From an uncultured Acidobacteriota bacterium (GTDB taxonomy: Bacteria > Acidobacteriota > Vicinamibacteria > Vicinamibacterales > UBA2999), in the NCBI GenBank assembly GCA_963735875.1, contig CAVTMO010000010.1:27095-91094 (forward strand): a stretch of 64,000 bases of DNA, given 5' to 3'. Below the pieces are notes generated by a model. It was not told where the DNA came from. It saw only the letters and a list, made by a program, of their open reading frames with translations, and searched no databases. Each line of letters starts with the position of its first letter. Within the stretch, counting starts at the first letter, position 1. Shown piece by piece: positions 1 to 64,000 of this stretch. The position numbers were made by a program, and so were the translations under genes.

Positions 1-975
1 GCTCACATCGGCGCGGCTGGCGCCGGCGTGGGCGATAACGTTTCGCAGCGCCTCCTGCGCGATCCGGTAGATACACAGCGCAGCATCCGGGGTGATCGCC
101 TGAAAATCACCGGACGCGACACACATCATGGCCACCCCGTGTGCTCGCTCGAGTTCGCCGCAGTATGACGTGAGGCCCTTCACCAGGCCCAGATGCTGCA
201 GCACGGTCGGATGGAGATCGTGGGAGAGGTGGCGAACGTTGCGGGCGAGCGTGAGCGTCTGGCGCTGAAGGTCGACGAGTTCCTGTTGCAGCCCCTCGCT
301 GACGTGGTACTCGCCGAGCCGCTGCTTGAGACCACTGAAAGCGATCGACACACCCGCCAGTTGCTGGCTGACGTCGTCGTGCAGGTCCCGCGCGATCCGC
401 GCCCGCTCGACGTCCTGCGCCTCGATCAGCCGGCCGGCCAGATACCGAATCTCCCGATGGCTCGACTCCAGTGCCGCCTGGCTCTCGCGAATCCGATCTT
501 CGGCGTTCTTCCGCTCGGAAATATCCACGTCGCAGCCGGTATAGCCAGAGAAAGTGCCGTCCGCTTCGTATTTCGGAACGCCGGTCGCCAGCAGCCATCG
601 GTAGTTGCCGTCGGCGTGGCGAAGACGGTACTCGGCGAGAAAGGGTCTGCGTGCCTCGACCGCTGGAACGTAGATGCCGACGCAGCGATCACGGTCGTCT
701 GGATGGACGGCATCCAGCCAGCCGTCTTCGAGGAGCTTCTCGAGCGGCAGGCCCGAGAAAGTCGTGCAAGTGCGATTCAAGAAGTCGAGCGTCGAGTCAG
801 GTCTCATCGTCCACACCATCGCGGGTGTCTGCTCCACGATGAGCCTAAGGCGCTCTTCACGTTCGCGCAGCGCGCGCTCGGTACGGCTGTGGCGCGTGCG
901 CTGGACCAGCAAACCGCCGATCGCCGCCACCAGAATCGCGAGAGCACCCAGCAAGGTAGCGACGATGAAGGACAT
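1..975 (-). CDS. PAS-domain sensor histidine kinase, HisKA_3 (NarX/UhpB-like); 3' end runs off the window
   Basis: Absent from the ORF track because it has no stop in the window. Manual translation from ATG 975: MSFIVATLLGALAILVAAIGGLLVQR (one TM), PAS/PAC (GWLDAVHPDD...YRLRHADGNYRW), H-box ERARIARDLHDDVSQQL, N-box YRIAQEALRNVIAHA. Confidence 0.9.
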   Translation of the reverse strand, partial: MSFIVATLLGALAILVAAIGGLLVQRTRHSRTERALREREERLRLIVEQTPAMVWTMRPDSTLDFLNRTCTTFSGLPLEKLLEDGWLDAVHPDDRDRCVGIYVPAVEARRPFLAEYRLRHADGNYRWLLATGVPKYEADGTFSGYTGCDVDISERKNAEDRIRESQAALESSHREIRYLAGRLIEAQDVERARIARDLHDDVSQQLAGVSIAFSGLKQRLGEYHVSEGLQQELVDLQRQTLTLARNVRHLSHDLHPTVLQHLGLVKGLTSYCGELERAHGVAMMCVASGDFQAITPDAALCIYRIAQEALRNVIAHAGASRADVS

Positions 976-1049
976 ATCCCGTGGATTCTACCCGCCCTTC
1001 ACATCGCGGTCCGGAGCCGGGCAGAAGTCCCGATCACTGATGCATGCGT

Positions 1050-1643
1050 CTACCGATCCAGGGACCGGCCGAACTCGTCGGCCGGCGCCGCGGCCGCCGG
1101 CAGGTAGTCGGCGATGGCGCCGACGATGAGCACCTCGGCACCCTCGGTCGTGGTGATCTCGCCGTGACTGGAATCCTCGTCAGCGTGGTGGAAATCCCCG
1201 GCCCGCAACACCCGGCCGTCAATCACCACCGACCCGCTGATCACGAAGCACTCCTCCGGTCCGTGGTGCTGGTGCGACGGGTAGACGGCGCCCGGCTCGG
1301 CGCGTATCACCAGCGTGACGAGCGATCGCGTCCTGTCCACGGCCAGGACGCGGGCCCGGATCCCGGACAGGCCAGTGTCGATCCAGGTGGCGTCGGCCGC
1401 CCACACGGTGTAGGCCGAGGGCGCGCGCGCCGCGGCGAGGACGCGCGCCCGCACGTGCGCCGGCGGCTCCGCGGCCGGAACGTTCAAGGCCACCGCCGTC
1501 GCGGCGTCGTACAGGCGGGCCACCTCGGATCGTTGTTCCGGCGTCAGCGCACCGAGGCGGACCTGCAGTTCCACCCGCTCGTCAGGGTCGAGCGCGCCGA
1601 CCGAATCGGCCAAGACCAGGGCCTCGAGCGCGTCGGGGATCAT
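1050..1643 (-). CDS. Cupin-domain anti-sigma factor (ChrR-like)
   Basis: N-terminal anti-sigma-like helices (GALDPDER) plus cupin motifs PSHQHHGPEECFVISG and LRAGDFH...SSHG; overlaps the ECF sigma stop by 4 nt. Confidence 0.8.
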   Translation of the reverse strand: MIPDALEALVLADSVGALDPDERVELQVRLGALTPEQRSEVARLYDAATAVALNVPAAEPPAHVRARVLAAARAPSAYTVWAADATWIDTGLSGIRARVLAVDRTRSLVTLVIRAEPGAVYPSHQHHGPEECFVISGSVVIDGRVLRAGDFHHADEDSSHGEITTTEGAEVLIVGAIADYLPAAAAPADEFGRSLDR

Positions 1644-2293
1644 AGGACCTGCTCCAGGAGGCCGCGCATGGCAGCGAGGCCCGTGCGGATGCGCGTCTTC
1701 ACCGTGCCCAGCGGCACACCGAACCGGGTCGCCAGCTCGCTGTGGGTGTAGCCCTCGAAAAAGGCCGCTTCGATCAGCGCCCGTTGCGCGGGCGCCAGGG
1801 TGGCCAGCGCTGTCCGTACGGCACCGGCCGTCGCATGGCCCTCCAGCTCCGTCTCGGGTGTGTCGAGCGTGACGGGCTCCCGCGAACGAGGCGCGTCGTC
1901 GGTGCTGTGTACTGCCGGTTCAACGGCGATGTGTGCCCGGACACGGCGGGCCCGCAGGCGGTCGATGGCGTGATTTCGCGCGATGCGCGTCAACCACGTC
2001 GCCGGCGCCCCCAGCAACGGGTCGTAGGTGTCGGCGCGCGACCACACGCGTACGAACGTTTCCTGCAGCACGTCTTCCGCTTCCGCCGGGCTGCCCAGAA
2101 TGCGGATGATGATGCTGTAGGCGAGACGACTGTGCCGGTCGTAGAGCGCTGCCAGCGCGGTATCGTCACGCGTGGCGATGCGCTGGAGGAGACCGACGTC
2201 CACCTCCGAGCTGCTGGATTCCACGGTTGCCCTACCGTTGCACAGGACTCGAGGCCGCGACAAGCTCGGCCGTTCCGAGGCGCAACAGCTCAT
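1640..2293 (-). CDS. ECF RNA polymerase sigma factor (SigK/RpoE-like)
   Basis: Region 2 (AEDVLQETFVRVW, WLTRIARNHAIDRLR) and region 4 (GYTHSELATRFGVPLGTVKTRIR). Start uncertain: ATG 2293 or GTG 2224. Confidence 0.92.
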   Translation of the reverse strand: MSCCASERPSLSRPRVLCNGRATVESSSSEVDVGLLQRIATRDDTALAALYDRHSRLAYSIIIRILGSPAEAEDVLQETFVRVWSRADTYDPLLGAPATWLTRIARNHAIDRLRARRVRAHIAVEPAVHSTDDAPRSREPVTLDTPETELEGHATAGAVRTALATLAPAQRALIEAAFFEGYTHSELATRFGVPLGTVKTRIRTGLAAMRGLLEQVL

Positions 2294-2303
2294 ATCCCCG
2301 GCC

Positions 2304-2330
2304 TTACGGCCGCCGCCGGCATTTGGATTG
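2304..2330 (-). promoter_or_regulatory. Candidate ECF autoregulatory promoter CAATCC-N15-CCGTAA
   Basis: Minus strand reads CAATCC-aaatgccggcggcgg-CCGTAA just upstream of ATG 2293; resembles SigK-type -35/-10 elements. Inference. Confidence 0.35.
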
Positions 2331-2430
2331 CGCGGCTCTCGTGCCATCCGTCGGCGTAGGCGGTGAGTCGGATGGTTGGCCGAGCGGTTGATGCGATAGG
2401 ATGGCGCTGGCCGTCGGAATGGAGGTCTTG

Positions 2431-3102
2431 ATGGTCCCTCACCGGTCCCGCTCGAACCGCACCGTTCCCGTCCTCGCCCTCACGCTCGTCCTGGCGGCGA
2501 TGCTGACGTCGTGCGGCCGCGCAGACACATCGCCGGCCAGCGACGGGGCGGCTGCCGACACCGCGGCACCGGCGCCCGCACCGCCTCCACCGCCCCCGCC
2601 GCCGCGCGAGCTCACCTGGAGCGGGAACGTCGACATGAAGCTCTGGTCGGCGGTGCGGGTGAAGGCCTACAAGGTTGCGCTGGAGGCGGCGACACCGCCT
2701 ACGCTCGCCATCCTGCGAATTCCACGGCTCGAGCTCGAGGTGCCGGTCTACAACGGCACTGCGGACGCCGTGCTCGACCTGGCGGCCGGTCTGATCGAGG
2801 ACACGGCCTTGCCCGGGACGACGGGCAACGTCGGCATCGCCGCCCACCGGGACGGCTTCTTCCGGGTGCTGAAGGACATCAAGGAAGGCGACGCGCTGGT
2901 GCTGGACACGCCCGTCGCCACCGAGCAATACCGCGTCGAGTGGATCAAGATCACCACCCCCGACGACGTCAGCGTGATCGACCCAACGCCCGATCGCGCG
3001 GTGACGCTCGTCGGCTGCTACCCGTTCTACTACAAGGGCTCGGCCCCGCAGCGGTTCATCGTGCGTGCGGTGCCGGTATCGGGATCGTCCGCGGGCACCT
3101 GA
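2431..3102 (+). CDS. Class D sortase with lipoprotein-type signal and Pro-rich linker
   Basis: Triad motifs AAHRDGFF, TLVGCYPF, RFIV; signal VLALTLVLAAMLTS-C; GGAGG RBS before ATG 2431. Confidence 0.88.
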   Translation: MVPHRSRSNRTVPVLALTLVLAAMLTSCGRADTSPASDGAAADTAAPAPAPPPPPPPPRELTWSGNVDMKLWSAVRVKAYKVALEAATPPTLAILRIPRLELEVPVYNGTADAVLDLAAGLIEDTALPGTTGNVGIAAHRDGFFRVLKDIKEGDALVLDTPVATEQYRVEWIKITTPDDVSVIDPTPDRAVTLVGCYPFYYKGSAPQRFIVRAVPVSGSSAGT

Positions 3103-3124
3103 CCTTCGGGCCGGTACACAACCC

Positions 3125-4451
3125 CTACTCGACGTCCTTGCCCGCCGTCCCGCTCGGGACGTCCGCCAGGCCCGACCGGACCATGTAGCCATAGAGCGCG
3201 ACGCCCGGCAGCGCGATGAGCGTGGTCAGCAGGTAGAAGTTCACGTAGCCCATGGCCTCGATGAGCCCGCCTGCCGTGGTGCCAGTCAGGAATCGCCCGG
3301 CGATGCTGGCCAGCGCCGAGAGCAGCGCGTACTGCGTGGCGGTGTAGCGAAGGTTGCACAGCGCCGACAGGTAGGCCACGACGGCGACACCGCCGATGCC
3401 GCTGGCGAAGTTCTCGAATCCGATGGCGACGGCCATCCCGATGTTGCTGTGGCCGTAGCCGGCCAGGGCCGCGAAGCTGAGGTTCGATACGGCCATCAGC
3501 ACCAGGCTGACGAACACCGACCGCTTCATGCCGATGGCCGCATACATCGCCGCGCCGACGAAGACCCCCGCCAGCAGCGCCGCGAAGCCGATGCCCACGT
3601 CGTAGAACGCGATCTCGTCGTTGCTGAACCGCAGGTCCTCGAACAGCAGGCGCAGCGTGAGGTTGGCCAGGGTGTCGCCGATCTTGTGGATCAGCACGAA
3701 GGCCAGGACCACCAGCGCACCGGGGCGACGCAGGAACTCTGTGAGCGGGCTGAAGAAGGCGACCACGCGCCTCGACGATACCGCTGGGCGGCGCGGGCGG
3801 ACGACGACGGACGGGTTCCCCCATCACGACGCCCACGATCATGGCCGGCAGTGCGAACAGCGCACACACGGCATAGGCGGCCGCCCAGCCGTAGCGCGCG
3901 GCGATCACCAGGGCCACGGCGCCGGCTGACGCCGAGCCGATGCGCCAGCCGTACTGCGACATGCCCGAGCCCACGCCGAGCTGGCGCGGCTCCAGCAACT
4001 CGATGCGGTAGGCGTCGATGACGATGTCGAAGGTGGCGCCGGCAACGCCGACGAGGATGGCGGCAACGGCAACCTGCGGCAGCGCCGAGGCCGGATCCAG
4101 GCTGCCGAGGTAGATGACCGCGCCCATCACCAGCACGCCGACGAACCACAGCCATGAACGCCGCTGACCGAACCGGCCGACCACCGGCAGGCGCACGGTG
4201 TCGACCAGCGGTGCCCACAGGAACTTGAAGTTGTAGGCGAGAAACGTGAACGCGAAGGCCGTCACCGCGCTCTTCCGGACGCCGTACTGGGCGAGGCGTG
4301 TCGTCAGCGTCGCGGCGATCATCGCAAAGGCGAAGCCGGATGACACGCCGAGGAATGCCGCGGCGAGCGGCGCCGCCTCGAGGTACGGCCGCACGCCCTC
4401 GCGCAGCCGGCCGGACCAGGCGGCCGGCGCCGTCGCGGTGGGCGGGGTCAT
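3125..4451 (-). CDS. ampG: AmpG-like muropeptide MFS permease (frameshift near 3770)
   Basis: KFLWAPLVD, GQRRSWL, ATFDIVIDAYRIE in the first frame; TATQYALLSAL in the second frame. Confidence 0.88.
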
Positions 4452-4524
4452 GTGCCCCCTACTCTATCCGCGAGGGCGACGCCGCGTGGCGCACACGCGT
4501 TGGGTGGGCATCGATCGACAAGCT

Positions 4525-5752
4525 TCAGTCTGCCGCCGCGAACCTGCCGACTCGCATCACCCGCGCGCCTGCCATCGCCAGCGGCGCCGCCACCAGGCAC
4601 AGAAGCACACCCATGCTCAGCTCGGAACGCAGCTGCCCCGGAGGCAGCAGCGCGGTGCAGAAGAACAGGCCGATGCTGAATCCGCTGGCGGCGATGAACG
4701 CACCGACAATCAGCTCTCGCCAGCCGACGCGGGGCGGCAGGTGCAGGCCCGCCAGAAGGCCCATGACCGACACCGATGACCAGGCCGATTGGCCGGCCGG
4801 CCAGAACGGCGAGCGGCAGTCCCCATGTGCCTTCTTCCAGAGCACCGAAGGGAACGCCAGCGTTGACCAGTCCGAAGAAGAACAGCGTCACCTGCACCGG
4901 ATGCCTGGACCAGACATCGAAGCGACTCAGCGTGTCTTTCGCGCCGGGGAGCGCGTCGGCGAAAAATCCCGGATCGCGGGCCGCGTGGGGCAGAAACGGC
5001 ATGATCGGCACGAGCGCGAGCGCCGGGTGCATGCCGCCCCAGTACAGCGCCAGCCATGAAACCGTCCCCGCGCCGAAGACGTACGGCCAGAAACTGCGCA
5101 CTCCCCGCTGGCGAAGCGCGACAGCGACACCGATGGCGGCGGCCAGAATCAGCGCCCCAGCGGCCAGGTGGAAGTCTCCTGGTCGGATTCAACAGCGCCA
5201 GGGTGATGAAGCCGAACCCGTCGGCAGGCGATGCCCAGCAGAAGCAGAAACGGGACCACCGGGTGCGCACCGAAGATGATCCTGGCGACGACGTAGATCA
5301 CCGCGAGGTCGACGGCCAGTGTGACCGGCCAGCCGATGACCAGCATCGGCTCGCCGAGGAAATCGAGGAGCTCGGCCGTAGAGAAGTGCGGGCACGACCG
5401 TGGCGCCGATCGCGGCCACCACGGGGAGCAGAACGCGCCGACGCGTATGGAGGACGCCGTTCGGCGCCGTCGCTTCGACGATCTCCTTGGTCATGAGGCC
5501 GAAGAAGAGCGCCATCGCGACGTCGTTGATCACGAACGCGATCGTAAACGTGAACCGGTAGTAGCTCTCGGGCGCGGCGTTGACCCACACGAGGGCGACG
5601 AGCGCGCCCAGTGGCAACAGCAGCAGGTGCTGGGCGGCAACCCGCGTGAGCGCCGGGAGCGCCGCCCGCACACGACTTCTCCGCCGGCCCGATCTGCCCG
5701 CGCGCTCACCGTCTTTGGCTCCCTTACCGGGTCGAGTCGGTTCGTCTCCCAT
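4525..5752 (-). CDS. nhaA: Na+/H+ antiporter, NhaA family (several frameshifts)
   Basis: INDVAMALFFGLMTKE, LLPVVAAIG, GWPVTLAVDLA, GMHPALA, FFFGLVNAGV, GFSIGLF spread over successive frames. Confidence 0.8.
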
Positions 5753-5776
5753 GCAAGGTCTCGCCGCGGTGACGAC

Positions 5777-6706
5777 TCAGGGCGTCGCACCGAGGCCGCG
5801 GTTCTCCATGCGGCTCCCGGCGTCGCCGGAGGTGGACGGTTTCTCGATGCGGCCTGAATCGACTACCTTCCCCGTCCGCGAGATCGCCTGGTAGCTGAAC
5901 TCGGTCCCGGCGATTTCGACCACCATGAAGCTCTGGTCCTGATCGAAGGAGGCGGCCGTCTCTCCTGAGGGGCTCATGTTCCCCCGTCTCAGCTGCCCGG
6001 CCGCACCGGACACGAAATAGAGGATGCCCTTCTGGGGTTTGAGGCGCTCGTAGACGTGGTCGTGACCGGCGAACACGACCTGCACACCGTGCTTGAGGAA
6101 CAACGGCTCCAACCGTAAGCGCAGGTCGATCGAGGCGCCGTGCCGCTCGGCATTCGAATAGAGCGGATGGTGGAAGAAGCAGATCTTCCAGTCTTCACGC
6201 GCGTTCTGCAGGGTGGTCTCGATCCACGCCAGCTGCTTGTCGTCCATCAACGTGGTGTCGAGGGCGAGAAACCGCACGTTCCGTCGCACGAACGTGTAGT
6301 AGCGCTGGCCGTTCATGTTGAACAATTTGTACGACACGTTCTCGGGTCGATCGTGGTTGCCGAGCGACGCCTGAAAGGTCACACCGGCCGACAGGAGCGG
6401 GCGGTACGGCGCCTCGAACTTGTTGACGAAGTCCGCAGGCCGCTGGCTGCCGTACATGTTGTCGCCAAGCATGATGACGAGATCGAACGGAAACTTGGCG
6501 TGGACGTCGGCCATCTGTTTCGCGACCTCGTACTGAGCGCGCTCGCCGGTACCGTTGTCGCCGATGGCGGCGAACTTGACGGAGTCGGCCCGGTTCGGCA
6601 GCGACTGCGAACCCTGCCCGAGGAGCGCGGCGCAGGCCAGCGCCACGAGTGCAACGGTCAGGAGTGGTGCCGGCCGTCGAGGCGTGGTCACGTCGAGCTC
6701 GCGCAT
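5777..6706 (-). CDS. Secreted calcineurin-like metallophosphoesterase (purple acid phosphatase-like)
   Basis: IGDNG, GDNMY, GNHD, HHPLY, GHDH motifs; N-terminal hydrophobic signal. Confidence 0.9.
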   Translation of the reverse strand: MRELDVTTPRRPAPLLTVALVALACAALLGQGSQSLPNRADSVKFAAIGDNGTGERAQYEVAKQMADVHAKFPFDLVIMLGDNMYGSQRPADFVNKFEAPYRPLLSAGVTFQASLGNHDRPENVSYKLFNMNGQRYYTFVRRNVRFLALDTTLMDDKQLAWIETTLQNAREDWKICFFHHPLYSNAERHGASIDLRLRLEPLFLKHGVQVVFAGHDHVYERLKPQKGILYFVSGAAGQLRRGNMSPSGETAASFDQDQSFMVVEIAGTEFSYQAISRTGKVVDSGRIEKPSTSGDAGSRMENRGLGATP

Positions 6707-6933
6707 CGACACATGGTCGTCGCAAACCGTACGATTTGACAAATCACGGGAGAATTACCGGCCGAATGGGTGAGCGCTGCCCCGGCGCGCCGCTGGCGGC
6801 CTACGCCGCAGCCGCCGGCGCGGGTCCCGGGCCAGGGCCTGGGGCCAGCTCGACGGCTGCTCCCGCCACGACCGACCTGTCGCAGTCAATCAGGCGGAGT
6901 CTCACGATCAGTGTCGCGGCCTTGCGGAGCCGG

Positions 6934-7143
6934 TCAGTGTCGCTCAGCCCGGTCGGGTTCGGGGGCCCAATGCGCGCATCCCGCGCACTCTGCTGGGGTG
7001 ACGCGACGGGGCGCTCCGCCCCGTTCACATTCCCAGAAGCTCTCGAACTCGTTGCCACGGTCTGCCATCGTGTTCGGCCGGCACGCCGGCACGCTCCAGC
7101 GGCAGTCCTCGGCCCGTTGCGTCACGTGTGTGGTTCGCGTCAT
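6934..7143 (-). CDS. Small Cys-rich protein (69 aa)
   Basis: AGGAGG RBS just before ATG 7143; five Cys including CAGCAHW; sigma54-type promoter upstream. Confidence 0.6.
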   Translation of the reverse strand: MTRTTHVTQRAEDCRWSVPACRPNTMADRGNEFESFWECERGGAPRRVTPAECAGCAHWAPEPDRAERH

Positions 7144-7232
7144 GGCATCCTCCTGTTGGTGGCATCACCGGGAGGCCGCATCAAGCGAGGCATCGATGAT
7201 AGTTAGCGACTTGCCTTGATGGCTCAGACAAC

Positions 7233-7248
7233 AGCAAGCCTCATGCCT
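7233..7248 (-). promoter_or_regulatory. Sigma54 (-24/-12) promoter
   Basis: AGGCAT-GAGGC-TTGCT with exact GG-N10-GC spacing; dyad-like sites at about 7310-7345 upstream. Confidence 0.65.
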
Positions 7249-7404
7249 GCTGATGTTGAGCGGATCAACGGCTCGTCGACGAAAACGTTGCCCCGAAACG
7301 CCCTCGCCCTGGCGAATTTCCCCTCGGCTGCGGAAAAATTCGCGCCCCGCGCCAGATTCGGCGCGGAGGCCCTGTGTGGCGGGCAGCCGAACCTTCACGT
7401 GCCG

Positions 7405-8857
7405 CTACGGCTCCACCGGGCGCTTGCGGAAGAAGTCGTACTTGGCGGCGATCTGCACCCGACTCGCGTGCGCGTCGGCGCCGTCCTTGACCTCATGCGT
7501 CCCGAACAGGTACTCGACGCCGACGTTGAGCGACCCGACCGGATTCCACAGCAGGTTGGCCCCGACGTAGTACCGAGCTGCGGATCGCCGACGCGGCCTG
7601 CGCGGCGGTGTTGTCGATCTGGCTGTAGCCGACCACTGCGGTCGATCGGAAGCGCTTCGGCCACTGATGGGTGATCGCCGCATAGGTGCCGAGCGCCGGC
7701 AGCGCCGCCACGTCGGTGCCGCGGTCGTCGCGATCGAGGTCGGCGTCCATGCCCGCCAGGTTGTCGATGTAGCGGGCGATGCCAGCCCCGTAGGCGACGT
7801 AGCCGATCAGCAGGTCCCGCTCGGTGGCCTTCCAGGCGCCGCTGGCATTGGCGCCGATGCCGAGCGTGGTCGCGTTCCTCGCCTCGACGCGATAGCCGAG
7901 CGCGCGCGCGAGCCCGCCCAGTTGCAGGTGGCCCCGGGCACCGATGAGGCGATACCTGGCGATCACATCGGGCGCCGGACTGTAGGCACTGCCGCCTTCG
8001 GCGGTTTGCGGCGCTTGCGTCAGCGGCCGCTCGATGGCGAAGGCGAGACTCTGCCGGGCGCCGAGCGGCTGCGTGTAGCGCACCTGGGCCTGGCGCAGGA
8101 GGGAGACGCCCGCCGGGCCGGCGATGTCGATCATGTCGGGGAAAGCATCCGGGTCGGTGAAGGAGGTCCACGTCTGTCCGATGAGAACGTTGGCCAGCTG
8201 CCCGTAGAAGTGCCGCATCCGCGGGTCCACCGGCCCGCTCGTGCCGTAGAAGTCGATCTCGGCGAAGGTCCGGAAGTCGGTGCCGAAGTCGGTCGGACTG
8301 CGGAAGTCGAGGTTGAGCCGGGTCTGGCGCACGTGGAGGGTCGAGCTCACCACCCGTTCGGCGTCGCTCAGTCCCACCGGAATCGTACCGGGAAGGAACT
8401 GATCAGGGTTCCCGGCTGGATTGGTGTCGACGATCGTGTCGAGCTTGGCGTAGCCGTCCAGCTTCACCCGGGCCGGCGTTCCCGGAATGGCCACGAACCC
8501 CTGCATCGCCGGGTCGATCGGCCGATTGTCGACCCGCGCCACGCTCTCGCGCTCGCGGCCGAACGAGTCTTGCTGCGCCGTTGCGGCGACAACAGGCGAC
8601 TGAACCACCTGACCCGGGGCGGGCGCCAGCTCCGTGGGCTGCCCGGTCTCCAGATCGACGATTTGCTGGCGAAGCGCCGCGAGCTGCGCCTGCATCGTCT
8701 GCTCGATCGCGTCGAGGCGCTGGCGCAACGCAGTGAGATCTGCCGCCGACGGGGGGGCCTGTGCCAGCGACGGGCGCGGGACCGCGACCAGGCCCACCAC
8801 CGCGAACACGAGGCCGACGAGAGAGCGAACAGGAATGGCACGCGGGGCGCAGATCAT
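7405..8857 (-). CDS. DcaP-family outer-membrane porin with N-terminal coiled coil (frameshift near 7575)
   Basis: Signal peptide, coiled coil, then KLDGYAKLD, RQTRLNLD, RMRHFYG, GQTWTSFTD, LRQAQVRY; C-terminal VGVEYLFG...AKYDF in the second frame. Confidence 0.8.
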
Positions 8858-8897
8858 TGATTCTCCAGGGGTTGAGGCATCCAGCGCCGGGCGGCGA

Positions 8898-9779
8898 TCA
8901 ATTCACGAACCGCGACAGCACCAGCCGCAGGATCGGCGTCTCGGTGTAGACGAAGATCAGCACGAAGACCCCGAGGTAGGCGAGACGCAGCGTCCGCTGC
9001 GCCGGCTCGCACTGCGTCATGCCCATGGCCACCAGCAGCCAGCCGAATCCCGCCACCGGCGCGACGGCGTAGGTTGCGGCGGCGAAGGCGATCATCAACA
9101 GGTGCCGGCGGCGATGCAGCGCGGCCGGCCAGCTACTGAGCAGCGCCCAGGCGAGCGTGGCTTCGAGCAGGAAGCCGCCCCAGGTCAACGCCAGCCCCAG
9201 GCGCCGCAACGCCGGCGGCTCGACCAGCACCGGGCCGTTCAGTAACTCGGCGCCCGCCGGCAGGGATGTCAGGGCCTCCCGGTTCACCTGCAACTGCTCA
9301 TCGCTCAGCCCGCCCACCGATCGTGAGAGGGCCGCGAATCGCTCGTCGGTGATGAGCGTCATCCTGAAGAAGCGGGCGTCGAGGAAGTCGGGCGCCAGCA
9401 CCCCCTTCCAGATGACGGCGCAGAGGAACGCCGCCCCTGCCAGCCATCGGCTCATCTCGGCGATGGCGGTGAACGGCGCCGGCAGCCGCAGACACAGCCC
9501 GATGCCCAGGCACCAATAGGCCAGCAGGTAGATGTGGTTGTCCGACAGCGGCCAGTCGACGACGAGCCGCGCCAGCACCAGCCCGGCCAGGGCGAGCCAG
9601 ATCGGCGCCCGGCGCGTCAGCGGCGGGATGGCCAGCGCCAGCCCGGCGACCAGCCACGTCAACCCGCGCACGGCCCCTTCCCCGGGCGGGCGCAGCAGCA
9701 GGACGAGCAGCGTCAGCCGCAGCGGCGTCGCCTCGTCGATCAGCTGGTCAGCGATCGCGCGGCGGTCGGTCCAGGTCAT
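8898..9779 (-). CDS. HTTM-domain membrane protein (gamma-carboxylase/SdpB-like)
   Basis: Multi-TM; DNHIYL and AVIWKG...PDFLD resemble the NHxYL and K..xDW motifs of HTTM/GGCX proteins. Confidence 0.6.
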   Translation of the reverse strand: MTWTDRRAIADQLIDEATPLRLTLLVLLLRPPGEGAVRGLTWLVAGLALAIPPLTRRAPIWLALAGLVLARLVVDWPLSDNHIYLLAYWCLGIGLCLRLPAPFTAIAEMSRWLAGAAFLCAVIWKGVLAPDFLDARFFRMTLITDERFAALSRSVGGLSDEQLQVNREALTSLPAGAELLNGPVLVEPPALRRLGLALTWGGFLLEATLAWALLSSWPAALHRRRHLLMIAFAAATYAVAPVAGFGWLLVAMGMTQCEPAQRTLRLAYLGVFVLIFVYTETPILRLVLSRFVN

Positions 9780-10185
9780 CGGCGGAAAACGTCATCTGCG
9801 CGATCATGGCGTCGGCGACGGCAAGCGTCGGCGAGACGTCGGCGCGCCAGACCTCGACGCGCACCGTGTCGACCGGACGCTCGAGCCGCCGCTCGCGGGC
9901 GACCACCGCGCGCGCCAGGGCCTCCAGCGCGCCGGGACGCGGCCAGGTCGCCACGCGATCGACCTGGTCGGCGAGCGAGGGCGGCACGGCGAGCTCCTCG
10001 GAACGTTCCGGGGCCGACACGTACAGCCGGACCCAGCGGAACGGCAGTCCGTCCACCGACGCGAACATGCCGAAGCCCCCGCCCTTCCACGGGCTGAGAA
10101 GGGTCGTCCGCGCCAGCGTCATCTGCGTGGCCGCGAGCGCCACCAGCAGCAGCGCCGGCAACGCGATCGCGGCCCGCCTGGACAT
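9748..10185 (-). CDS. Single-TM partner of the HTTM protein (SdpA-like)
   Basis: N-terminal TM then PWKGGGFGMFASVD; overlaps the start of the HTTM gene. Confidence 0.55.
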   Translation of the reverse strand: MSRRAAIALPALLLVALAATQMTLARTTLLSPWKGGGFGMFASVDGLPFRWVRLYVSAPERSEELAVPPSLADQVDRVATWPRPGALEALARAVVARERRLERPVDTVRVEVWRADVSPTLAVADAMIAQMTFSADDLDRPPRDR

Positions 10186-10205
10186 GGGAGGCAGCGACTC
10201 GGAGT

Positions 10206-10820
10206 CTACTTGGGGACGACCACCTGATAGCCGGTGGCGGCCTTCTGGTAGTACGTCGTGCCGCACTGCGAGTAGGTGGCGCCGCCGACGTTCGCCGGTT
10301 TGCAGCCCGCTGGCAGGGTCGTGATGATCGCGCCGGGCGGCGGCGGCACCGCCTGGTAGGCCACCTCGCCACCGTCGATTACCCGCGCGTAGTAGGTGCC
10401 TTCGCTGTACATGTACGTCGTCGGCCCCACCACGACGGTCGTCGACTGCGCCGGCGGCTTCGAGAGCATCGTCCCGATGGCAACCCCGGCGGCGACACCA
10501 ACCGCGACGCCGGCAGCGGTCTTCCAGGCGTCGTCGTCGTCGTAGCGCTCGCCGGCCACGACGCCACCGTGGCGGCCGACGGCCGCGGCGCCTTCTTCAC
10601 CGACGGCGACGGCGCCGCCGCCCCGCCTGACGGCCGCGGCGTCGCCGTCCTCGCTGACCGCCACCGCCCCGCGGCGGCCCACGGCGACGCTGGCTTCTTC
10701 GCCTTGAGCCACCGTCCCACGGCGCGCGGCTCGCACCTGCTCCGCCTGCACGGTGGAGGCCAGGGTCACGACGCCCGCTACGACCACGGCACCCGTTCTG
10801 AGCAATCGACTGACCTGCAT
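10206..10820 (-). CDS. Secreted protein with Gly/Ala/Val repeats, a glycine zipper and a DUF6515-like C-terminus
   Basis: Signal peptide VQA; repeated AVAV(G/S)ExG and AAAV(G/R)RxG units; AAGVAVGVAAGVAIG; Tyr-rich tail LPAGC...YSQCGTTYY. Confidence 0.7.
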   Translation of the reverse strand: MQVSRLLRTGAVVVAGVVTLASTVQAEQVRAARRGTVAQGEEASVAVGRRGAVAVSEDGDAAAVRRGGGAVAVGEEGAAAVGRHGGVVAGERYDDDDAWKTAAGVAVGVAAGVAIGTMLSKPPAQSTTVVVGPTTYMYSEGTYYARVIDGGEVAYQAVPPPPGAIITTLPAGCKPANVGGATYSQCGTTYYQKAATGYQVVVPK

Positions 10821-10865
10821 GGCAGTACTCCGCTTCTGACGTGTGCGCCTGTTGGGCGCACGAGT

Positions 10866-11690
10866 CTACTTGGTCGCCGGCGCACCCATGGCCTTGGCCG
10901 GATCTTTCTTCAACTCGTCCTTGGGAATCCGCTCCACCATCGGCACCTGCTCGTAGCCCTGGGGGACGTTGGCGACGAACCGCTGGTCGGCCACCTCGGG
11001 CTGCAGGTTCCACTCACTGAACACCAGGCGTGTGGCCGGCTGGCCGGGCTCCTGCTTGTAGGTGATCTGCGCCTGGCAGGGCACCATCGGCACCGTGGTG
11101 GTCATCGACAGCGTGAAGTCCGCGGCCGGGGTCGTGTAGGACACCTCTTCGCACGTGCGGCCATCGGCGGTGAACCGCCTGACCCACCCGCCTTTGGCTT
11201 CCTTGTCGGCGAACGAGTCGTACGGAGAGCTGTAGAGCAGGTCGGCGACGGCCACCCTGAGGTTGTAGCGCTGACTCATCAGGTCGAACATCTCGTCGAG
11301 GCTCGCTGGCGCCTTGACGGTGCCGTAGACCTTCTGCGTGTCGCCGACGATGGTGACGGCGGCGCCGTCGTAGGTGACGGTGACGTTGCGCTCGTCCGAG
11401 CCGGTGGTGTGCATCCAGAGGCGGTCGGGCCGCCGGATCGTCACCTCCCGGTTCAGCGTGTAGGGCTGCTTCTCCCCGTTCCTGAGCACCTTGTCGTGCG
11501 ACTCGGCAACCTTGAACGACAGGGCTGGAGCGGCCTTCAGCGAGTCGCTCAGCCGGCGCAGCAGCTCGTCGCCGCGCGCCGCGGCCTCTTCGGGTGTGGC
11601 GGGATCGCGCTGGCCCGAGCACGCCGTCAGCACGACCAGCGCGACGACCACGAGCCCGCGCGGAACGACGCCTGGGTTGAACGCCATCAT
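10866..11690 (-). CDS. DUF2092-family lipoprotein (LolA-like fold)
   Basis: Lipobox LTA-C; IRRPDRL, YDGAAVT, ADLLYSSPY, FSEWNLQP. Confidence 0.75.
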   Translation of the reverse strand: MMAFNPGVVPRGLVVVALVVLTACSGQRDPATPEEAAARGDELLRRLSDSLKAAPALSFKVAESHDKVLRNGEKQPYTLNREVTIRRPDRLWMHTTGSDERNVTVTYDGAAVTIVGDTQKVYGTVKAPASLDEMFDLMSQRYNLRVAVADLLYSSPYDSFADKEAKGGWVRRFTADGRTCEEVSYTTPAADFTLSMTTTVPMVPCQAQITYKQEPGQPATRLVFSEWNLQPEVADQRFVANVPQGYEQVPMVERIPKDELKKDPAKAMGAPATK

Positions 11691-11734
11691 GATGACCCCC
11701 TGCAGGATTCTCGCACTGATTGGCGCTCGCTGAA

Positions 11735-12679
11735 TCAGGGAAGCTTGATCGGCTTGAGCGGCAACGACAGGGTAATGTTGAACTCGCTGCCCTGCGCGTT
11801 GGTCCTGGCGTACACTTCCCACTGGTAGTTCAACTTCAGGAACCCGTACAACACCCCGCCGCGGGCGAGCGCCAGCGAGACCTCCGGGCCAAGCGCGAAG
11901 ACCGTGTTCTTGCCGCGCACGAGGATGGCGGGCACGCCCTCGATCTCGTCCTCGGCGAGCTTGAACGACGCGTAGTAGGCGAGGCCGGCCGTGAGGCCGC
12001 CGCTGAGGAAATCGCCGCCGACGCCGCCCTCGAAGTTCAGCGCCGTGCCGACATGAGTCTCGGTGTCCTCCTTCTTCGACTGGAAGGTGAGGCTGGCCAG
12101 CGTCGCCGCGTGATACTGCTTCGCGGCGTTGAGGTACACGGTCGTGCCGAGCGACAGTTCCTGGCCCCACATGCCCAGGCCGGTGTTGTCGGTGGCGCCG
12201 CTCTCGAAGCGACCCGTCGGCACGAACAGGGTGTAGCCGGCGACGGCGTCGGCACGGCTGAAGTGCCACCCGAGGCTGACCGGCTGGATGACGCCGTCGG
12301 TGAGCCCGTTGCCCGGGTTGGCGTCGATCTCAGGGCCCTGGAGGCGGTTGTTGGCCCACACCGGAAGCAGCACCTGGAAGCCGTAGTTGGCGCCGAAGAT
12401 CTTCTTGCTGGTCACCTTCATCACGCCGCCGCCGTAGACGACGCTGGTCAGGTCCGCATCGAAGCGGAACTCGTTGCCGTCGCGGTCCCTGAGCGTGTCG
12501 GAGTTGTAGACGTAGATCAGCGGCAGGATGGCGTACCAATGGGGCGGAGGCTGGGACCCCGACTTCAGTCCCACCGTTCCCTTGATGTGCTGGGTGTTCA
12601 GCTGCGCGTCCACCGTCGACACGCTGGTCCCACACAGCAGCAGGCTGGCCGCCGCTGTCCGCCACGTCGAGTGCTTCAC
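11735..12679 (-). CDS. SphA/Phenol_MetA_deg-family outer-membrane beta-barrel transporter
   Basis: Signal peptide; SGSQPPP, GLTD...QPVSLGWH, VPTGRF, ALGPE; amphipathic strands. Confidence 0.75.
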   Translation of the reverse strand: MKHSTWRTAAASLLLCGTSVSTVDAQLNTQHIKGTVGLKSGSQPPPHWYAILPLIYVYNSDTLRDRDGNEFRFDADLTSVVYGGGVMKVTSKKIFGANYGFQVLLPVWANNRLQGPEIDANPGNGLTDGVIQPVSLGWHFSRADAVAGYTLFVPTGRFESGATDNTGLGMWGQELSLGTTVYLNAAKQYHAATLASLTFQSKKEDTETHVGTALNFEGGVGGDFLSGGLTAGLAYYASFKLAEDEIEGVPAILVRGKNTVFALGPEVSLALARGGVLYGFLKLNYQWEVYARTNAQGSEFNITLSLPLKPIKLP

Positions 12680-12707
12680 CCGTTGCTCCTCTCGGTTCCC
12701 GGCGTCG

Positions 12708-13745
12708 TCATTGCGGGAACACGGCGCGCCAGTCGTCTTTCATGCTGACGACGGTCCAGCGCCTGGAGTTGGCTTCGTCGAGTGCGGTGTCGAGCTTGCC
12801 GATGGCCGACGTCCGGTCGTAGGCGACCTCGCGGGCGCCGTCGGTGTGGTGCACGAGGCCCATGAAGCGGGCGCCGGGGCCGGCCGCCGTCCACTCGAGC
12901 ATCTGCTTGTCGCCGTCGGAGTTGCCGAAGGCGAAGATCGGCCGCCGGCCGATGGCGCGGTGGATCCCCGCCGGCTTGCCTTCGCCGTCGTCGATGAAGT
13001 CCACCTCGGCCAGCTTGAGCAACACCGGCTGGCCCTGGCGCATCTCCCACTTCACCTTGCCGATGCTGCCGACGACGTGATCGGGCGGGATGCCGTAGAC
13101 CCGCTCGGTCCAGGGGCGCATGAAGTCCACCCCGCCGCCGGAGACGATGTACACGGCAAAGCCATTGGCGCGCAGGTAGGCCAGCAGCTCCAGCATCGGC
13201 TGATAGACCATCTCGGTGTACAGCCGCTTGGTCTGCGGATGCCGGGCCGTGGTGATCCACTCGCGCACGGTGCGCTCGAACTCGTCGGTCGTCATGCCGG
13301 CATGGGTCGCCGCGATGATCGCCATCACGCTGCGCTCGCCCCCGGCAAGCGCCGCCTTGATGTCGCCCTTCAGCACCGAGGCGAACGGTTCCTTGCCGGT
13401 CCACTCGGGATGTTGCGGCGCCATCGCCTTCACCCGATCGAGCGCGAAGGCGAACTGCACGTAGATCGGCTGCTCGCTCCACAGCGTGCCGTCGTTGTCG
13501 AACACGGCCACCCGTTCGGCAGGCTCCCGGTAGTCAGCCCCGCCCTTGGCAACCGTGCGCGAGATGAAGTCGACGATGGCCTTCTTGACCGGCCCGTCGT
13601 TCCACGACGGCAGCGCATCGGTCGGCTGGGCCTGGACGGCCGCCGCCAGGCAGGCTGCCGCGCTCAGTGCGACGGCGAGTCGTTGTATTCGGCGAGTTGC
13701 TGGCACTGCGGGTGTCCGGGTGGTGAGCGGTGAACGTTCGCACAT
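12708..13745 (-). CDS. Secreted HAD-family phosphatase (NapD-like)
   Basis: LPSWNDG, motif I FDNDGTLW, YIVSGG, K in EGKP, motif IV FGNSDGD; signal peptide. Confidence 0.88.
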   Translation of the reverse strand: MCERSPLTTRTPAVPATRRIQRLAVALSAAACLAAAVQAQPTDALPSWNDGPVKKAIVDFISRTVAKGGADYREPAERVAVFDNDGTLWSEQPIYVQFAFALDRVKAMAPQHPEWTGKEPFASVLKGDIKAALAGGERSVMAIIAATHAGMTTDEFERTVREWITTARHPQTKRLYTEMVYQPMLELLAYLRANGFAVYIVSGGGVDFMRPWTERVYGIPPDHVVGSIGKVKWEMRQGQPVLLKLAEVDFIDDGEGKPAGIHRAIGRRPIFAFGNSDGDKQMLEWTAAGPGARFMGLVHHTDGAREVAYDRTSAIGKLDTALDEANSRRWTVVSMKDDWRAVFPQ

Positions 13746-13813
13746 CGAATGACACTCCTGTGCGCGACGAGAGGTAGCACTGTACAACGGTCGCCGGCGA
13801 CGAAGAATTACCG

Positions 13814-13829
13814 AGCGAGCACGGTGCCA
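13814..13829 (-). promoter_or_regulatory. Sigma54 promoter for the HAD-to-DcaP operon
   Basis: TGGCAC-CGTGC-TCGCT, GG-N10-GC, about 70 bp upstream of ATG 13745. Confidence 0.55.
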
Positions 13830-13910
13830 CGCCGGCTCGGCAGTAGTGGCGGTGAACGGGCGCAACCGTTGTCGTCCGACACGGGTACAATCGCGTGCGC
13901 AGGAGGAGCC

Positions 13911-14894
13911 ATGTCGGTCGAAGAGCCATCTGTTGAGTCCACCGCCGCTCCAGGCTCAGGCACTCCGCCGTTTCCCGACATGACCTGGATCCCGTCCACC
14001 ACCTATCGCATGGGGTCGGACAAGCACTACCCGGAGGAGCGCCCGGTGCACCGCGTCGCGGTGGACGGGTTCTGGATCGATCGCTTTCCGGTGACCAACG
14101 AGCGCTTCGCCCGCTTCATCGAGGCGACCGGGCACACGACCTTCGCGGAAATTCCGCCCGACCCGGCGCAGTACCCCGGCGCCTTGCCGCACATGCTCTA
14201 CGCCGGGTCGCTGGTGTTCACCCGGCCGACCGGTCCGGTCGATCGCCGCAACATCGGGCACTGGTGGACGTTCGAGCGCGGCGCCGACTGGCGTCATCCG
14301 CAAGGACCGTCGACGTCGATTGCCGGACGGGAGCGCCATCCGGTGGTGCACGTCGCTTTCGCCGACGCCGAGGCGTTCGCCGCGTGGGAAGGCAAGTCGC
14401 TGCCGACCGAGGCGGAGTGGGAACTGGCCGCCCGCGGCGGACTCGACGGGGCCCCCTATGCATGGGGCGACGAGTTCCTCCCGGGCAACCGCCACATGGC
14501 CAACACGTGGCAAGGCGAGTTCCCGTGGCAGGCTCTCAACGGCGACGGCTTCGAAGGCACCTCACCGGTCGACGCCTTCCCGCCCAACGGCTACGGCCTC
14601 TACGACATGATCGGCAACGTCTGGGAGTGGACCACCGACTGGTACGTCGCCAGTCATCCCGCCGACGAGGCCAAGGCGTGCTGCACGCCGCAGAACCCGC
14701 GCGGGCCGAAGGAGGGCGACAGCTACGATTCGCGCGAGCCCGACATCCGCATCCCCCGCAAGGTGATCAAGGGCGGCTCGCACCTGTGCGCGCCGAGCTA
14801 CTGCCGCCGTTATCGTCCGGCCGCGCGCTTCCCTGAGCCGGTCGACACCTCCACGGCACACCTCGGCTTCCGGTGCATCGTGCGCGGACGATGA
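13911..14894 (+). CDS. Formylglycine-generating enzyme (SUMF1 family)
   Basis: LPTEAEWE, NGYGLYDMIGNVWEW, catalytic KGGSHLCAPSYCRRYRPAAR, HLGFRC; AGGAGG RBS. Confidence 0.93.
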   Translation: MSVEEPSVESTAAPGSGTPPFPDMTWIPSTTYRMGSDKHYPEERPVHRVAVDGFWIDRFPVTNERFARFIEATGHTTFAEIPPDPAQYPGALPHMLYAGSLVFTRPTGPVDRRNIGHWWTFERGADWRHPQGPSTSIAGRERHPVVHVAFADAEAFAAWEGKSLPTEAEWELAARGGLDGAPYAWGDEFLPGNRHMANTWQGEFPWQALNGDGFEGTSPVDAFPPNGYGLYDMIGNVWEWTTDWYVASHPADEAKACCTPQNPRGPKEGDSYDSREPDIRIPRKVIKGGSHLCAPSYCRRYRPAARFPEPVDTSTAHLGFRCIVRGR

Positions 14895-16250
14895 CACTCG
14901 AACGACCGACGGCGCTCGATCGCGGGCTTCGAATCTTCGCCGACGTCCGCAGCGGCGAGGGACTGCTCGCAGTCTTGCTGGCGCTGAACGTCTTTCTCAT
15001 CCTCACCACCTACTACATCCTGAAGCCAGTGCGCGAAGCCCTGATCCTCGGCCAGGGCTCGCCCGAGCTGAAGACCTACCTGTCGGTGGGTCAGGTCGGC
15101 GCTGCTCGCCGTGGCCGTGCCGTACTACGGCCGGCTGGCGGCGCGGCTGAACCGGCGCGCGCTGCTGAACGTGGTCACGTATTTCTTCGTCGCCTGCCTG
15201 GTCGCGTTCTACGTGCTGGGCCGTGCCGGCTTCCCGGTGGGCATCGCCTACTTCCTGTGGATCGGCGTGTTCAACCTGATGATCGTCGCGCAGTTCTGGT
15301 CGTTCGCCAACGACCTCTACAGCCGCGAGGAAGGCGAGCGGCTGTTCCCGATCGTCGGCTTCGGTGCGTCGCTCGGCGCCGTGCTGGGCTCGCTCATCGC
15401 CGGCCAGCTCATCGAGCCGCTGGGCGTGTATCAACTGCTGCTGGTCGGGGCCGCGCTGCTCGCGCTTCAACTCCAGGTGACCAACTACGTCGATCGGGAG
15501 ATGTCGGAACACGACGAGGCACCGAAGCCGCCGACCAAGAAGGAGGAGACGCCCAAGCCGGGGACCAATGCCTTCGCCATGGTGTTCCGCACGCCCTACC
15601 TGCTGCTCATCGCCATGATGCTGATGCTGAACGCCACCGTCGACGCCACCGGCGAGTACATCCTCGGCAGCATCGTCACCGATGGCGCCCAGGCGCAGGT
15701 CGCCGCCGGCGGCTCCGGGGGGCTGGGCGTCGAGGCCGTGATCGGTGGCTTCTACTCCCGGTACTACTTCCTCATCAACACCACCAGCCTGCTGCTGCAG
15801 CTCTTCGTGGTGTCGCGCATCGTCAAGTATCTCGGCGTGTCGACCGCGGTCACCATCCTGCCGGCGCTGTCGCTCATGGCCTACGGCGTCATGTCGTTCC
15901 TGCCGGTGCTGGGGGTGGTGCAGGCCGCCAAAGTGGCCGAGAAGGGCACCGACTACTCGCTCAGCAACACCGTGCGCAACATGCTGTTCCTGCCGTGCAC
16001 GCGCGAGGAGAAGTACAGCGCCAAGCAGGCCATCGATTCGTTCTTCTTCCGCAGTGGCGACGTGATCTCCGCCCTCATCGTCTTCGTGGGCACGTCGATC
16101 GGCCTGACCGCGTCGGGCTTCGCCAAGCTGAACCTGGCGCTGGCCGTGGCCTTCATCACCGTGGCCGTCATGGTCGGCCGCGCCTACGTGGGCCGGAAGA
16201 GCAAGCCGACCGTGGCGGTGCGGACGGCGCCCAGGCTGGCGCCCGCCTGA
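14891..16250 (+). CDS. NTT/TLC-family nucleotide transporter-like protein (frameshift near 15100)
   Basis: YYILKPVREALI, QFWSFANDLYSREEGERLF, DYSLSNTVRNMLF, KYSAKQAID..FFRSGD; ATGA overlap with the FGE gene. Confidence 0.78.
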
Positions 16251-16293
16251 CCAGGAGGCGGCGCGGACGAGTGGCGCGACGCCAGTGCGACGA

Positions 16294-17214
16294 TCAGACG
16301 TCGCAGAGCACGACCGCCTCACGCAGCGACGTCAGCGGATCGCGCACCGGCACGAACTCGTGGGCCAGGTAGCCGGTGAACCCGGTGGCGACGATGGCCC
16401 GGCAGACCGCCGCCCACTGCAGCTCCTGGGTGTCGTCGAGCTCGTGGCGGCCCGGCACGCCGCCGGTGTGGTAGTGGGCGATGAGCGGGTGGTGCTGCTG
16501 GATCGTCCGGATGACATCACCCTCCATGATCTGCATGTGGTAGATGTCGTAGAGCAGCTTCACGCGCGGCGAGTTCACCGCCGACACCACCTCCACGCCG
16601 AAGGCGGTGCGATCGCCGTGGTAGTCGGGGTGGTTCACCTTGCTGTTCAGCAGCTCGACGCAGATCGTGATGCCGTGCTGCTCGGCGGCGCCCTTGAGCC
16701 GATTGAGCCCGGTCACGCAGTGATCGATCGCCTCGCGGTCGCTGCGGCCCTGGCGGTTGCCGAAGAACGTGATCAGGTTCGGCACGCCGAGCGCCGCCGC
16801 CTTGGGCATGGCGGCGGTGAGGTTGCCGACGATGGCATCGTGGTTCGCCGGGTTGTTGAGCCCGTCGCGGATGGTGCCGCCGCCGCCGTAGCCCATCGAG
16901 CACACCAGGCCGAATTCGCGCACCACCGGCCAGTCCGCGGCCTCGAGCAGATCGATCGCCGGCACGCCCATCGCGGCCACGGCCTTGCACAAGTCGGGAA
17001 GGGCAATCTTCTGATAGCACCAGCGGCTCACCGACTGGCGAAGCCGCCCGCGGGTCACCGCACGCGCCGCGGCTGCCGTCTGCGCGTGCACTGTGGGTGC
17101 CGCGGTCGCCACGCCGGCCAGCGCCAGTGACGCGGCCGCGCGAAGCGCGTCGCGGCGGGTTACCAGGGCTGCGCCATCCGGGCGTGAGGCGGCATTCCGC
17201 ACGGCGCCGTGCAT
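16294..17214 (-). CDS. Tat-exported hydroxypyruvate isomerase-family TIM barrel
   Basis: TRRDAL Tat motif; ELLNSKVNHPDY, LLYDIYHMQIMEGD, HYHTGGVPGRHE. Confidence 0.85.
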   Translation of the reverse strand: MHGAVRNAASRPDGAALVTRRDALRAAASLALAGVATAAPTVHAQTAAAARAVTRGRLRQSVSRWCYQKIALPDLCKAVAAMGVPAIDLLEAADWPVVREFGLVCSMGYGGGGTIRDGLNNPANHDAIVGNLTAAMPKAAALGVPNLITFFGNRQGRSDREAIDHCVTGLNRLKGAAEQHGITICVELLNSKVNHPDYHGDRTAFGVEVVSAVNSPRVKLLYDIYHMQIMEGDVIRTIQQHHPLIAHYHTGGVPGRHELDDTQELQWAAVCRAIVATGFTGYLAHEFVPVRDPLTSLREAVVLCDV

Positions 17215-17284
17215 CTTACTCCGGGAGACGGCGGAGCGGCCGCGCGCGGGCCTGACCGCAGGCGCGGGTGGCGTCGGTTTAGCG

Positions 17285-17782
17285 TCAGAAGGGGTCCGCG
17301 GAGGCAATCTCGCCTTCCTGCACCTCACGGTCGAAGCTGCCCCGATCGTCGGTCTGGAAGCTGGCGACGACGCGGTCGTCGATGGCCAGGTGCAGCGTCG
17401 CGCGTGGCGGCAGCCCCATGACGTCCACCTCGATCTCGGTGCGGCGATCGGCGCGACCCCTGGCCGGGATCTCGAGCTCGACCTCGCCGATCACCCGGCG
17501 TCCCCGCCGGTCGGAGAGCGCCGCGTCTTTCTCGATGTTGCCAAGCGCATCGACGCGCGATCGGAACTCCCCGGTCAGCAGCGTCGTGCCGCCGCCGTCA
17601 CGAATCTCGACGATGTGGGCCTCCGAAACGTCGCCGAACGCCACACCGGGCGCTCGCGGGCCGGCGCCGACCAGGATCGGCAACGTGACAGCGCCCGCAA
17701 TCAAGAGGCCGCACGACACGGTGATGATGGCCAGCAACCGTCGCTCGGTGGACGCGTCGGTCGCGCGTGATCGTGGCGCCAT
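17285..17782 (-). CDS. Hypothetical single-TM protein
   Basis: GGAGG RBS before ATG 17782; N-terminal TM and beta-rich remainder. Confidence 0.6.
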   Translation of the reverse strand: MAPRSRATDASTERRLLAIITVSCGLLIAGAVTLPILVGAGPRAPGVAFGDVSEAHIVEIRDGGGTTLLTGEFRSRVDALGNIEKDAALSDRRGRRVIGEVELEIPARGRADRRTEIEVDVMGLPPRATLHLAIDDRVVASFQTDDRGSFDREVQEGEIASADPF

Positions 17783-17923
17783 GACAACCTCCCGCAGCTG
17801 TTCCGTCGCGGCGCGGGGGCGACGTCGCCGATCGATCGCTTCAGCCAGCCTACCGCATTGGGCGCCGCCGGGCCAGCGCGCCAGCTGGAAGCCCGGAGCG
17901 CCAGCCACTGAGCGCGCCGCGGA

Positions 17924-19927
17924 TCATCGCGCCCCCAAAGTCCCGAGCAGGGTCTCCAGATCCGGCAAGTGGACCGGCTTGGTCATGTGGCCATCACAGC
18001 CGGCCTCCCGCGACCGGGCCTTGTCGTCGTCCTGCCCCCATCCCGTCAGGGCGATGATGATCACGTCGCGGCCGAGCGGCAATGCGCGGAGGCGGCGGGT
18101 GGCCTGGTAGCCGTCGACGAACGGCATGCCGACGTCCATCAGGATCACGTCGGGCCGGTACAGCAGCGCCTCGTCGATGGCCTGGAGGCCGTCGTGGGCC
18201 GTGCGCACCTCGTTGCCGAGCAGCTCGAGCATCGTCGCCATCGATGCGGCCGCGTCGCGATTGTCGTCGACCACCAGGATGCGCCGCCTGGCCTGCTCCG
18301 GCGATCCCTGATTTGCCTCACGCGGTCCCTCCGGCGGGAGGCTCGGCTCGATCACCGGCAGGGTCACGGTGAACGTGCTGCCGCGGCCCGCGCCGGGACT
18401 CGCCGCACTCACCGTCCCCCCGTGCATCCTGACCAGGCCATCGACCAGCGCCAGCCCGATGCCCAGTCCGCCCCGCGAGCGCTCGAGGCGCGGATCGACT
18501 TGAGAGAACATGCCGAAGACGGCGGCGAGGTCGTCGGTGGCGATGCCAATGCCGGTGTCATGCACCGACACGACGGCCTGGTCGGCGCGACGCACCACCT
18601 CGAGCGCGATTCGACCGCCCGGGTCGGTGTACTTGGCGCTGTTGGCGAGGAGGTTGCTGAAGACCTGGGACAGCCGGGTCAGGTCGCCGTCGAGGTGGAT
18701 GGGCTCGGCCGGCATCGACACCGTCAGGCGGTGCCCGGCCGCTTCGATGAGCGGTCGGGCGGTCTCGATGGCGCTGTTCACGACGTCGGCCAGCAGCAGG
18801 CGCGACCGTCGCAATTCCATCCGGTTGCGGCTGATCCGGGACACGTCGAGCAGGTCGTCGACCAGGCGCACCAGGTGGGTGAGCTGGCGTTCCATCATCG
18901 CGCGGGCCCGGGTCACTGTCGGCTCGTCCTTGGCCAGTCGGATCACCTGCAGGCCGTTGGCGAGGGGCGCCAGGGGATTGCGCAGCTCATGGGCGAGGAC
19001 GGCGAGAAACTCGTCCTTCTGGCGCTCGGCGGTGCGCATCGCCTCGTCGATCCGTTTCCGCTCCGAGACGTCCCGGGCGACCTTCGAGGCGCCGATGGCC
19101 CGGCCGGCGGCATCGCGAACCGGCGAGATCGTCACCGACAGATCGACCAGACGTCCGTCCTTGGCCCGTCGTTCGGTCTCGAAGTGCTCCACCCGCTCCC
19201 CGCGCCGCAACCGGTCCATGATCGCGTGCTCCTCGTCCTTGCGATCGGCGGGAATGATCAGGTCGATGCGCTGGCCGATAGCCTCGTCGGCGCTGTAGCC
19301 GAGGACGCGCTCGGCCTCGCGATTCCACGACTGGATCACCCCGTCGAGCGACTTGCTGATGATGATGTCCTGCGACGAATCGACGATCGCCGCCAGCCGC
19401 GAATGGGCCTCGATGCTGCGGCGCTGAAGCGTGATGTCGCGGAAACTCCACACCCTGCCGACGTTGCGGGCGTCGACCAGCTGGGGCCGTGAGAACCGCT
19501 CGAAGACCCGGCCATCAGCGAGTTCGAGCAGGTCGTAGGTCTCGGGCGGCGCCGTCTCGTAGATCGCGCGGATGCGCTCGAGGAATCCCGCGGCCTCGGC
19601 GAACCGACGGGCGACGACGTCGAGCAGGGCCTGATGCGTGCCGCCTTCGACCAGCGTCCGGGGCAGGCCCCACATCTCCAGGAACCTCTCGTTGAAGCCC
19701 GTGATGCCGCCCACGCCGTCGGTGACCAGGATGCCGTCGGTGGTCGATTCGAGCGTGGCGCGCAGCATCGCCAGCGACTGCGACAGCTGGGCGGTCCGTT
19801 GTTCGAGCGCCTGGTTCGCCTGCACCAGCGCCAGCTCGGCCCGCTGCCGCGCCTCGAGGATCGCCTTGGCGTTCTGCAGCGCCACCGACCGGAGGAGCGT
19901 TTCCTCAGCGTCGCCGGGCGTCGTCAC
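17924..19927 (-). CDS. Cytoplasmic PAS-PAS hybrid histidine kinase with C-terminal receiver
   Basis: Two PAS domains, [38 protein letters not shown] (VVDDN...MDVGMP...KPV); no TM. Confidence 0.95.
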   Translation of the reverse strand: MTTPGDAEETLLRSVALQNAKAILEARQRAELALVQANQALEQRTAQLSQSLAMLRATLESTTDGILVTDGVGGITGFNERFLEMWGLPRTLVEGGTHQALLDVVARRFAEAAGFLERIRAIYETAPPETYDLLELADGRVFERFSRPQLVDARNVGRVWSFRDITLQRRSIEAHSRLAAIVDSSQDIIISKSLDGVIQSWNREAERVLGYSADEAIGQRIDLIIPADRKDEEHAIMDRLRRGERVEHFETERRAKDGRLVDLSVTISPVRDAAGRAIGASKVARDVSERKRIDEAMRTAERQKDEFLAVLAHELRNPLAPLANGLQVIRLAKDEPTVTRARAMMERQLTHLVRLVDDLLDVSRISRNRMELRRSRLLLADVVNSAIETARPLIEAAGHRLTVSMPAEPIHLDGDLTRLSQVFSNLLANSAKYTDPGGRIALEVVRRADQAVVSVHDTGIGIATDDLAAVFGMFSQVDPRLERSRGGLGIGLALVDGLVRMHGGTVSAASPGAGRGSTFTVTLPVIEPSLPPEGPREANQGSPEQARRRILVVDDNRDAAASMATMLELLGNEVRTAHDGLQAIDEALLYRPDVILMDVGMPFVDGYQATRRLRALPLGRDVIIIALTGWGQDDDKARSREAGCDGHMTKPVHLPDLETLLGTLGAR

Positions 19928-20988
19928 CGACGGCCTCCGAGGAGAGCGGTCGCCAGGGCCGTGCCGCGTACCCGCGCCCGGATCTTGGCGAACGCGGTCT
20001 CACGGCTCGTCGACTGGTCGTCGCTGAACGGGGCGAATCCGCAGTCGTCGGTGGTACCGAGCTGTTCGACCGGAATGAACTCGGCCGCCTCGAGCACGCG
20101 GTCGCGGACCTGCTCGGGCGTCTCGATCCGCGGATCGATCGGAGCGACCACGCCGACGAACACCCGCTGCTGGGGTTTCAGGTGGTCGCGGATGATCCTC
20201 AACACCCGGACCCGGTCGGGCTCGCCGGCGAGGGCGACGTAGAAATGGCCGGCGTTGAGCTCGAACAAGCTGGGAAGCAGTTCGGCGTAGTCGACGTCGG
20301 CGCTGTGCGTCGAATCGCGGTCGCCGCCCGGACAGGTGTGAATCCCGATGCGCTGGCGGTCCTCGGTTGAGAAGCGTGACAGCGCCAGGTTGTTCAGGTC
20401 GATGAAGCTGTGGAGCAGGTGCCCGGACGGATCGATCTTCACCGCCAGACGGCCCTCGGTGAAGTCGATCTGCACTTTGTGTGCGCCCAGGTCGAGGCAG
20501 CGACGGACCTCGGTCTCGTGCTCGCCGAGCAGGTCGTCGATGAACTGGTCGCGCGGGTAGCCGTCGATGCTCCGGTCGGGGTACATCAGGCTCAACGCCG
20601 ACGGCGAGATCACCGCCTGTTTCACCGGCACGGTGGCATGGCGAAGGGCGGCCGCCAGGTAGTGGTCGGCCCGGTGCTGGTAGCGGAACGGGCCGGCGGT
20701 GAGCCGCAACATCCGCCGGACGTGGCCGGCCGAGAACGGAATCTGGAAGCCGTCAGGGGCGGTGTTCGGAAGACCGTGGACGGCATAGGTCCAGAAATTG
20801 TGGTACTTCCGCTGCTCGCCGTCGGTGATCACCGGCGAGCCGGTGGCCTCGAAGGCACGAATCGTCTCGCGAATCGCCTCGTCGTACAACGGCTCGAGCC
20901 GGGGATCGGTCGGGCCGAGGCGGGCCATCGCCTCGATCAATGCCACCGGGCGGGGCAGGCTGCCGATGGGTTCGGTGGGAATGCTCAT
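19924..20988 (-). CDS. Cobalamin-independent methionine synthase II-family protein (MetE C-terminal half only)
   Basis: IGSLPRP, ITDGEQRK, VQID, IHTC, VGVV, TDDCGF; GTGA overlap with the kinase start. Confidence 0.85.
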   Translation of the reverse strand: MSIPTEPIGSLPRPVALIEAMARLGPTDPRLEPLYDEAIRETIRAFEATGSPVITDGEQRKYHNFWTYAVHGLPNTAPDGFQIPFSAGHVRRMLRLTAGPFRYQHRADHYLAAALRHATVPVKQAVISPSALSLMYPDRSIDGYPRDQFIDDLLGEHETEVRRCLDLGAHKVQIDFTEGRLAVKIDPSGHLLHSFIDLNNLALSRFSTEDRQRIGIHTCPGGDRDSTHSADVDYAELLPSLFELNAGHFYVALAGEPDRVRVLRIIRDHLKPQQRVFVGVVAPIDPRIETPEQVRDRVLEAAEFIPVEQLGTTDDCGFAPFSDDQSTSRETAFAKIRARVRGTALATALLGGRR

Positions 20989-21092
20989 GGACACAGCCGG
21001 ACCCGACTCGCCGATTGCAGATCGTCGATCATACTGCGGCCCGCGCCCGATATAGTGGCGACGCTTTCAGGCGTTTGGAGGCGAGGGCGAAC

Positions 21093-22343
21093 ATGGCGAG
21101 GCGGCTCGGCGTCGGGTTCATCGGCAGCGGGTTCATGACGCGGTTCCACATCCGCTCCTGGCTCGGCGTTCGCGACGGCGACGTGCGCGGCGTCTGGAGC
21201 CCCAATCCCACCCATGCCGGCGAGGCGGCGGCGCTGGCCCGCGAGCTGGGCGTCGGCGACGCCGTGGCCCACCCGACGATCGAGGCGATGGTCGAGGATC
21301 CGGCGATCGACTGCCTCTGGATCTGCGGCCCGAACCACACTCGGATCGACAACATGGAGCGCATCGTGGCGGCGCTCGGCCGCGGCGCCAGCCTGGTGGC
21401 GGTGGCGTGCGAGAAGCCGCTCGGACGCAATGCTGCCGAGGCCGCGCGGATGGTCGAGCTCGTCGAGCAGAGCGGGTTGCTGCACGGCTACCTCGAGAAC
21501 CAGCTCTTCGCCCCGGCGGTCGAACGCGGCAAGGCGGTGGCGTGGGCGCGCGGCGCAGCCATGTCCGGACGGCCGTACCTGGCCCGCGCCGCCGAAGAGC
21601 ACGGCGGGCCGCACACGCCATGGTTCTGGCGTGGCGATCTGCAGGGCGGCGGCGTGCTGAACGACATGATGTGCCACAGCCTCGAGGTCGGCCGGTATCT
21701 CCTCACCAAACCGGGCGCACCGCGCCACAGCATCCGTCCGACCGAGGTCTCGGCCCAGATTGCGACCTTGAAATGGAGCCGGCCGGAGTACGCGAGCCTG
21801 CTGCAGGAGATGATGTCGCCGGAGGTGGACTACGCGCGCCATCCGTCGGAGGACTTCGCCCGCGCCACCGTGAAGTACGTCGACGACGACGGACTGCCAC
21901 TGGTCGTCGAGGCCACTACGTCGTGGAGCTTCGTCGGCGCCGGCTTGCGCCTCACCATGGAGCTGATGGGCCCCGAGTACTCGATGTCGAGCAGTACTCT
22001 CGACAACGGCACCAAGGTGTTCCTGTCGCGTCGCCTGCGCGGAATCGCCGGCGAAGACCTGCTCGAGAAGCAGAACGCCGAGCAGGGCCTGATGCCACTC
22101 GTCGGCAACGAGTACGCCGAGTACGGCTACGAGGCGGAAAATCGCGCCTTCGTCACCGCGTTCGCCCATGGCGTCCAGCCGGAGTTGAACTTCCACGCCG
22201 GGCGCGAGGTGACCGAGTTGCTGATGACGTGCTACATGAGCGCGGAACAGGGGCGCGTGATTCGGTGGAAGCCGGACGGCCTGGCGAGTTACGTGCCGCC
22301 GGTGGCCCGGGCGCAGGCCGTGCCACGTAGGACAGCTCTTTAG
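21093..22343 (+). CDS. Gfo/Idh/MocA-family oxidoreductase
   Basis: GFIGSGFM, CEKPLG, GGGVLNDMMCH. Confidence 0.9.
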   Translation: MARRLGVGFIGSGFMTRFHIRSWLGVRDGDVRGVWSPNPTHAGEAAALARELGVGDAVAHPTIEAMVEDPAIDCLWICGPNHTRIDNMERIVAALGRGASLVAVACEKPLGRNAAEAARMVELVEQSGLLHGYLENQLFAPAVERGKAVAWARGAAMSGRPYLARAAEEHGGPHTPWFWRGDLQGGGVLNDMMCHSLEVGRYLLTKPGAPRHSIRPTEVSAQIATLKWSRPEYASLLQEMMSPEVDYARHPSEDFARATVKYVDDDGLPLVVEATTSWSFVGAGLRLTMELMGPEYSMSSSTLDNGTKVFLSRRLRGIAGEDLLEKQNAEQGLMPLVGNEYAEYGYEAENRAFVTAFAHGVQPELNFHAGREVTELLMTCYMSAEQGRVIRWKPDGLASYVPPVARAQAVPRRTAL

Positions 22344-22378
22344 AGCTGCCTCCAGGCAGAGCTGAAGCTCTGCCCTAC
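22327..22378. repeat. GTAG-type REP doublet, copy 1
   Basis: GTAG-GACAGCTC-TTTA-GAGCTGCC-tcca-GGCAGAGC-TGAA-GCTCTGCC-CTAC between convergent genes. Confidence 0.85.
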
Positions 22379-22395
22379 GCGCAATCGAAAACGCT

Positions 22396-23434
22396 CTAGC
22401 CGCGCGCGACGGTGAGTGCGGTGCGGCGCCGTGGCGCGCCGGTGGTCGAGCGCATGATGAGCGCGTGCGGCAGGGTCACCGAGACCGCGTCCTTGACGTT
22501 GCCGCGCAGGATGTCGAGCAGCAGCCGCACCGTGGCCTCGCCCAGCTCGCGCATCGGCTGCCGGATCGTCGTCAGCGGCGGATCGAGGTACTGCGCGAAC
22601 CGGATGTCGTCGAAGCCGACGACCGAGACGTCGTCGGGCACGGCCAGCCGGCGCTGCCGCACGGTGTGGAGCACGCCGATGGCCATCTCGTCGTTGAAGC
22701 AGAAGATGCCGGTGGGCGGCCGCGCCCCGCCGAGCAGCTGCTCGCCCGCGGCGATGCCCGACTCGATCGAGAAGTCGCCACCGGCAACGGTGATCGTCAC
22801 GCGGCGTCCGGTCGCGGTTGGCGCGGGCCATCGTGCCCTTCATGCGATCGCGGCTGAGCGGGCTGGCCATCGGGCCGGTGACGACGCCGATGTGGCGGTG
22901 TCCCAGCTGGCACAGGTGATCCACCGCCTCGAAGGCCGCCTTGGCGTTGTCGATGTGCACGCTCGGCACCCCCAGGCTGGGGCTGAACTCGCAGCCGTTC
23001 ACCACCGGCGCCTGGCCATGGGGCAGCGACCGCACCAGGCCCGCCGCCGCCTTCGGCAGCCGGTGACCGAGGAAGATCAGGCCGTCGGCTTCGCGGCGCT
23101 GCAGCATGAGCGCGTACTGCTGCTCGCGCTTCTCGTCGTGCTGGGTGTCGCCGAGCAGCACCGAATACCCGGCGCGCTGCGCAGCGCCCTCGATTCCCTG
23201 CAGGATCACCGCGAAGAACGGGTTGGCGATGTCGGGCACGGTGACCAGCAGCTTGCCGGAACGCAGGGTGCGCAGGCTCTTGGCGGCGGCGTTGGGGGTG
23301 TAGCCCAGCGCGTCGATGGCCTCCACGACCGCGGCCCGGGTGGCGGCGTTCACGAGCTCGGGCCGGGTCAGCACCCGCGACACGGTGGCCGTCGAGACTC
23401 CCGCCTCCCGTGCCACGTCCCGAATCGTCGCCAT
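22396..23434 (-). CDS. LacI-family transcriptional regulator (frameshift near 22800)
   Basis: ATIRDVAREAGVSTATVSRVL HTH; VPDIANPFF; FNDEMAIG, VSVVGFDDI, PPLTTIRQP in the second frame. Confidence 0.93.
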
Positions 23435-23460
23435 TGGCGCTAATCCTAGTCCTTGGCGCG

Positions 23461-23491
23461 CCCCAGCCCCCAGTCCCTAGCCCCCAGCCCC
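23461..23491. repeat. Tandem heptamer repeat CCC(C/T)AG(C/T)
   Basis: CCCCAGC-CCCCAGT-CCCTAGC-CCCCAGC-CCC in the lacI intergenic region. Confidence 0.8.
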
Positions 23492-23538
23492 GCCGAGGGG
23501 CAACGCCCGGAGGCTCTGTCCGGTTCGTCACTAGGATG

Positions 23539-23567
23539 TTGCGTAGCCCCGAGGCCCGTGGTATAAG
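23539..23567 (+). promoter_or_regulatory. Sigma70 promoter of the sugar operon
   Basis: TTGCGT-N17-TATAAG with extended -10 TG. Confidence 0.7.
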
Positions 23568-23573
23568 GCGCGC

Positions 23574-23609
23574 TGAAAACGATTACACGCCTTTTTGGTA
23601 TTGATTACA
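23574..23609 (+). promoter_or_regulatory. Tandem LacI-type operators
   Basis: TGAAAACGATTACA (23574-23587, central CG dyad) and weaker TGGTATTGATTACA (23596-23609), just downstream of the -10 box and next to the divergent lacI. Confidence 0.75.
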
Positions 23610-23640
23610 TGGCGTCGATACCGGAAGGCCTGACGAGGCC

Positions 23641-24607
23641 ATGAAACTCGGTCTGTTCACCCCGGTGTTCGGGAAGCTGGCCTTCCCGGAGATGCTCGCC
23701 GCCGTGCGCGGCCTGCGCCACGTCGCGGCGGTGGAGCTCGGCACCGGCGGCTGGCCGGGGCGGGCGCACATCGACCCCGACCGGCTGCTCGCCTGCCCGA
23801 ACGACGCCAGAGACCTACCGGCGGCAGCTCGAGGACGCCGGATTGACGATCAGCGCGCTGTCGTGCCACGGCAACCCGCTCCACCCGGATCGCGCGCGCG
23901 CGGCGACCGACGACGGGACGTTCCGCACCACCGTGCGCCTGGCCGAACAGCTCGAGGTGCCGGTGGTCGTGACCTTCTCGGGGTGTCCCGGCGACGGTGA
24001 GGATGCGGCCCATCCCAACTGGGTGACCGCGCCCTGGCCGCCGGAATACCTCGAGGTGCTCGACTGGCAGTGGGAGCAGCGCGCCATCCCGTATTGGCAG
24101 GAGGCGACGAGGTTTGCCGCCGACCACGGCGTGAAGGTGGCGCTCGAGCCCCACCCGGGGTTCCTGGTCTACAACGTGGACACGGCGTTGAGGCTGCGCG
24201 CCGCCGCCGGACCCGGCCTGGGCGTCAACTTCGATCCGAGCCACCTCTACTGGCAGGGCATGGATCCGGTGGTGGTGGTGCAGGCGCTGGGCGACGCCAT
24301 CTTCCACGTCCACGCCAAGGACGTCGCCCTCCACCCTGGCAACGTCGCCGTCAACGGCGTGCTCGACGCGAAGAGTTACCGCCGCCTCGGCGAGCGCTCA
24401 TGGCTCTTCCGCACCGTCGGCTGGGGCCACGACGAACTGGCCTGGAAGCAGATCGTCAGCGCGCTGCGGCTCGCCGGCTACGACTACGTGATGAGCATCG
24501 AGCACGAGGACGCCCTGGCCTCGATCGACGAAGGGCTGCGGTCGGCAGTGAACCTGCTCCACCGCGTCATCCTGAACGAGCCGCCGGCCGACGCGTGGTG
24601 GACCTAG
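23641..24607 (+). CDS. Sugar-phosphate isomerase/epimerase (AP-endonuclease-2 TIM barrel); frameshift near 23810
   Basis: ELGTGGWPG, SCHGNPLHPD, LEPHPG, NFDPSHLYWQG, HVHAKD, FRTVG, SIEHED. Confidence 0.9.
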
Positions 24608-24611
24608 GACC

Positions 24612-25847
24612 ATGCCGACCACCACGCGTCTCAAGCTCTCTGTGCTGATGTTCCTGCAGTACTTCGTGTGGGGCGCGTGGTACGTGACGATGGGCACCTG
24701 GCTCGGCGAGACGCTGAAGTTCTCGGGCGAGCAGATCGGCCTGGCCTACGGCACCACGGCCCTGGCGGCGATGATCTCGCCGTTCTTCGTCGGCATGGTC
24801 GCCGACCGCTTCTTCGCCACCGAGCGGCTGCTGGCCGTGCTGCACCTGGCCGGCGCGGTGGGGCTGTTCCTGGCCTCCACGCAGACCGCGTTCGCTCCGC
24901 TGTACACCGTGCTGCTCGCCTACACGCTGTGCTTCATGCCGACGCTGGCGCTCAGCAACTCGCTGTCGTTCCGCCAGATGCGCGACCCCGGGAGCGAGTT
25001 CCCGGGCGTGCGCGTCCTCGGGACGATCGGGTGGATCGTGGCCGGCCTGACCATCGGCACGCTGGGGCTCGAGGCCACCGCGGCGCCGCTGCGGCTGGCG
25101 GCGGCGGCCTCGGTCCTGCTCGGCCTGTTCTCGTTCGCCCTGCCGCACACCCCGCCGCTCAAGCTCGGGCACCGGCCTACCCTCGGCGACGTGCTGGGCC
25201 TCGAGGCGCTCCAGTTGATGCGCGATCGCTCGTTCGCGATCTTCGTCCTCGGCTCGTTCCTGGTGTGCATTCCGCTGCAGTTCTACTACGCGTTCACCAA
25301 CCCCTTCCTGAACGAGATCGGCGTGGTGAACGCCGCCGGCAAGATGACCCTCGGCCAGATGTCCGAGATCGGCTTCATGCTGGTGATGCCCTGGTTCTTC
25401 CGCCGCCTCGGCGTGAAGTACATGCTGCTGGTCGGCATGGCGGCGTGGACGGCGCGCTACGTGCTGTTCGCGCTGGGCGACAACGGCGCGCTGGTGTGGA
25501 TGCTCTACGCCGGCATCCTGCTGCACGGCATCTGCTACGACTTCTTCTTCGTCACCGGCCAGATCTACGTCGATACCAAGGCGCCGGGACACCTGCGGGC
25601 GGCGGCCCAGGGCTTCATCGCCTTCGTGACACTGGGCGTCGGCATGTTCATCGGCTCGTGGCTGTCGGGACTCGTCGTCGATCGGTTCAGCATCGCCGGC
25701 GCGGCCGGCGTGCAGCATGCGTGGCGCGAGATCTGGCTGGTGCCGGCGGTGGGCGCCGGCGCCGTGCTGCTGCTCTTCGCGCTGTTCTTTCGTACGGGCA
25801 GGGAGGACGCCGTCCCCGCGGCGGTCGGAGAACACGCGGGCGGTTAG
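24612..25847 (+). CDS. Nucleoside:H+ symporter-family MFS permease (NupG/YegT-like)
   Basis: MFLQYFVWGAW, RVLGTIGWI, GQMSE, HGICYDFFFVTGQIY. Confidence 0.9.
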   Translation: MPTTTRLKLSVLMFLQYFVWGAWYVTMGTWLGETLKFSGEQIGLAYGTTALAAMISPFFVGMVADRFFATERLLAVLHLAGAVGLFLASTQTAFAPLYTVLLAYTLCFMPTLALSNSLSFRQMRDPGSEFPGVRVLGTIGWIVAGLTIGTLGLEATAAPLRLAAAASVLLGLFSFALPHTPPLKLGHRPTLGDVLGLEALQLMRDRSFAIFVLGSFLVCIPLQFYYAFTNPFLNEIGVVNAAGKMTLGQMSEIGFMLVMPWFFRRLGVKYMLLVGMAAWTARYVLFALGDNGALVWMLYAGILLHGICYDFFFVTGQIYVDTKAPGHLRAAAQGFIAFVTLGVGMFIGSWLSGLVVDRFSIAGAAGVQHAWREIWLVPAVGAGAVLLLFALFFRTGREDAVPAAVGEHAGG

Positions 25848-25931
25848 GGCCCATCTGCCGGACGGGCGGGTCCAGGCGCACAGGACCAGGCGCGACCGGC
25901 GGAGGAGGGTGGCTCTTCAAGGGAGGCAGTG

Positions 25932-28900
25932 ATGACCAGGACGATGAACTCTGTCCGGCTCGCCGTACTCGCGACCGTCTGCTGGTCGGCGGCGATGGGA
26001 GCCGCACACGCGCAGGTCACCACGGCGGACGTGGTGGGCCGGGTGACCGACAGCAGCGGCGCGGCGATGCCCGGGGTGGCGGTGACGATCACCAATCCGG
26101 CCACCGGCGAGACCCGCACGCAGGTGACCAGTGAGACCGGCGACTACACCTTCGGCCTCGTGCCCATCGGGAGCTACACGGTCAAGTTCGAGCTGGCCGG
26201 CTTCAATCCTTACGCCGCCTCGATGCGGCTCTCCGCCGGCGACCGCCAGCGTGTGAACGCGCAACTGGCGGTGGGCACGCTCAGCGAGAACATCACGGTG
26301 ACGGCGCAGTCGCCGATCATCCAGTCCGACAGTGCCACGGTGGGCGCGCTGCTGCCTGAGACGGCGGTGCAGGACCTGCCGCTCAACGGCCGCAACGTCA
26401 TCGGGCTGGTGCGCGGGCTGCCCGGGGCCAACGAGGGCCTGCCCAACTCGCTGTCGAGCGGCAACCGGCCCGACGATCGCCGGCAGACGTCGACCGTCTC
26501 GGTCAACGGCCAGAACGACGTCCTCAACAACAACCTGATCGACGGCATGGACAACAACGAGCGCTTCATCGGCACGATCGGCGTCCGGCCGTCGGTCGAC
26601 GCCATCGCCGAGGTGAAGGTCCAGACCAACATGTACACCGCCGAGACCGGCCGTACCGCCGGCGCGGTGGTGAACATCCTCACCAAGTCGGGCACCAACG
26701 ACTACCACGGCTCGGGCTACGGGTTCTTCCGCAACGAGAAGTACGACGCCTACGAGTACTTCGCCCGCCGCGACCAGCCCAAGCCCCGGCTGCGGCAGCA
26801 GCAGTGGGGCGGCAGTTTCGGCGGCCGCCTCATCAGGAACAAGACGTTCTTCTTCGCCGACTACGAGCGCTACCACCAGGAGCGCGGGGTTACCTTCGTG
26901 AGCACCGTGCCGACGCCGGCGATGAAGAACGGCGACTTCTCGGAGCTGGCCAGCCGCGGCATCGCCATCTACGATCCGCTGACCTCGCCGCGGGTGCCCT
27001 TCCCCAACAACATCATCCCGACCAACCGCATCGACCCGGTGGCGCAGCGGTTCCTGAATCTGTACCCGACGCCGTCGGCGCCCGGGCTGGGCAGCAACTT
27101 CACCACCACGGTGAACCGCGAGCAGACCTCGGACACCTTCGACGTGCGGCTCGACCACCGCTTCACCGACACCCGCCAGATCTACGTGCGTTACTCGGAC
27201 AACGGCGTCGAGACGCTGGTGCCCGGCGTGTTCGGCATCGTCAACGGCATCGACCCGGGTGGCTCGGCGGCCGGCTTCGGCGGCCCGTCGCTGGCCGACG
27301 CCTGGGGCCTCCACGCCAACTACCTGGAGATCATCCGCCCGACGCTGCTCTTCGAGGTGAAGGCCGGGAAGCTGTACTTCAACACCGATTCGCTGCCCGA
27401 GACCTTCGGCCAGAACGTGGCCACCGAGTACGGCCTGCAGGGCATCAACATCGACGCCCGGACGTCGGGCCTGCCCAACTTCGCCGTCGCCGGCTACACG
27501 ACGCTGGGCGACCCCCGCTTCGTGCCGATCTTCCTCAAGAACGACAGCTGGCAGGCGCAGGCGGCGCTCACCAACGTCCGCGGCGCGCACAACCTCAAGG
27601 CCGGCGTCGCGGTGGTGCGCCGGACGATGTCGCCGATCCAGAGCAACGACGGCACCGGGCTCTACACCTTCACCGCGGGCCCGACCAACAACGGCGCCGG
27701 CGGCGGCGGCGACGCGGCCGCGGCCTTCCTGCTCGGCTACCCGTTCACGGTGGCACGCGCCCACCTGGTGGTCGATACCGCGCTCAACACCTGGGAACCG
27801 AGCCTGTTCTTCCAGGACGACTGGCGCGCCAGTGATTGGCTGACCTTGAACCTCGGCCTGCGCTACGACATCTTCACGCCGTTCACCGAGGAAGACGGCG
27901 AGATCTCCAACCTCGACATCAACACGCTGCAGTTCCTCATCCCGGGCGAGAACGGCGCCAGCGACAGCGCCGGGGTGGAGACGGACTACGGCAACATCGC
28001 GCCGCGGTTCGGCTTTGCGGCCACGGTGCGCGAGGGCACCGTGGTGCGCGGCGGCTACGGGCTGAGCTTCTTCCCGTCGTCGATGGCGTCCAACGCAGTG
28101 CTGCGCAACACCCCGTTCACCTTCACCTACGCCGCGACCAGCACGGCGGGGTCGGGTGGCGTCCCGAACGTGTTCTTCTCCACGCCCCTGCCGACGCCCA
28201 CCCAGGGCACCCCCGCCGTGGCCGGGACGATCGCGGCCGTCGACACCGATCTGAAGTCGAGCTATCTCCATCAGTACAACGTGATGGTCGAGCAGGAGCT
28301 CTGGGGCGGCTCGGTGACGGCGGGCTACGTCGGCTCGAGGGGGCGCCGGATGTGGATGGGGATCCCGAACCTCAATTACGCACCGGCAGGAGCGGGCGCC
28401 ATCAACCCCCGGCGCTACTACGCGGGCGCGGCCCCGAACCTGACCACGCTCGGCATGCTGCGCAGCGCCGGCCAGCAGGACTACAACGCGATGCAGCTGG
28501 CGTTCACGCGCCGCTCGCGGGGCGGGCTGACCTTCGCGGCCAACTACACGCTGGCCAAGGGCATGAGCGACGTCACCCAGCCGGGCGGCGGCGGAGCGGG
28601 GCAGGCCTACGGCGTCGATCCAACCCGGATCCACGAGCTCGAGTGGAGCCCGAGCGACATCGACATCCGCCACCGCTACGCCTTCTCGCTCAACTACGAC
28701 CTGCCGTTCGGCCGCGACGCCACCGGCGCGCTCCACTTTCTCCTCGCCGACTGGCAGGTCAATCTCCTCGCCTACTGGCAGAGCGGGTTGCCCTTTACCG
28801 TGTTCAACACCACCGCGCGCAGCAACACCGGCGCCGGCCAGGATCGCCCCAACCAGACCTGCTCGGGCGAGCTCGACGACCCGACCATCAACCAGTGGTT

Positions 28901-29183
28901 CGACACGTCGTGCTTCGTCGGCCAGGAAATCAACACCATCGGCAACTCCGGCCGCAACAACCTCTACGGGCCGCCGCAGCGGCGCGCCGACATGTCGCTG
29001 TTCAAGGACGTCGTGTTCGGAACGCACCGCCTGCAGCTGCGGCTGGAGGTCTTCAACGTGACCAACACGCCGAGCTTCGCCGTGCCCGACGGCGGCCTCG
29101 GCTCGGCCACCTTCGGCCGGATCACCTCGACCGGCAACAACATCCCGCGGCAATTCCAATTTGCTGCGAAGTACCTCTTCTAG
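25932..29183 (+). CDS. Oar-like TonB-dependent receptor with carboxypeptidase-regulatory N-domain
   Basis: GRVTDSSGA, DLPLNGRN, FFQDDWR...LTLNLGLRYD, IAPRFGFA, terminal QFAAKYLF. Confidence 0.93.
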   Translation: MTRTMNSVRLAVLATVCWSAAMGAAHAQVTTADVVGRVTDSSGAAMPGVAVTITNPATGETRTQVTSETGDYTFGLVPIGSYTVKFELAGFNPYAASMRLSAGDRQRVNAQLAVGTLSENITVTAQSPIIQSDSATVGALLPETAVQDLPLNGRNVIGLVRGLPGANEGLPNSLSSGNRPDDRRQTSTVSVNGQNDVLNNNLIDGMDNNERFIGTIGVRPSVDAIAEVKVQTNMYTAETGRTAGAVVNILTKSGTNDYHGSGYGFFRNEKYDAYEYFARRDQPKPRLRQQQWGGSFGGRLIRNKTFFFADYERYHQERGVTFVSTVPTPAMKNGDFSELASRGIAIYDPLTSPRVPFPNNIIPTNRIDPVAQRFLNLYPTPSAPGLGSNFTTTVNREQTSDTFDVRLDHRFTDTRQIYVRYSDNGVETLVPGVFGIVNGIDPGGSAAGFGGPSLADAWGLHANYLEIIRPTLLFEVKAGKLYFNTDSLPETFGQNVATEYGLQGINIDARTSGLPNFAVAGYTTLGDPRFVPIFLKNDSWQAQAALTNVRGAHNLKAGVAVVRRTMSPIQSNDGTGLYTFTAGPTNNGAGGGGDAAAAFLLGYPFTVARAHLVVDTALNTWEPSLFFQDDWRASDWLTLNLGLRYDIFTPFTEEDGEISNLDINTLQFLIPGENGASDSAGVETDYGNIAPRFGFAATVREGTVVRGGYGLSFFPSSMASNAVLRNTPFTFTYAATSTAGSGGVPNVFFSTPLPTPTQGTPAVAGTIAAVDTDLKSSYLHQYNVMVEQELWGGSVTAGYVGSRGRRMWMGIPNLNYAPAGAGAINPRRYYAGAAPNLTTLGMLRSAGQQDYNAMQLAFTRRSRGGLTFAANYTLAKGMSDVTQPGGGGAGQAYGVDPTRIHELEWSPSDIDIRHRYAFSLNYDLPFGRDATGALHFLLADWQVNLLAYWQSGLPFTVFNTTARSNTGAGQDRPNQTCSGELDDPTINQWFDTSCFVGQEINTIGNSGRNNLYGPPQRRADMSLFKDVVFGTHRLQLRLEVFNVTNTPSFAVPDGGLGSATFGRITSTGNNIPRQFQFAAKYLF

Positions 29184-29351
29184 GGCTGGGGCTGGGGGCT
29201 AGGGGCTGGGGCTGGGGACTGGGGCGTGCCGATATCACGCGGCGCATCGCGTGCGCATTGCGCTCGGCGCTGCACAAGCCCTGCTCGTAGGGTGCATCAC
29301 TTGTTAGCGTTACGCTGCGAGCCCTAGTCCCCAGCCCCCAGCCCCCAGCCC
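29181..29351. repeat. Inverted pair of GGGGCTG/GGGGCTA heptamer tracts
   Basis: G-rich tract at 29181-29224 and complementary C-rich tract at 29321-29351, about 95 bp apart. Confidence 0.8.
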
Positions 29352-29406
29352 ACCGCCCCGAGCGGGGCCCGGCCGAGCTATCGTTGTGGTGCGCGAAGGA
29401 GTGGCC

Positions 29407-31089
29407 GTGGAGCAACAAGAGAGTTTCGACGCCATCGTGGTCGGCTCCGGCATCTCGGGCGGCTGGGCGGCCAAGGAGCTCACCGAGCGCGGGCTCCGCG
29501 TGCTGCTGCTCGAGCGCGGGAAGAACGTCGAGCACGGCAAGGACTACCCGGCGGCCCGCAAGGCGCCGTGGGAGTACCCGCACCGCGGCGGGCGCACCCG
29601 CGTCCTGGTCGAGACCTACCCGGTGCTGAAGCGCGACTACCCGCTCAGCGAGAAGCAGCCCGACTGGTGGGTCAACGAGCAGGAGTCGCCCTACACCGAG
29701 GTGAAGCGGTTCGACTGGTATCGCGGCTACCAGGTGGGCGGACGGTCGCTCACCTGGGGCCGCCAGAGTTACCGCCACAGCGATCTCGACTTCGAGGCCA
29801 ACGCCAGGGAAGGCATCGCCGTCGACTGGCCGATTCGCTACGCCGACATCGCGTCGTGGTACGACCACGCCGAGCGGCACGCGGGGATTTCCGGATCGAC
29901 CGAGGGGCTGCCGCAGCTGCCCGACGGCCAGTTCCAGCCGGCCATGCCGCTCAACATCGCCGAGCAGACGATCGCCGGGCGGCTGTCGAAACAGTTCGAG
30001 GGCACCCGGCGGATCATTCCGGGCCGCGTCGCCAACCTGACGCAGCCGCTCGGCAAGCGCGGCCGGTGCCAGTTCCGCAACGCCTGCCGCCACGGCTGCC
30101 CCTACGGCGCCTACTTCAGCACGCAGTCCTCGACGCTGCCGGCGGCGATGGCCACCGGCCGGCTGACCTTGAAGGTCCACGCCATCGTCACCGACGTGGT
30201 CTACGACAAGGACCGCAAGCGGGCCACCGGCGTGCGCGTGCTCGACGCGCACACCCGCGAGACGACGGTGTATTCGGCCAAGGTGGTCTTCCTCTGCGCC
30301 TCGACACTGAACTCGACGTGGATCCTGATGCGCTCCGCCACCGAGACCTGGCCCGGCGGCCTGGGCAGCAGCTCGGGTGAGCTCGGCCACAACCTGATGG
30401 ATCACCACTTTCGTTGCGGCGCCAACGGCGTCGTGCACGAGCACGAGGATCGCAACGTGTTCGGCGGCCGGCCCACCGGCTTCTACATCCCGCGCTTCCG
30501 CAACGTCGGCAAGGACAAGCGCGAGTACCTGCGCGGGTTCGGCTACCAGGGCAGCGCCAACCGCCAGGGCTGGGAACGCGCGGTGGCCGAGCTGGGCATC
30601 GGCGCCGGATTCAAGGACGAAATGGCCACGCCGGGACCATGGCGGATCGGCGCCACTGCCTTTGCCGAGATGCTGCCCAATCACGCCAATCGCGTGACTC
30701 TCGACCCCGCGAAGACCGACGCCTGGGGCCTGCCGGTGCTGTCGATCGACTGCGAGATCGGCGAGAACGAGAAGAAGATGCGCCGCGACATGATGAACGA
30801 CATGGCCGAGATGCTCGAGGCGTCCGGCGTCGACGAAGTGCGGGTCTACGACAACGGCTACTTCCCCGGCATGGGCATCCACGAGATGGGCACGGCGCGC
30901 ATGGGCCGCGATCCGAAGACCTCGGTGCTGAACGGCAACAACCAGGTGTGGGACGCGCCCAACGTCTTCGTCACCGACGGGTCGTGCATGACCTCGGCGG
31001 CGTGCGTCAATCCCTCGCTCACCTACATGGCGCTCACCGCGCGCGCCTCGGCGTTCGCGGTCGAGGAGCTGAAGCGCGGCAGCCTCTGA
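29407..31089 (+). CDS. GMC oxidoreductase, glycoside 3-dehydrogenase-like flavoprotein subunit
   Basis: VVGSGISGGWAAKEL, GGRSLTWGRQ, Cys cluster CQFRNACRHGCP, NLMDH, HEMGTARMG, NPSLT. Confidence 0.92.
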   Translation: MEQQESFDAIVVGSGISGGWAAKELTERGLRVLLLERGKNVEHGKDYPAARKAPWEYPHRGGRTRVLVETYPVLKRDYPLSEKQPDWWVNEQESPYTEVKRFDWYRGYQVGGRSLTWGRQSYRHSDLDFEANAREGIAVDWPIRYADIASWYDHAERHAGISGSTEGLPQLPDGQFQPAMPLNIAEQTIAGRLSKQFEGTRRIIPGRVANLTQPLGKRGRCQFRNACRHGCPYGAYFSTQSSTLPAAMATGRLTLKVHAIVTDVVYDKDRKRATGVRVLDAHTRETTVYSAKVVFLCASTLNSTWILMRSATETWPGGLGSSSGELGHNLMDHHFRCGANGVVHEHEDRNVFGGRPTGFYIPRFRNVGKDKREYLRGFGYQGSANRQGWERAVAELGIGAGFKDEMATPGPWRIGATAFAEMLPNHANRVTLDPAKTDAWGLPVLSIDCEIGENEKKMRRDMMNDMAEMLEASGVDEVRVYDNGYFPGMGIHEMGTARMGRDPKTSVLNGNNQVWDAPNVFVTDGSCMTSAACVNPSLTYMALTARASAFAVEELKRGSL

Positions 31090-31100
31090 CGGAAGGGACG

Positions 31101-31772
31101 ATGGCGATGCAGACGACACCACAGGCTGTCGAGGGAATGACCCGCCGCGACGCCGTGCAGCGCGTCGCCGCGCTGCTGGGTGGCCTCGCGCTCGTCGACG
31201 GCGAGCGGCTGGAGGCCTTCGTGTTCGACGCGCCGGCGATGGATCAGGCGATGGCGCAGGGCGTGGGCGCGTTCACGGCCGCTGATGTCGCCCTCCTCGA
31301 CGAGATCGCCGAGACCATCCTGCCCGAGACCACCACGCCCGGCGCCAAGGCGGCCAAGACCGGCGCCTTCATGGCGCTGATGGTCACCGACGCCTACACC
31401 GACGGCAACCAACAGGCGTTTCGCGACGGGATGCGGACGCTGGAGGAGGCCTGCAGAACGGCCACCGGCACCGCCTTCATGGAGGCCACTCCGGCCCAGC
31501 GGCTGACCCTGCTCGAAGCCCTGGATCGCGAGCAGAAGACGGCGATGGAGGAGCGCGCGAACGCCCCGCGGTCGCGCTATCCGCCAGCCGAGCGGCCGGA
31601 CGAGGACGAGCCGCCGCACTACTTCCGGCTGATGAAGGAGCTGGCGCTGCTCGGCTATTTCACCTCGGAAATCGGCTACACCAAGGCGATGCGCTACGTC
31701 GAGTCGCCGGGACGCTTCGATCCGAACGCCCCGCACGCGCCGGGCGATCGGTCGTGGGCGCCGCACGCCTGA
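31101..31772 (+). CDS. Gluconate-2-dehydrogenase subunit-3-family Tat hitchhiker subunit
   Basis: TRRDAV Tat motif; IAETILPET.TPGA, YFRLMKELALLGYFTSEIG. Confidence 0.9.
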   Translation: MAMQTTPQAVEGMTRRDAVQRVAALLGGLALVDGERLEAFVFDAPAMDQAMAQGVGAFTAADVALLDEIAETILPETTTPGAKAAKTGAFMALMVTDAYTDGNQQAFRDGMRTLEEACRTATGTAFMEATPAQRLTLLEALDREQKTAMEERANAPRSRYPPAERPDEDEPPHYFRLMKELALLGYFTSEIGYTKAMRYVESPGRFDPNAPHAPGDRSWAPHA

Positions 31773-31779
31773 GCCGGCC

Positions 31780-33908
31780 GTGATTGGCCGCGCCCGTGTC
31801 TGGTTGGCCGGCCTTGCGATCGCTGTCGCCGCGGCGGTGGTGACGACGGCCGGCAGACAGGCTCCCTCGCCGGCCGCGTCGGAGTGGCGGGTCTACGGCG
31901 GATCGGCGGCCAGCGACCGCTACTCGCCGCTGGTCGAAATCACCCCGGCCAACGTCGACCGGCTCGACGAGGCGTGGCGCTTCGACACCGGGGAGACCGG
32001 CGGCTTCCAGGTCAACCCCATCGTCGTGCACGGCGTGCTCTACTCGCCGACCCCCAACCACCGCGTCGTCGCGCTCGACGCGGCGACCGGACGGCTGCAG
32101 TGGACGTTCGACTCGAAGCTCGAGAGCCGGGGCCCCAATCGCGGCGTCACCTGGTGGGAAAGCGGCGACGAGCGTCGCCTGTTCGTGGCCGCCGACCAGT
32201 ACCTCTATGCGCTCGACGCCCGAACAGGGACACCGATCACCGGGTTCGGCGACCAGGGCCGCATCGACCTGCGCCGCGACCTCGGCCGGGATCCCGCGTC
32301 GCAGTCGATCCGGCTGACCACGCCCGGCATCGTCTACCAGGACCTGCTCATCATCGGCGGGAGGGCCGGAGAAGGCGCCGGATCGTCGCCGGGCGACATC
32401 CGCGCGTACGACGTCCGTAGCGGGAGCCTGAAGTGGGCCTTTCGCACCATCCCGCGGCCCGGCGAGTCCGGCTACGAGACGTGGTCCGAGACGTCGTGGC
32501 AGGTCAACGGCGGCGCCAACAACTGGGCGGGCATGGCGCTCGACGAGGGGCGCGGGATCGTCTTCGTGCCCACCGGCTCGGCGGCGCCGGATTTCCACGG
32601 CGCCGATCGTGTCGGCGACAACCTGTTCGCCAACTGCCTGCTGGCACTCGATGCCGCGACCGGCCGACGGATCTGGCACTTCCAGGCGGTCCATCACGAC
32701 ATCTGGGACCGCGACTTCCCTCCCCGCCCACACTGGTCACCGTGCGACGCGACGGCCGCGTCATCGATGCCGTGGCACAGACCACCAAGCACGGCTTCGT
32801 CTTCGTCCTCGACCGCGAAACCGGCGCGCCGCTGTTTCCGATCGAGGAGCGGGCGATGCCGCCCAGCCGCGTGCCAGGCGAGCGGGCGTCGCGCACGCAG
32901 CCTCTGCCGCTGGCCCCCGAGCCGTTCGCCCGCCAGCGGCTCACTGCGGACCTGTTGACCCGGCGGACGCCCGACGCGCACGCCTGGGCGTCGGCGGCGT
33001 TCGCGAAGCTGTACAGCGACGGGCCGTTCGCCCCGCTGCGGGTCGGCCAGGACACGGTGGTGTTCCCCGGATTCGACGGCGGCGCCGAATGGGGTGGCAG
33101 CGCGTTCGATCCGGCCTCTGGCCGGCTGTTCGTCAACGCCAACGACCTGGCGTGGACCGGGGCACTGGCGCCCGACGACAGCGGCGGTGACGGACGCAGC
33201 GTCTACCTCAACGCCTGCGCGTCCTGCCATCGCGACGACCGGCGCGGCACGCCGCCGCAGATTCCGGCCCTCACCAACCTCACGCTGACGGCCGAACGGC
33301 TGACGACGGTCATTCGCGACGGCCTTGGGCGCATGCCCGGCTTCCCGCGTCTCCCGCCGGAAGCGGTGCGCACCCTCGTCGCCTATCTGATGGACACGCC
33401 CGGTCACGGCGACGGACCGGCAGCGGCCGCCGCCACCGCCCCGTCGGCGACACCCACGGGGCGCCTTCGTTTCACCGGCTACCGGAAGTTCCTCGACCCG
33501 GATGGCTACCCGGCGGTCGCCCCGCCGTGGGGCACGCTGAGCGCCATCGACTTGAACACCGGCGCCTATGCGTGGAAGATTCCGCTCGGGGAATATCCGG
33601 AGCTGGTCGCGCAGGGCGTGACCGACACCGGATCGGAGAACTACGGCGGACCGATCGTCACGGCGGGCGGCGTGCTCTTCATCGGCGCGACCAACTTCGA
33701 CCGGAAGTTCCGCGCCTTCGACACCGCCACCGGCCGCCTGCTGTGGCAGGTGACGCTGCCGTTTGCGGCCAACACGACGCCGGCCACTTACCAGGTGCAG
33801 GGCCGCCAGTACGTGGTCGTGGCCGCGGGCGGCGGCAAGTCGCGCGATCCGTCCGGCGGGATGTTCATCGCCTATCGCCTTCGACCAGATGCTGAGAGAG
33901 GCAGGTAA
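31780..33908 (+). CDS. PQQ-dependent glucose dehydrogenase-family protein with internal cytochrome c domain (frameshift near 32720)
   Basis: RYSPLVEITPANV, ALDAATG, HHDIWDRD, PGFDGGAEWGG, heme motif CASCH with GRMP, PPWGTL, GGPIVTAGG. Confidence 0.88.
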
Positions 33909-33911
33909 ACC

Positions 33912-34834
33912 GTGATCACTCGACGCCAGTTCTCACAAGCCGCGCTCTGCGGCGCGGTGTTCCCCACGCTCACCGGACGGTGGGCCGGCGCGTCGCCGGT
34001 GGGCGGCGTCCGCCTCGGCGTGCAGACCTACAGCTTCCGCGAGCTGACCAAGCAGGGCACCGCCGAGGCGGTGAACGTCGTCATCGCCTCGATGAAGGCC
34101 TGCGGCGTCGACGAATGCGAGCTGTGGTCCCCGCAGGTGGAGCTGGCCCCGCCGGCCGGACGCGACGCCCCGGCGGCGGCGCAGGCCACGGCGCGCGAGG
34201 CGCTGCGCACGTGGCGGACCGCGCCTGGCACGACCGCCTACTTCGAGGGCCTGCGGCAGCCGCTTCGCCGACGCCGGGATGACGGTCTACGCCTACAACT
34301 TGAGCTTCAACGAGTCGTTCAGCGACGACGAAATCAACAAGGGATTCGAGGCGGCCAGGGCGCTCGGCGCCGAGGTGATCACTGCCTCGACGACGCTTCG
34401 CGTTGCGAAGCGGCTGGTGCCGTTCGCCGAAAAGCATCGCCTGCCAGTAGCGATGCACAACCACTCGAACCTCACCGATCCGAACGAGTTCGCCACGCCC
34501 AAGAGCTTCACCGATGCGCTGGCGATGTCGCCCCTCTTCCGGATCAACCTCGACATCGGCCACTTCACCGCCGCCGATTTCGACGCCCTCGCCTTCCTGG
34601 AGACGCATCACGACCGCATCAGCAACCTGCACTTGAAGGACCGCAGGAAGGCGCAGGGCGACAATCGTCCCCTGGGGGACCGGCGATACGCCGATCCGCC
34701 AGGTGCTCGCCTGGTTGAAGCAGCGCAAGTCGCCCGTTCGCGCCTACGTCGAGTACCAGTACCCGGGCACGCGCGGGGCCGTGGCCGAAGTGACCGCCTG
34801 CGTGGAGTTCGCCAAGCGGACCTTGACGACGTGA
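33912..34834 (+). CDS. Tat-exported xylose-isomerase-like TIM barrel protein (two frameshifts)
   Basis: TRRQFS Tat motif; LGVQTYSFR, AMHNH, NLDIGH, LHLKD, then PWGTGDTPIRQVL...VEYQY in a third frame, stop at 34832-34834. Confidence 0.82.
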
Positions 34835-35994
34835 CCCGTCGCCTCGGCATGGGCCTGGTGGGTCCGGGCTTTGTCGGCGCCCACCACATCGACGCCGTGC
34901 GCCGTCTCGGGTGGGTCGACGTCGTGGCGGTGGCCGCCAGCACCGAGGCGTCGGCGAAGGCGAAGGCCGAGTCGCTGGGTGTGCCGAAGGCCTACGGCAG
35001 CTTCGAGGCGCTGGTGGCGGATCCGGCCGTGCACGTCGTGCACGTGACGACACCCAACGCGCTGCACGGGGCGGTGATCGACGCCGCCCTGGCCCGCCGC
35101 AAGCACGTGGTCTGCGACAAGCCGCTGGCCACCACACCAGCCGAAGCCCGGCGCCTGCGCGACGCCGCCGTGGCCGCCGGCGTCGTCCACGCGGTGACCT
35201 TCAACTACCGCGGCAACCCGCTGGTACAGCAGGCGCGAGCGATGGTCGCGGCCGGCGAAGCCGGACCCGTGCACCTCGTCCACGGCGCCTACCTGCAGGA
35301 CTGGCTGCTCGAGGACACCGACTACTCGTGGCGGCTCGACCCGGCGCAGGGCCAGAGCTCGGCGATGACCGACATCGGATCCCACTGGTGCGACCTGGCG
35401 CAGCACATCACCGGACAACGGATCGAGTCGGTGCTGGCCAGTCTGTCCACCGTCGTGACGTCGCGGGTGAAGCCGGGCCGGCCGGGTCAGGCGTTCGGCG
35501 CCGGCACGGGCGATGGATCGCGCGTGACGATCACGAGCGAAGACCTGGGCACGGTGCTGCTCCGCTTCTCGGGCGGCGCCACGGGGGTCGTCACCGTCGG
35601 TCAAGTCTGCGCCGGGCACAAGAACGACTGCTGGATCGAGGTGTGCGGACGCGGCGCGTCGATCCGCTGGGCACAAGAGCGGCAGAACGAGCTGTGGATC
35701 GGCGCCAGACGGCACGGGAACACCGTGTTGGCCAAGGACCCGTCGCTGGCGGCGCCCGAGGCGCAGGGCTACATGCGTCTGCCGGGAGGCCACCAGGAAG
35801 GGTGGGCCGACGCCTTCTTCAACGTGATTCGCGACATCTATGCGGCGATCGCCGCGCCGGAGACGGCCGCGGGCGCCGGGCGACCGCCGGCGATGGCGAC
35901 CTTCGACGACGGCGTGGCCTCGGCGTGCATCGTCGACGGCGTGCTGCGCAGCCACCGCGCTGGCGGGGCGTGGACCGCTATCGCTACGGGGTGA
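34831..35994 (+). CDS. Gfo/Idh/MocA-family oxidoreductase
   Basis: GTG start overlapping the upstream TGA; GLVGPGFVG, TPNALH, CDKPLA, DIGSHWCD, LPGGHQEGW. The ORF track fuses it to the previous gene because of an indel. Confidence 0.88.
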   Translation: MTRRLGMGLVGPGFVGAHHIDAVRRLGWVDVVAVAASTEASAKAKAESLGVPKAYGSFEALVADPAVHVVHVTTPNALHGAVIDAALARRKHVVCDKPLATTPAEARRLRDAAVAAGVVHAVTFNYRGNPLVQQARAMVAAGEAGPVHLVHGAYLQDWLLEDTDYSWRLDPAQGQSSAMTDIGSHWCDLAQHITGQRIESVLASLSTVVTSRVKPGRPGQAFGAGTGDGSRVTITSEDLGTVLLRFSGGATGVVTVGQVCAGHKNDCWIEVCGRGASIRWAQERQNELWIGARRHGNTVLAKDPSLAAPEAQGYMRLPGGHQEGWADAFFNVIRDIYAAIAAPETAAGAGRPPAMATFDDGVASACIVDGVLRSHRAGGAWTAIATG

Positions 35995-36466
35995 GCCCGA
36001 GCGCCCGCCGCAGGTGTTCGAGACCTTCCTGCTCGCCGCTGCTGACCTGCGTCCCGCCGAAGCCGAGGAACCCGCCTTCCCTGGAGGCCTCCGCCACCTT
36101 GGTGGCGACGCTGACGAGCCAGGTCTTGTAGGCCTGGACCTCACCAGGTGATTGCTGCGCCACGGCCGCGACCGCCAGGTTGATGGCGTCGAGCAGGGCT
36201 TCCGTCGTCGTCGCGCGATCGCCGCTCCAGACGTCGGGCACCGTCGGCCTGCCGCCACCGTCCTTCAGGCTGGCGGCGAGCGCCTTCACCACATCGGGGG
36301 CATCGCCCCTGGCGGAGTCGATGATCGCCTTGCCGACCGCCATCGCTTCCTTCGCCATGCCGATCGGGCCGCTCATGTCGGCCAGGGAGATGAGCATCCC
36401 CGCCGCCAGCGGCGCATCCGCAATCGCTTTCCACTGATCGGTGCTGTAATCGGCTTTCGTCGACAT
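35984..36466 (-). CDS. Conserved hypothetical protein
   Basis: GGAGG RBS; helical protein with VAEASREGGFLGFGG..VS motif. Confidence 0.7.
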   Translation of the reverse strand: MSTKADYSTDQWKAIADAPLAAGMLISLADMSGPIGMAKEAMAVGKAIIDSARGDAPDVVKALAASLKDGGGRPTVPDVWSGDRATTTEALLDAINLAVAAVAQQSPGEVQAYKTWLVSVATKVAEASREGGFLGFGGTQVSSGEQEGLEHLRRALGLTP

Positions 36467-36600
36467 GACGCCTCCATGACTGCTGAGCGTTCCGACGGTC
36501 ACGCCGCATCGGAAGTGGACCATAGCGCGGGACCGGAGGCGTTACAATCGCCCGCGAACGCCCACTCCACGACTTGCGGCTGGCCGCGCAGGGGGACGAC

Positions 36601-37458
36601 ATGACGCTGCAGCAGGCGGTGATACTCGGTTTGCAGGCGAGCATTTTTCTGATGGTCTTCGGGTTCGGCCTGCAGGCCACCCCGCAGGACCTCGGCCACC
36701 TGTTTCGCCGTCCGGGTCTCCTCGCCCGATCGCTGGTGGCGATGTTCGTGGTGATGCCGGTGGTCGCGGTCCTGCTGTCGCAACTGTTCGGTCTCGCGCG
36801 GCCGATCGCGGTCGCGCTGGTCGCCCTGTCGATGTCGCCGGTGCCGCCGCTGTTGCCGCGCAAGCAGGGCAAGGCCGGCGGCCACGAGGGCTATTCGCTC
36901 GGCCTGATGGTCGTTGCGGGGTTGCTGGCGATCGTCATGATGCCGCTGCTGTTGGCGCTGCTGGGCCGCTACGTCGATCGCGAGCTCACGATGGCGCCGG
37001 CCACGATCGCCCGGATGGTCATCGTCATGACCGTGCTTCCGCTCGTGGCCGGCATGGCGGTGCGGGCGGTGGCGCCGGCGCTGGCAGCGCGCGTCGCCAG
37101 GCCCGCGAACCTCATCGCCATGGTCCTGCTCGTCATCGGCGCGCTGGCCATACTCGCGGCATTGGGGCCCGCCGCCCTCGGCCTGATCGGCGGCGGCGCG
37201 ATGCTCGCCATGGCCATCTTCGTCGTCATCGGTCTGGCCGTCGGGCACGGGCTTGGGGGTCCACAGGCCGACGAGCGGACAGTGCTCGCGCTGTCGACCG
37301 CCTGCCGGCACCCCGGCCTGGCGATGGCGGTAGCGACCGCGAACGCTCCCGAGGAGCCGGGCCTCGGCGGGGCGATTCTGCTCTACCTGCTGGTCAGCGC
37401 GATCGTCGGCACTCCTTACGTCAAGCGACAGGCTCGGGCGACGGGCGGCGCGACCTAG
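36601..37458 (+). CDS. Bile acid:sodium symporter (BASS)-family transporter
   Basis: Multi-TM; VFGFGL, MFVVMP, SPVPP, STACRHPGLA. Confidence 0.8.
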   Translation: MTLQQAVILGLQASIFLMVFGFGLQATPQDLGHLFRRPGLLARSLVAMFVVMPVVAVLLSQLFGLARPIAVALVALSMSPVPPLLPRKQGKAGGHEGYSLGLMVVAGLLAIVMMPLLLALLGRYVDRELTMAPATIARMVIVMTVLPLVAGMAVRAVAPALAARVARPANLIAMVLLVIGALAILAALGPAALGLIGGGAMLAMAIFVVIGLAVGHGLGGPQADERTVLALSTACRHPGLAMAVATANAPEEPGLGGAILLYLLVSAIVGTPYVKRQARATGGAT

Positions 37459-37506
37459 GGCGGCTCTTCGGAGCTGCCTCCAGGCAGAGCTAAAGCTCTG
37501 CCCTAC
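37455..37506. repeat. GTAG-type REP doublet, copy 2
   Basis: cTAG-GGCGGCTC-TTCG-GAGCTGCC-tcca-GGCAGAGC-TAAA-GCTCTGCC-CTAC. Confidence 0.85.
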
Positions 37507-37523
37507 ATCGAACCGCAAATGCT

Positions 37524-39086
37524 CTAGCGCGCCGGCCCGGTCGTGGTCAGCAGCTGCCGCAACTGGTCGACGTCGGGCGGCTTGACCACGTGGTGATCGA
37601 ACCCGGCCGCGCGGGATCGCCGCTGATCGTGCTCCTGGCCCCATCCGGTCAGGGCGACGAGCAGGACGTCGCGGTGCTCCGCCGTGGCGCGGATTCGACG
37701 CGCCACCTCGTAGCCGTCCATCTCCGGCATGCCGATGTCGAGCAGCACCGCATCCGGCCCGAACGACGCGAGCGTCGTCGAGGGCGGCGCGGCCGCTGTG
37801 GGCGACCGCGACGGTGGCGCCCAGCGCGCCGAGCAACTCGCCCAGCGAGTCGGCGGCGTCGCCGTTGTCGTCGACGATCAGGATCCGACGGGCGGGAAAG
37901 TCCGCCGGCGGCGCGTCGCCTTCGGCCATTGCCTGGCCGCTCACCGCCGGCAGCTCGACGATGAACTCGCTGCCCTGGCCCGGGCCGTCGCTGCGCGCCT
38001 CCACGGTGCCGCCGTGCATCGCCACCAGGCTGCGAACCAGCGTCAGGCCGATGCCAAGTCCGCCCTGCGCCAGGCGGTTGGAGCGGTCGACCTGCGTGAA
38101 CATCTCGAACACCGAGCCGAGCTGATCGGCGGCGATGCCGATGCCGTTGTCCCTGACCGAGACCACGGCGCGGCCGCCCTCCTTGCGGAGCCGGACCCGG
38201 ATGTCGCCGCCTGCAGTTGGTGTACTTGGCGGCGTTGTTGAGCAGGTTGGCGAAGACCTGCGTCAGCCGGACGGTGTCTCCGTACACGGTGATCGGCTCG
38301 GCGGCGATGTCGATGGTCAACCGATGTCCGGCCATGTCGATCGCCGGCCGGCTGGTGTCGATCGCCGAGTGCAGCACGAAGGCGAGGTCGAGCGGCTCCC
38401 GGTGCACTTCGATCGAGGCCGCGGGTGATGCGCGACACCTCGAGCAGATCGTTGACCAGCCGGACCAGGTGGCTGATCTGCCGCTCCATCACCTGGCGGG
38501 CGCGGATCGCCACCGGATCCTGGTTGCCGGCCGTCTTCAGCAGGTGCACGGCGTTCAGGAGCGGCGCCAGGGGATTGCGCAGCTCGTGTCCCAGGGTGGC
38601 GAGGAACTCGTCCTTGCGCTGGTCGGCCAGGCGAAGTGACTCCTCGGCACGACCGCGCTCGGCCAGGTGTTCGCGGATCTGGTACTGCCGGGCCCGCGCG
38701 CGCAGGGCGGTCCGCACCGCGGTCACCAGCGTCGCCAGCCGCACCGGCCGCTCGAGCAGCGTGACGTTGCCGAGGGTCCGCACCGCGTCGTTCGAGTCCG
38801 CCGAATCAGCGCCCGGACGCGTCAGGATCAGCACCGGGAGGTCGGACCAGGCGGGCTGCGCCGCCAGCACAGTCCGCAGCGACGCGTTGTGGGAGGGCGA
38901 GGCCGCCTCCTCCGGCAGCAGGATCGCTCCCGCGCCGGCCGTCACCTCCTCGATGAGCTGCTCGAACGACTGGCAGACGTCGAGACGTATCCCGAGCGGC
39001 GACAACATGGCGACGGTCGTCGCCGCGTCCTTCGATGTGGCCGCCAGGAACAACAGCCGCCGATCACGGGCCTGGTCGTCGGTCAC
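37524..39086 (-). CDS. Hybrid histidine kinase with degenerate N-terminal receiver and C-terminal REC (three frameshifts)
   Basis: GTG 39086 overlaps the kaiC-like stop; [13 protein letters not shown]...[47 protein letters not shown]. Confidence 0.88.
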
Positions 39087-40617
39087 GCGCGGCCTTTGTC
39101 CGGCCTGGCCGACGTCTCGTGACCCTCGTAGGTGGGCACCCCGGTGAGCACGCCGCGGAACTCGCGCAGCGGCGCCCCGATGGTGATGCAGCCGGCATCG
39201 AGGCGGAAGTCGCGCAGGGTCCGCTCGTGCCGGCTGCCGCGCTTCTTCATCACCGAGATGGCCTGCCGCACCTCGCCCTGGCTCTCGAAGTAGCGCAGCA
39301 GGATCACCGCGTCGGCCAGGTAGGTGGCATCGACCGGCGTCGTACATCTGGGCGCCGATGAGCCCCTGATGCGCCCCGATCAGGATCGTCGCGACGCCTT
39401 TCTGGCCGAGGTACATCAGCAGCTCGTGCAGCTGAATGATGAGATGCCGCTCTTCGGGCATGGCGTTGAGGTAGCCGTTCAGGCTGTCGATGACGACGAC
39501 CTTGGCGTTGCGCTCCTCCACCGCCGTGCGGATGGCGTGGACGAATTCGCCCGGCGTGAGCTCGGCCGGGTCGACCTGCCGCAGCGAGACCAGGCCGGCG
39601 TCGAGCTGGCTCTCGAGGTCGACGCTCAACTGCCCGCACCGGGTGAGCAGCGTCACCGGGCTCTCGTCGAAGATGAACAGCGCGGCGTGCTGTCCGCGCT
39701 TGGCGGCGGCGACGGCGAACTGGGCGGCCAGGGTGGACTTGCCGGTGCCGGCGGCGCCGACGATGAGGGTGCTCGTGCCTTCTTCGATGCCGCCGCCCAG
39801 CAGCGCGTCGAGCTCGGGGATGTCGCTGCGCAGCTTCACGCGGGAGGTAGTCTGCCGGTGTTCGGCGGCAACCAGCCGCGGAAACACCCGCAGTCCGCCG
39901 AAATCGATGCACGAAGTCGTGGTAGCCGCCGCGGAACTTCACGCCCCGGTACTTCACGACGCGCAGCCGGCGCCGCTCGGTGCCGTACTCGGGATTGAGC
40001 TGCTCGAGCAGGACCACGCCGTGGGCGATGCTCTGCATCTGCAGGTCGTGGTCGGTCGCCGTCAGGTCGTCGAGCAGCACCACCGTGCAGTCCCTGGTGG
40101 AGAAGAACTGCTTCAGCGCCAGGATCTGCCGGCGGTAGCGCAGCGCAGTGCCGGCGAGGAGCCGCAGCTCCGACAACGAGTCGAACACCACCCGGGTCGG
40201 CTTCAGCCGTTCGACATCGGTCAGAATCAGCTTCATCGTCGACGCGAGCTCGAGCTCGGCCGGATGGAACATCGTGTTCTGTTCGTCGGGGTCGAGGTCG
40301 GTCTCGGACGGCACGAGCTCGCGAATGCTGACGCCGTCGAGGCGCCAGCCGTGCGATTCGGCGACCGACCGCAGTTCCTCTTCGGTTTCCGACAGGGTGA
40401 CGTAGAGCACGGTCTCGCCGTTGGCGGCGCCCGCCATCAGGTACTGCATCGCCAGCGTGGTCTTGCCGGAGCCGGGTACTCCTTCGACGAGATAGAGCCG
40501 CCGGCGGGTCAGCCCTCCGGCCATGATGTCGTCGAGGCCCGGGACACCGGTGGAGGCAACAGACCGAGGTACCGGCGCCACAGGCTCACTCAAGACCGTT
40601 ATCCAATCGCCGCACAC
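39083..40617 (-). CDS. kaiC: KaiC-like double RecA-domain ATPase (two frameshifts)
   Basis: [23 protein letters not shown]; second domain [42 protein letters not shown]. Confidence 0.85.
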
Positions 40618-40682
40618 GTGCGCCAGCTGAGGTGGCGAACGAACGTCTCGCCTATCTGGCGAGTATATGGGCAGCGCCGTTC

Positions 40683-40708
40683 CCGGGCGACGGTCGGACG
40701 TCGCCCGG
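40683..40708. terminator. Perfect 10-bp hairpin downstream of the dinB-like gene
   Basis: CCGGGCGACG-gtcgga-CGTCGCCCGG; no U-tract, so function is uncertain. Confidence 0.35.
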
Positions 40709-40740
40709 CGAACGGGAATGGAGGTGAGCGTGGCGCCGGG

Positions 40741-41244
40741 TCAGCCGAACGGGTTCTCGTCGGCGCTGGGCCCGTAGATCGAGGGGATCTTCACGTCGAG
40801 CTCGCGCAGGTACGCCGACAGCTGGCCACGGTGGTGATACCAGTGGTTGAGCATCACCGATCGCAGAAAGGCCCCGCGTGGCACGGCCACCAGCTCGCGT
40901 TCACCGCGCATCAGCCGCCAGTTTTCGGCCAGTGCGGCGTCGTCGAGGGCTCCGACCTGCGCCTTGGCGGCGGCGATGCTCTGATCGAGCGCCGGTATGA
41001 GATCGGCGGCCGACGCCGGCGACGGGTCGCCGTCGAACTGCGGCACCTGCACCGGGGAGGGCTGACAGGCGAAGCCGGCGACGACGCCGGGCACGGCAGC
41101 CACGTGGAGCGCCAGCTCACCGAGCGTGCGCGCCTTCGGATGGGGCTTCCACGTCAGGCGATCGTCGGGCACCCGTTCGAGCAGCCGGCGGGTGGTCTGC
41201 GCTTCCTGCTCGAGCTCCTGCAGCATCGATTGAATGCGGGTCAT
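40741..41244 (-). CDS. DinB-family protein
   Basis: WKPHPKARTLGELALHVA and NHWYHHRGQLSAYLR...IYGPSAD. Confidence 0.9.
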   Translation of the reverse strand: MTRIQSMLQELEQEAQTTRRLLERVPDDRLTWKPHPKARTLGELALHVAAVPGVVAGFACQPSPVQVPQFDGDPSPASAADLIPALDQSIAAAKAQVGALDDAALAENWRLMRGERELVAVPRGAFLRSVMLNHWYHHRGQLSAYLRELDVKIPSIYGPSADENPFG

Positions 41245-41275
41245 CGCATGGTCTCCTTCCTGTGCGGCGTCGGGC

Positions 41276-41725
41276 TCACGCTCGCTCGAGCCGCTGCTTC
41301 ACGCGGTCGAGCACGAGCGGGAAGCCCTGCGTCAGCGCCTCGCGGTAGCCGTCGGGGAAGAGCCCGATCGCCGTGTGGTGCAGGGTGATGAGTGTGCCGC
41401 CGTCCTTGGGCGTGAGCCGGTACTGGACGTTGGACGCGACGGCGAACGACATCATCAGCGGGCCGGTGATCTCGAGCAGGGTCGGCTTCTTGATCGCCTG
41501 CACGTGGCCCCACAGGTGGCCGTTGCCGTCGCCCAGGTCGCGGAACCAGCGGCCGCCGGGCCACGCCTCGAGGGTCATCGGCAGCGGCGTGCCGTTGTGC
41601 CCCTGGTTGGCGGGGCCCATCTCCTCGAGCAGGGCGGCGAAGCTCGCCTCGAGCGACGAGCGGACGTGGATCTCCTGCGTGATGTCGATCGAGAGTCCTT
41701 CGAGTGCGGGAGCGATTGCGGGCAT
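41276..41725 (-). CDS. SRPBCC (AHA1/START-like) protein
   Basis: LEAWPGGRWFRD, GHVQAIKKPTLLEITG. Confidence 0.8.
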   Translation of the reverse strand: MPAIAPALEGLSIDITQEIHVRSSLEASFAALLEEMGPANQGHNGTPLPMTLEAWPGGRWFRDLGDGNGHLWGHVQAIKKPTLLEITGPLMMSFAVASNVQYRLTPKDGGTLITLHHTAIGLFPDGYREALTQGFPLVLDRVKQRLERA

Positions 41726-41756
41726 GAGACCTCCTGTGCCGTCGTTGTCGACGGCG

Positions 41757-42077
41757 TCAATTGCGCTCGGCGCGCGACTTCACGCGGCTGAGCTGATTCC
41801 GCCAGAGCCGTTCGAACCTGCCGGCCCATTCGTGCACCGGCCGGATACCCTCGGCGTTGGTGCGGTAGAACGCCTGGCGGCCGTCGCGGCGCACGTCCAC
41901 CAGGCCCACGTCGAGCAGCACGCGCAGGTGCTTGGAGACCGACGGCTGCGCCAGCCCGAGCGTGTCGGCGATGTCACCGACCCCGCGCTCCCGGGCGGCG
42001 AGCAGGGTGAGGATGTCGCGGCGGCGCGGCTCGGCGATGGCGTTGAAGTTGTCGGACGTGGCGGCGGCCCGGGCCAT
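41757..42077 (-). CDS. ArsR-family regulator
   Basis: FNAIAEPRRRDIL, QPSVSKHLRVL. Confidence 0.9.
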   Translation of the reverse strand: MARAAATSDNFNAIAEPRRRDILTLLAARERGVGDIADTLGLAQPSVSKHLRVLLDVGLVDVRRDGRQAFYRTNAEGIRPVHEWAGRFERLWRNQLSRVKSRAERN

Positions 42078-42082
42078 GACCA

Positions 42083-42113
42083 ATCATATTCCCATTTGGG
42101 AATCTTTTGTCAA
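42083..42113 (-). promoter_or_regulatory. Probable leaderless promoter with palindromic operator
   Basis: TTGACA-N19-TATGAT ending 5 nt before ATG 42077; spacer holds ATTCCC-ATTT-GGGAAT (42088-42103). Confidence 0.65.
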
Positions 42114-42214
42114 GCGGTCCGCCCGGCGCGGCTGTAAACTCGCGCCACCTCGAGCGTCACGCGAGCGATTCACGGCCGGTGATAGGCTGAGAAAAATTCG
42201 TCGAGGAGATCCAC

Positions 42215-42649
42215 ATGGCTCGCGTCAGCACCTACCTGAATTTCGCTCGCTCCACCGAAGAGGCGTTCACCTTCTACAAATCGGTGTTCGGCACCGAGTT
42301 CGTGCAGTCGATCGCCCGCTTCAAGGACGTCCCGCCATCACCCGACATGCCGCCCCTGCCGGAGGCCGACAAGAACCTCGTCATGCACGTCGCCCTGCCG
42401 ATTCTCGGCGGTCACGTGCTGATGGGCACCGATTCGCCCGAGTCGATGGGGCCGCTCACCAAGGGCAACACCGTGTCGATCAACCTCGAGCCCGACACCC
42501 GCAAGGACGCCGATCGCCTCTACGCCGCGCTCGCCGCCGGCGGCAAGAAGGAGATGCCGCTGCAGGAGATGTTCTGGGGCGCCTACTGGGGGATGGTCGA
42601 GGACCGCTTCGGCGTCCGCTGGATGGTGAACTGCGAGAGCAAGACCTAG
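42215..42649 (+). CDS. VOC/PhnB-family protein
   Basis: TYLNF..EEAFTFYKSVFG, VMHVAL, MPLQEMFWGAYWGMVEDRFGVRWMVN. Confidence 0.9.
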   Translation: MARVSTYLNFARSTEEAFTFYKSVFGTEFVQSIARFKDVPPSPDMPPLPEADKNLVMHVALPILGGHVLMGTDSPESMGPLTKGNTVSINLEPDTRKDADRLYAALAAGGKKEMPLQEMFWGAYWGMVEDRFGVRWMVNCESKT

Positions 42650-42675
42650 GCACGCCGCGCAGCGGGTCCCCGGCG

Positions 42676-43561
42676 TCATGGTGACGACGGGAAGACGCCC
42701 TGGTCGCAGATCGTGTAGGTCAGGCCGTTGGGCGCCGCGGCCCTCAGGTCGGGCAGTGCGAACGTCGTCGTGCCGTTGCCACCGAACCTCGTCTCGAGCA
42801 GCGAGAAGAGCGCCGTGTTCTGGCTGATGGAGAGCAGCTGGCCGTTGGCCAGCAGGCCCTGTCCGACCCTGCCGGCGGTGAGGATGATTTCGCCGAGGAA
42901 GCAGGTGCGGCCGTTGCCCTCCAGTGCGGTGCCCGTGTTCGTTCCGAACAGGGCCTGGGTGCCGGCCGGCCCAGGCGGGCCGGGCGGGCCCGGTGCACCG
43001 GGCAGTCCCGGGGCGCCTGGCATTCCAGGCGGTCCGACGGATCCCGGCGGTCCAGGCGGACCGATCAGGTTGCCGACGACGTCGGCGTTTCGCAGCACGA
43101 ATCCCGCCGATGGCTGGATCGTCGCGAACGCGGGCGACGGCGACACCACGGCCTGCAGGTAGTAGCGATCGAGCGTCGTGAAGAGGAACGGCGGGGTACC
43201 GCTGATTGCCACGTGTCCGGTGCCGTCGATGACGCCCGACGCGACCACCGCGAACTCGGCCCCGATCGCCAGGCTCACCCCGGCGTGCACGAGGCCGGCG
43301 CCGACGCTGCTGCCGAGCAGCGCGTAGTGCTGCCCGGCGGGACCCGCGATCGTCATGGTCACGACCTCGCCGGGCGTGACGACATCGGTCGCCGTCGTCA
43401 GGGTCACCTGGGCGTGCGCCGGGGCGCCTGCGCCGATGATCGCGAGCAGGGCCACGCCGATCGGCGTGCCGACGCAGCAGCACGCCCGGCGCAACGAACG
43501 CGCACGCCCGCGCCACACGTGCTCGTATCGCGCGTGCCGCTGCCACATCGCGTTTGGTCAT
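42676..43561 (-). CDS. Secreted collagen-repeat protein with C-terminal phage tail-collar domain (5' frameshift near 43480)
   Basis: AGAGGAG RBS before ATG 43561; signal AHA-Q; about 11 Gly-X-Y triplets; FLGEI...[32 protein letters not shown]. Confidence 0.8.
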
Positions 43562-43602
43562 CTGAGACTCCTCTCGCGCGGGGGAACTGCCGCGCTCAGG
43601 GT

Positions 43603-43618
43603 AGCAAAGGCAACGCCA
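43603..43618 (-). promoter_or_regulatory. Sigma54 promoter
   Basis: TGGCGT-TGCCT-TTGCT, GG-N10-GC, about 40 bp upstream of ATG 43561; AT-richer dyad TTCAAGTCGATTTGAA near 43690. Confidence 0.65.
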
Positions 43619-43770
43619 TGGGAGACGCGACGCTGGCAGGACCAGCGCCAGAGCCGCCGACGACCAATGAGCGTTGATACAATGCGATTCAAGTCGATTT
43701 GAATGGCGTCTCAGCGCGATCTACAGTGGCCTGGCCGATCTTGGGCGCATGACATTCACGGGAGAGCCGA

Positions 43771-46700
43771 GTGGCGAGAACGTTGCGTAGGACTCGAACT
43801 GGATCGCTTTCCATCTGCCTGGTCGTCGCCAGCGCCTGCTGCATCGGCGCGTCGCCCGCCTCTGCTCAGACGGCGGCCGGCGAGCTTACCGGCGCGGTGC
43901 ACGATCAGGCCGGGGCTGCCGTTCCCGGCGCGACCATCACGGTCACGGAGACACGGACGAATCTTCAGCGAGTGGCGGTGTCCACGGGCGACGGCTGGTT
44001 CACCGCGCCCGAGCCTGGCGCCCGGCGACTACCGACTCGATGTCGAGCTCGCAGGTTTCAAACCCCTGCGCCGCGAGGGCGTTCGCCTTGCGACGGGCGA
44101 GACGGTGCGGATCGATTTCGATCTCGCGGTCGGAGGCCTGCAAGAACGAGGTGACAGTGGTCGGGGACGCGCCGGCTGCGCGCGGAGACACGTCGAGCCT
44201 CGGGACGTCGTCGACAACCGGCAGGTCGAGCAGCTGCCGTTGAACGGCCGCGGCTTCATGATGCTGCGACGCCTCGTCCCCGGCGTGGCGATGCCCCGCC
44301 GCCGGCCGCCCCGTTCGCCGCGCATCAACGGCGGGCGACCGCGCACCAACGAGTATCTCTTCGACGGCATCTCGGTGCTGCAGCCCGAACCCGGACAGGT
44401 GGCCTACTTCCCCAATCATCGACGCCATCCAGGAGTTCAAGATCGAGAGCAACAGCCCGCCGGCCGAGTTCGGGCGGTTCAATGGCGGCGTGGTCAACCT
44501 GACGACCAAGGCCGGCACCAATGACGTTCCACGGCACCGGCTTCGAGTTCCTTCGCGACGAGGATCTGAACGCCCGCAATTTCTTCGCGGCAGGACCAAT
44601 CCGGTCAAACCGAAGTATCGGCGCAATCAGTTCGGCGGCATGATCGGCGGCCGATCCGGCGCGACCGCACGTTCTTCTTCGCCGACTATCAGGGGCAGCG
44701 ACAGACGATCGGCCGCACCGTCATCTCGACGGTGCCGACCCTGTTGCAGCGCCAGGGCATCTTCACGAAGCGATCGCCGGACGGGTGCCGCACATCTACG
44801 ACCCGGCGACGACGACCGGTCGGGCGCCAGCGCCACCCGGCAGCCGTTTCCGGACAACACCATCCCGCCAACCGCATCGACCCGGTGGCCCGGCACCTGC
44901 TCGAGCGCTATCCCGCTGCCGACCAGCGCCGGCACCGCCAACAATTACCGGCGGGTCGAGGACGAGGCGGACGATCAGGATCAGTTCAGCGCCCGAGTCG
45001 ACCAGCAGTTCGGCAGCCGGGATCAGGTCTTCGCACGCCTGACCCGGTTCAGCGAGACGTCATACCGGTGACGCCCCGCTGCCGGACGGCAGCGGCGTCA
45101 CGCCGGCACGCTCGGTCCGCAGGACACCACGTCGTACTCGTTCGCCTCGAGCTACCTGCACACGTTCTCCGACACGATGGTGAACGAGCTGCGGGTCGGC
45201 GATACGCGGCGCACGGTGGGACGCTCGGTGACGCAACTCGACGGCACCGCCTCGAGCAGCCTCGGCATTCCGGGGATTCCGACCGACGGCGCAGTTTCCC
45301 GTACACGCTGCCGACCTTCACCATCGCCGGCTACCAGCAGCTCGGGTCCCCGACCAACACCGCCAGCGACTTCGGCACCAGCGTCACGCAGATCGCCGAC
45401 ACGCTCACCTGGCTGAAGGGCCGGCACACCGTCAAGGCCGGCGCCGATCTGCGCTGGGAGCGACTGAACGTGGTGCAGCCGCCCTCGCCGACCGGGTCGT
45501 TCGTCTTCTCCAACCTGTTCACCGATCTCCCCAACGTGGCCAACACCGGGACGCCGTTTGCCAGCTTCCTGCTCGGACAGGTGGCCGACCTTCTCGATCG
45601 ACCTGCAGCAGCAGGAGATCCGCAACCGCGCGCCGTTCCAGGAGTACTTCGTCCAGGACGACTGGCGGGTCAGCGATCGCATCACCGTCAACGCCGGCCT
45701 GCGCTACACGCTGAATTTCCCGTCCACCGAGGAGAACGACCAGGTCGGGGTGTTCAACCTCGACACGCAACAGCTGGAGTTCGCCGGTCGCGACGGACAG
45801 CCGCGTGCCGCGCGGGAGCTGCACAAGGACAACTTCGGCCCGCGCCTCGGAGTGGTCGGCCGGGTCACCGACACGACGGTGGCCCGTGCGGGGTACGGCC
45901 TGGTGTGGATCGAGATGGCCGGAATCACCACGCCGTTCACGACGCCGGTGTTTCCCTTCCTGCAGACCGTGTCGCAGCGCACGCTCGACAACCTGACCCC
46001 GGCGTTCACGCTGGCCACCGGCCCGAGCGTGGCGCCGATCCCTCTGACGCCCGACCGCCGGGCTCGGGCAGGGGGTGTTCTCGGTGGACCGAGACCTGGG
46101 CTCGGGCTACGCGCAGCAGTGGAACGCCTCGGTGCAGCAATCGCTGGGGGCGAACATCGCGGTCGAGGTGGCCTACATCGGCTCGAAGATCACGCGGGTC
46201 GGCCTGCCCGACACCAACATCAACCAGCTCACGGTCGACCAGCTGGCCCGCGGCGCGACGCTCACCTCGCGGGTGCCCAACCCGTATTTCGGCCTCATCC
46301 CGCGCTCCTCGTCGCTCGGCGATCCGACGATCACGGTGGCGCAGCTGCAGAAACCGTATCCGCAATACACGACGGTGAGCCTCTACCGCAACAACGTCGG
46401 CAACACCATCTACCACGGCGTGTACGTGAAGCTCGAGCAGCGGATGTCCGGCGGGCTGTCGTACCTGGTCGGCTACACGCGCTCGACGCTGTCCGACGAC
46501 GCCTCGTCGGTCTTCGACGCGTCGATTCTCACCGGGCCGGTGGCCAATTTCCCCGTCGCCGACAGCTTCAACCGCCGGCTCGAGCGCGACTACTCGACTG
46601 GCGACATCCCGCACGTGTTCGTCGCCTCGGCGGTGTGGGACCTCCCGTTCGGAGCGGACCGGCGCGTCCGGCCGGGGGGCGTGGTCGGCGCGCTGGTCAA

Positions 46701-47142
46701 CGACTGGACGCTCACCGGCATCGTCACGCTGCAGTCGGGGGTGCCGGTCGCCATCGCCCAGACCACGAACAACAACGGCTTCGCCGGGTTCGGCACCCAG
46801 CGTCCGAACATGATCGGCGACCCCGAGCTGCCGTCAGACGAGCGGTCGGCGAGCCGCTGGTTCAACACCGGCGCGTTCGCGGCGGCGCCGCCTTTCACGC
46901 TGGGCAGCAGCACGCGCAATCCCCTGCGCGGCCCGGCCTACCGCAACCTCGACCTGGCGGTGATGCGCCAGGTGCGGCTACGGACGGGGAGCGGCGCTCG
47001 AGCTTCGCGGCGAGGTGTTCAACGCCACCAACACCCGACACTTCGGCGCGCCGACACCACGGTGGGCGCGGCGGCCTTCGGCACGATCACCACGGCGGGC
47101 GATCCACGGGTCGTCCAGCTGGCGGTGAAGTTCTGGTTCTAG
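43771..47142 (+). CDS. Oar-like TonB-dependent receptor, heavily frameshifted
   Basis: GAVHDQAGAAVPGATITV, QLPLNGR, FVQDDWRVSDRITVNAGLRY, NFGPRLG, terminal QLAVKFWF across many frames. Confidence 0.8.
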
Positions 47143-47161
47143 GCGGCTTTTCGATTGTGGC

Positions 47162-47213
47162 GTAGGGCGAAGCTTCAGCTCCGCCATAAGGCAGCTCTGA
47201 AGAGCCGCCCTAC
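47162..47213. repeat. GTAG-type REP doublet, copy 3 (inverted relative to copies 1 and 2)
   Basis: GTAG-GGCGAAGC-TTCA-GCTCCGCC-ataa-GGCAGCTC-TGAA-GAGCCGCC-CTAC. Confidence 0.85.
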
Positions 47214-47762
47214 GTCGGGCAGCACCGCGGCGAAGCGCGCCGTGTAGCTGTCGTTCAGCGTTCCCCAGCCGAACTGCATCGCGTCCTGGGCCGCGATGCG
47301 TCCCACCGGCGTGCCCTGCAGCCATCGATCGGCCACGTCGAGGCAGATGTGCCAGCCCGCCGCCACCTTCGGCAGCCACTCCGGACCGGAGACCGTGTGC
47401 GAGAGGGTGAGCCGCGTGCCGGATGCGGTGGGCGCCAGCTCCCAGCGCAAGAAGTCCTTCTCCCACGTGTACTCGAGCAGGCGCGGCCGCTCGGCCCGCG
47501 TCACGACCGCCGGCGAGTGCTCGGTGCCGTCGCCGCCGGCCATCACCAGGGTGACCGGCCCGAGCACCGCCAGGCTGCGCGGCGTATCGAAGGGCGCCCA
47601 CTCACGCAACTCGTCGGGATCGGTCAACGCCGCCCACACCGACTCGGGTGGATGCGCCAGGTCTTTCACGAACACCAGCGTCAGGCGGCCATCGTCGTTG
47701 CGGACGCTGGCCTCGCCGATCGGGCTGGGCTGGTAGCGGACTCGCTCGTCGGTCGGTGTCAT
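47175..47762 (-). CDS. SRPBCC (AHA1-like) protein
   Basis: LAHPPESVWAALTDP..L.EW, PRLLEYTW, GTRLTL, AAGWHICLD. Confidence 0.85.
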   Translation of the reverse strand: MTPTDERVRYQPSPIGEASVRNDDGRLTLVFVKDLAHPPESVWAALTDPDELREWAPFDTPRSLAVLGPVTLVMAGGDGTEHSPAVVTRAERPRLLEYTWEKDFLRWELAPTASGTRLTLSHTVSGPEWLPKVAAGWHICLDVADRWLQGTPVGRIAAQDAMQFGWGTLNDSYTARFAAVLPDVGRLFRAALWRS

Positions 47763-48090
47763 CGCGTCGATCCTTTCGCGCGCGCGGTCTTGCGTTCGAG
47801 GTGGCGCTCGAGCGCGCCGAGACTGTGGCGCCACCGGTTGCGATAGGGCTCGAGCCACTGCATCGAGCTCGAGGAACGGTTCCGCCCGCAGCGTGTACAT
47901 CCGCCACTGTGCGTGCACGCGGCACTCGACCAGCCCGCCGTCGCGCAAGCACGCGCAGGTGCTTGGAGATGGTCGGTTGCGGTAACCCGAGCGCCGCTTC
48001 GATCTCCTGCACCGAGCGCTCGCGCTCGAGCAGCAGCCCGACGATCGCCCGCCGGTTGGGTTCGGCCAGGGTCGCGAACGTGGATTCCAT
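47759..48090 (-). CDS. ArsR-family regulator (frameshifted)
   Basis: FATLAEPNRRAIV, QPTISKHLRVL, then GLVECRVHAQWRMY and WLEPYR in other frames. Confidence 0.82.
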
Positions 48091-48164
48091 AGCCGGTATA
48101 TACCTCATATGGAATATTGATCAAGCGGCCTGATTTGAGGCTCTCGAGCCAGTCCAGGGTGCAC

Positions 48165-48222
48165 TTGACAGCCCACCGGCATCCGTGTAATAAACCAAAT
48201 GGTTACGTAACCGATGGGTTAT
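48165..48222 (+). promoter_or_regulatory. Sigma70 promoter with tandem ArsR operators
   Basis: TTGACA-N17-TAATAA followed by AACC-AAAT-GGTT and TAACC-GATG-GGTTA dyads before ATG 48225. Confidence 0.72.
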
Positions 48223-48224
48223 CT

Positions 48225-48590
48225 ATGATCCCCGACGCCCTGAGTGCCACCTTCGCCGCCCTGGCCGACCCGACCCGCCGCGCGATCCTGTCGCGGCTCG
48301 CCGCGGGTCAGTGCACGGTCACCGAGCTGGCCGAGCCGTTCGACATGACCATGCCGGCCGTGTCGAAGCACCTGCGCGTGCTCGAGCGCGCCGGGCTCGT
48401 CGCCCGCGGCCGCGAGGCGCAGTGGCGGCCGTGCCGCTTGCAGGCGGCGCCGCTCAAGGACGTGGCCGAGTGGACCGAACGCTACCGCGACATCTGGGAA
48501 GGGCGGCTCGACCGCCTCGACAGCTACCTGAAGGAACTCGAAACCACGCACAAGGAGAAGAGTCATGGCCGTCAGCCACGCCGCAAATAG
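48225..48590 (+). CDS. ArsR-family regulator
   Basis: TFAALADPTRRAIL, MPAVSKHLRVLERAGLV..GREAQWRPC. Confidence 0.92.
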   Translation: MIPDALSATFAALADPTRRAILSRLAAGQCTVTELAEPFDMTMPAVSKHLRVLERAGLVARGREAQWRPCRLQAAPLKDVAEWTERYRDIWEGRLDRLDSYLKELETTHKEKSHGRQPRRK

Positions 48591-49068
48591 CCGGACGTTC
48601 GAAGTCAGGACGCCCACCGACACCGAGATCACGATGACGCGTCTCTTCGACGCGCCGCGCCACCTGGTGTTCGAGGCGATGACCAAGCCCGAGCACGTGA
48701 GGCGCTGGTGGGGGATCCTCGACGACGGGTACTCGGTGCCGGTGTGCGAGATCGACCTGCGGCCCGGCGGCAAGTGGCGCTTCGTGGGCAAGGGACCCAA
48801 GGGACAGGCGCCCGACTTCTACGGCGAGTACCGCGAGATCGCCCCGCCCGAACGGCTCGTCTACACCGAGATCTTCGCGCCGTTCCCCGACGTGGTCTCG
48901 GTGGTCACCAGCGTGCTGACCGAGGAGCAGGGCAAGACGCGCCTGACGGTGAGCTGCACCTACCCGTCGAAGGAGGTGCGCGACATGGTGGTCAACACTG
49001 GCATGGAGCGCGGCGCGGCCATCAGCTACGACCGGCTCGAGGACGTGGCCCGCGAGCTGGCCGGCTGA
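48565..49068 (+). CDS. SRPBCC (AHA1-like) protein
   Basis: TRLFDAPRHLVFEAMTKPE..RRWWG, CEIDLRPGG, GMERG. Confidence 0.9.
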   Translation: MAVSHAANSRTFEVRTPTDTEITMTRLFDAPRHLVFEAMTKPEHVRRWWGILDDGYSVPVCEIDLRPGGKWRFVGKGPKGQAPDFYGEYREIAPPERLVYTEIFAPFPDVVSVVTSVLTEEQGKTRLTVSCTYPSKEVRDMVVNTGMERGAAISYDRLEDVARELAG

Positions 49069-49114
49069 GTGGCGGGTGGGGGCCGCGCGAGGCGGCCCTC
49101 CCCTCCGCGGGCGT

Positions 49115-49771
49115 CTACGCCGCGTCGACGCGATCGACGCCCTGCCCGGGCGGCTCGCCCAGGAACTCGACCCAGGCCCGCTTCATGCACGGGTAGTGCG
49201 CGGCCGCCTCGGCGAGGGACAGGAAGGCCTGCACCGTCTTGTCGAAGCGTGCCCGCAGCGCCGCGTCGCTGAGGTCGTCGCCGGCGAAGGCCTTGTGGGC
49301 CGCCGACAGCGAGAACATGTCGGGATAGATCCGCGCCCCGAGATGCTCGAACGGCACGCGCAGGGCCCACAGGCCGCGGTTGCCGCCAACCAGCGACGGC
49401 GACGCCGACAGCAGCAGGCCATGCCGGCCGTCGAAGGGCTGCGGACGGAACCGCGAGGTCCAGTCGATCAGGTTCTTGAGCCCGCCCGGCATCGAGCCGT
49501 TGTATTCGGGGGAGGCGATGACGAAGGCATTGCTCGCGGTCAGCCGCGCCTGGAACGCCTTGGCGCCGTCGGGCACCCCGTGGGCGGCCTCGAGATCGCC
49601 GTCGTAGATCGGCACGTCGAACTCGCGCATCGAGGCCAGGTCCACGGCGGCGCCGGTCTCGCCGGCGACCCGGGCGGCGAGGGCCGCCAGCTTGCGGTTG
49701 AGCGACTCGGCGCGAAGCGACGCCGCGCAGATGAAGACCTTCATGGCGGGCGAGGCAGATGGACTCGTCAT
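49115..49771 (-). CDS. NADPH-dependent FMN reductase
   Basis: ASLRAESLN, ASPEYNGSMPGGLKNLIDW. Confidence 0.9.
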   Translation of the reverse strand: MTSPSASPAMKVFICAASLRAESLNRKLAALAARVAGETGAAVDLASMREFDVPIYDGDLEAAHGVPDGAKAFQARLTASNAFVIASPEYNGSMPGGLKNLIDWTSRFRPQPFDGRHGLLLSASPSLVGGNRGLWALRVPFEHLGARIYPDMFSLSAAHKAFAGDDLSDAALRARFDKTVQAFLSLAEAAAHYPCMKRAWVEFLGEPPGQGVDRVDAA

Positions 49772-49844
49772 TTGAACAATCCCTTGGCACCTAGATTACC
49801 GCCCAGCCGGCACCACCGCTGTCGGCCAGCGATAATCGTGGGCC

Positions 49845-50939
49845 ATGGCGGCGAGCCTGTCTGGCCAGATCGCGGCGTTCTTCCTGTTCGACGTCGCCGA
49901 GGGCGCGGACCTGGCGGCGGTGCGGGCGCTGCTCGGCGGCGCCGGGCAGAGCGTTCGCCTGGCGTCGAGGCCCGTCCTCCCCGCCTACGTTCAGTACCTC
50001 CACGCGCCCGTGCAAGCGGATGCCGACGCGATGGGGCTGCCGAAGGTGGAGGGCTGGTCCAGCCGGCTCAAGGTCTACGACTACGGCGTGGTCTCGCTGT
50101 CGCTGACGCGGCCGTTCGGCGGGAGCTGGGCCGACCTGACAGCCCTGTCGCAAACGCTGTTGACCACGGCGCCGCTCGAAGCAAGCGCAGAGGCGTGCTG
50201 CCGCCAGGCCATGGACAAGCTCGGCAGCGCCCTGCAGCAGCCGCGCGACGCCTATCTCTCGGAAGACTACTTCGTTTACGGCATCACCTCGGTCGAGGGC
50301 AATCCGTCGGCCGAGGCGCTGGTGGCAGCGCACGGCGACGACATCGCCCGGCTGCTGCGCGGCGAGGTCGAGCCGCTCAGCACGCAGGAGCGCGACGAGG
50401 TGTTGCGGCACCGCCTCTCCTACCTCGCCACCAATCTCGTGGTGCCGTCGTGGAACGGCGCGTTGGTCTACGACACCGAGGCCGGCCTGGCCGGCGCCCT
50501 CGAGATCCTCGAGTTCGCCAACTCGCAGCTGCTGCAGTTCCGCTACTACGATCAGCGGCTCGACCGCGAGCTGGCCCAGATCTATGCCCGGCTGCAGACC
50601 ACCCGGTGGTACGAGCCGTGGATCGGCCGGCGCTACACCGCCGCCGCGCGCGAACTGCACAGCGTCTTCATCGACGTGAACGAGCTCACCGACCGCACCG
50701 AGAACGCCCTGAAACTCGTCGGAGACGTTTACGGCGCTCGCCTGCTCGGGCTGGCCGCGGCCCGACTGGGCCTCGCCGCCTGGAAGGACGCGGTGCGCGA
50801 CAAGCTCAAGACCCTCGACGACATCTACCGCTTCGCGGTCGATCAGACGGCGATGGATCGCGGCGAGGTGCTCGAAGCCGCGATCGTGCTCATCCTGGTG
50901 TTCGAACTGGTACTGTTCTTCATGGGCATCATGACGTGA
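49845..50939 (+). CDS. RMD1/DUF155-like protein with C-terminal TM
   Basis: KVYDYGVVS, LEFANSQLLQFRYYD, LEAAIVLILVFE. Confidence 0.65.
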   Translation: MAASLSGQIAAFFLFDVAEGADLAAVRALLGGAGQSVRLASRPVLPAYVQYLHAPVQADADAMGLPKVEGWSSRLKVYDYGVVSLSLTRPFGGSWADLTALSQTLLTTAPLEASAEACCRQAMDKLGSALQQPRDAYLSEDYFVYGITSVEGNPSAEALVAAHGDDIARLLRGEVEPLSTQERDEVLRHRLSYLATNLVVPSWNGALVYDTEAGLAGALEILEFANSQLLQFRYYDQRLDRELAQIYARLQTTRWYEPWIGRRYTAAARELHSVFIDVNELTDRTENALKLVGDVYGARLLGLAAARLGLAAWKDAVRDKLKTLDDIYRFAVDQTAMDRGEVLEAAIVLILVFELVLFFMGIMT

Positions 50940-50959
50940 CAGGACGTCTGCTGCCGTCG

Positions 50960-52306
50960 TCACCGACCGTGCGTGCGCCGCACGCGCAGTCCGTGGGCGT
51001 CGGGTGCCTGCCCCGCCTGCTGCATCTCGTTGGTGAGCGGCACGATGGCCGCCAGCCGGCCGCGGCGGCCGCCGATGCCCACCTCGATGACGCCGAGCCC
51101 CGGCGTGCTGCCGGTGGCGTTGTGCGGGTCGCCGCTGAGCGGCACCGAGCCGCGCAGCGCCACGAACAGCCGATCGCCGAGCGGCGATCGATCCACCAGG
51201 TCGGGCGCCGGGTCGTCGCTCAGGCCTCCGGCGAGCTCGATGGTCTCCACCCATCGCCCGGTGAACGTGTCGAGGACCTCGGCGACGTTGCCGTGGCGAT
51301 CCAGCGCCCACAAGTGGCGGCCGAACCAGACCGAGGCGATCCCGTGCGAGTCGGCCATGCCCGACTTGCTCAGCAGCAGCGTCGGCGCCGGCGTGTTCGG
51401 CAGCGCCAGCGCCGAGTAGCCGTGCAGCGGAAAGCGGTAGACGTCGAAGCCGTAGAGCGCCGGGTGGTGCGGGTCGGTGCCCGAGACGTTGACCGGGCTG
51501 CCGCCCGAGTTCACGTACATGTGGCCGCCCACCTCGATGGCCCCGCAGCCGTTCCCCTTCACCGTCGCCTGGTCGTAGGCCGCCAGGATCGTCATCGGCG
51601 TGGCCCGCGGGTCCACCACGAAGAGCCCGCCGCCGCGCAGGGTGATGAAGCCAAGCCGGCTGGAGCTGTCCACCGCCGAGCAGATCGGCCAGTTGATCGG
51701 CCGCAGATCCGGGTGTTCGCACGCCTGACCCGACGGCGTCTTGCACGTCGCCAGATCGAGGGTGGCAGCCAGGTTGTGGGTGAACGTGTTGGTAGCGAAG
51801 TTGGCGTCGATGCGCTCGAGCCGCTTGCCGTTCTGGTTGGCGACCAGGATGAACGAGCCGTCCGGGGACGGGTAGGCGGCATGCGCCTGCCGGGTGCCGG
51901 TGCTGCCAATGGTCGTCTCCAGGCACGCCACCGGCGTCTTCGACTCGCCCTCGAACACCACCACGTGGCCGCTGGCGACGAACGAGATCACGGCGTGGCT
52001 GTGCTCGCGGTTGAAGAGGATCATGTGCGGCCGCACGGGATTGCGGCCGGTGGCAGCCCGGCATAGATCGGCGGTTGCCGCACCCAGGTCGATCCGCGCA
52101 ATCGGCTCGGCCGCCGCGGCCCGTCGGCCGCGCAGGTCGTCGCCGTCGTAGATCAGGAGCTGGCCGCCGAAGCCGGGACGGGTATCCGACTGGTCGGCCA
52201 TCCAGACTTCGAACTCCCGGGCGCCGAACAGTGCGGAAGAGCTCGTGGAGGCGATGACGAATGCGACCGCGATCGCCGCCGTGAGACGGCGCTGCTGCTG
52301 GGACAT
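50960..52306 (-). CDS. Secreted YncE-like beta-propeller protein
   Basis: Signal peptide; blade-like motifs RPHMILF, QAHAAYPSPDG, DSHGI, APDLVD.SPLGDRLFVALRG, DAHGL. Confidence 0.7.
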   Translation of the reverse strand: MSQQQRRLTAAIAVAFVIASTSSSALFGAREFEVWMADQSDTRPGFGGQLLIYDGDDLRGRRAAAAEPIARIDLGAATADLCRAATGRNPVRPHMILFNREHSHAVISFVASGHVVVFEGESKTPVACLETTIGSTGTRQAHAAYPSPDGSFILVANQNGKRLERIDANFATNTFTHNLAATLDLATCKTPSGQACEHPDLRPINWPICSAVDSSSRLGFITLRGGGLFVVDPRATPMTILAAYDQATVKGNGCGAIEVGGHMYVNSGGSPVNVSGTDPHHPALYGFDVYRFPLHGYSALALPNTPAPTLLLSKSGMADSHGIASVWFGRHLWALDRHGNVAEVLDTFTGRWVETIELAGGLSDDPAPDLVDRSPLGDRLFVALRGSVPLSGDPHNATGSTPGLGVIEVGIGGRRGRLAAIVPLTNEMQQAGQAPDAHGLRVRRTHGR

Positions 52307-52446
52307 GAGACCTCCTCGTCGGCCCGGTCGTCGTGGGCCTGATTCGGAGGGGAGCCGGCGGCAGCATACGCCACGCCGGTGTGAAAAGCAGGCGCGATCG
52401 TCAGCTCAACCGTAGACCGGCGGCGCAGTGCCGCGGCGTGCCTCGC

Positions 52447-54200
52447 TCAAGACGTCGGCTTCGCCTGTCCGCTGACCGGGAACGGATAGCCCTGGGCCAG
52501 TGCGGCGTCGAGCGTGCGGTCGTGGCCGTAGATGTCCTCGACGAAGTGGGCCTCGTCTTCCGAGTTCACGTGCACGGTGGCGTAGAAGATCACCACCGTC
52601 AGCTTCTGCTTGAGGTTGACGCGGGTCGGCCGCTCGCCCTGCATCGCCTTGTCGATGCGCTCGCGGGTCCACTCCGGCTGGTCGCGCAGGACCCACTCGG
52701 CGAAGCGCGCCGGGTCTTCGAGGCGGATGCAGCCGTGGCTGAGGTCGCGGCGGGTCCGCGCGAAGAGCGCCGTCGCCGGCGTGCCGTGCATGTAGACGTC
52801 GTCGGTGTTGGGGAAGATGAACTTGGCCAGGCCGAGCGAGTTGCGCGGGCCGGGCTTCTGGCGGATGAACAGGCGCCCGGAGACCACCTTGGCGAGGTTG
52901 TCGGGCGTCGGCGGCAGGGCCGCGGCATCGTCGGCGCCACTGGCCACGATCTCGAGCTGCTCGCGGTTGAAGTAGCTCGGGTCGCGGCGAATGTGCGGGA
53001 TGAGCTCCTGCACCGTGATGCCGCGCGGCGGATTCCAGTAAGGCCGGAAAATCACGTACTCCATCTGCTCGACGAAGATCGGCGTGCGGTGGTTGAGCGA
53101 TTTGCCGACCACGATGTCCATCCGCAGCGGCTCCTCACCGGTGGTCGGGTCGGTGGCCCACAGGCGGAAGAGCGCCACGTTGACGAAGATGTTGGGCCGG
53201 TCGCTCAGCGTCGGCAGCCAGCGCATGCGCTCCATCGACAGCTGGATCTGCCGGATGCGATCGGCGAGCGGGACGTTGACCATGCGGATCGTGCCCGGGC
53301 CGATCACGCCGTCGGCATCCAGGCCGTGGCGACGTTGGAAGCGCTTCACGGCGTCGACGATCGGCCCGCTGTATCTCGGGGGATCGCTCTCGCCAATCGC
53401 GGCATCGGCCGGCAGGTCGCCGAGGGTGCGCAAACGGGCGGCCAGCTGCGGCACGCCGGCCCAGCCGCCGCCGGGCTCGACCTTGCGGACGTTTCCCGCC
53501 AGCTCGGGCACGGTGGGCGGCTCACCCTTCGTCAGCAGGTCGCGGTAGAGCCCGGCCATGCGGCGGGCACGGCGATAGTGGGGAAACGGCGGCTGGAGTG
53601 CTTCGAGCTCGTCGCTCAGCCCGCGCTCGCCGCGAGCGGCCTGCAGCGCAGCCACGAGATCGATGGTCTTGGTGGCGACCTCGTACCCCCACAGCATCGT
53701 CTTGGGGTCGACGCGGCCCTTGTGCACCGCCGTGGCCATGCGTGCCGCGGCGACGCTGACGGCCAGATCGAACAGGGCGAGGTCCGGACCGGCCTCGCCG
53801 TCGGCCTCGATCGCCTTCCACTGCGCCGCCAGCGCCTCGGCGTCGTAATCCCTGGGGTCGAGCCCGTGGTCGGCGGCGCCGGCAATGGCGGTGATCGCGC
53901 CAGTCGAGACTCGGCACCGGCCGGGTGCCGTCGAACCACAGCAGGCGATCGGCCTCACCGTCGTAGAGCGCCTTCAACGTCGCGACGACGTCGGGGAATC
54001 TGTCCCCAGGTCAGCCCGGGGTGCACCCCCTTGGCGAGCACCTCGTCCACCGTGGCGGTGACCTCGGTGTCGGCGGTGGCCGCCACGGGTGCGGGCGGCT
54101 CGGCCGACGACGACACCGGCCCGGCCGGCGGATCGGGCGGGCGGTCCGTGCGACAGGACACGGCGGCGCCAGCGAGCACCATCACCACGAGGGCCACACA
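52447..54200 (-). CDS. L,D-transpeptidase, YcbB/LdtD-like lipoprotein (frameshifts; start unresolved)
   Basis: Lipobox AVS-C; HGLDPRDY, PG-binding AVKRFQRRHGLDADGVIG, MERMRW, PYWNPP, YMHGTP...LSHGCIRL. Confidence 0.88.
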
Positions 54201-54219
54201 TAGCCGTGTGTGGTATCGT
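54194..54219 (+). promoter_or_regulatory. vapBC operator and extended -10 (probably leaderless)
   Basis: Perfect dyad CCACACA-N6-TGTGTGG overlapping TGgTATCGT, which ends 6 nt before ATG 54226. Confidence 0.6.
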
Positions 54220-54225
54220 GTGTGA

Positions 54226-54426
54226 ATGGCGACCAACCTGGCGCTCGACGAGAAGCTTCTGGAGGAGGCGTTACGCATCGGCGGAAAGGCCACGAAGAAG
54301 GATACCGTGACCGAGGCGCTGCAGGAGTACATCGGCCGCCGGAAGCAGGCCCGCGTCGTCGACCTCTTCGGCACCATCGACTACGAACCGAAACACGACT
54401 ACAAGAAGCAGCGCCGGCGGCGATGA
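54226..54426 (+). CDS. vapB: VapB antitoxin
   Basis: MATNLALDEKLLEEA...TKKDTVTEALQEYI, ribbon-helix-helix type; ATGA overlap with the PIN gene. Confidence 0.9.
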   Translation: MATNLALDEKLLEEALRIGGKATKKDTVTEALQEYIGRRKQARVVDLFGTIDYEPKHDYKKQRRRR

Positions 54427-54826
54427 AGGTCCTGGTCGACACCTCGGTCTGGTCGCTGGCCTGCGGCGGCGCGCACCGGCCCACGCGGCTGTCGATGAGC
54501 TTCGCCGGCTGGTGGCGAGTGGACGAGCGGCGCTCGTCGGCCCGGTGCGGCAAGAGCTGCTCTGCGGGATTCGCGATCAGGCGGACTTTTCGCGCCTGCG
54601 GGATCACCTCAGGGCGTTTCCCGACGAGCCCATCGCCACCGGCGACTACGAACGCGCCGCCGAGTGCTTCAATTTGTGCCGGGTGAAGGGCGTCCAGGGT
54701 TCGAACACCGACTTCCTGCTGTGCGCGGTGGCCGAACGACACGGGCTGCCGATCCTGACCACCGACGAAGACTTCGCGCAGTTCGCCCGGGTACTGCCGA
54801 TCGCCCTGCATTCGCTGCGCCACTGA
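54423..54826 (+). CDS. vapC: VapC PIN-domain toxin (frameshifted)
   Basis: MKVLVDTSVWS, QELLCG, TDFLLCAVA, ILTTDEDF. Confidence 0.88.
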
Positions 54827-54919
54827 TCATCGCTCCACGGCACTCAGAACGGCCTGTACGAGGTGCCATGTCATGCCACCTCCGCGGGCCGATGGTAGCA
54901 AGCCGAGGCTCGCGGAACA

Positions 54920-56005
54920 CTAGCGGCGCTCGCGCGACCGCGGCGCCAGCCGTGCGCCCGGCGCCGTGCGCCGCCACGACGCCGGGGCGACGCCGCTGTA
55001 GCGCTTGAACGCCCGGCTGAAGGCGGCTTCCGAGTCGTAGCCCACCTCCTGCGCGATCGCCGCCACGGTGCGGGCGGGATCTTCCAGCCGCGCCGCCGCC
55101 AGCTGCATGCGCCAGCCCGCCAGGTAGTGCATCGGCGACAGGCCCGTGAAGTGCACGAAGCGCTCGGCGAGCACCGAACGGGAGGCGCCGGCGTCGTGCG
55201 CCAGCTGCTCGAGCGTCCAGCGTCCCGCCGGCTGCGCGTGCAGTCGCGCCAGGACGCGGCCGACGACCGGATCCCGCAACCCGCCGAGCCAGCCGCTGGC
55301 GGCGGCCGGCGATGCGATCAAGTGGGCGCGCACCACTTCAACGAACACCAGCTCGGCAATCCGCAGCAGCACCGACTGGCTGCCCGCTGCTCGATCGCGC
55401 GACTCGGCCAGCGCGAAGTCGACGAGCCGGGCGAGACGGTCGCTGGACGCGTCGGCGGTCGGCAGCCGCACCCGCACCAGCGGCGGCAGCGTGGCCAGCA
55501 CCGGATTGAACGGCAGCGCGTCGCAGCCGAGGAAGCCGCACACGATCCCGATGCGCTCGGGGCCGCCGCCTCCCTCCTCGACGATGAGCGGCAGGCGCCC
55601 CGACGACATGTCGCGGAACCACCCCAGCGTGTCGGCATCGCTGAGACCGCTGCGCAGACCGGGTTCGCTGGTGAGCGCGTACGCCTGACCATGGGGGACG
55701 ACCAGCACGTCCCCGGCTTCGAGCCGCATCGGCGGCTCGCCGGGCGACTCGCACCAGCAGGCACCGGCGCGGATGACGTGATACGACACGACGTGCTGCA
55801 CCCGGGGCAGGAGCACCGGCCCGAGCACCGGTGAGGACGGGGCCTCGGCGACCCACGGCGTGGAGGCGTCGACGAGGAAGAACAGCGCGCCAGTGAGGCG
55901 CACCGTCTCGAGCACGTCCGAGAGGGTGTCGGCGGCGGTCAGGGCGACCGCAGGTTCGGCAGCGGGAGCAGGCAATCCGGACGCGCGGTCATGGTGCGCA
56001 CCCAT
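54920..56005 (-). CDS. AraC-family regulator with Cupin_6 domain
   Basis: DTLSDVL, GWLGGLRDP, WTLEQLA...SRSVLAERF, VGYDSEAAFSRAFKR. Confidence 0.92.
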   Translation of the reverse strand: MGAHHDRASGLPAPAAEPAVALTAADTLSDVLETVRLTGALFFLVDASTPWVAEAPSSPVLGPVLLPRVQHVVSYHVIRAGACWCESPGEPPMRLEAGDVLVVPHGQAYALTSEPGLRSGLSDADTLGWFRDMSSGRLPLIVEEGGGGPERIGIVCGFLGCDALPFNPVLATLPPLVRVRLPTADASSDRLARLVDFALAESRDRAAGSQSVLLRIAELVFVEVVRAHLIASPAAASGWLGGLRDPVVGRVLARLHAQPAGRWTLEQLAHDAGASRSVLAERFVHFTGLSPMHYLAGWRMQLAAARLEDPARTVAAIAQEVGYDSEAAFSRAFKRYSGVAPASWRRTAPGARLAPRSRERR

Positions 56006-56049
56006 GGGGCCATCCTACACTGCGCCCTCCGATCAACCAGGAGGGGCGT

Positions 56050-56876
56050 ATGTCGAGTTACAGCCCGGCGGCGGAGGGATGGCAGGTCGACGGCGACGGC
56101 GCCGACGCTTACGAGCGATACCTGGGGCGCGCCTTCGTGCCCTGGGCCCGGCGCCTGGTCGAGCAAGCCGAGGTACAGCCAGGGGATCGCGTGCTCGACG
56201 TGGCGTGCGGCACCGGCGTGGTGGCACGGCAGGCGGCGGCGCGAGTCGGCCCGACCGGGCAGGTCGTCGGCCTCGACATCAACGACGACATGTTGCGCGT
56301 GGCCCGAACGACTACGGCGGCGGTCGCACCGGCGCATCGAGTGGCGACAGGGCAACGTCGCGAGCCTGCCCTTCCCCGCCGCCAGCTTCGATGCCGTGGT
56401 CTGCCAGCAGGCGTTCCAGTTCTTCGCCGATCCCGTCGCCGCCGCGCGGGAGATCGGCCGCGTGGTGAAGAAGGGCGGACGCCTGGCCGTCAGCGTGTGC
56501 CGGCCGATCCGCTTCGCGCCGACCTATGTCGCGCTGGCCGACGCTGCTGCACCGCCATGTGGGCAGCGACGCGGGCGCCATGATGCGATCGCCCTTTGCG
56601 CCGTGGACCACCGCGGAGTTCCGCGCGCTGTTCACGGCGGCGGGATGGACGTCCGTGCGGGCGACGATCGAGGTCTGGCCGCTGCGCTACCCGTCCTCGG
56701 ACGAGTTCCTCCGCCAGGAAGCCTCGAGCTCGCCGCTGGCCGGCCCGATCGACGCGCTGGAGCCCGAGCGGCGCGACGCTCTGCTTCGCGATCTCGCCGC
56801 GGCCGTCGCCGATCACGTGGACGACGACGGCGTCGCCTGTCCGATCCAGGTGTATGTCGGCGTCGGGCATCGATGA
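56050..56876 (+). CDS. UbiE-like SAM-dependent methyltransferase (two frameshifts)
   Basis: AGGAGG RBS; RVLDVACGTG, GLDIN, LPFPAASFDAVVCQQ; divergent from the AraC gene. Confidence 0.85.
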
Positions 56877-56996
56877 GGCCCGAAACGTCACGGGACGCGG
56901 GCGGCCATCGTGACCGCCGCCACGACCGATTTCGCAGTCGCGGGGAATTTTCCGCTCGCCGGCGTCCCGACACGCGCCGACGCGGTGCCCGGACCC

Positions 56997-57012
56997 AGGC
57001 TCACGTCTTGCA
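56997..57012 (+). promoter_or_regulatory. Sigma54 promoter
   Basis: AGGCTC-ACGTC-TTGCA, GG-N10-GC; GGGGAATTTTCCGC at 56942-56955 upstream. Confidence 0.5.
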
Positions 57013-57023
57013 CTGCCCTGGTC

Positions 57024-57897
57024 GTGGGTCCATCTGCGTTTGCTATCGTCGTCGCGGTGCTGCTGCTGTTGGTGGTCGCTAACTACTGGTTCACGAAGGG
57101 ACCGCGCAGCTTCCGGGCACGGTTCGACCACGACGTGGCGGCGGGTCTGGCACGTCAGAGCCCGACAGCCGTGGTGACGGAGCAGGATCTCGTCCGCCTT
57201 CCCCCGCCGGTCGGACGATACCTTCGCGCTCTCGGCGTTGTCGGACAGCCCGCGATCCGGCACTACCGGCTGCGCTTCACCGGCCGCATCCGCAGCACGC
57301 CCGACTCGCCATGGATGCCGTTCGAGGCCGACCAGCACAGCTTCACCGACCCGCCAACCCGGCTGTTCCTGATGCGCGCGACGATGTCGGGCCTGCCGGT
57401 GATCGTCTTTCACCGCCTGGCCGGCGGTCACGCGACGATGCAGGTCAAGCTGGCCGGCGCGATTCCGATCGTCGATGCCAGCGGCCCGGAAATGGACCAG
57501 TCGGAGACGGTCACGCTGTTCAACGACATGTGCCTGCTGGCGCCCGCGACGCTGATCGATCCGCGCATTGCCTGGGATGAGGAGAGCGACCGAAGTCGTG
57601 CGCGCCAGGTTCACCCACGGCGCGCACACGATCGCCGCCACCCTGGAGTTCGGCGACGACGGCCGGCTCGTCAACTTCGTGTCCGACGACCGCTCGCGGG
57701 CGTCATCCGACGGCCGGTCGTTCACCCGCCTGCGCTTCTCGACGCCGGTCCGCGACTATCGGGACTTCGGCGCGATTCGCGTCGCGGCTCACGGCGAGGC
57801 GCGGTGGCGACTCCCCGAGGGCGAGTTCACCTACGGCGAGTTCGACATCGAGGACATCGCCTACAACGACGACCCAGGCGGCGGTCAGAAGCGGTAG
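57024..57897 (+). CDS. DUF6544-family membrane-anchored protein (frameshift near 57590)
   Basis: TM, then DL..LPPPVGRYL, WMPFEADQ, GPEMDQSETVTLFND, FVSDDR. Start GTG 57024 (or 56910). Confidence 0.75.
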
Positions 57898-60077
57898 GTC
57901 AGGCGGACGAACCCCACGTGGGCGGTGTAGGGCCGATACAGGTAGCCGAGCAACAGCGCGTTGGTGGCAACCACCGGCTGGCCCTCCTGTACCGGGGGCA
58001 AGGCGATGCCGGTCAGCGTCGTCGGTCCCAGCGCGAAGTCCTCCACTTGGTAGTCTTCGAACCAGTAGCTCACGCCGGCGAGCAGGTTGCGGGACAGCTC
58101 GTAGGTGAGGTCGATCTCGCCGCGGAACAGCTCGTTCTTCACCGGGGGCAGCTGCTCGGGCGTCGCCAGCGGCGATCCCGTGACCAGGCCGTAGAGATAG
58201 GTGTCGTTCGACCGGTTCCAATCCACCGTCAGCCGCATCAGCGTGCGGGCGATCGCGCCGTTCACGTCCACAGCGGCTTCGAGGTAGTTCACCTTGCCGG
58301 CATAGTCGGTCGTCCAGTCGCGCAGCGGATTGGCCTGATCGGCCGCCGTCGTGGCACTGCGTGAGCGCTGCAGCGATCGATACCGTTCCCAGCCGTAGCT
58401 CGCCGACAGCTGGTAGCGATCGTCGGGCGTCACCGAGACGCCGGCCGAGTACTGGTTCGAGTCGTAGGACTGCAGGCCGTGCGGGCTGTCGGGATAGTCG
58501 TCCCGGCCCACCCCGGCCGAGGCGGTCACGCCGAAGATCCCGCCGGGGATCAGGTTGGCGACCAGCCACAACCGCTGGCGATCGCGGTCGGCAACGTCGA
58601 AGTGGCGCATGCCAGCCAGCTCGCCCACTTCCTCCAGCACCTCGGGCTCGAAGTGATCGCCGGTGCGGCTGCGGTTCTCGTAGATGGCGCGCACCGTCAC
58701 CAGCTGGTGGCCGGTGAGGTCGGTCGACACCCGGAACACGTCCTCGGCGGTGGTCTCCCAGATGCGATGCGTGTAGTCGGAGCCAAGATGGCTGTAGCCC
58801 AGCTTGACTGCGGTCGAGGGCAGCACCTGCACGGCGGCATCGGCGTCGAAGGTGACGCGCTTGACGCTGAAGTACTCCGAGGATGCTGCGGTGGGCGTGA
58901 ACGATGAGTCGTAGGCCACCGAACCGCCGGGCCGATCGAACACGGGGGTGTCGGCATCGACGTTCGAGTAGCGATACCTGGCGTTGATCGACAGTGGCCG
59001 GACGGGACGCGTCGCCAGCGTCAGCTGGGCGATCGACATCTGGTGCTCGGCCTGGGCGGTGGGGCGCGACAGTGGGATGGGTGCGAACGCTGTGTTGATC
59101 GTGTAGGGCAGAAGGTCGGCGTCGCTGCGACCGCGGCCGAGCGCCACGTAACCGGTGAGCCGGCCGCGCAGGGGAACGCTGACGGCGCCGGTGCCGTGCA
59201 GGTAGGTGAGCGTGTTGGCCGGCCAGAGCGCCATGCGCCCCTGCGACGGGGTGCCGACGATGTCGGGACCAAAGCGCAGCGGGTTGTCCCAGATGGCGCT
59301 GTCGGTGTCGGGTTCGTAGCTCGATCCGTCCCAGCCGATGCGCAGCATTCCCGACTGGTTGCCCCATTCGAGCGCGGTCTGGACGTCGGCGGTCCGGCTG
59401 TCAACGGGCACTGGCAGCTCGACGGCGTTGTTGAAGCCGAAGGTACCGCCGAAGGGGATGGCGCCCGTCCGGGAGGTGCCTCGCACCTTGACCACGATAT
59501 CGGTCGAGCGGTCGGCATTGAACACGATGTCGGCCTGGCCAATCTTGCGCATGGTCCTCAGCTCGAAGCCCACCGCCTGGTCTTCGAAGTCGCGCAGGGT
59601 CTTCGTGCCGCTCTGGATGGCCTGCTGCGTCGCGTCCTCGATGCGGAACACTCCGGCGGCCGGCTGTGTGTAGAGCGTACGGGTGTCGCCGCTGATGAAC
59701 AGCGGAATCTGATCCCAGAGGAACGTCGCCGACAGCCGGCCGGCGCGCTGGACGTCGAGCTGGTAGCGCTGATCGCGATAGCCCACGTTCCAGGCCTGCG
59801 CCTCGACCACCCAGTCCTGGGTGCGGCGCCCGGCCAGCATGTTCGTGCCGTAGATGCCGCTGCGCAGGTCGCGATAGCGCTGGAAGCGCGCTTCGTCGCC
59901 GTCGACATTGCTGATGCGGCCGCCGAAGTCCACGGCGCCGTAGACCCGGCCGCTCAATTCGCTCCGGCCGACCGCCACCGGATCGGTGGGCGCCGGCAGC
60001 GAGGGCGGTTCCTGTGCGGTCGCGGTGCCGGCCGCGAGCACGACGAGGAGGGCCGTCAGCATGGTCCGGGTCTGCAC
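57885..60077 (-). CDS. MtrB/PioB-family decaheme-associated outer-membrane porin
   Basis: AGGAGG RBS and GTG 60077; signal peptide; about 730 aa amphipathic beta-strand protein with RFQRYRD, ELPVPVD, WDNP, FDVADRDR, terminal YRF; directly after the decaheme gene. Confidence 0.88.
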   Translation of the reverse strand: MQTRTMLTALLVVLAAGTATAQEPPSLPAPTDPVAVGRSELSGRVYGAVDFGGRISNVDGDEARFQRYRDLRSGIYGTNMLAGRRTQDWVVEAQAWNVGYRDQRYQLDVQRAGRLSATFLWDQIPLFISGDTRTLYTQPAAGVFRIEDATQQAIQSGTKTLRDFEDQAVGFELRTMRKIGQADIVFNADRSTDIVVKVRGTSRTGAIPFGGTFGFNNAVELPVPVDSRTADVQTALEWGNQSGMLRIGWDGSSYEPDTDSAIWDNPLRFGPDIVGTPSQGRMALWPANTLTYLHGTGAVSVPLRGRLTGYVALGRGRSDADLLPYTINTAFAPIPLSRPTAQAEHQMSIAQLTLATRPVRPLSINARYRYSNVDADTPVFDRPGGSVAYDSSFTPTAASSEYFSVKRVTFDADAAVQVLPSTAVKLGYSHLGSDYTHRIWETTAEDVFRVSTDLTGHQLVTVRAIYENRSRTGDHFEPEVLEEVGELAGMRHFDVADRDRQRLWLVANLIPGGIFGVTASAGVGRDDYPDSPHGLQSYDSNQYSAGVSVTPDDRYQLSASYGWERYRSLQRSRSATTAADQANPLRDWTTDYAGKVNYLEAAVDVNGAIARTLMRLTVDWNRSNDTYLYGLVTGSPLATPEQLPPVKNELFRGEIDLTYELSRNLLAGVSYWFEDYQVEDFALGPTTLTGIALPPVQEGQPVVATNALLLGYLYRPYTAHVGFVRLTYRF

Positions 60078-60088
60078 GGTGGGCCTCC

Positions 60089-61044
60089 TCACTGCCGCAG
60101 GAAGGTCGAACCGGCCGGGTGGTTCGAGCCGTGGATGGCCGAATGGCAGGTCACGCACGACCGGCCGTAGAGGCGGTTGCTGGTCTGCAGGACCTTGCCG
60201 TCGTAGATCGTCGAGGGATGGCGCGTGTGGTTGTGGCAGCGCTGGCACAAGAACGGCAGTTTGGCGACCAGCATCCGGTCGTTGTTCGAGCCGTGCGGGT
60301 CGTGGCAGGTGGCGCAGCTGTCGCCGCTGATGCCGGCGTGCTCGAACAGGTAGGGCCCGCGCTTCTCGGCGTGGCAGCTCGAGCACGCCTCGTTGATCGA
60401 ATTGCCCGTCTTCAGCAGCCGCACGTTGGTCGCGCCGTGCGGGTTGTGGCACGACGAGCACTCCATCTTGCCCTCGCGTACCGGCATGTGGCCGGAGCGA
60501 TCCAGCTTGGCCACCTTGTCGCGGTGGCAGGACATGCACTGCTGCTGCTGATCGACCGTCTTCAGCTGCGCCTTGGCTGACTTCGGCCGGTGCACGCTGT
60601 GGCAGCTGACGCACGACACGTTGCGCGCCTCGTGCTGGCTGCCCTTCCACAGCGCATGCGGTCCACGATTGTGGCAGGTCGCGCAGGCGTCGGTTACCGC
60701 CCGGGCCGGGATCCGATCGAACTGCACCGGCTTGACGTTCTCGGGATCGCTGGCGTGCGCCTCCCCCGGCCCGTGACAGGTCTCGCACCCTGAGCCGCCG
60801 CGGGCGTTCGCGGATCCTGCGCCTGGCCGTGCCTCGATGACCGGATCGAGGCGTCGTAGCCGGTGTGGCAGGTCGCGCAGGTCTCGGCGCCGACGTAGCC
60901 CGCTGGCGGCGTCGGCGGCGCCGTCTGGGCCTGGCCGCCGCCGGCGGCCATCGTCTCGACCGGCGTCGCCTGCATCGAGCGGGTGCCGATGACGCCGGCC
61001 AGCAGCACCGCCGCCACTACGTTCAGAACCGCGACTGGACGCAT
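60089..61044 (-). CDS. MtrA/PioA/DmsE-family decaheme cytochrome c (frameshift near 60790)
   Basis: Signal peptide; adding one G at CAG-GG(G)-TGC gives 10 CxxCH (CATCH, CETCH, CATCH, CVSCH, CMSCH, CSSCH, CSSCH, CATCH, CQRCH, CVTCH); family motifs EKRGPYLFEH and IHGSNHP. Confidence 0.93.
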
Positions 61045-61054
61045 GGCTCGCCTT

Positions 61055-62392
61055 CTACGGCATGTCGTGGCATGTCTGACAGTCCTGCTGAATGGCCCTG
61101 CCGTCGGCCGTCTTGTGGTTGTCGTCGTGACAACGGAAGCAGCCCGGAAAGGCCACATGACCGATGTTGTTCGGATAGGTGCCCCAGCCGACCCTCATCG
61201 CCGGGAACACGTTGCGGGCATAGACGCCCTGGACGCCGGCGATCATGCGGGCCAGCGACGGCGCCTCGGCGGGATAAGCCTCACGCATCGCCCGCTCGAT
61301 CCCGGTCATCGCCGCCTGTCGTGAGTCGAACGAGGCCTGCAGCGCCGCCACCGCTTGGCGTCGGGCGAACGGCAGATCCCTGGGAATCTGTCCGCGCGCG
61401 ATGGCGGCGTCCACGGCCCGCTCCGGACCGGAGTCGAAGGTGTGGGCCGGGCGGTTGTGGCAGTCCATGCAATCCATCAGGCGGTGCTCGCCGGCCGCCA
61501 GCGTCGCCGGCGTCGTGCCGGCGACCACGTACTCGGTGACGCGGCCGTCGCGATCGGTGAACTTGACCCACGGAATCGTCTGGCGCTCCGCATCGAGGGC
61601 GATGTACTCGACGCGGTTGTCGATGTTCATGTGCCAGTGGATGCCGCTGCCGGATCCGGCCTGGCCGCCGCCGACGTGGAGCTGCAGGGTCGTCACCGTC
61701 TCGGAGCTCTTCTCGTCGTCGGCGTACTCGCGGATCTGCCGCAGGGTGTCGCCGTGCATCTTCTCGGGCCAGTGGCAGTTGGCGCAGGTGTCGCGGGCCG
61801 GCCGCATCGACCGTACCGGAGCGGGCACCGGTGCCGGGACGTTGCCGGTGAGCAGGTGCCACAACTGCCGGGTGCCGGCCAGCTTCGCTTCGACCTGTGC
61901 CTCGGCGCCGGGACCGACGTGGCACGACACGCAGGAGACCCTGGCGTGCGCACCTACCTGATAGGCGGTGTATTCCGGCTCCATCGTCGTGTGGCAGGTG
62001 GTGCCGCAGAACGCCGCCGACTCCATGTGGTGCACCGCGCCGTAGGCGGCCAGCGAGAAGATGATCACGTTGACCAGCGTGAGCAGGGTCACGCCGAAGA
62101 GGAGCGTGCGTGTCCGCGGCCGCCGCAGATCGATCACCGGCCAGTCTTCTGGCAGTTGGCCCAGGGCGAGCAGCCGGCGGCGCCGCCAGATGCCGAGCGG
62201 GATCAGGAGCAGCCCGAGCAGGAACACCGCTGGCACGGCCACGAACAGCAGCAGTCCCAGGTAGGGATTACGCAGCAGGCCGCCGACCTCGAGCGCCAGC
62301 AGCACCAGGAACAGCACGGCCATCGCCGTGGCGATCGCCGCGCCGACGAGGCTGGTCGGGTTCCGCGCCGCGGATGGCAGGTCGATGCGCAT
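61055..62392 (-). CDS. NapC/NirT-family 3-TM multiheme cytochrome c (ImcH-like)
   Basis: Three TM segments (NPYLGLL...); hemes CGTTCH (CX3CH), CVSCH, CANCH, CMDCH, CFRCH, CQTCH; 445 aa from ATG 62392. Confidence 0.85.
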   Translation of the reverse strand: MRIDLPSAARNPTSLVGAAIATAMAVLFLVLLALEVGGLLRNPYLGLLLFVAVPAVFLLGLLLIPLGIWRRRRLLALGQLPEDWPVIDLRRPRTRTLLFGVTLLTLVNVIIFSLAAYGAVHHMESAAFCGTTCHTTMEPEYTAYQVGAHARVSCVSCHVGPGAEAQVEAKLAGTRQLWHLLTGNVPAPVPAPVRSMRPARDTCANCHWPEKMHGDTLRQIREYADDEKSSETVTTLQLHVGGGQAGSGSGIHWHMNIDNRVEYIALDAERQTIPWVKFTDRDGRVTEYVVAGTTPATLAAGEHRLMDCMDCHNRPAHTFDSGPERAVDAAIARGQIPRDLPFARRQAVAALQASFDSRQAAMTGIERAMREAYPAEAPSLARMIAGVQGVYARNVFPAMRVGWGTYPNNIGHVAFPGCFRCHDDNHKTADGRAIQQDCQTCHDMP

Positions 62393-62403
62393 CGCCGGCC
62401 GCG

Positions 62404-62757
62404 CTACGGCTTCTTCTGGGCGAGCAGGTAGGCGACCAGCGCGTCGAGATCGTCCTTGGGCAGGTTGGGGTAGGCGCGCATCACCGGCTTGCGCGTGGCG
62501 TTGGCCTTGGCGGTCATCTCGGCGGGATTGACGATCCACTGCCGGATCTCGTCGGCGCTGAGCTTCGAGCCGACGTCGTCGAGCGGGCCCTTGGCCTGGC
62601 CCTTGCCCTCCAGCGAGTGGCAGATCGAGCACTTCTGGGCCGCGTACACCACGGCGCCGCGAGCGGCATCGGCGGCCGCCGGGGCCTGCGTCGCCGCGCT
62701 CGCCGGTCGGCACTGACCAAACACGACCAACACCAGGAGGCACATCGCTCGGGTCAT
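62404..62757 (-). CDS. Periplasmic monoheme class I cytochrome c
   Basis: Signal peptide, RGAVVY...CSICH, WIVNP, candidate distal Met in PVMRAY, LVAYL. Confidence 0.88.
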   Translation of the reverse strand: MTRAMCLLVLVVFGQCRPASAATQAPAAADAARGAVVYAAQKCSICHSLEGKGQAKGPLDDVGSKLSADEIRQWIVNPAEMTAKANATRKPVMRAYPNLPKDDLDALVAYLLAQKKP

Positions 62758-62827
62758 CGGCTTCTCCGCTCCTTCCGCTGTCGACCGGGTCGTGCGCGAG
62801 CGTGACAACCGGTCGGGGTGGGGCTTC

Positions 62828-62892
62828 AGCAAATCACGGACAGCGACTCGAATTCAGCGGGAAAGAATCCCCAGAGCGCGGACGTTTCCCCA
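62828..62892 (-). promoter_or_regulatory. Imperfect sigma54 promoter with two upstream GGGGA...TCC(C)GC sites
   Basis: CTGTCC-GTGAT-TTGCT lacks the -25 G (one dropped G would give TGGTCC-N5-TTGCT); TGGGGATTCTTTCCCGCT and TGGGGAAACGTCCGCG upstream. Confidence 0.4.
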
Positions 62893-62900
62893 CGGCGACT

Positions 62901-64000
62901 TCAGGGAAGCAAGAGAAGGGCTCCGCCAACCGCCACGAGCATCAGCGCCAGCGCGCCGCCGGCAATTGCCCGGAACCTCTGACCGCCCAGGAAGACCGCC
63001 AGCCCCAGTTTCATCGCCGTATTCGCCAGCACCCCAATCGCGATGGCGGTGGCGGCGACAGCCGGCGAGACCGTCTGCGCAACGCCCCTCGCCATCGACA
63101 CCGTGAGGGCGTCCACGTCAGTGAGTCCGAGGACCGCCGCCGACGTGAACACGCCGGATTGTCCCCACACCGCCCTGACCAGGTAGACGGCCATCAGCAC
63201 CGCCTGGAAGAGGATGGCCATCTGAAGCGCCGCAGCCAGTTGGAGCGGATTGTGCTGCGGGACTTCACGCGTTCCAGCCTCCGGGTCGCGGCGGGTCCCC
63301 AGGGCAGCCACGAGCGCCGCCACCAAGGCGGGCGCGGCGAGATAGGGAACGAGCGGCGGGACTACCGCCGCGTTGAGTATGGCCGTGGCGACCAACACTC
63401 GCGGATAGAGCATGGCATTCGCGGCCACAGCCCCGAACGCAAGAGCGCGATCCGCCGTCGGCTCGCTCCGGCTGATTCGCGCGAAGGTGAACGTCACGTT
63501 GGTGGACGATACCAGGCCCCCGAGCAGTCCAGCGACGAGGTAACCATGGCCCGGACCGGCAACACGACGCGCCACGTACCCGGCGAAACTCAACCCCGAA
63601 AAGAACAGGACCAGCGCCCATAGCTCGCGGGGCCGAATCCCGCCAAGCGGACCGAACGGCCCTTCCGGAAGCAATGGCAGGACGACGAGGGCCATGACGG
63701 CGAATCGCACGCCCGACTGCAGATCCACATCGTCGATCCGCTGCACCAGCGCGTGCAGCCGCGATTTCTCGACCAGCAGCAAGGCGACGAGGGCGATGAT
63801 GCCGCTCGCGAGCCGGATCGCTCCCATGCCGGCGAGCAGACCGGCAGCCAACACCACGAGGGCCGCGACCTCCGTCGTCCCGTCGATATCGTGCCGACTG
63901 CCGGCAACGTAGGCCGCGGCCACGACCGCAACGGCTCCGGCGAACAGGATCGCCGCCGGCGCGGTGATGCCGGCGGCCCACAACCATCCGCTGAATCCAC
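62901..64000 (-). CDS. MgtC/SapB-DUF4010 membrane protein; 5' end outside the window
   Basis: DGTTEVAAL, LPLLP.GP, GLLGGLVSST, LGLTDVDA, ANTAMK. Confidence 0.88.
   Translation of the reverse strand, partial: GFSGWLWAAGITAPAAILFAGAVAVVAAAYVAGSRHDIDGTTEVAALVVLAAGLLAGMGAIRLASGIIALVALLLVEKSRLHALVQRIDDVDLQSGVRFAVMALVVLPLLPEGPFGPLGGIRPRELWALVLFFSGLSFAGYVARRVAGPGHGYLVAGLLGGLVSSTNVTFTFARISRSEPTADRALAFGAVAANAMLYPRVLVATAILNAAVVPPLVPYLAAPALVAALVAALGTRRDPEAGTREVPQHNPLQLAAALQMAILFQAVLMAVYLVRAVWGQSGVFTSAAVLGLTDVDALTVSMARGVAQTVSPAVAATAIAIGVLANTAMKLGLAVFLGGQRFRAIAGGALALMLVAVGGALLLLP

Follow-up and report, generated by a model that had tools for sequence, protein, structure and literature searches.

Several described electron-transfer systems resemble the locus analysed here. 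The Mto system of Sideroxydans lithotrophicus ES-1 (MtoAB, ImoA/CymA, MtoD and PmcA) combines, as our locus does, an MtrC-less decaheme cytochrome and MtrB/PioB-type porin with a NapC/NirT-homologous inner-membrane cytochrome and a roughly 10-kDa monohaem periplasmic carrier. Rhodopseudomonas palustris PioABC likewise comes from a single operon that joins decaheme and porin to a small periplasmic carrier and has no surface cytochrome; its carrier is a HiPIP, whereas ours is a c-type cytochrome. PioA carries a long N-terminal extension, which is missing from the decaheme described here (about 318 aa if read through, the length of MtrA; the 6r2q_A chain has 333 aa), and our operon, unlike PioABC, includes an inner-membrane partner. 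In Sideroxydans, the His/Met monoheme PmcA binds both ImoA and MtoA and has been demonstrated to act as a shuttle (PMC13390432). Geobacter requires the inner-membrane cytochrome ImcH for high-potential acceptors (PMC4251993), and ImcH has been implicated so far in quinol oxidation only (PMC4251993; PMC6295460). A 2018 survey did not find imcH adjoining mtrAB, and a 2026 MAG paper mentions clusters of such a kind in passing (PMC13264449).

The window, a 64,000-nt stretch of DNA from an uncultured Acidobacteriota bacterium, contains four co-oriented minus-strand genes that form one operon, with spacers of 11, 10 and 11 nt by ORF and motif reading (Table 1). Coordinates and motifs thus confirm the layout first proposed for it, namely 10-11 bp gaps, 1 + 6 + 10 heme motifs and a 730-aa barrel, followed by a convergent DUF6544 gene. 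That boundary gene shares 13 nt with the 3' end of mtrB and is itself frameshifted (indel near 57590, alignment with L008), with PF20181 profile positions 2-142 in one frame and 148-221 in another. A Shine-Dalgarno-like sequence, GGAAGGAGCGGAG, precedes the ATG of the cytochrome c gene; the promoter itself is only presumed, because a sigma-70 consensus scan of 57500-63300 gave 0 sites.

Table 1. Features of the operon and its borders (positions in the window)
Feature	Position	Strand	Description
Cytochrome c	62757..62404	-	117 aa, one CSICH
ImcH-like	62392..61055	-	445 aa, three hydrophobic segments, CX3CH + five CXXCH
Decaheme DmsE/MtrA	61044..60089	-	two frames, 1 + 9 CXXCH
Frameshift site in decaheme gene	60787..60790	-	alignment A1
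MtrB/PioB porin	60077..57885	-	730 aa from GTG, PF11854
Upstream intergenic region, presumed promoter	62758..62900	-	143 nt after DUF4010 stop
DUF6544 boundary gene, outside the system	56910..57897	+	PF20181, convergent

[quoted passage not shown] The ImcH-type cytochrome, with its three-helix anchor, would exchange electrons with (mena)quinol via an NrfH-like first haem, the soluble His/Met cytochrome c would ferry them across the periplasm, and the decaheme MtrA homologue, inside its MtrB/PioB barrel, would carry them across the outer membrane, where, because there is no MtrC, it would meet its substrates directly. What the sequences show is gene order, family matches, motifs and conserved linkage, from which we infer every protein-protein contact along this route as well as the quinone used. 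An ImcH-type enzyme would thus replace CymA/ImoA in an Mto/Pio-type layout, with a PmcA-like monoheme shuttle encoded in the operon itself. To the whole reading, that is, an MtrC-less Mto/Pio-like conduit whose quinol/quinone cytochrome is of the ImcH type and whose monoheme shuttle is PmcA-like, with outward flow slightly favoured, we assign a probability of roughly 55%.

The second gene is predicted to encode an ImcH-type inner-membrane hexaheme cytochrome. Hydropathy places three TM helices at residues 15-33, 46-64 and 97-115, the first haem motif (CGTTCH at residue 129, a CX3CH motif) lies next to the third of these, and five CXXCH motifs follow. This architecture, together with NapC/NirT homology (PF03264, 39.1 bits, cut-off 24.1; the sole match in the genome), agrees with published descriptions of ImcH (PMC4251993; PMC6295460), as originally predicted. 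Residues 100-213 match NrfH (2j7a_C, 2.5e-5), and all six haem motifs are invariant across 32 aligned homologues. A 498-aa homologue with 1 + 6 motifs, whose cluster contains a Desulfuromonadales protein, shares 40% identity with it (E 2e-102); the comparison with Geobacter sulfurreducens ImcH itself (GSU3259) is by description. The protein encoded here differs from the Geobacter group in size and haem number (445 aa and 6 motifs vs 495-519 aa and 7 motifs; PMC6295460), and its gene is operonic with cytochrome c and MtrAB, whereas Geobacter imcH is monocistronic. The Sideroxydans counterpart ImoA, in contrast to this three-helix, six-haem protein, is a tetrahaem cytochrome.

The putative shuttle is a periplasmic class I cytochrome c whose Sec signal ends in ASA (PF00034, 42.9 bits; PF13442, 35.4 bits). 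Its composition includes four Met and one His, so that bis-His ligation is impossible and the predicted His/Met ligation is borne out. Relatives share its conserved mature domain, in which RKPxM(R/K)A recurs. Its best solved relative is ACIII subunit A (1.1e-5), and MtoD is absent from its 7 solved-structure matches at E<=0.01; with its single His, the carrier is not MtoD-like. The contrast originally drawn with bis-His MtoD nevertheless loses weight because PmcA, the partner of ImoA and MtoA, is reported to be a His/Met monoheme (PMC13390432). Our likening of the carrier to PmcA is by description, and the two differ in that PmcA is encoded outside the mto cluster and the carrier here within the operon.

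The decaheme gene is split between two frames, one holding its first 82 codons (heme 1) and the other the 236 that follow (hemes 2-10). The C-terminal piece alone scores 226.9 bits on TIGR03508 (cut-off 192.2), in keeping with the decaheme assignment, and matches MtrA of the solved Shewanella MtrCAB complex (6r2q_A, 6.5e-50, query 2-232 to chain 97-330, haems 2-10 aligned). If the one-base deletion, which is present in the assembly, were real, the operon would be a recent pseudogene in this strain and no conduit would be made. We regard this as unlikely, and the break is most likely an assembly error, since relatives carry all 10 motifs in a single frame and in-gene frame switches abound in this assembly compared with controls. 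The missing base belongs between 60788 and 60787, where the window reads CAGGG-TGC vs CAGGGNTGC in 4/4 relatives; it is variable among them, CAGGG(A/C/G/T)TGC (alignment A1), and would be the wobble base of a Gly codon, immediately following the homopolymer GGG. One soil-metagenome contig, about 92% alike, also has an extra base after 60787. Across the assembly, about 392 candidate in-gene frame switches occur among 4598 coding segments (7.2 per 100 kb), a density approximately 23 times that of the control loci (1 event in 320 kb, or 0.3 per 100 kb) and even over all large contigs. For the split pairs annotated as PQQ dehydrogenase, KaiC, LacI and DUF6544, Pfam shows consecutive parts of one family (4/4 scorable), and the second part of an MFS pair has no Pfam match; a methyltransferase nearby is a further split gene, and at least four more frame breaks fall in neighbouring genes within 7 kb. 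The rest of the decaheme gene and its three operon neighbours, by contrast, are full-length, 71-89% identical to relatives and free of further defects. With the split a likely assembly error, the living bacterium probably has an intact system.

Translated from a GTG that GGAGG precedes by 6 nt, the porin has 730 aa, and a start at the ATG at 60062 would shorten it to 725 aa; it has a Sec signal and covers profile positions 3-635 of 635 in PF11854 (245.5 bits; the sole match in the genome). This places it in the MtrB/PioB family, as proposed, with a TIGR03509 score of 199.1 bits that falls under the NCBIfam cut-off of 240; it is full-length by Pfam and weak by direct comparison with Shewanella MtrB (6r2q_B, 4.1e-5). 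It contains 0 Cys and hence no CxxC, another point on which the original prediction was correct. The locus further departs from Shewanella MtrCAB + CymA (6R2Q) in having no MtrC/OmcA, no CymA and no tetrahaem shuttle of the STC/FccA type. No protein in the host genome reaches the MtrC/OmcA cut-off (best TIGR03507 score 18 bits vs 209), an absence that is provisional because the genome is 80% complete. An MtrC-like surface cytochrome encoded at another locus, or in the fifth of the genome that is unassembled, would make this a standard MtrCAB system. Contig C18 does encode a 565-aa pentahaem protein that scores just over the PF22113 cut-off (31.1 vs 30 bits), but this match is generic, since MtrA itself scores 33.9 bits on the same profile; moreover, MtrC exceeds its TIGR03507 cut-off in only 1/121 genomes of the host's family, and 80/81 of those bearing MtrB have no MtrC over that cut-off. 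We therefore consider a hidden MtrC very improbable and the predicted MtrC-less arrangement supported.

Within this family sample of 121 genomes, 72 encode the ImcH-like protein and 81 encode MtrB. The two genes lie within 6 kb of each other on one contig in 44/72 ImcH-like-bearing genomes, and 28 family genomes share the window's own gene order. What had been taken for a rare hybrid is therefore a clade-wide module, and similar clusters already appear in print (PMC13264449); this operon type is common among relatives, not unique. No characterised example is known from the literature. The 'Group 2' porin-cytochrome clusters of karst MAGs, to which we liken it by description, pair a small decaheme with a 25-36-strand porin, and the one sentence describing them does not analyse the ImcH-type partner or the monohaem, nor how these are distributed (PMC13264449). 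The ImcH-like protein as query retrieved 80 loci, of which 13 also contain mtrA and mtrB, and 13/14 mtrB-adjacent ImcH-like rows fall inside one 20-row clade (SH-aLRT 99), with 0/500 label shuffles as clustered.

The cytochrome c gene travels with both partners, ImcH-like and mtrAB. It lies directly upstream of the ImcH-like gene in L008-L013, L033, L034, L056 and L059, and one same-genus genome has the cytochrome c-imcH pair on one contig and a cytochrome c-mtrA-mtrB set on another. Perhaps, then, this pair serves chiefly as a quinol:cytochrome c oxidoreductase for the aerobic chain, and its adjacency to mtrAB here came from a secondary fusion of two units whose functional link is loose. Such a role would suit the lone pair in that genome, the 26/72 genomes in which ImcH-like and MtrB are present but unlinked, and L014 and L019, where an ImcH-like gene has no MtrB within 4.5 kb. 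The link is indeed not obligatory, as three same-genus genomes carry cytochrome c-mtrA-mtrB clusters without ImcH-like. Linkage in 44/72, however, in several gene orders and both strand arrangements, argues for selection of proximity, and remoter ImcH-like genes occur within other decaheme clusters. We consequently find a mainly aerobic role rather unlikely and prefer the conduit.

The direction of electron flow through this conduit is finely balanced. Outward flow, which we infer at about even odds and slightly favour, would mean that, under oxygen shortage, quinol is oxidised and its electrons go to Fe(III), Mn(III/IV) or humic acceptors. It is favoured because ImcH serves Geobacter in the use of high-potential acceptors, with quinol oxidation the only role implicated for it, and because the 80%-complete genome yielded no RuBisCO. 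The nearest records are Acidobacteriota or Vicinamibacterales, which, with the RuBisCO result, is consistent with the acidobacterial, heterotroph-like host originally envisaged. On the other hand, MtrC absence is typical of Fe(II) oxidisers, and only 7 ORFs in the genome have three or more CXXCH motifs, unlike in dedicated metal reducers. Both points would suit inward flow through the same conduit, a possible though less probable alternative, in which Fe(II), minerals that contain it or reduced humics donate electrons to MtrAB and cytochrome c passes them to a terminal oxidase, and to the quinone pool via an ImcH-type quinone reductase, as lithoheterotrophy in an aerobic soil bacterium. The genome does encode one haem-copper oxidase, which is in keeping with either direction. 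Acidobacteria use menaquinone, and if this is the quinone here, its Fe(II)-driven reduction would be uphill; with no RuBisCO found, a further difference from the Sideroxydans system, reverse electron flow for CO2 fixation would have no obvious use. MtoAB and PioAB share the MtrC-less MtrAB arrangement (PMC8805035; PMC10654088), and the analogous ImoA-PmcA-MtoA route of Sideroxydans has been interpreted as an uptake path (PMC13390432), while the evidence on ImcH to date concerns only quinol oxidation (PMC6295460). Whichever way electrons run, four proteins encoded in one operon would wire the membrane quinone pool of a soil acidobacterium to its surface.

The minus-strand operon comprises four genes separated by intergenic gaps of 11, 10 and 11 nt, in a region of about 70% G+C, and a recount returned every figure of the original prediction (1 + 6 + 10 haem motifs, a 730-aa barrel and gaps of 10-11 bp). 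A consensus scan of window positions 57500-63300 yielded no sigma-70-like sites, and a terminator scan of the operon region gave one candidate, on the wrong strand, in a count not above that of shuffled sequences. The operon is real and almost certainly intact in the organism; it is of the MtrAB/MtoAB/PioAB kind and in addition encodes an inner-membrane partner of ImcH type and a presumed monohaem shuttle.

The C-terminal 236 residues of the decahaem protein alone score 226.9 bits against TIGR03508 (cut-off 192.2), which bears out its placement in the DmsE/MtrA family, and MtrA of the solved MtrCAB complex (6r2q_A) matches it at 6.5e-50 with haems 2-10 aligned. Directly 3' of mtrA, after a gap of 11 nt, lies mtrB, a pairing also found in 13 loci. 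The porin, of 730 aa and devoid of cysteine, matches PF11854 at 245.5 bits (cut-off 23) over the full length of the profile, from position 3 to position 635 of 635, as anticipated of an MtrB/PioB protein, and falls below the NCBIfam TIGR03509 cut-off (199.1 vs 240.05 bits); on these profile scores it is a divergent member of MtrB/PioB.

No MtrC partner is encoded in the operon, and the proposal that the conduit lacks one also holds in a profile search of the source genome, which is 80% complete and in which the best TIGR03507 score for MtrC/OmcA, 18 bits, falls below the cut-off of 209.3. The genome encodes one MtrB, one MtrA and only seven ORFs with three or more CXXCH motifs, of which the remainder resemble an ACIII/Qrc-type pentahaem protein and various cytochromes that are small or linked to TPRs. 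One further candidate for an MtrC, a pentahaem protein of 565 aa encoded on contig C18 and weakly similar to ExtKL (36 bits), was considered and rejected: it barely exceeds the PF22113 cut-off (31.1 vs 30 bits), a match that is generic because MtrA itself scores 33.9 bits there. The gene directly 5' of it encodes a 411-aa protein whose residues 66-159 form a class I cytochrome c domain; after this domain come about 250 residues without a Pfam match, ending in an aromatic-rich tail. This protein is perhaps a fusion of a cytochrome with a small barrel, and the gene pair could form a second, different outer-membrane electron module.

In the window the decahaem gene carries its ten CXXCH motifs over two frames (1 + 9), haem 1 in one frame and haems 2-10 in another. 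At the break the window reads CAGGG-TGC where four relatives read CAGGG(A/C/G/T)TGC, so that the wobble base of a Gly codon is missing; the genes of these relatives hold all ten motifs in a single frame. Programmed frameshifting was rejected because the relatives are in frame at this site. The neighbouring, convergent DUF6544 gene is split as well, Pfam profile positions 2-142 and 148-221 matching in different frames, as is a methyltransferase gene. Scanned by codon position, the entire 5.45-Mb assembly showed 392 candidate in-gene frame jumps among 4598 coding segments, a heuristic count that overlooked the mtrA break itself because its 82-codon N-terminal part falls below the score threshold. 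These jumps, at 7.2 per 100 kb, are spread over all large contigs, and when 320 kb of high-G+C control loci taken from other assemblies, divided into two kinds by the look of their contig names only, were scanned in this way, one was found (0.3 per 100 kb). Each of the four scorable split pairs (PQQ dehydrogenase, KaiC, LacI and DUF6544) proved to be consecutive parts of one Pfam family; in a fifth, an MFS pair, the second part has no Pfam match. Given the split neighbours, the assembly-wide frame jumps and the nearly clean controls, we read the decahaem break as very probably an assembly indel. No public sequencing run contained more than 0.18 of the words, and the four runs compared contained contigs of relatives only, with no contig piece among those listed spanning the whole stretch; one soil contig, about 92% alike and from a relative rather than this strain, has an extra base at the break. 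The 80% completeness estimate may be partly due to the same indel errors, and both gene calls and completeness figures of this genome should be read with the density of frame breaks in mind.

Elsewhere in the window lies a VapB antitoxin (PF09957, 62.5 bits) with a PIN-domain VapC, whose match begins at profile position 36 with the N-terminus seemingly in another frame; vapC apparently carries a further indel.

Coordinates of the operon, split genes and neighbouring or related features (L-numbers denote loci of relatives or genome neighbourhoods)
Feature	Sequence	Coordinates	Strand	Basis
Four-gene operon	window	62757-57885	-	
Candidate split gene	window	31909-32709, 32748-33851	+	
Candidate split gene	window	39922-40473, 39351-39863, 39095-39328	-	
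Candidate split gene	window	22811-23389, 22459-22785	-	
Split methyltransferase gene (56050-56521)	window	56050-56340, 56345-56521	+	Pfam
Split DUF6544 gene	window	57255-57563, 57613-57888	+	Pfam
Split MFS pair		3813-4409, 3128-3745		
VapB and VapC	window	54226-54826	+	
565-aa pentahaem protein, contig C18	L093	4411-6108	+	
411-aa cytochrome c domain protein, contig C18	L093	3173-4408	+	
Extra ORF (11, 9 or 7 haem motifs)	L016	4834-6129		
Extra ORF (11, 9 or 7 haem motifs)	L018	4541-6082		
Extra ORF (11, 9 or 7 haem motifs)	L021	4698-6890		
Extra ORF (11, 9 or 7 haem motifs)	L059	8393-10288		
Extra ORF (11, 9 or 7 haem motifs)	L034	7389-8837		
Extra ORF (11, 9 or 7 haem motifs)	L009	9536-10534		
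Terriglobia-type cluster	L024	2570-10552		
Terriglobia-type cluster	L028	571-10512		

The first gene encodes a class I cytochrome c of 117 aa (PF00034, 42.9 bits) with a Sec-type signal peptide and one CSICH motif. Since the whole protein contains a single His, its sixth haem ligand cannot be His, and the bis-His ligation characteristic of MtoD is absent; the obvious candidate, from the sequence, is the Met of a conserved RKPxM(R/K)A motif. MtoD is also absent from the seven solved-structure matches of the protein at E<=0.01, in agreement with the initial description of the cytochrome c as His/Met-like. A precedent for such a carrier comes from Sideroxydans lithotrophicus ES-1, for which the available text of a 2026 study (PMC13390432) describes a His/Met monohaem, PmcA, with a potential of -143 mV that binds both ImoA and MtoA, and the bis-His MtoD, at +155 mV, that binds neither. 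On that account a His/Met monohaem need not be a high-potential carrier, and ImoA-PmcA-MtoA offers a close functional model for the operon studied here.

The second gene product, of 445 aa, shows three hydropathy peaks (residues 15-33, 46-64 and 97-115), read as three N-terminal transmembrane helices by a simple Kyte-Doolittle window rather than a dedicated predictor. Its first haem motif, CGTTCH (CX3CH), stands at residue 129, 14 residues past the third helix, and is followed by five CXXCH motifs; together with a PF03264 match (NapC/NirT N-terminal region, 39.1 bits), these features agree with the predicted three-helix NapC/NirT architecture. Its sole solved relative is NrfH (2j7a_C, 2.5e-5, residues 100-213), and the ESM Atlas clusters for one homologue, P0027, carry NapC/NirT names only. 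Across 32 homologues, which come from several phyla, no change was seen in any of the six motifs, in Met137 or in His149, 252, 254, 317 and 412. The family is large, with 7594 proteins at E<=1e-5 among 8000 candidates scored and 756 clusters (50% identity) at E<=1e-30; among its best 150 representatives, 67 have the 1+5 motif pattern of the window protein and 31 the 1+6 pattern of Geobacter ImcH. One of the homologues, P0160 (498 aa, 1+6 motifs), is 40% identical to the window protein (E 2.1e-102), and its cluster contains a protein labelled Desulfuromonadales by NCBI.

As far as the available texts of the ImcH papers go, ImcH itself is a seven-motif protein that begins its series with CXXXCH, is homologous to NapC/NirT and has three putative helices (Levar et al., PMC4251993), and the wider ImcH family has three helices, one CX3CH and 5-9 CX2CH, its Geobacter group having six CX2CH and 495-519 aa and sharing 31.5-49% identity with the other groups (Zhong and Shi, PMC6295460). 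With five CX2CH and 445 aa, the window protein lies outside the Geobacter group and within the range of the wider family. Its membership in that family, judged by the published features and by the homologue whose cluster contains a Desulfuromonadales protein, is well supported by sequence, if not proven.

A more distant ImcH-like protein (about 46% identity) was seen inside a larger cluster at two Terriglobia-type loci (L024 and L028), together with an MtrA-like decahaem protein, a CbcL-like multihaem protein that has a cytochrome b561 domain, and a protein of 650-870 aa, without a Pfam match, that could be a porin. These clusters thus place both Geobacter-type inner-membrane cytochromes side by side.

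The original prediction treated the operon as a singular hybrid, and it is less singular than was thought. Most of the loci fetched by the ImcH-like protein belong to MAGs of Acidobacteriota, some of which bear Vicinamibacterales or Vicinamibacteria in their titles, with others from Ignavibacteriota, Bacteroidota, Calditrichota and further groups; 13 of the 80 also contained mtrA and mtrB, and the order of the four genes recurs in the four nearest loci (71-76% identical). In a tree of 81 ImcH-like proteins, a single 20-row clade (SH-aLRT 99) takes in 13 of the 14 rows that have mtrB adjacent; at least three changes of the adjacency label are needed, and none of 500 shuffles was equally clustered. 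In a sample of 121 genomes of the host's family, 72 encode an ImcH-like protein, 81 an MtrB and one an MtrC over cut-off. The ImcH-like gene lies within 6 kb of mtrB on the same contig in 44 of the 72 (43 within 2.5 kb), tallies that take in two unpublished genomes and become 43/70 without them. The window's order, with a gap fitting mtrA, was found in 28 of these 44; mtrB is upstream in nine and on the opposite strand in seven. Both genes are present and unlinked in 26 of the 72, many of these assemblies being fragmented, and two have no MtrB match. Across an even sample of the host's class, an MtrB/PioB match was found in 215 of 401 genomes.

The linkage of imcH and mtrB is not obligatory, because three genomes of the same genus (G028, G198 and G278; loci L096, L097 and L098) have a cyt c-mtrA-mtrB cluster without an ImcH-like gene. 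In one of these, G198, a cyt c-imcH pair (77% identical) lies apart, on contig C3 (L099). Given these separate units within one genus, the window operon has the look of two units, of two or three genes each, that became fused, or else the other arrangements have that of a four-gene operon split apart. That the cytochrome c accompanies both imcH and mtrAB is as expected of a shuttle linking them. The mtrA gene of G198 is also in two frames.

Some clusters have additional members. An extra ORF with 11, 9 or 7 haem motifs lies beside the cluster at L016, L018, L021, L059, L034 and L009; the window and its nearest relatives, L008 and L011, lack one. These ORFs might encode additional periplasmic or surface partners. 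Two records with an acidobacterial-type operon or gene, L056 and L035, are titled Bifidobacteriaceae and Patescibacteria group, and are probably mis-binned or mislabelled MAG contigs.

A survey published in 2018 reports no mtrAB or mtoAB next to imcH in its available text (Zhong and Shi, PMC6295460). The accessible parts of later papers describe MtrCAB in Bryobacterales-type Acidobacteriia and one member of the Gemmatimonadetes, with a discussion of MtrC-less cores (Baker et al. 2022, PMC8805035), and PioA and PioB homologues in Acidobacteria (a 2023 network study, PMC10654088). In a literature search of texts without supplements and figures, imcH-mtrAB-type clusters were mentioned in a 2026 study of karst 'ghost-rocks' MAGs alone, whose available text describes a group of eight porin-cytochrome clusters in which the decahaems are small and the porins have 25-36 strands (PMC13264449). 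Within the scope of these texts, the arrangement has thus already been seen in print, but not analysed or tested; it is mentioned in passing, and no functional characterisation was found. The arrangement is, judged from gene content, common in the clade, briefly mentioned in one paper and putative in its functional role.

Vicinamibacteria are aerobic heterotrophs with menaquinone. With the order, spacing, families, motifs and conserved linkage of the four genes in hand, a path for electrons may be proposed: the ImcH-type protein would exchange quinol or quinone at its NrfH-like end, the cytochrome c would act as the periplasmic shuttle, electrons would pass via MtrA within MtrB, and the outer haem of MtrA would directly contact soluble or chelated substrates. 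We put the probability of outward flow at roughly 0.5. Quinol oxidation is the sole known role of ImcH, the source genome has no NapC/NirT-family gene other than the ImcH-like one, a search of that genome found no RuBisCO, and the karst study, in its available text, reads its own clusters as outward (PMC13264449). Inward flow is a more tentative proposition, to which the absence of MtrC, the small number of multihaem cytochromes, the presence of a haem-copper oxidase in the genome and the analogy with the Mto chain all point; flow in both directions, or in neither, takes the remainder. It seems unlikely that the ImcH-type enzyme runs in reverse, as the quinone-reducing end of an uptake chain leading from MtrAB through the His/Met cytochrome c to the ImcH-type protein, with a branch to the oxidase.

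If this uptake reading were true, abundant aerobic soil heterotrophs of the Vicinamibacteria type could draw on Fe(II) minerals or reduced humics for electrons, the ImcH family would have in the window protein its first example from an oxidising pathway, and more than half of the species of the class would carry a lithoheterotrophic uptake module. Tools that equate an MtrC-less MtrAB with 'iron oxidation' would label the whole clade iron oxidisers, a direction of flow that is unsupported.

According to the available text of Levar et al. (PMC4251993), identifying the interactors of ImcH would much improve sequence-based prediction. The conserved operon supplies two concrete candidates, a monohaem cytochrome c and an MtrAB-type conduit, which would be the first conserved genomic partners offered for an ImcH-type protein and are testable by NMR and complementation, the approach used for ImoA-PmcA-MtoA. 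The module is also widespread in a large soil lineage. Thus, with MtrB/PioB matches in over half of the class genomes sampled and thousands of ImcH-like proteins, extracellular electron exchange may be routine in aerobic soil heterotrophs that pass for ordinary.
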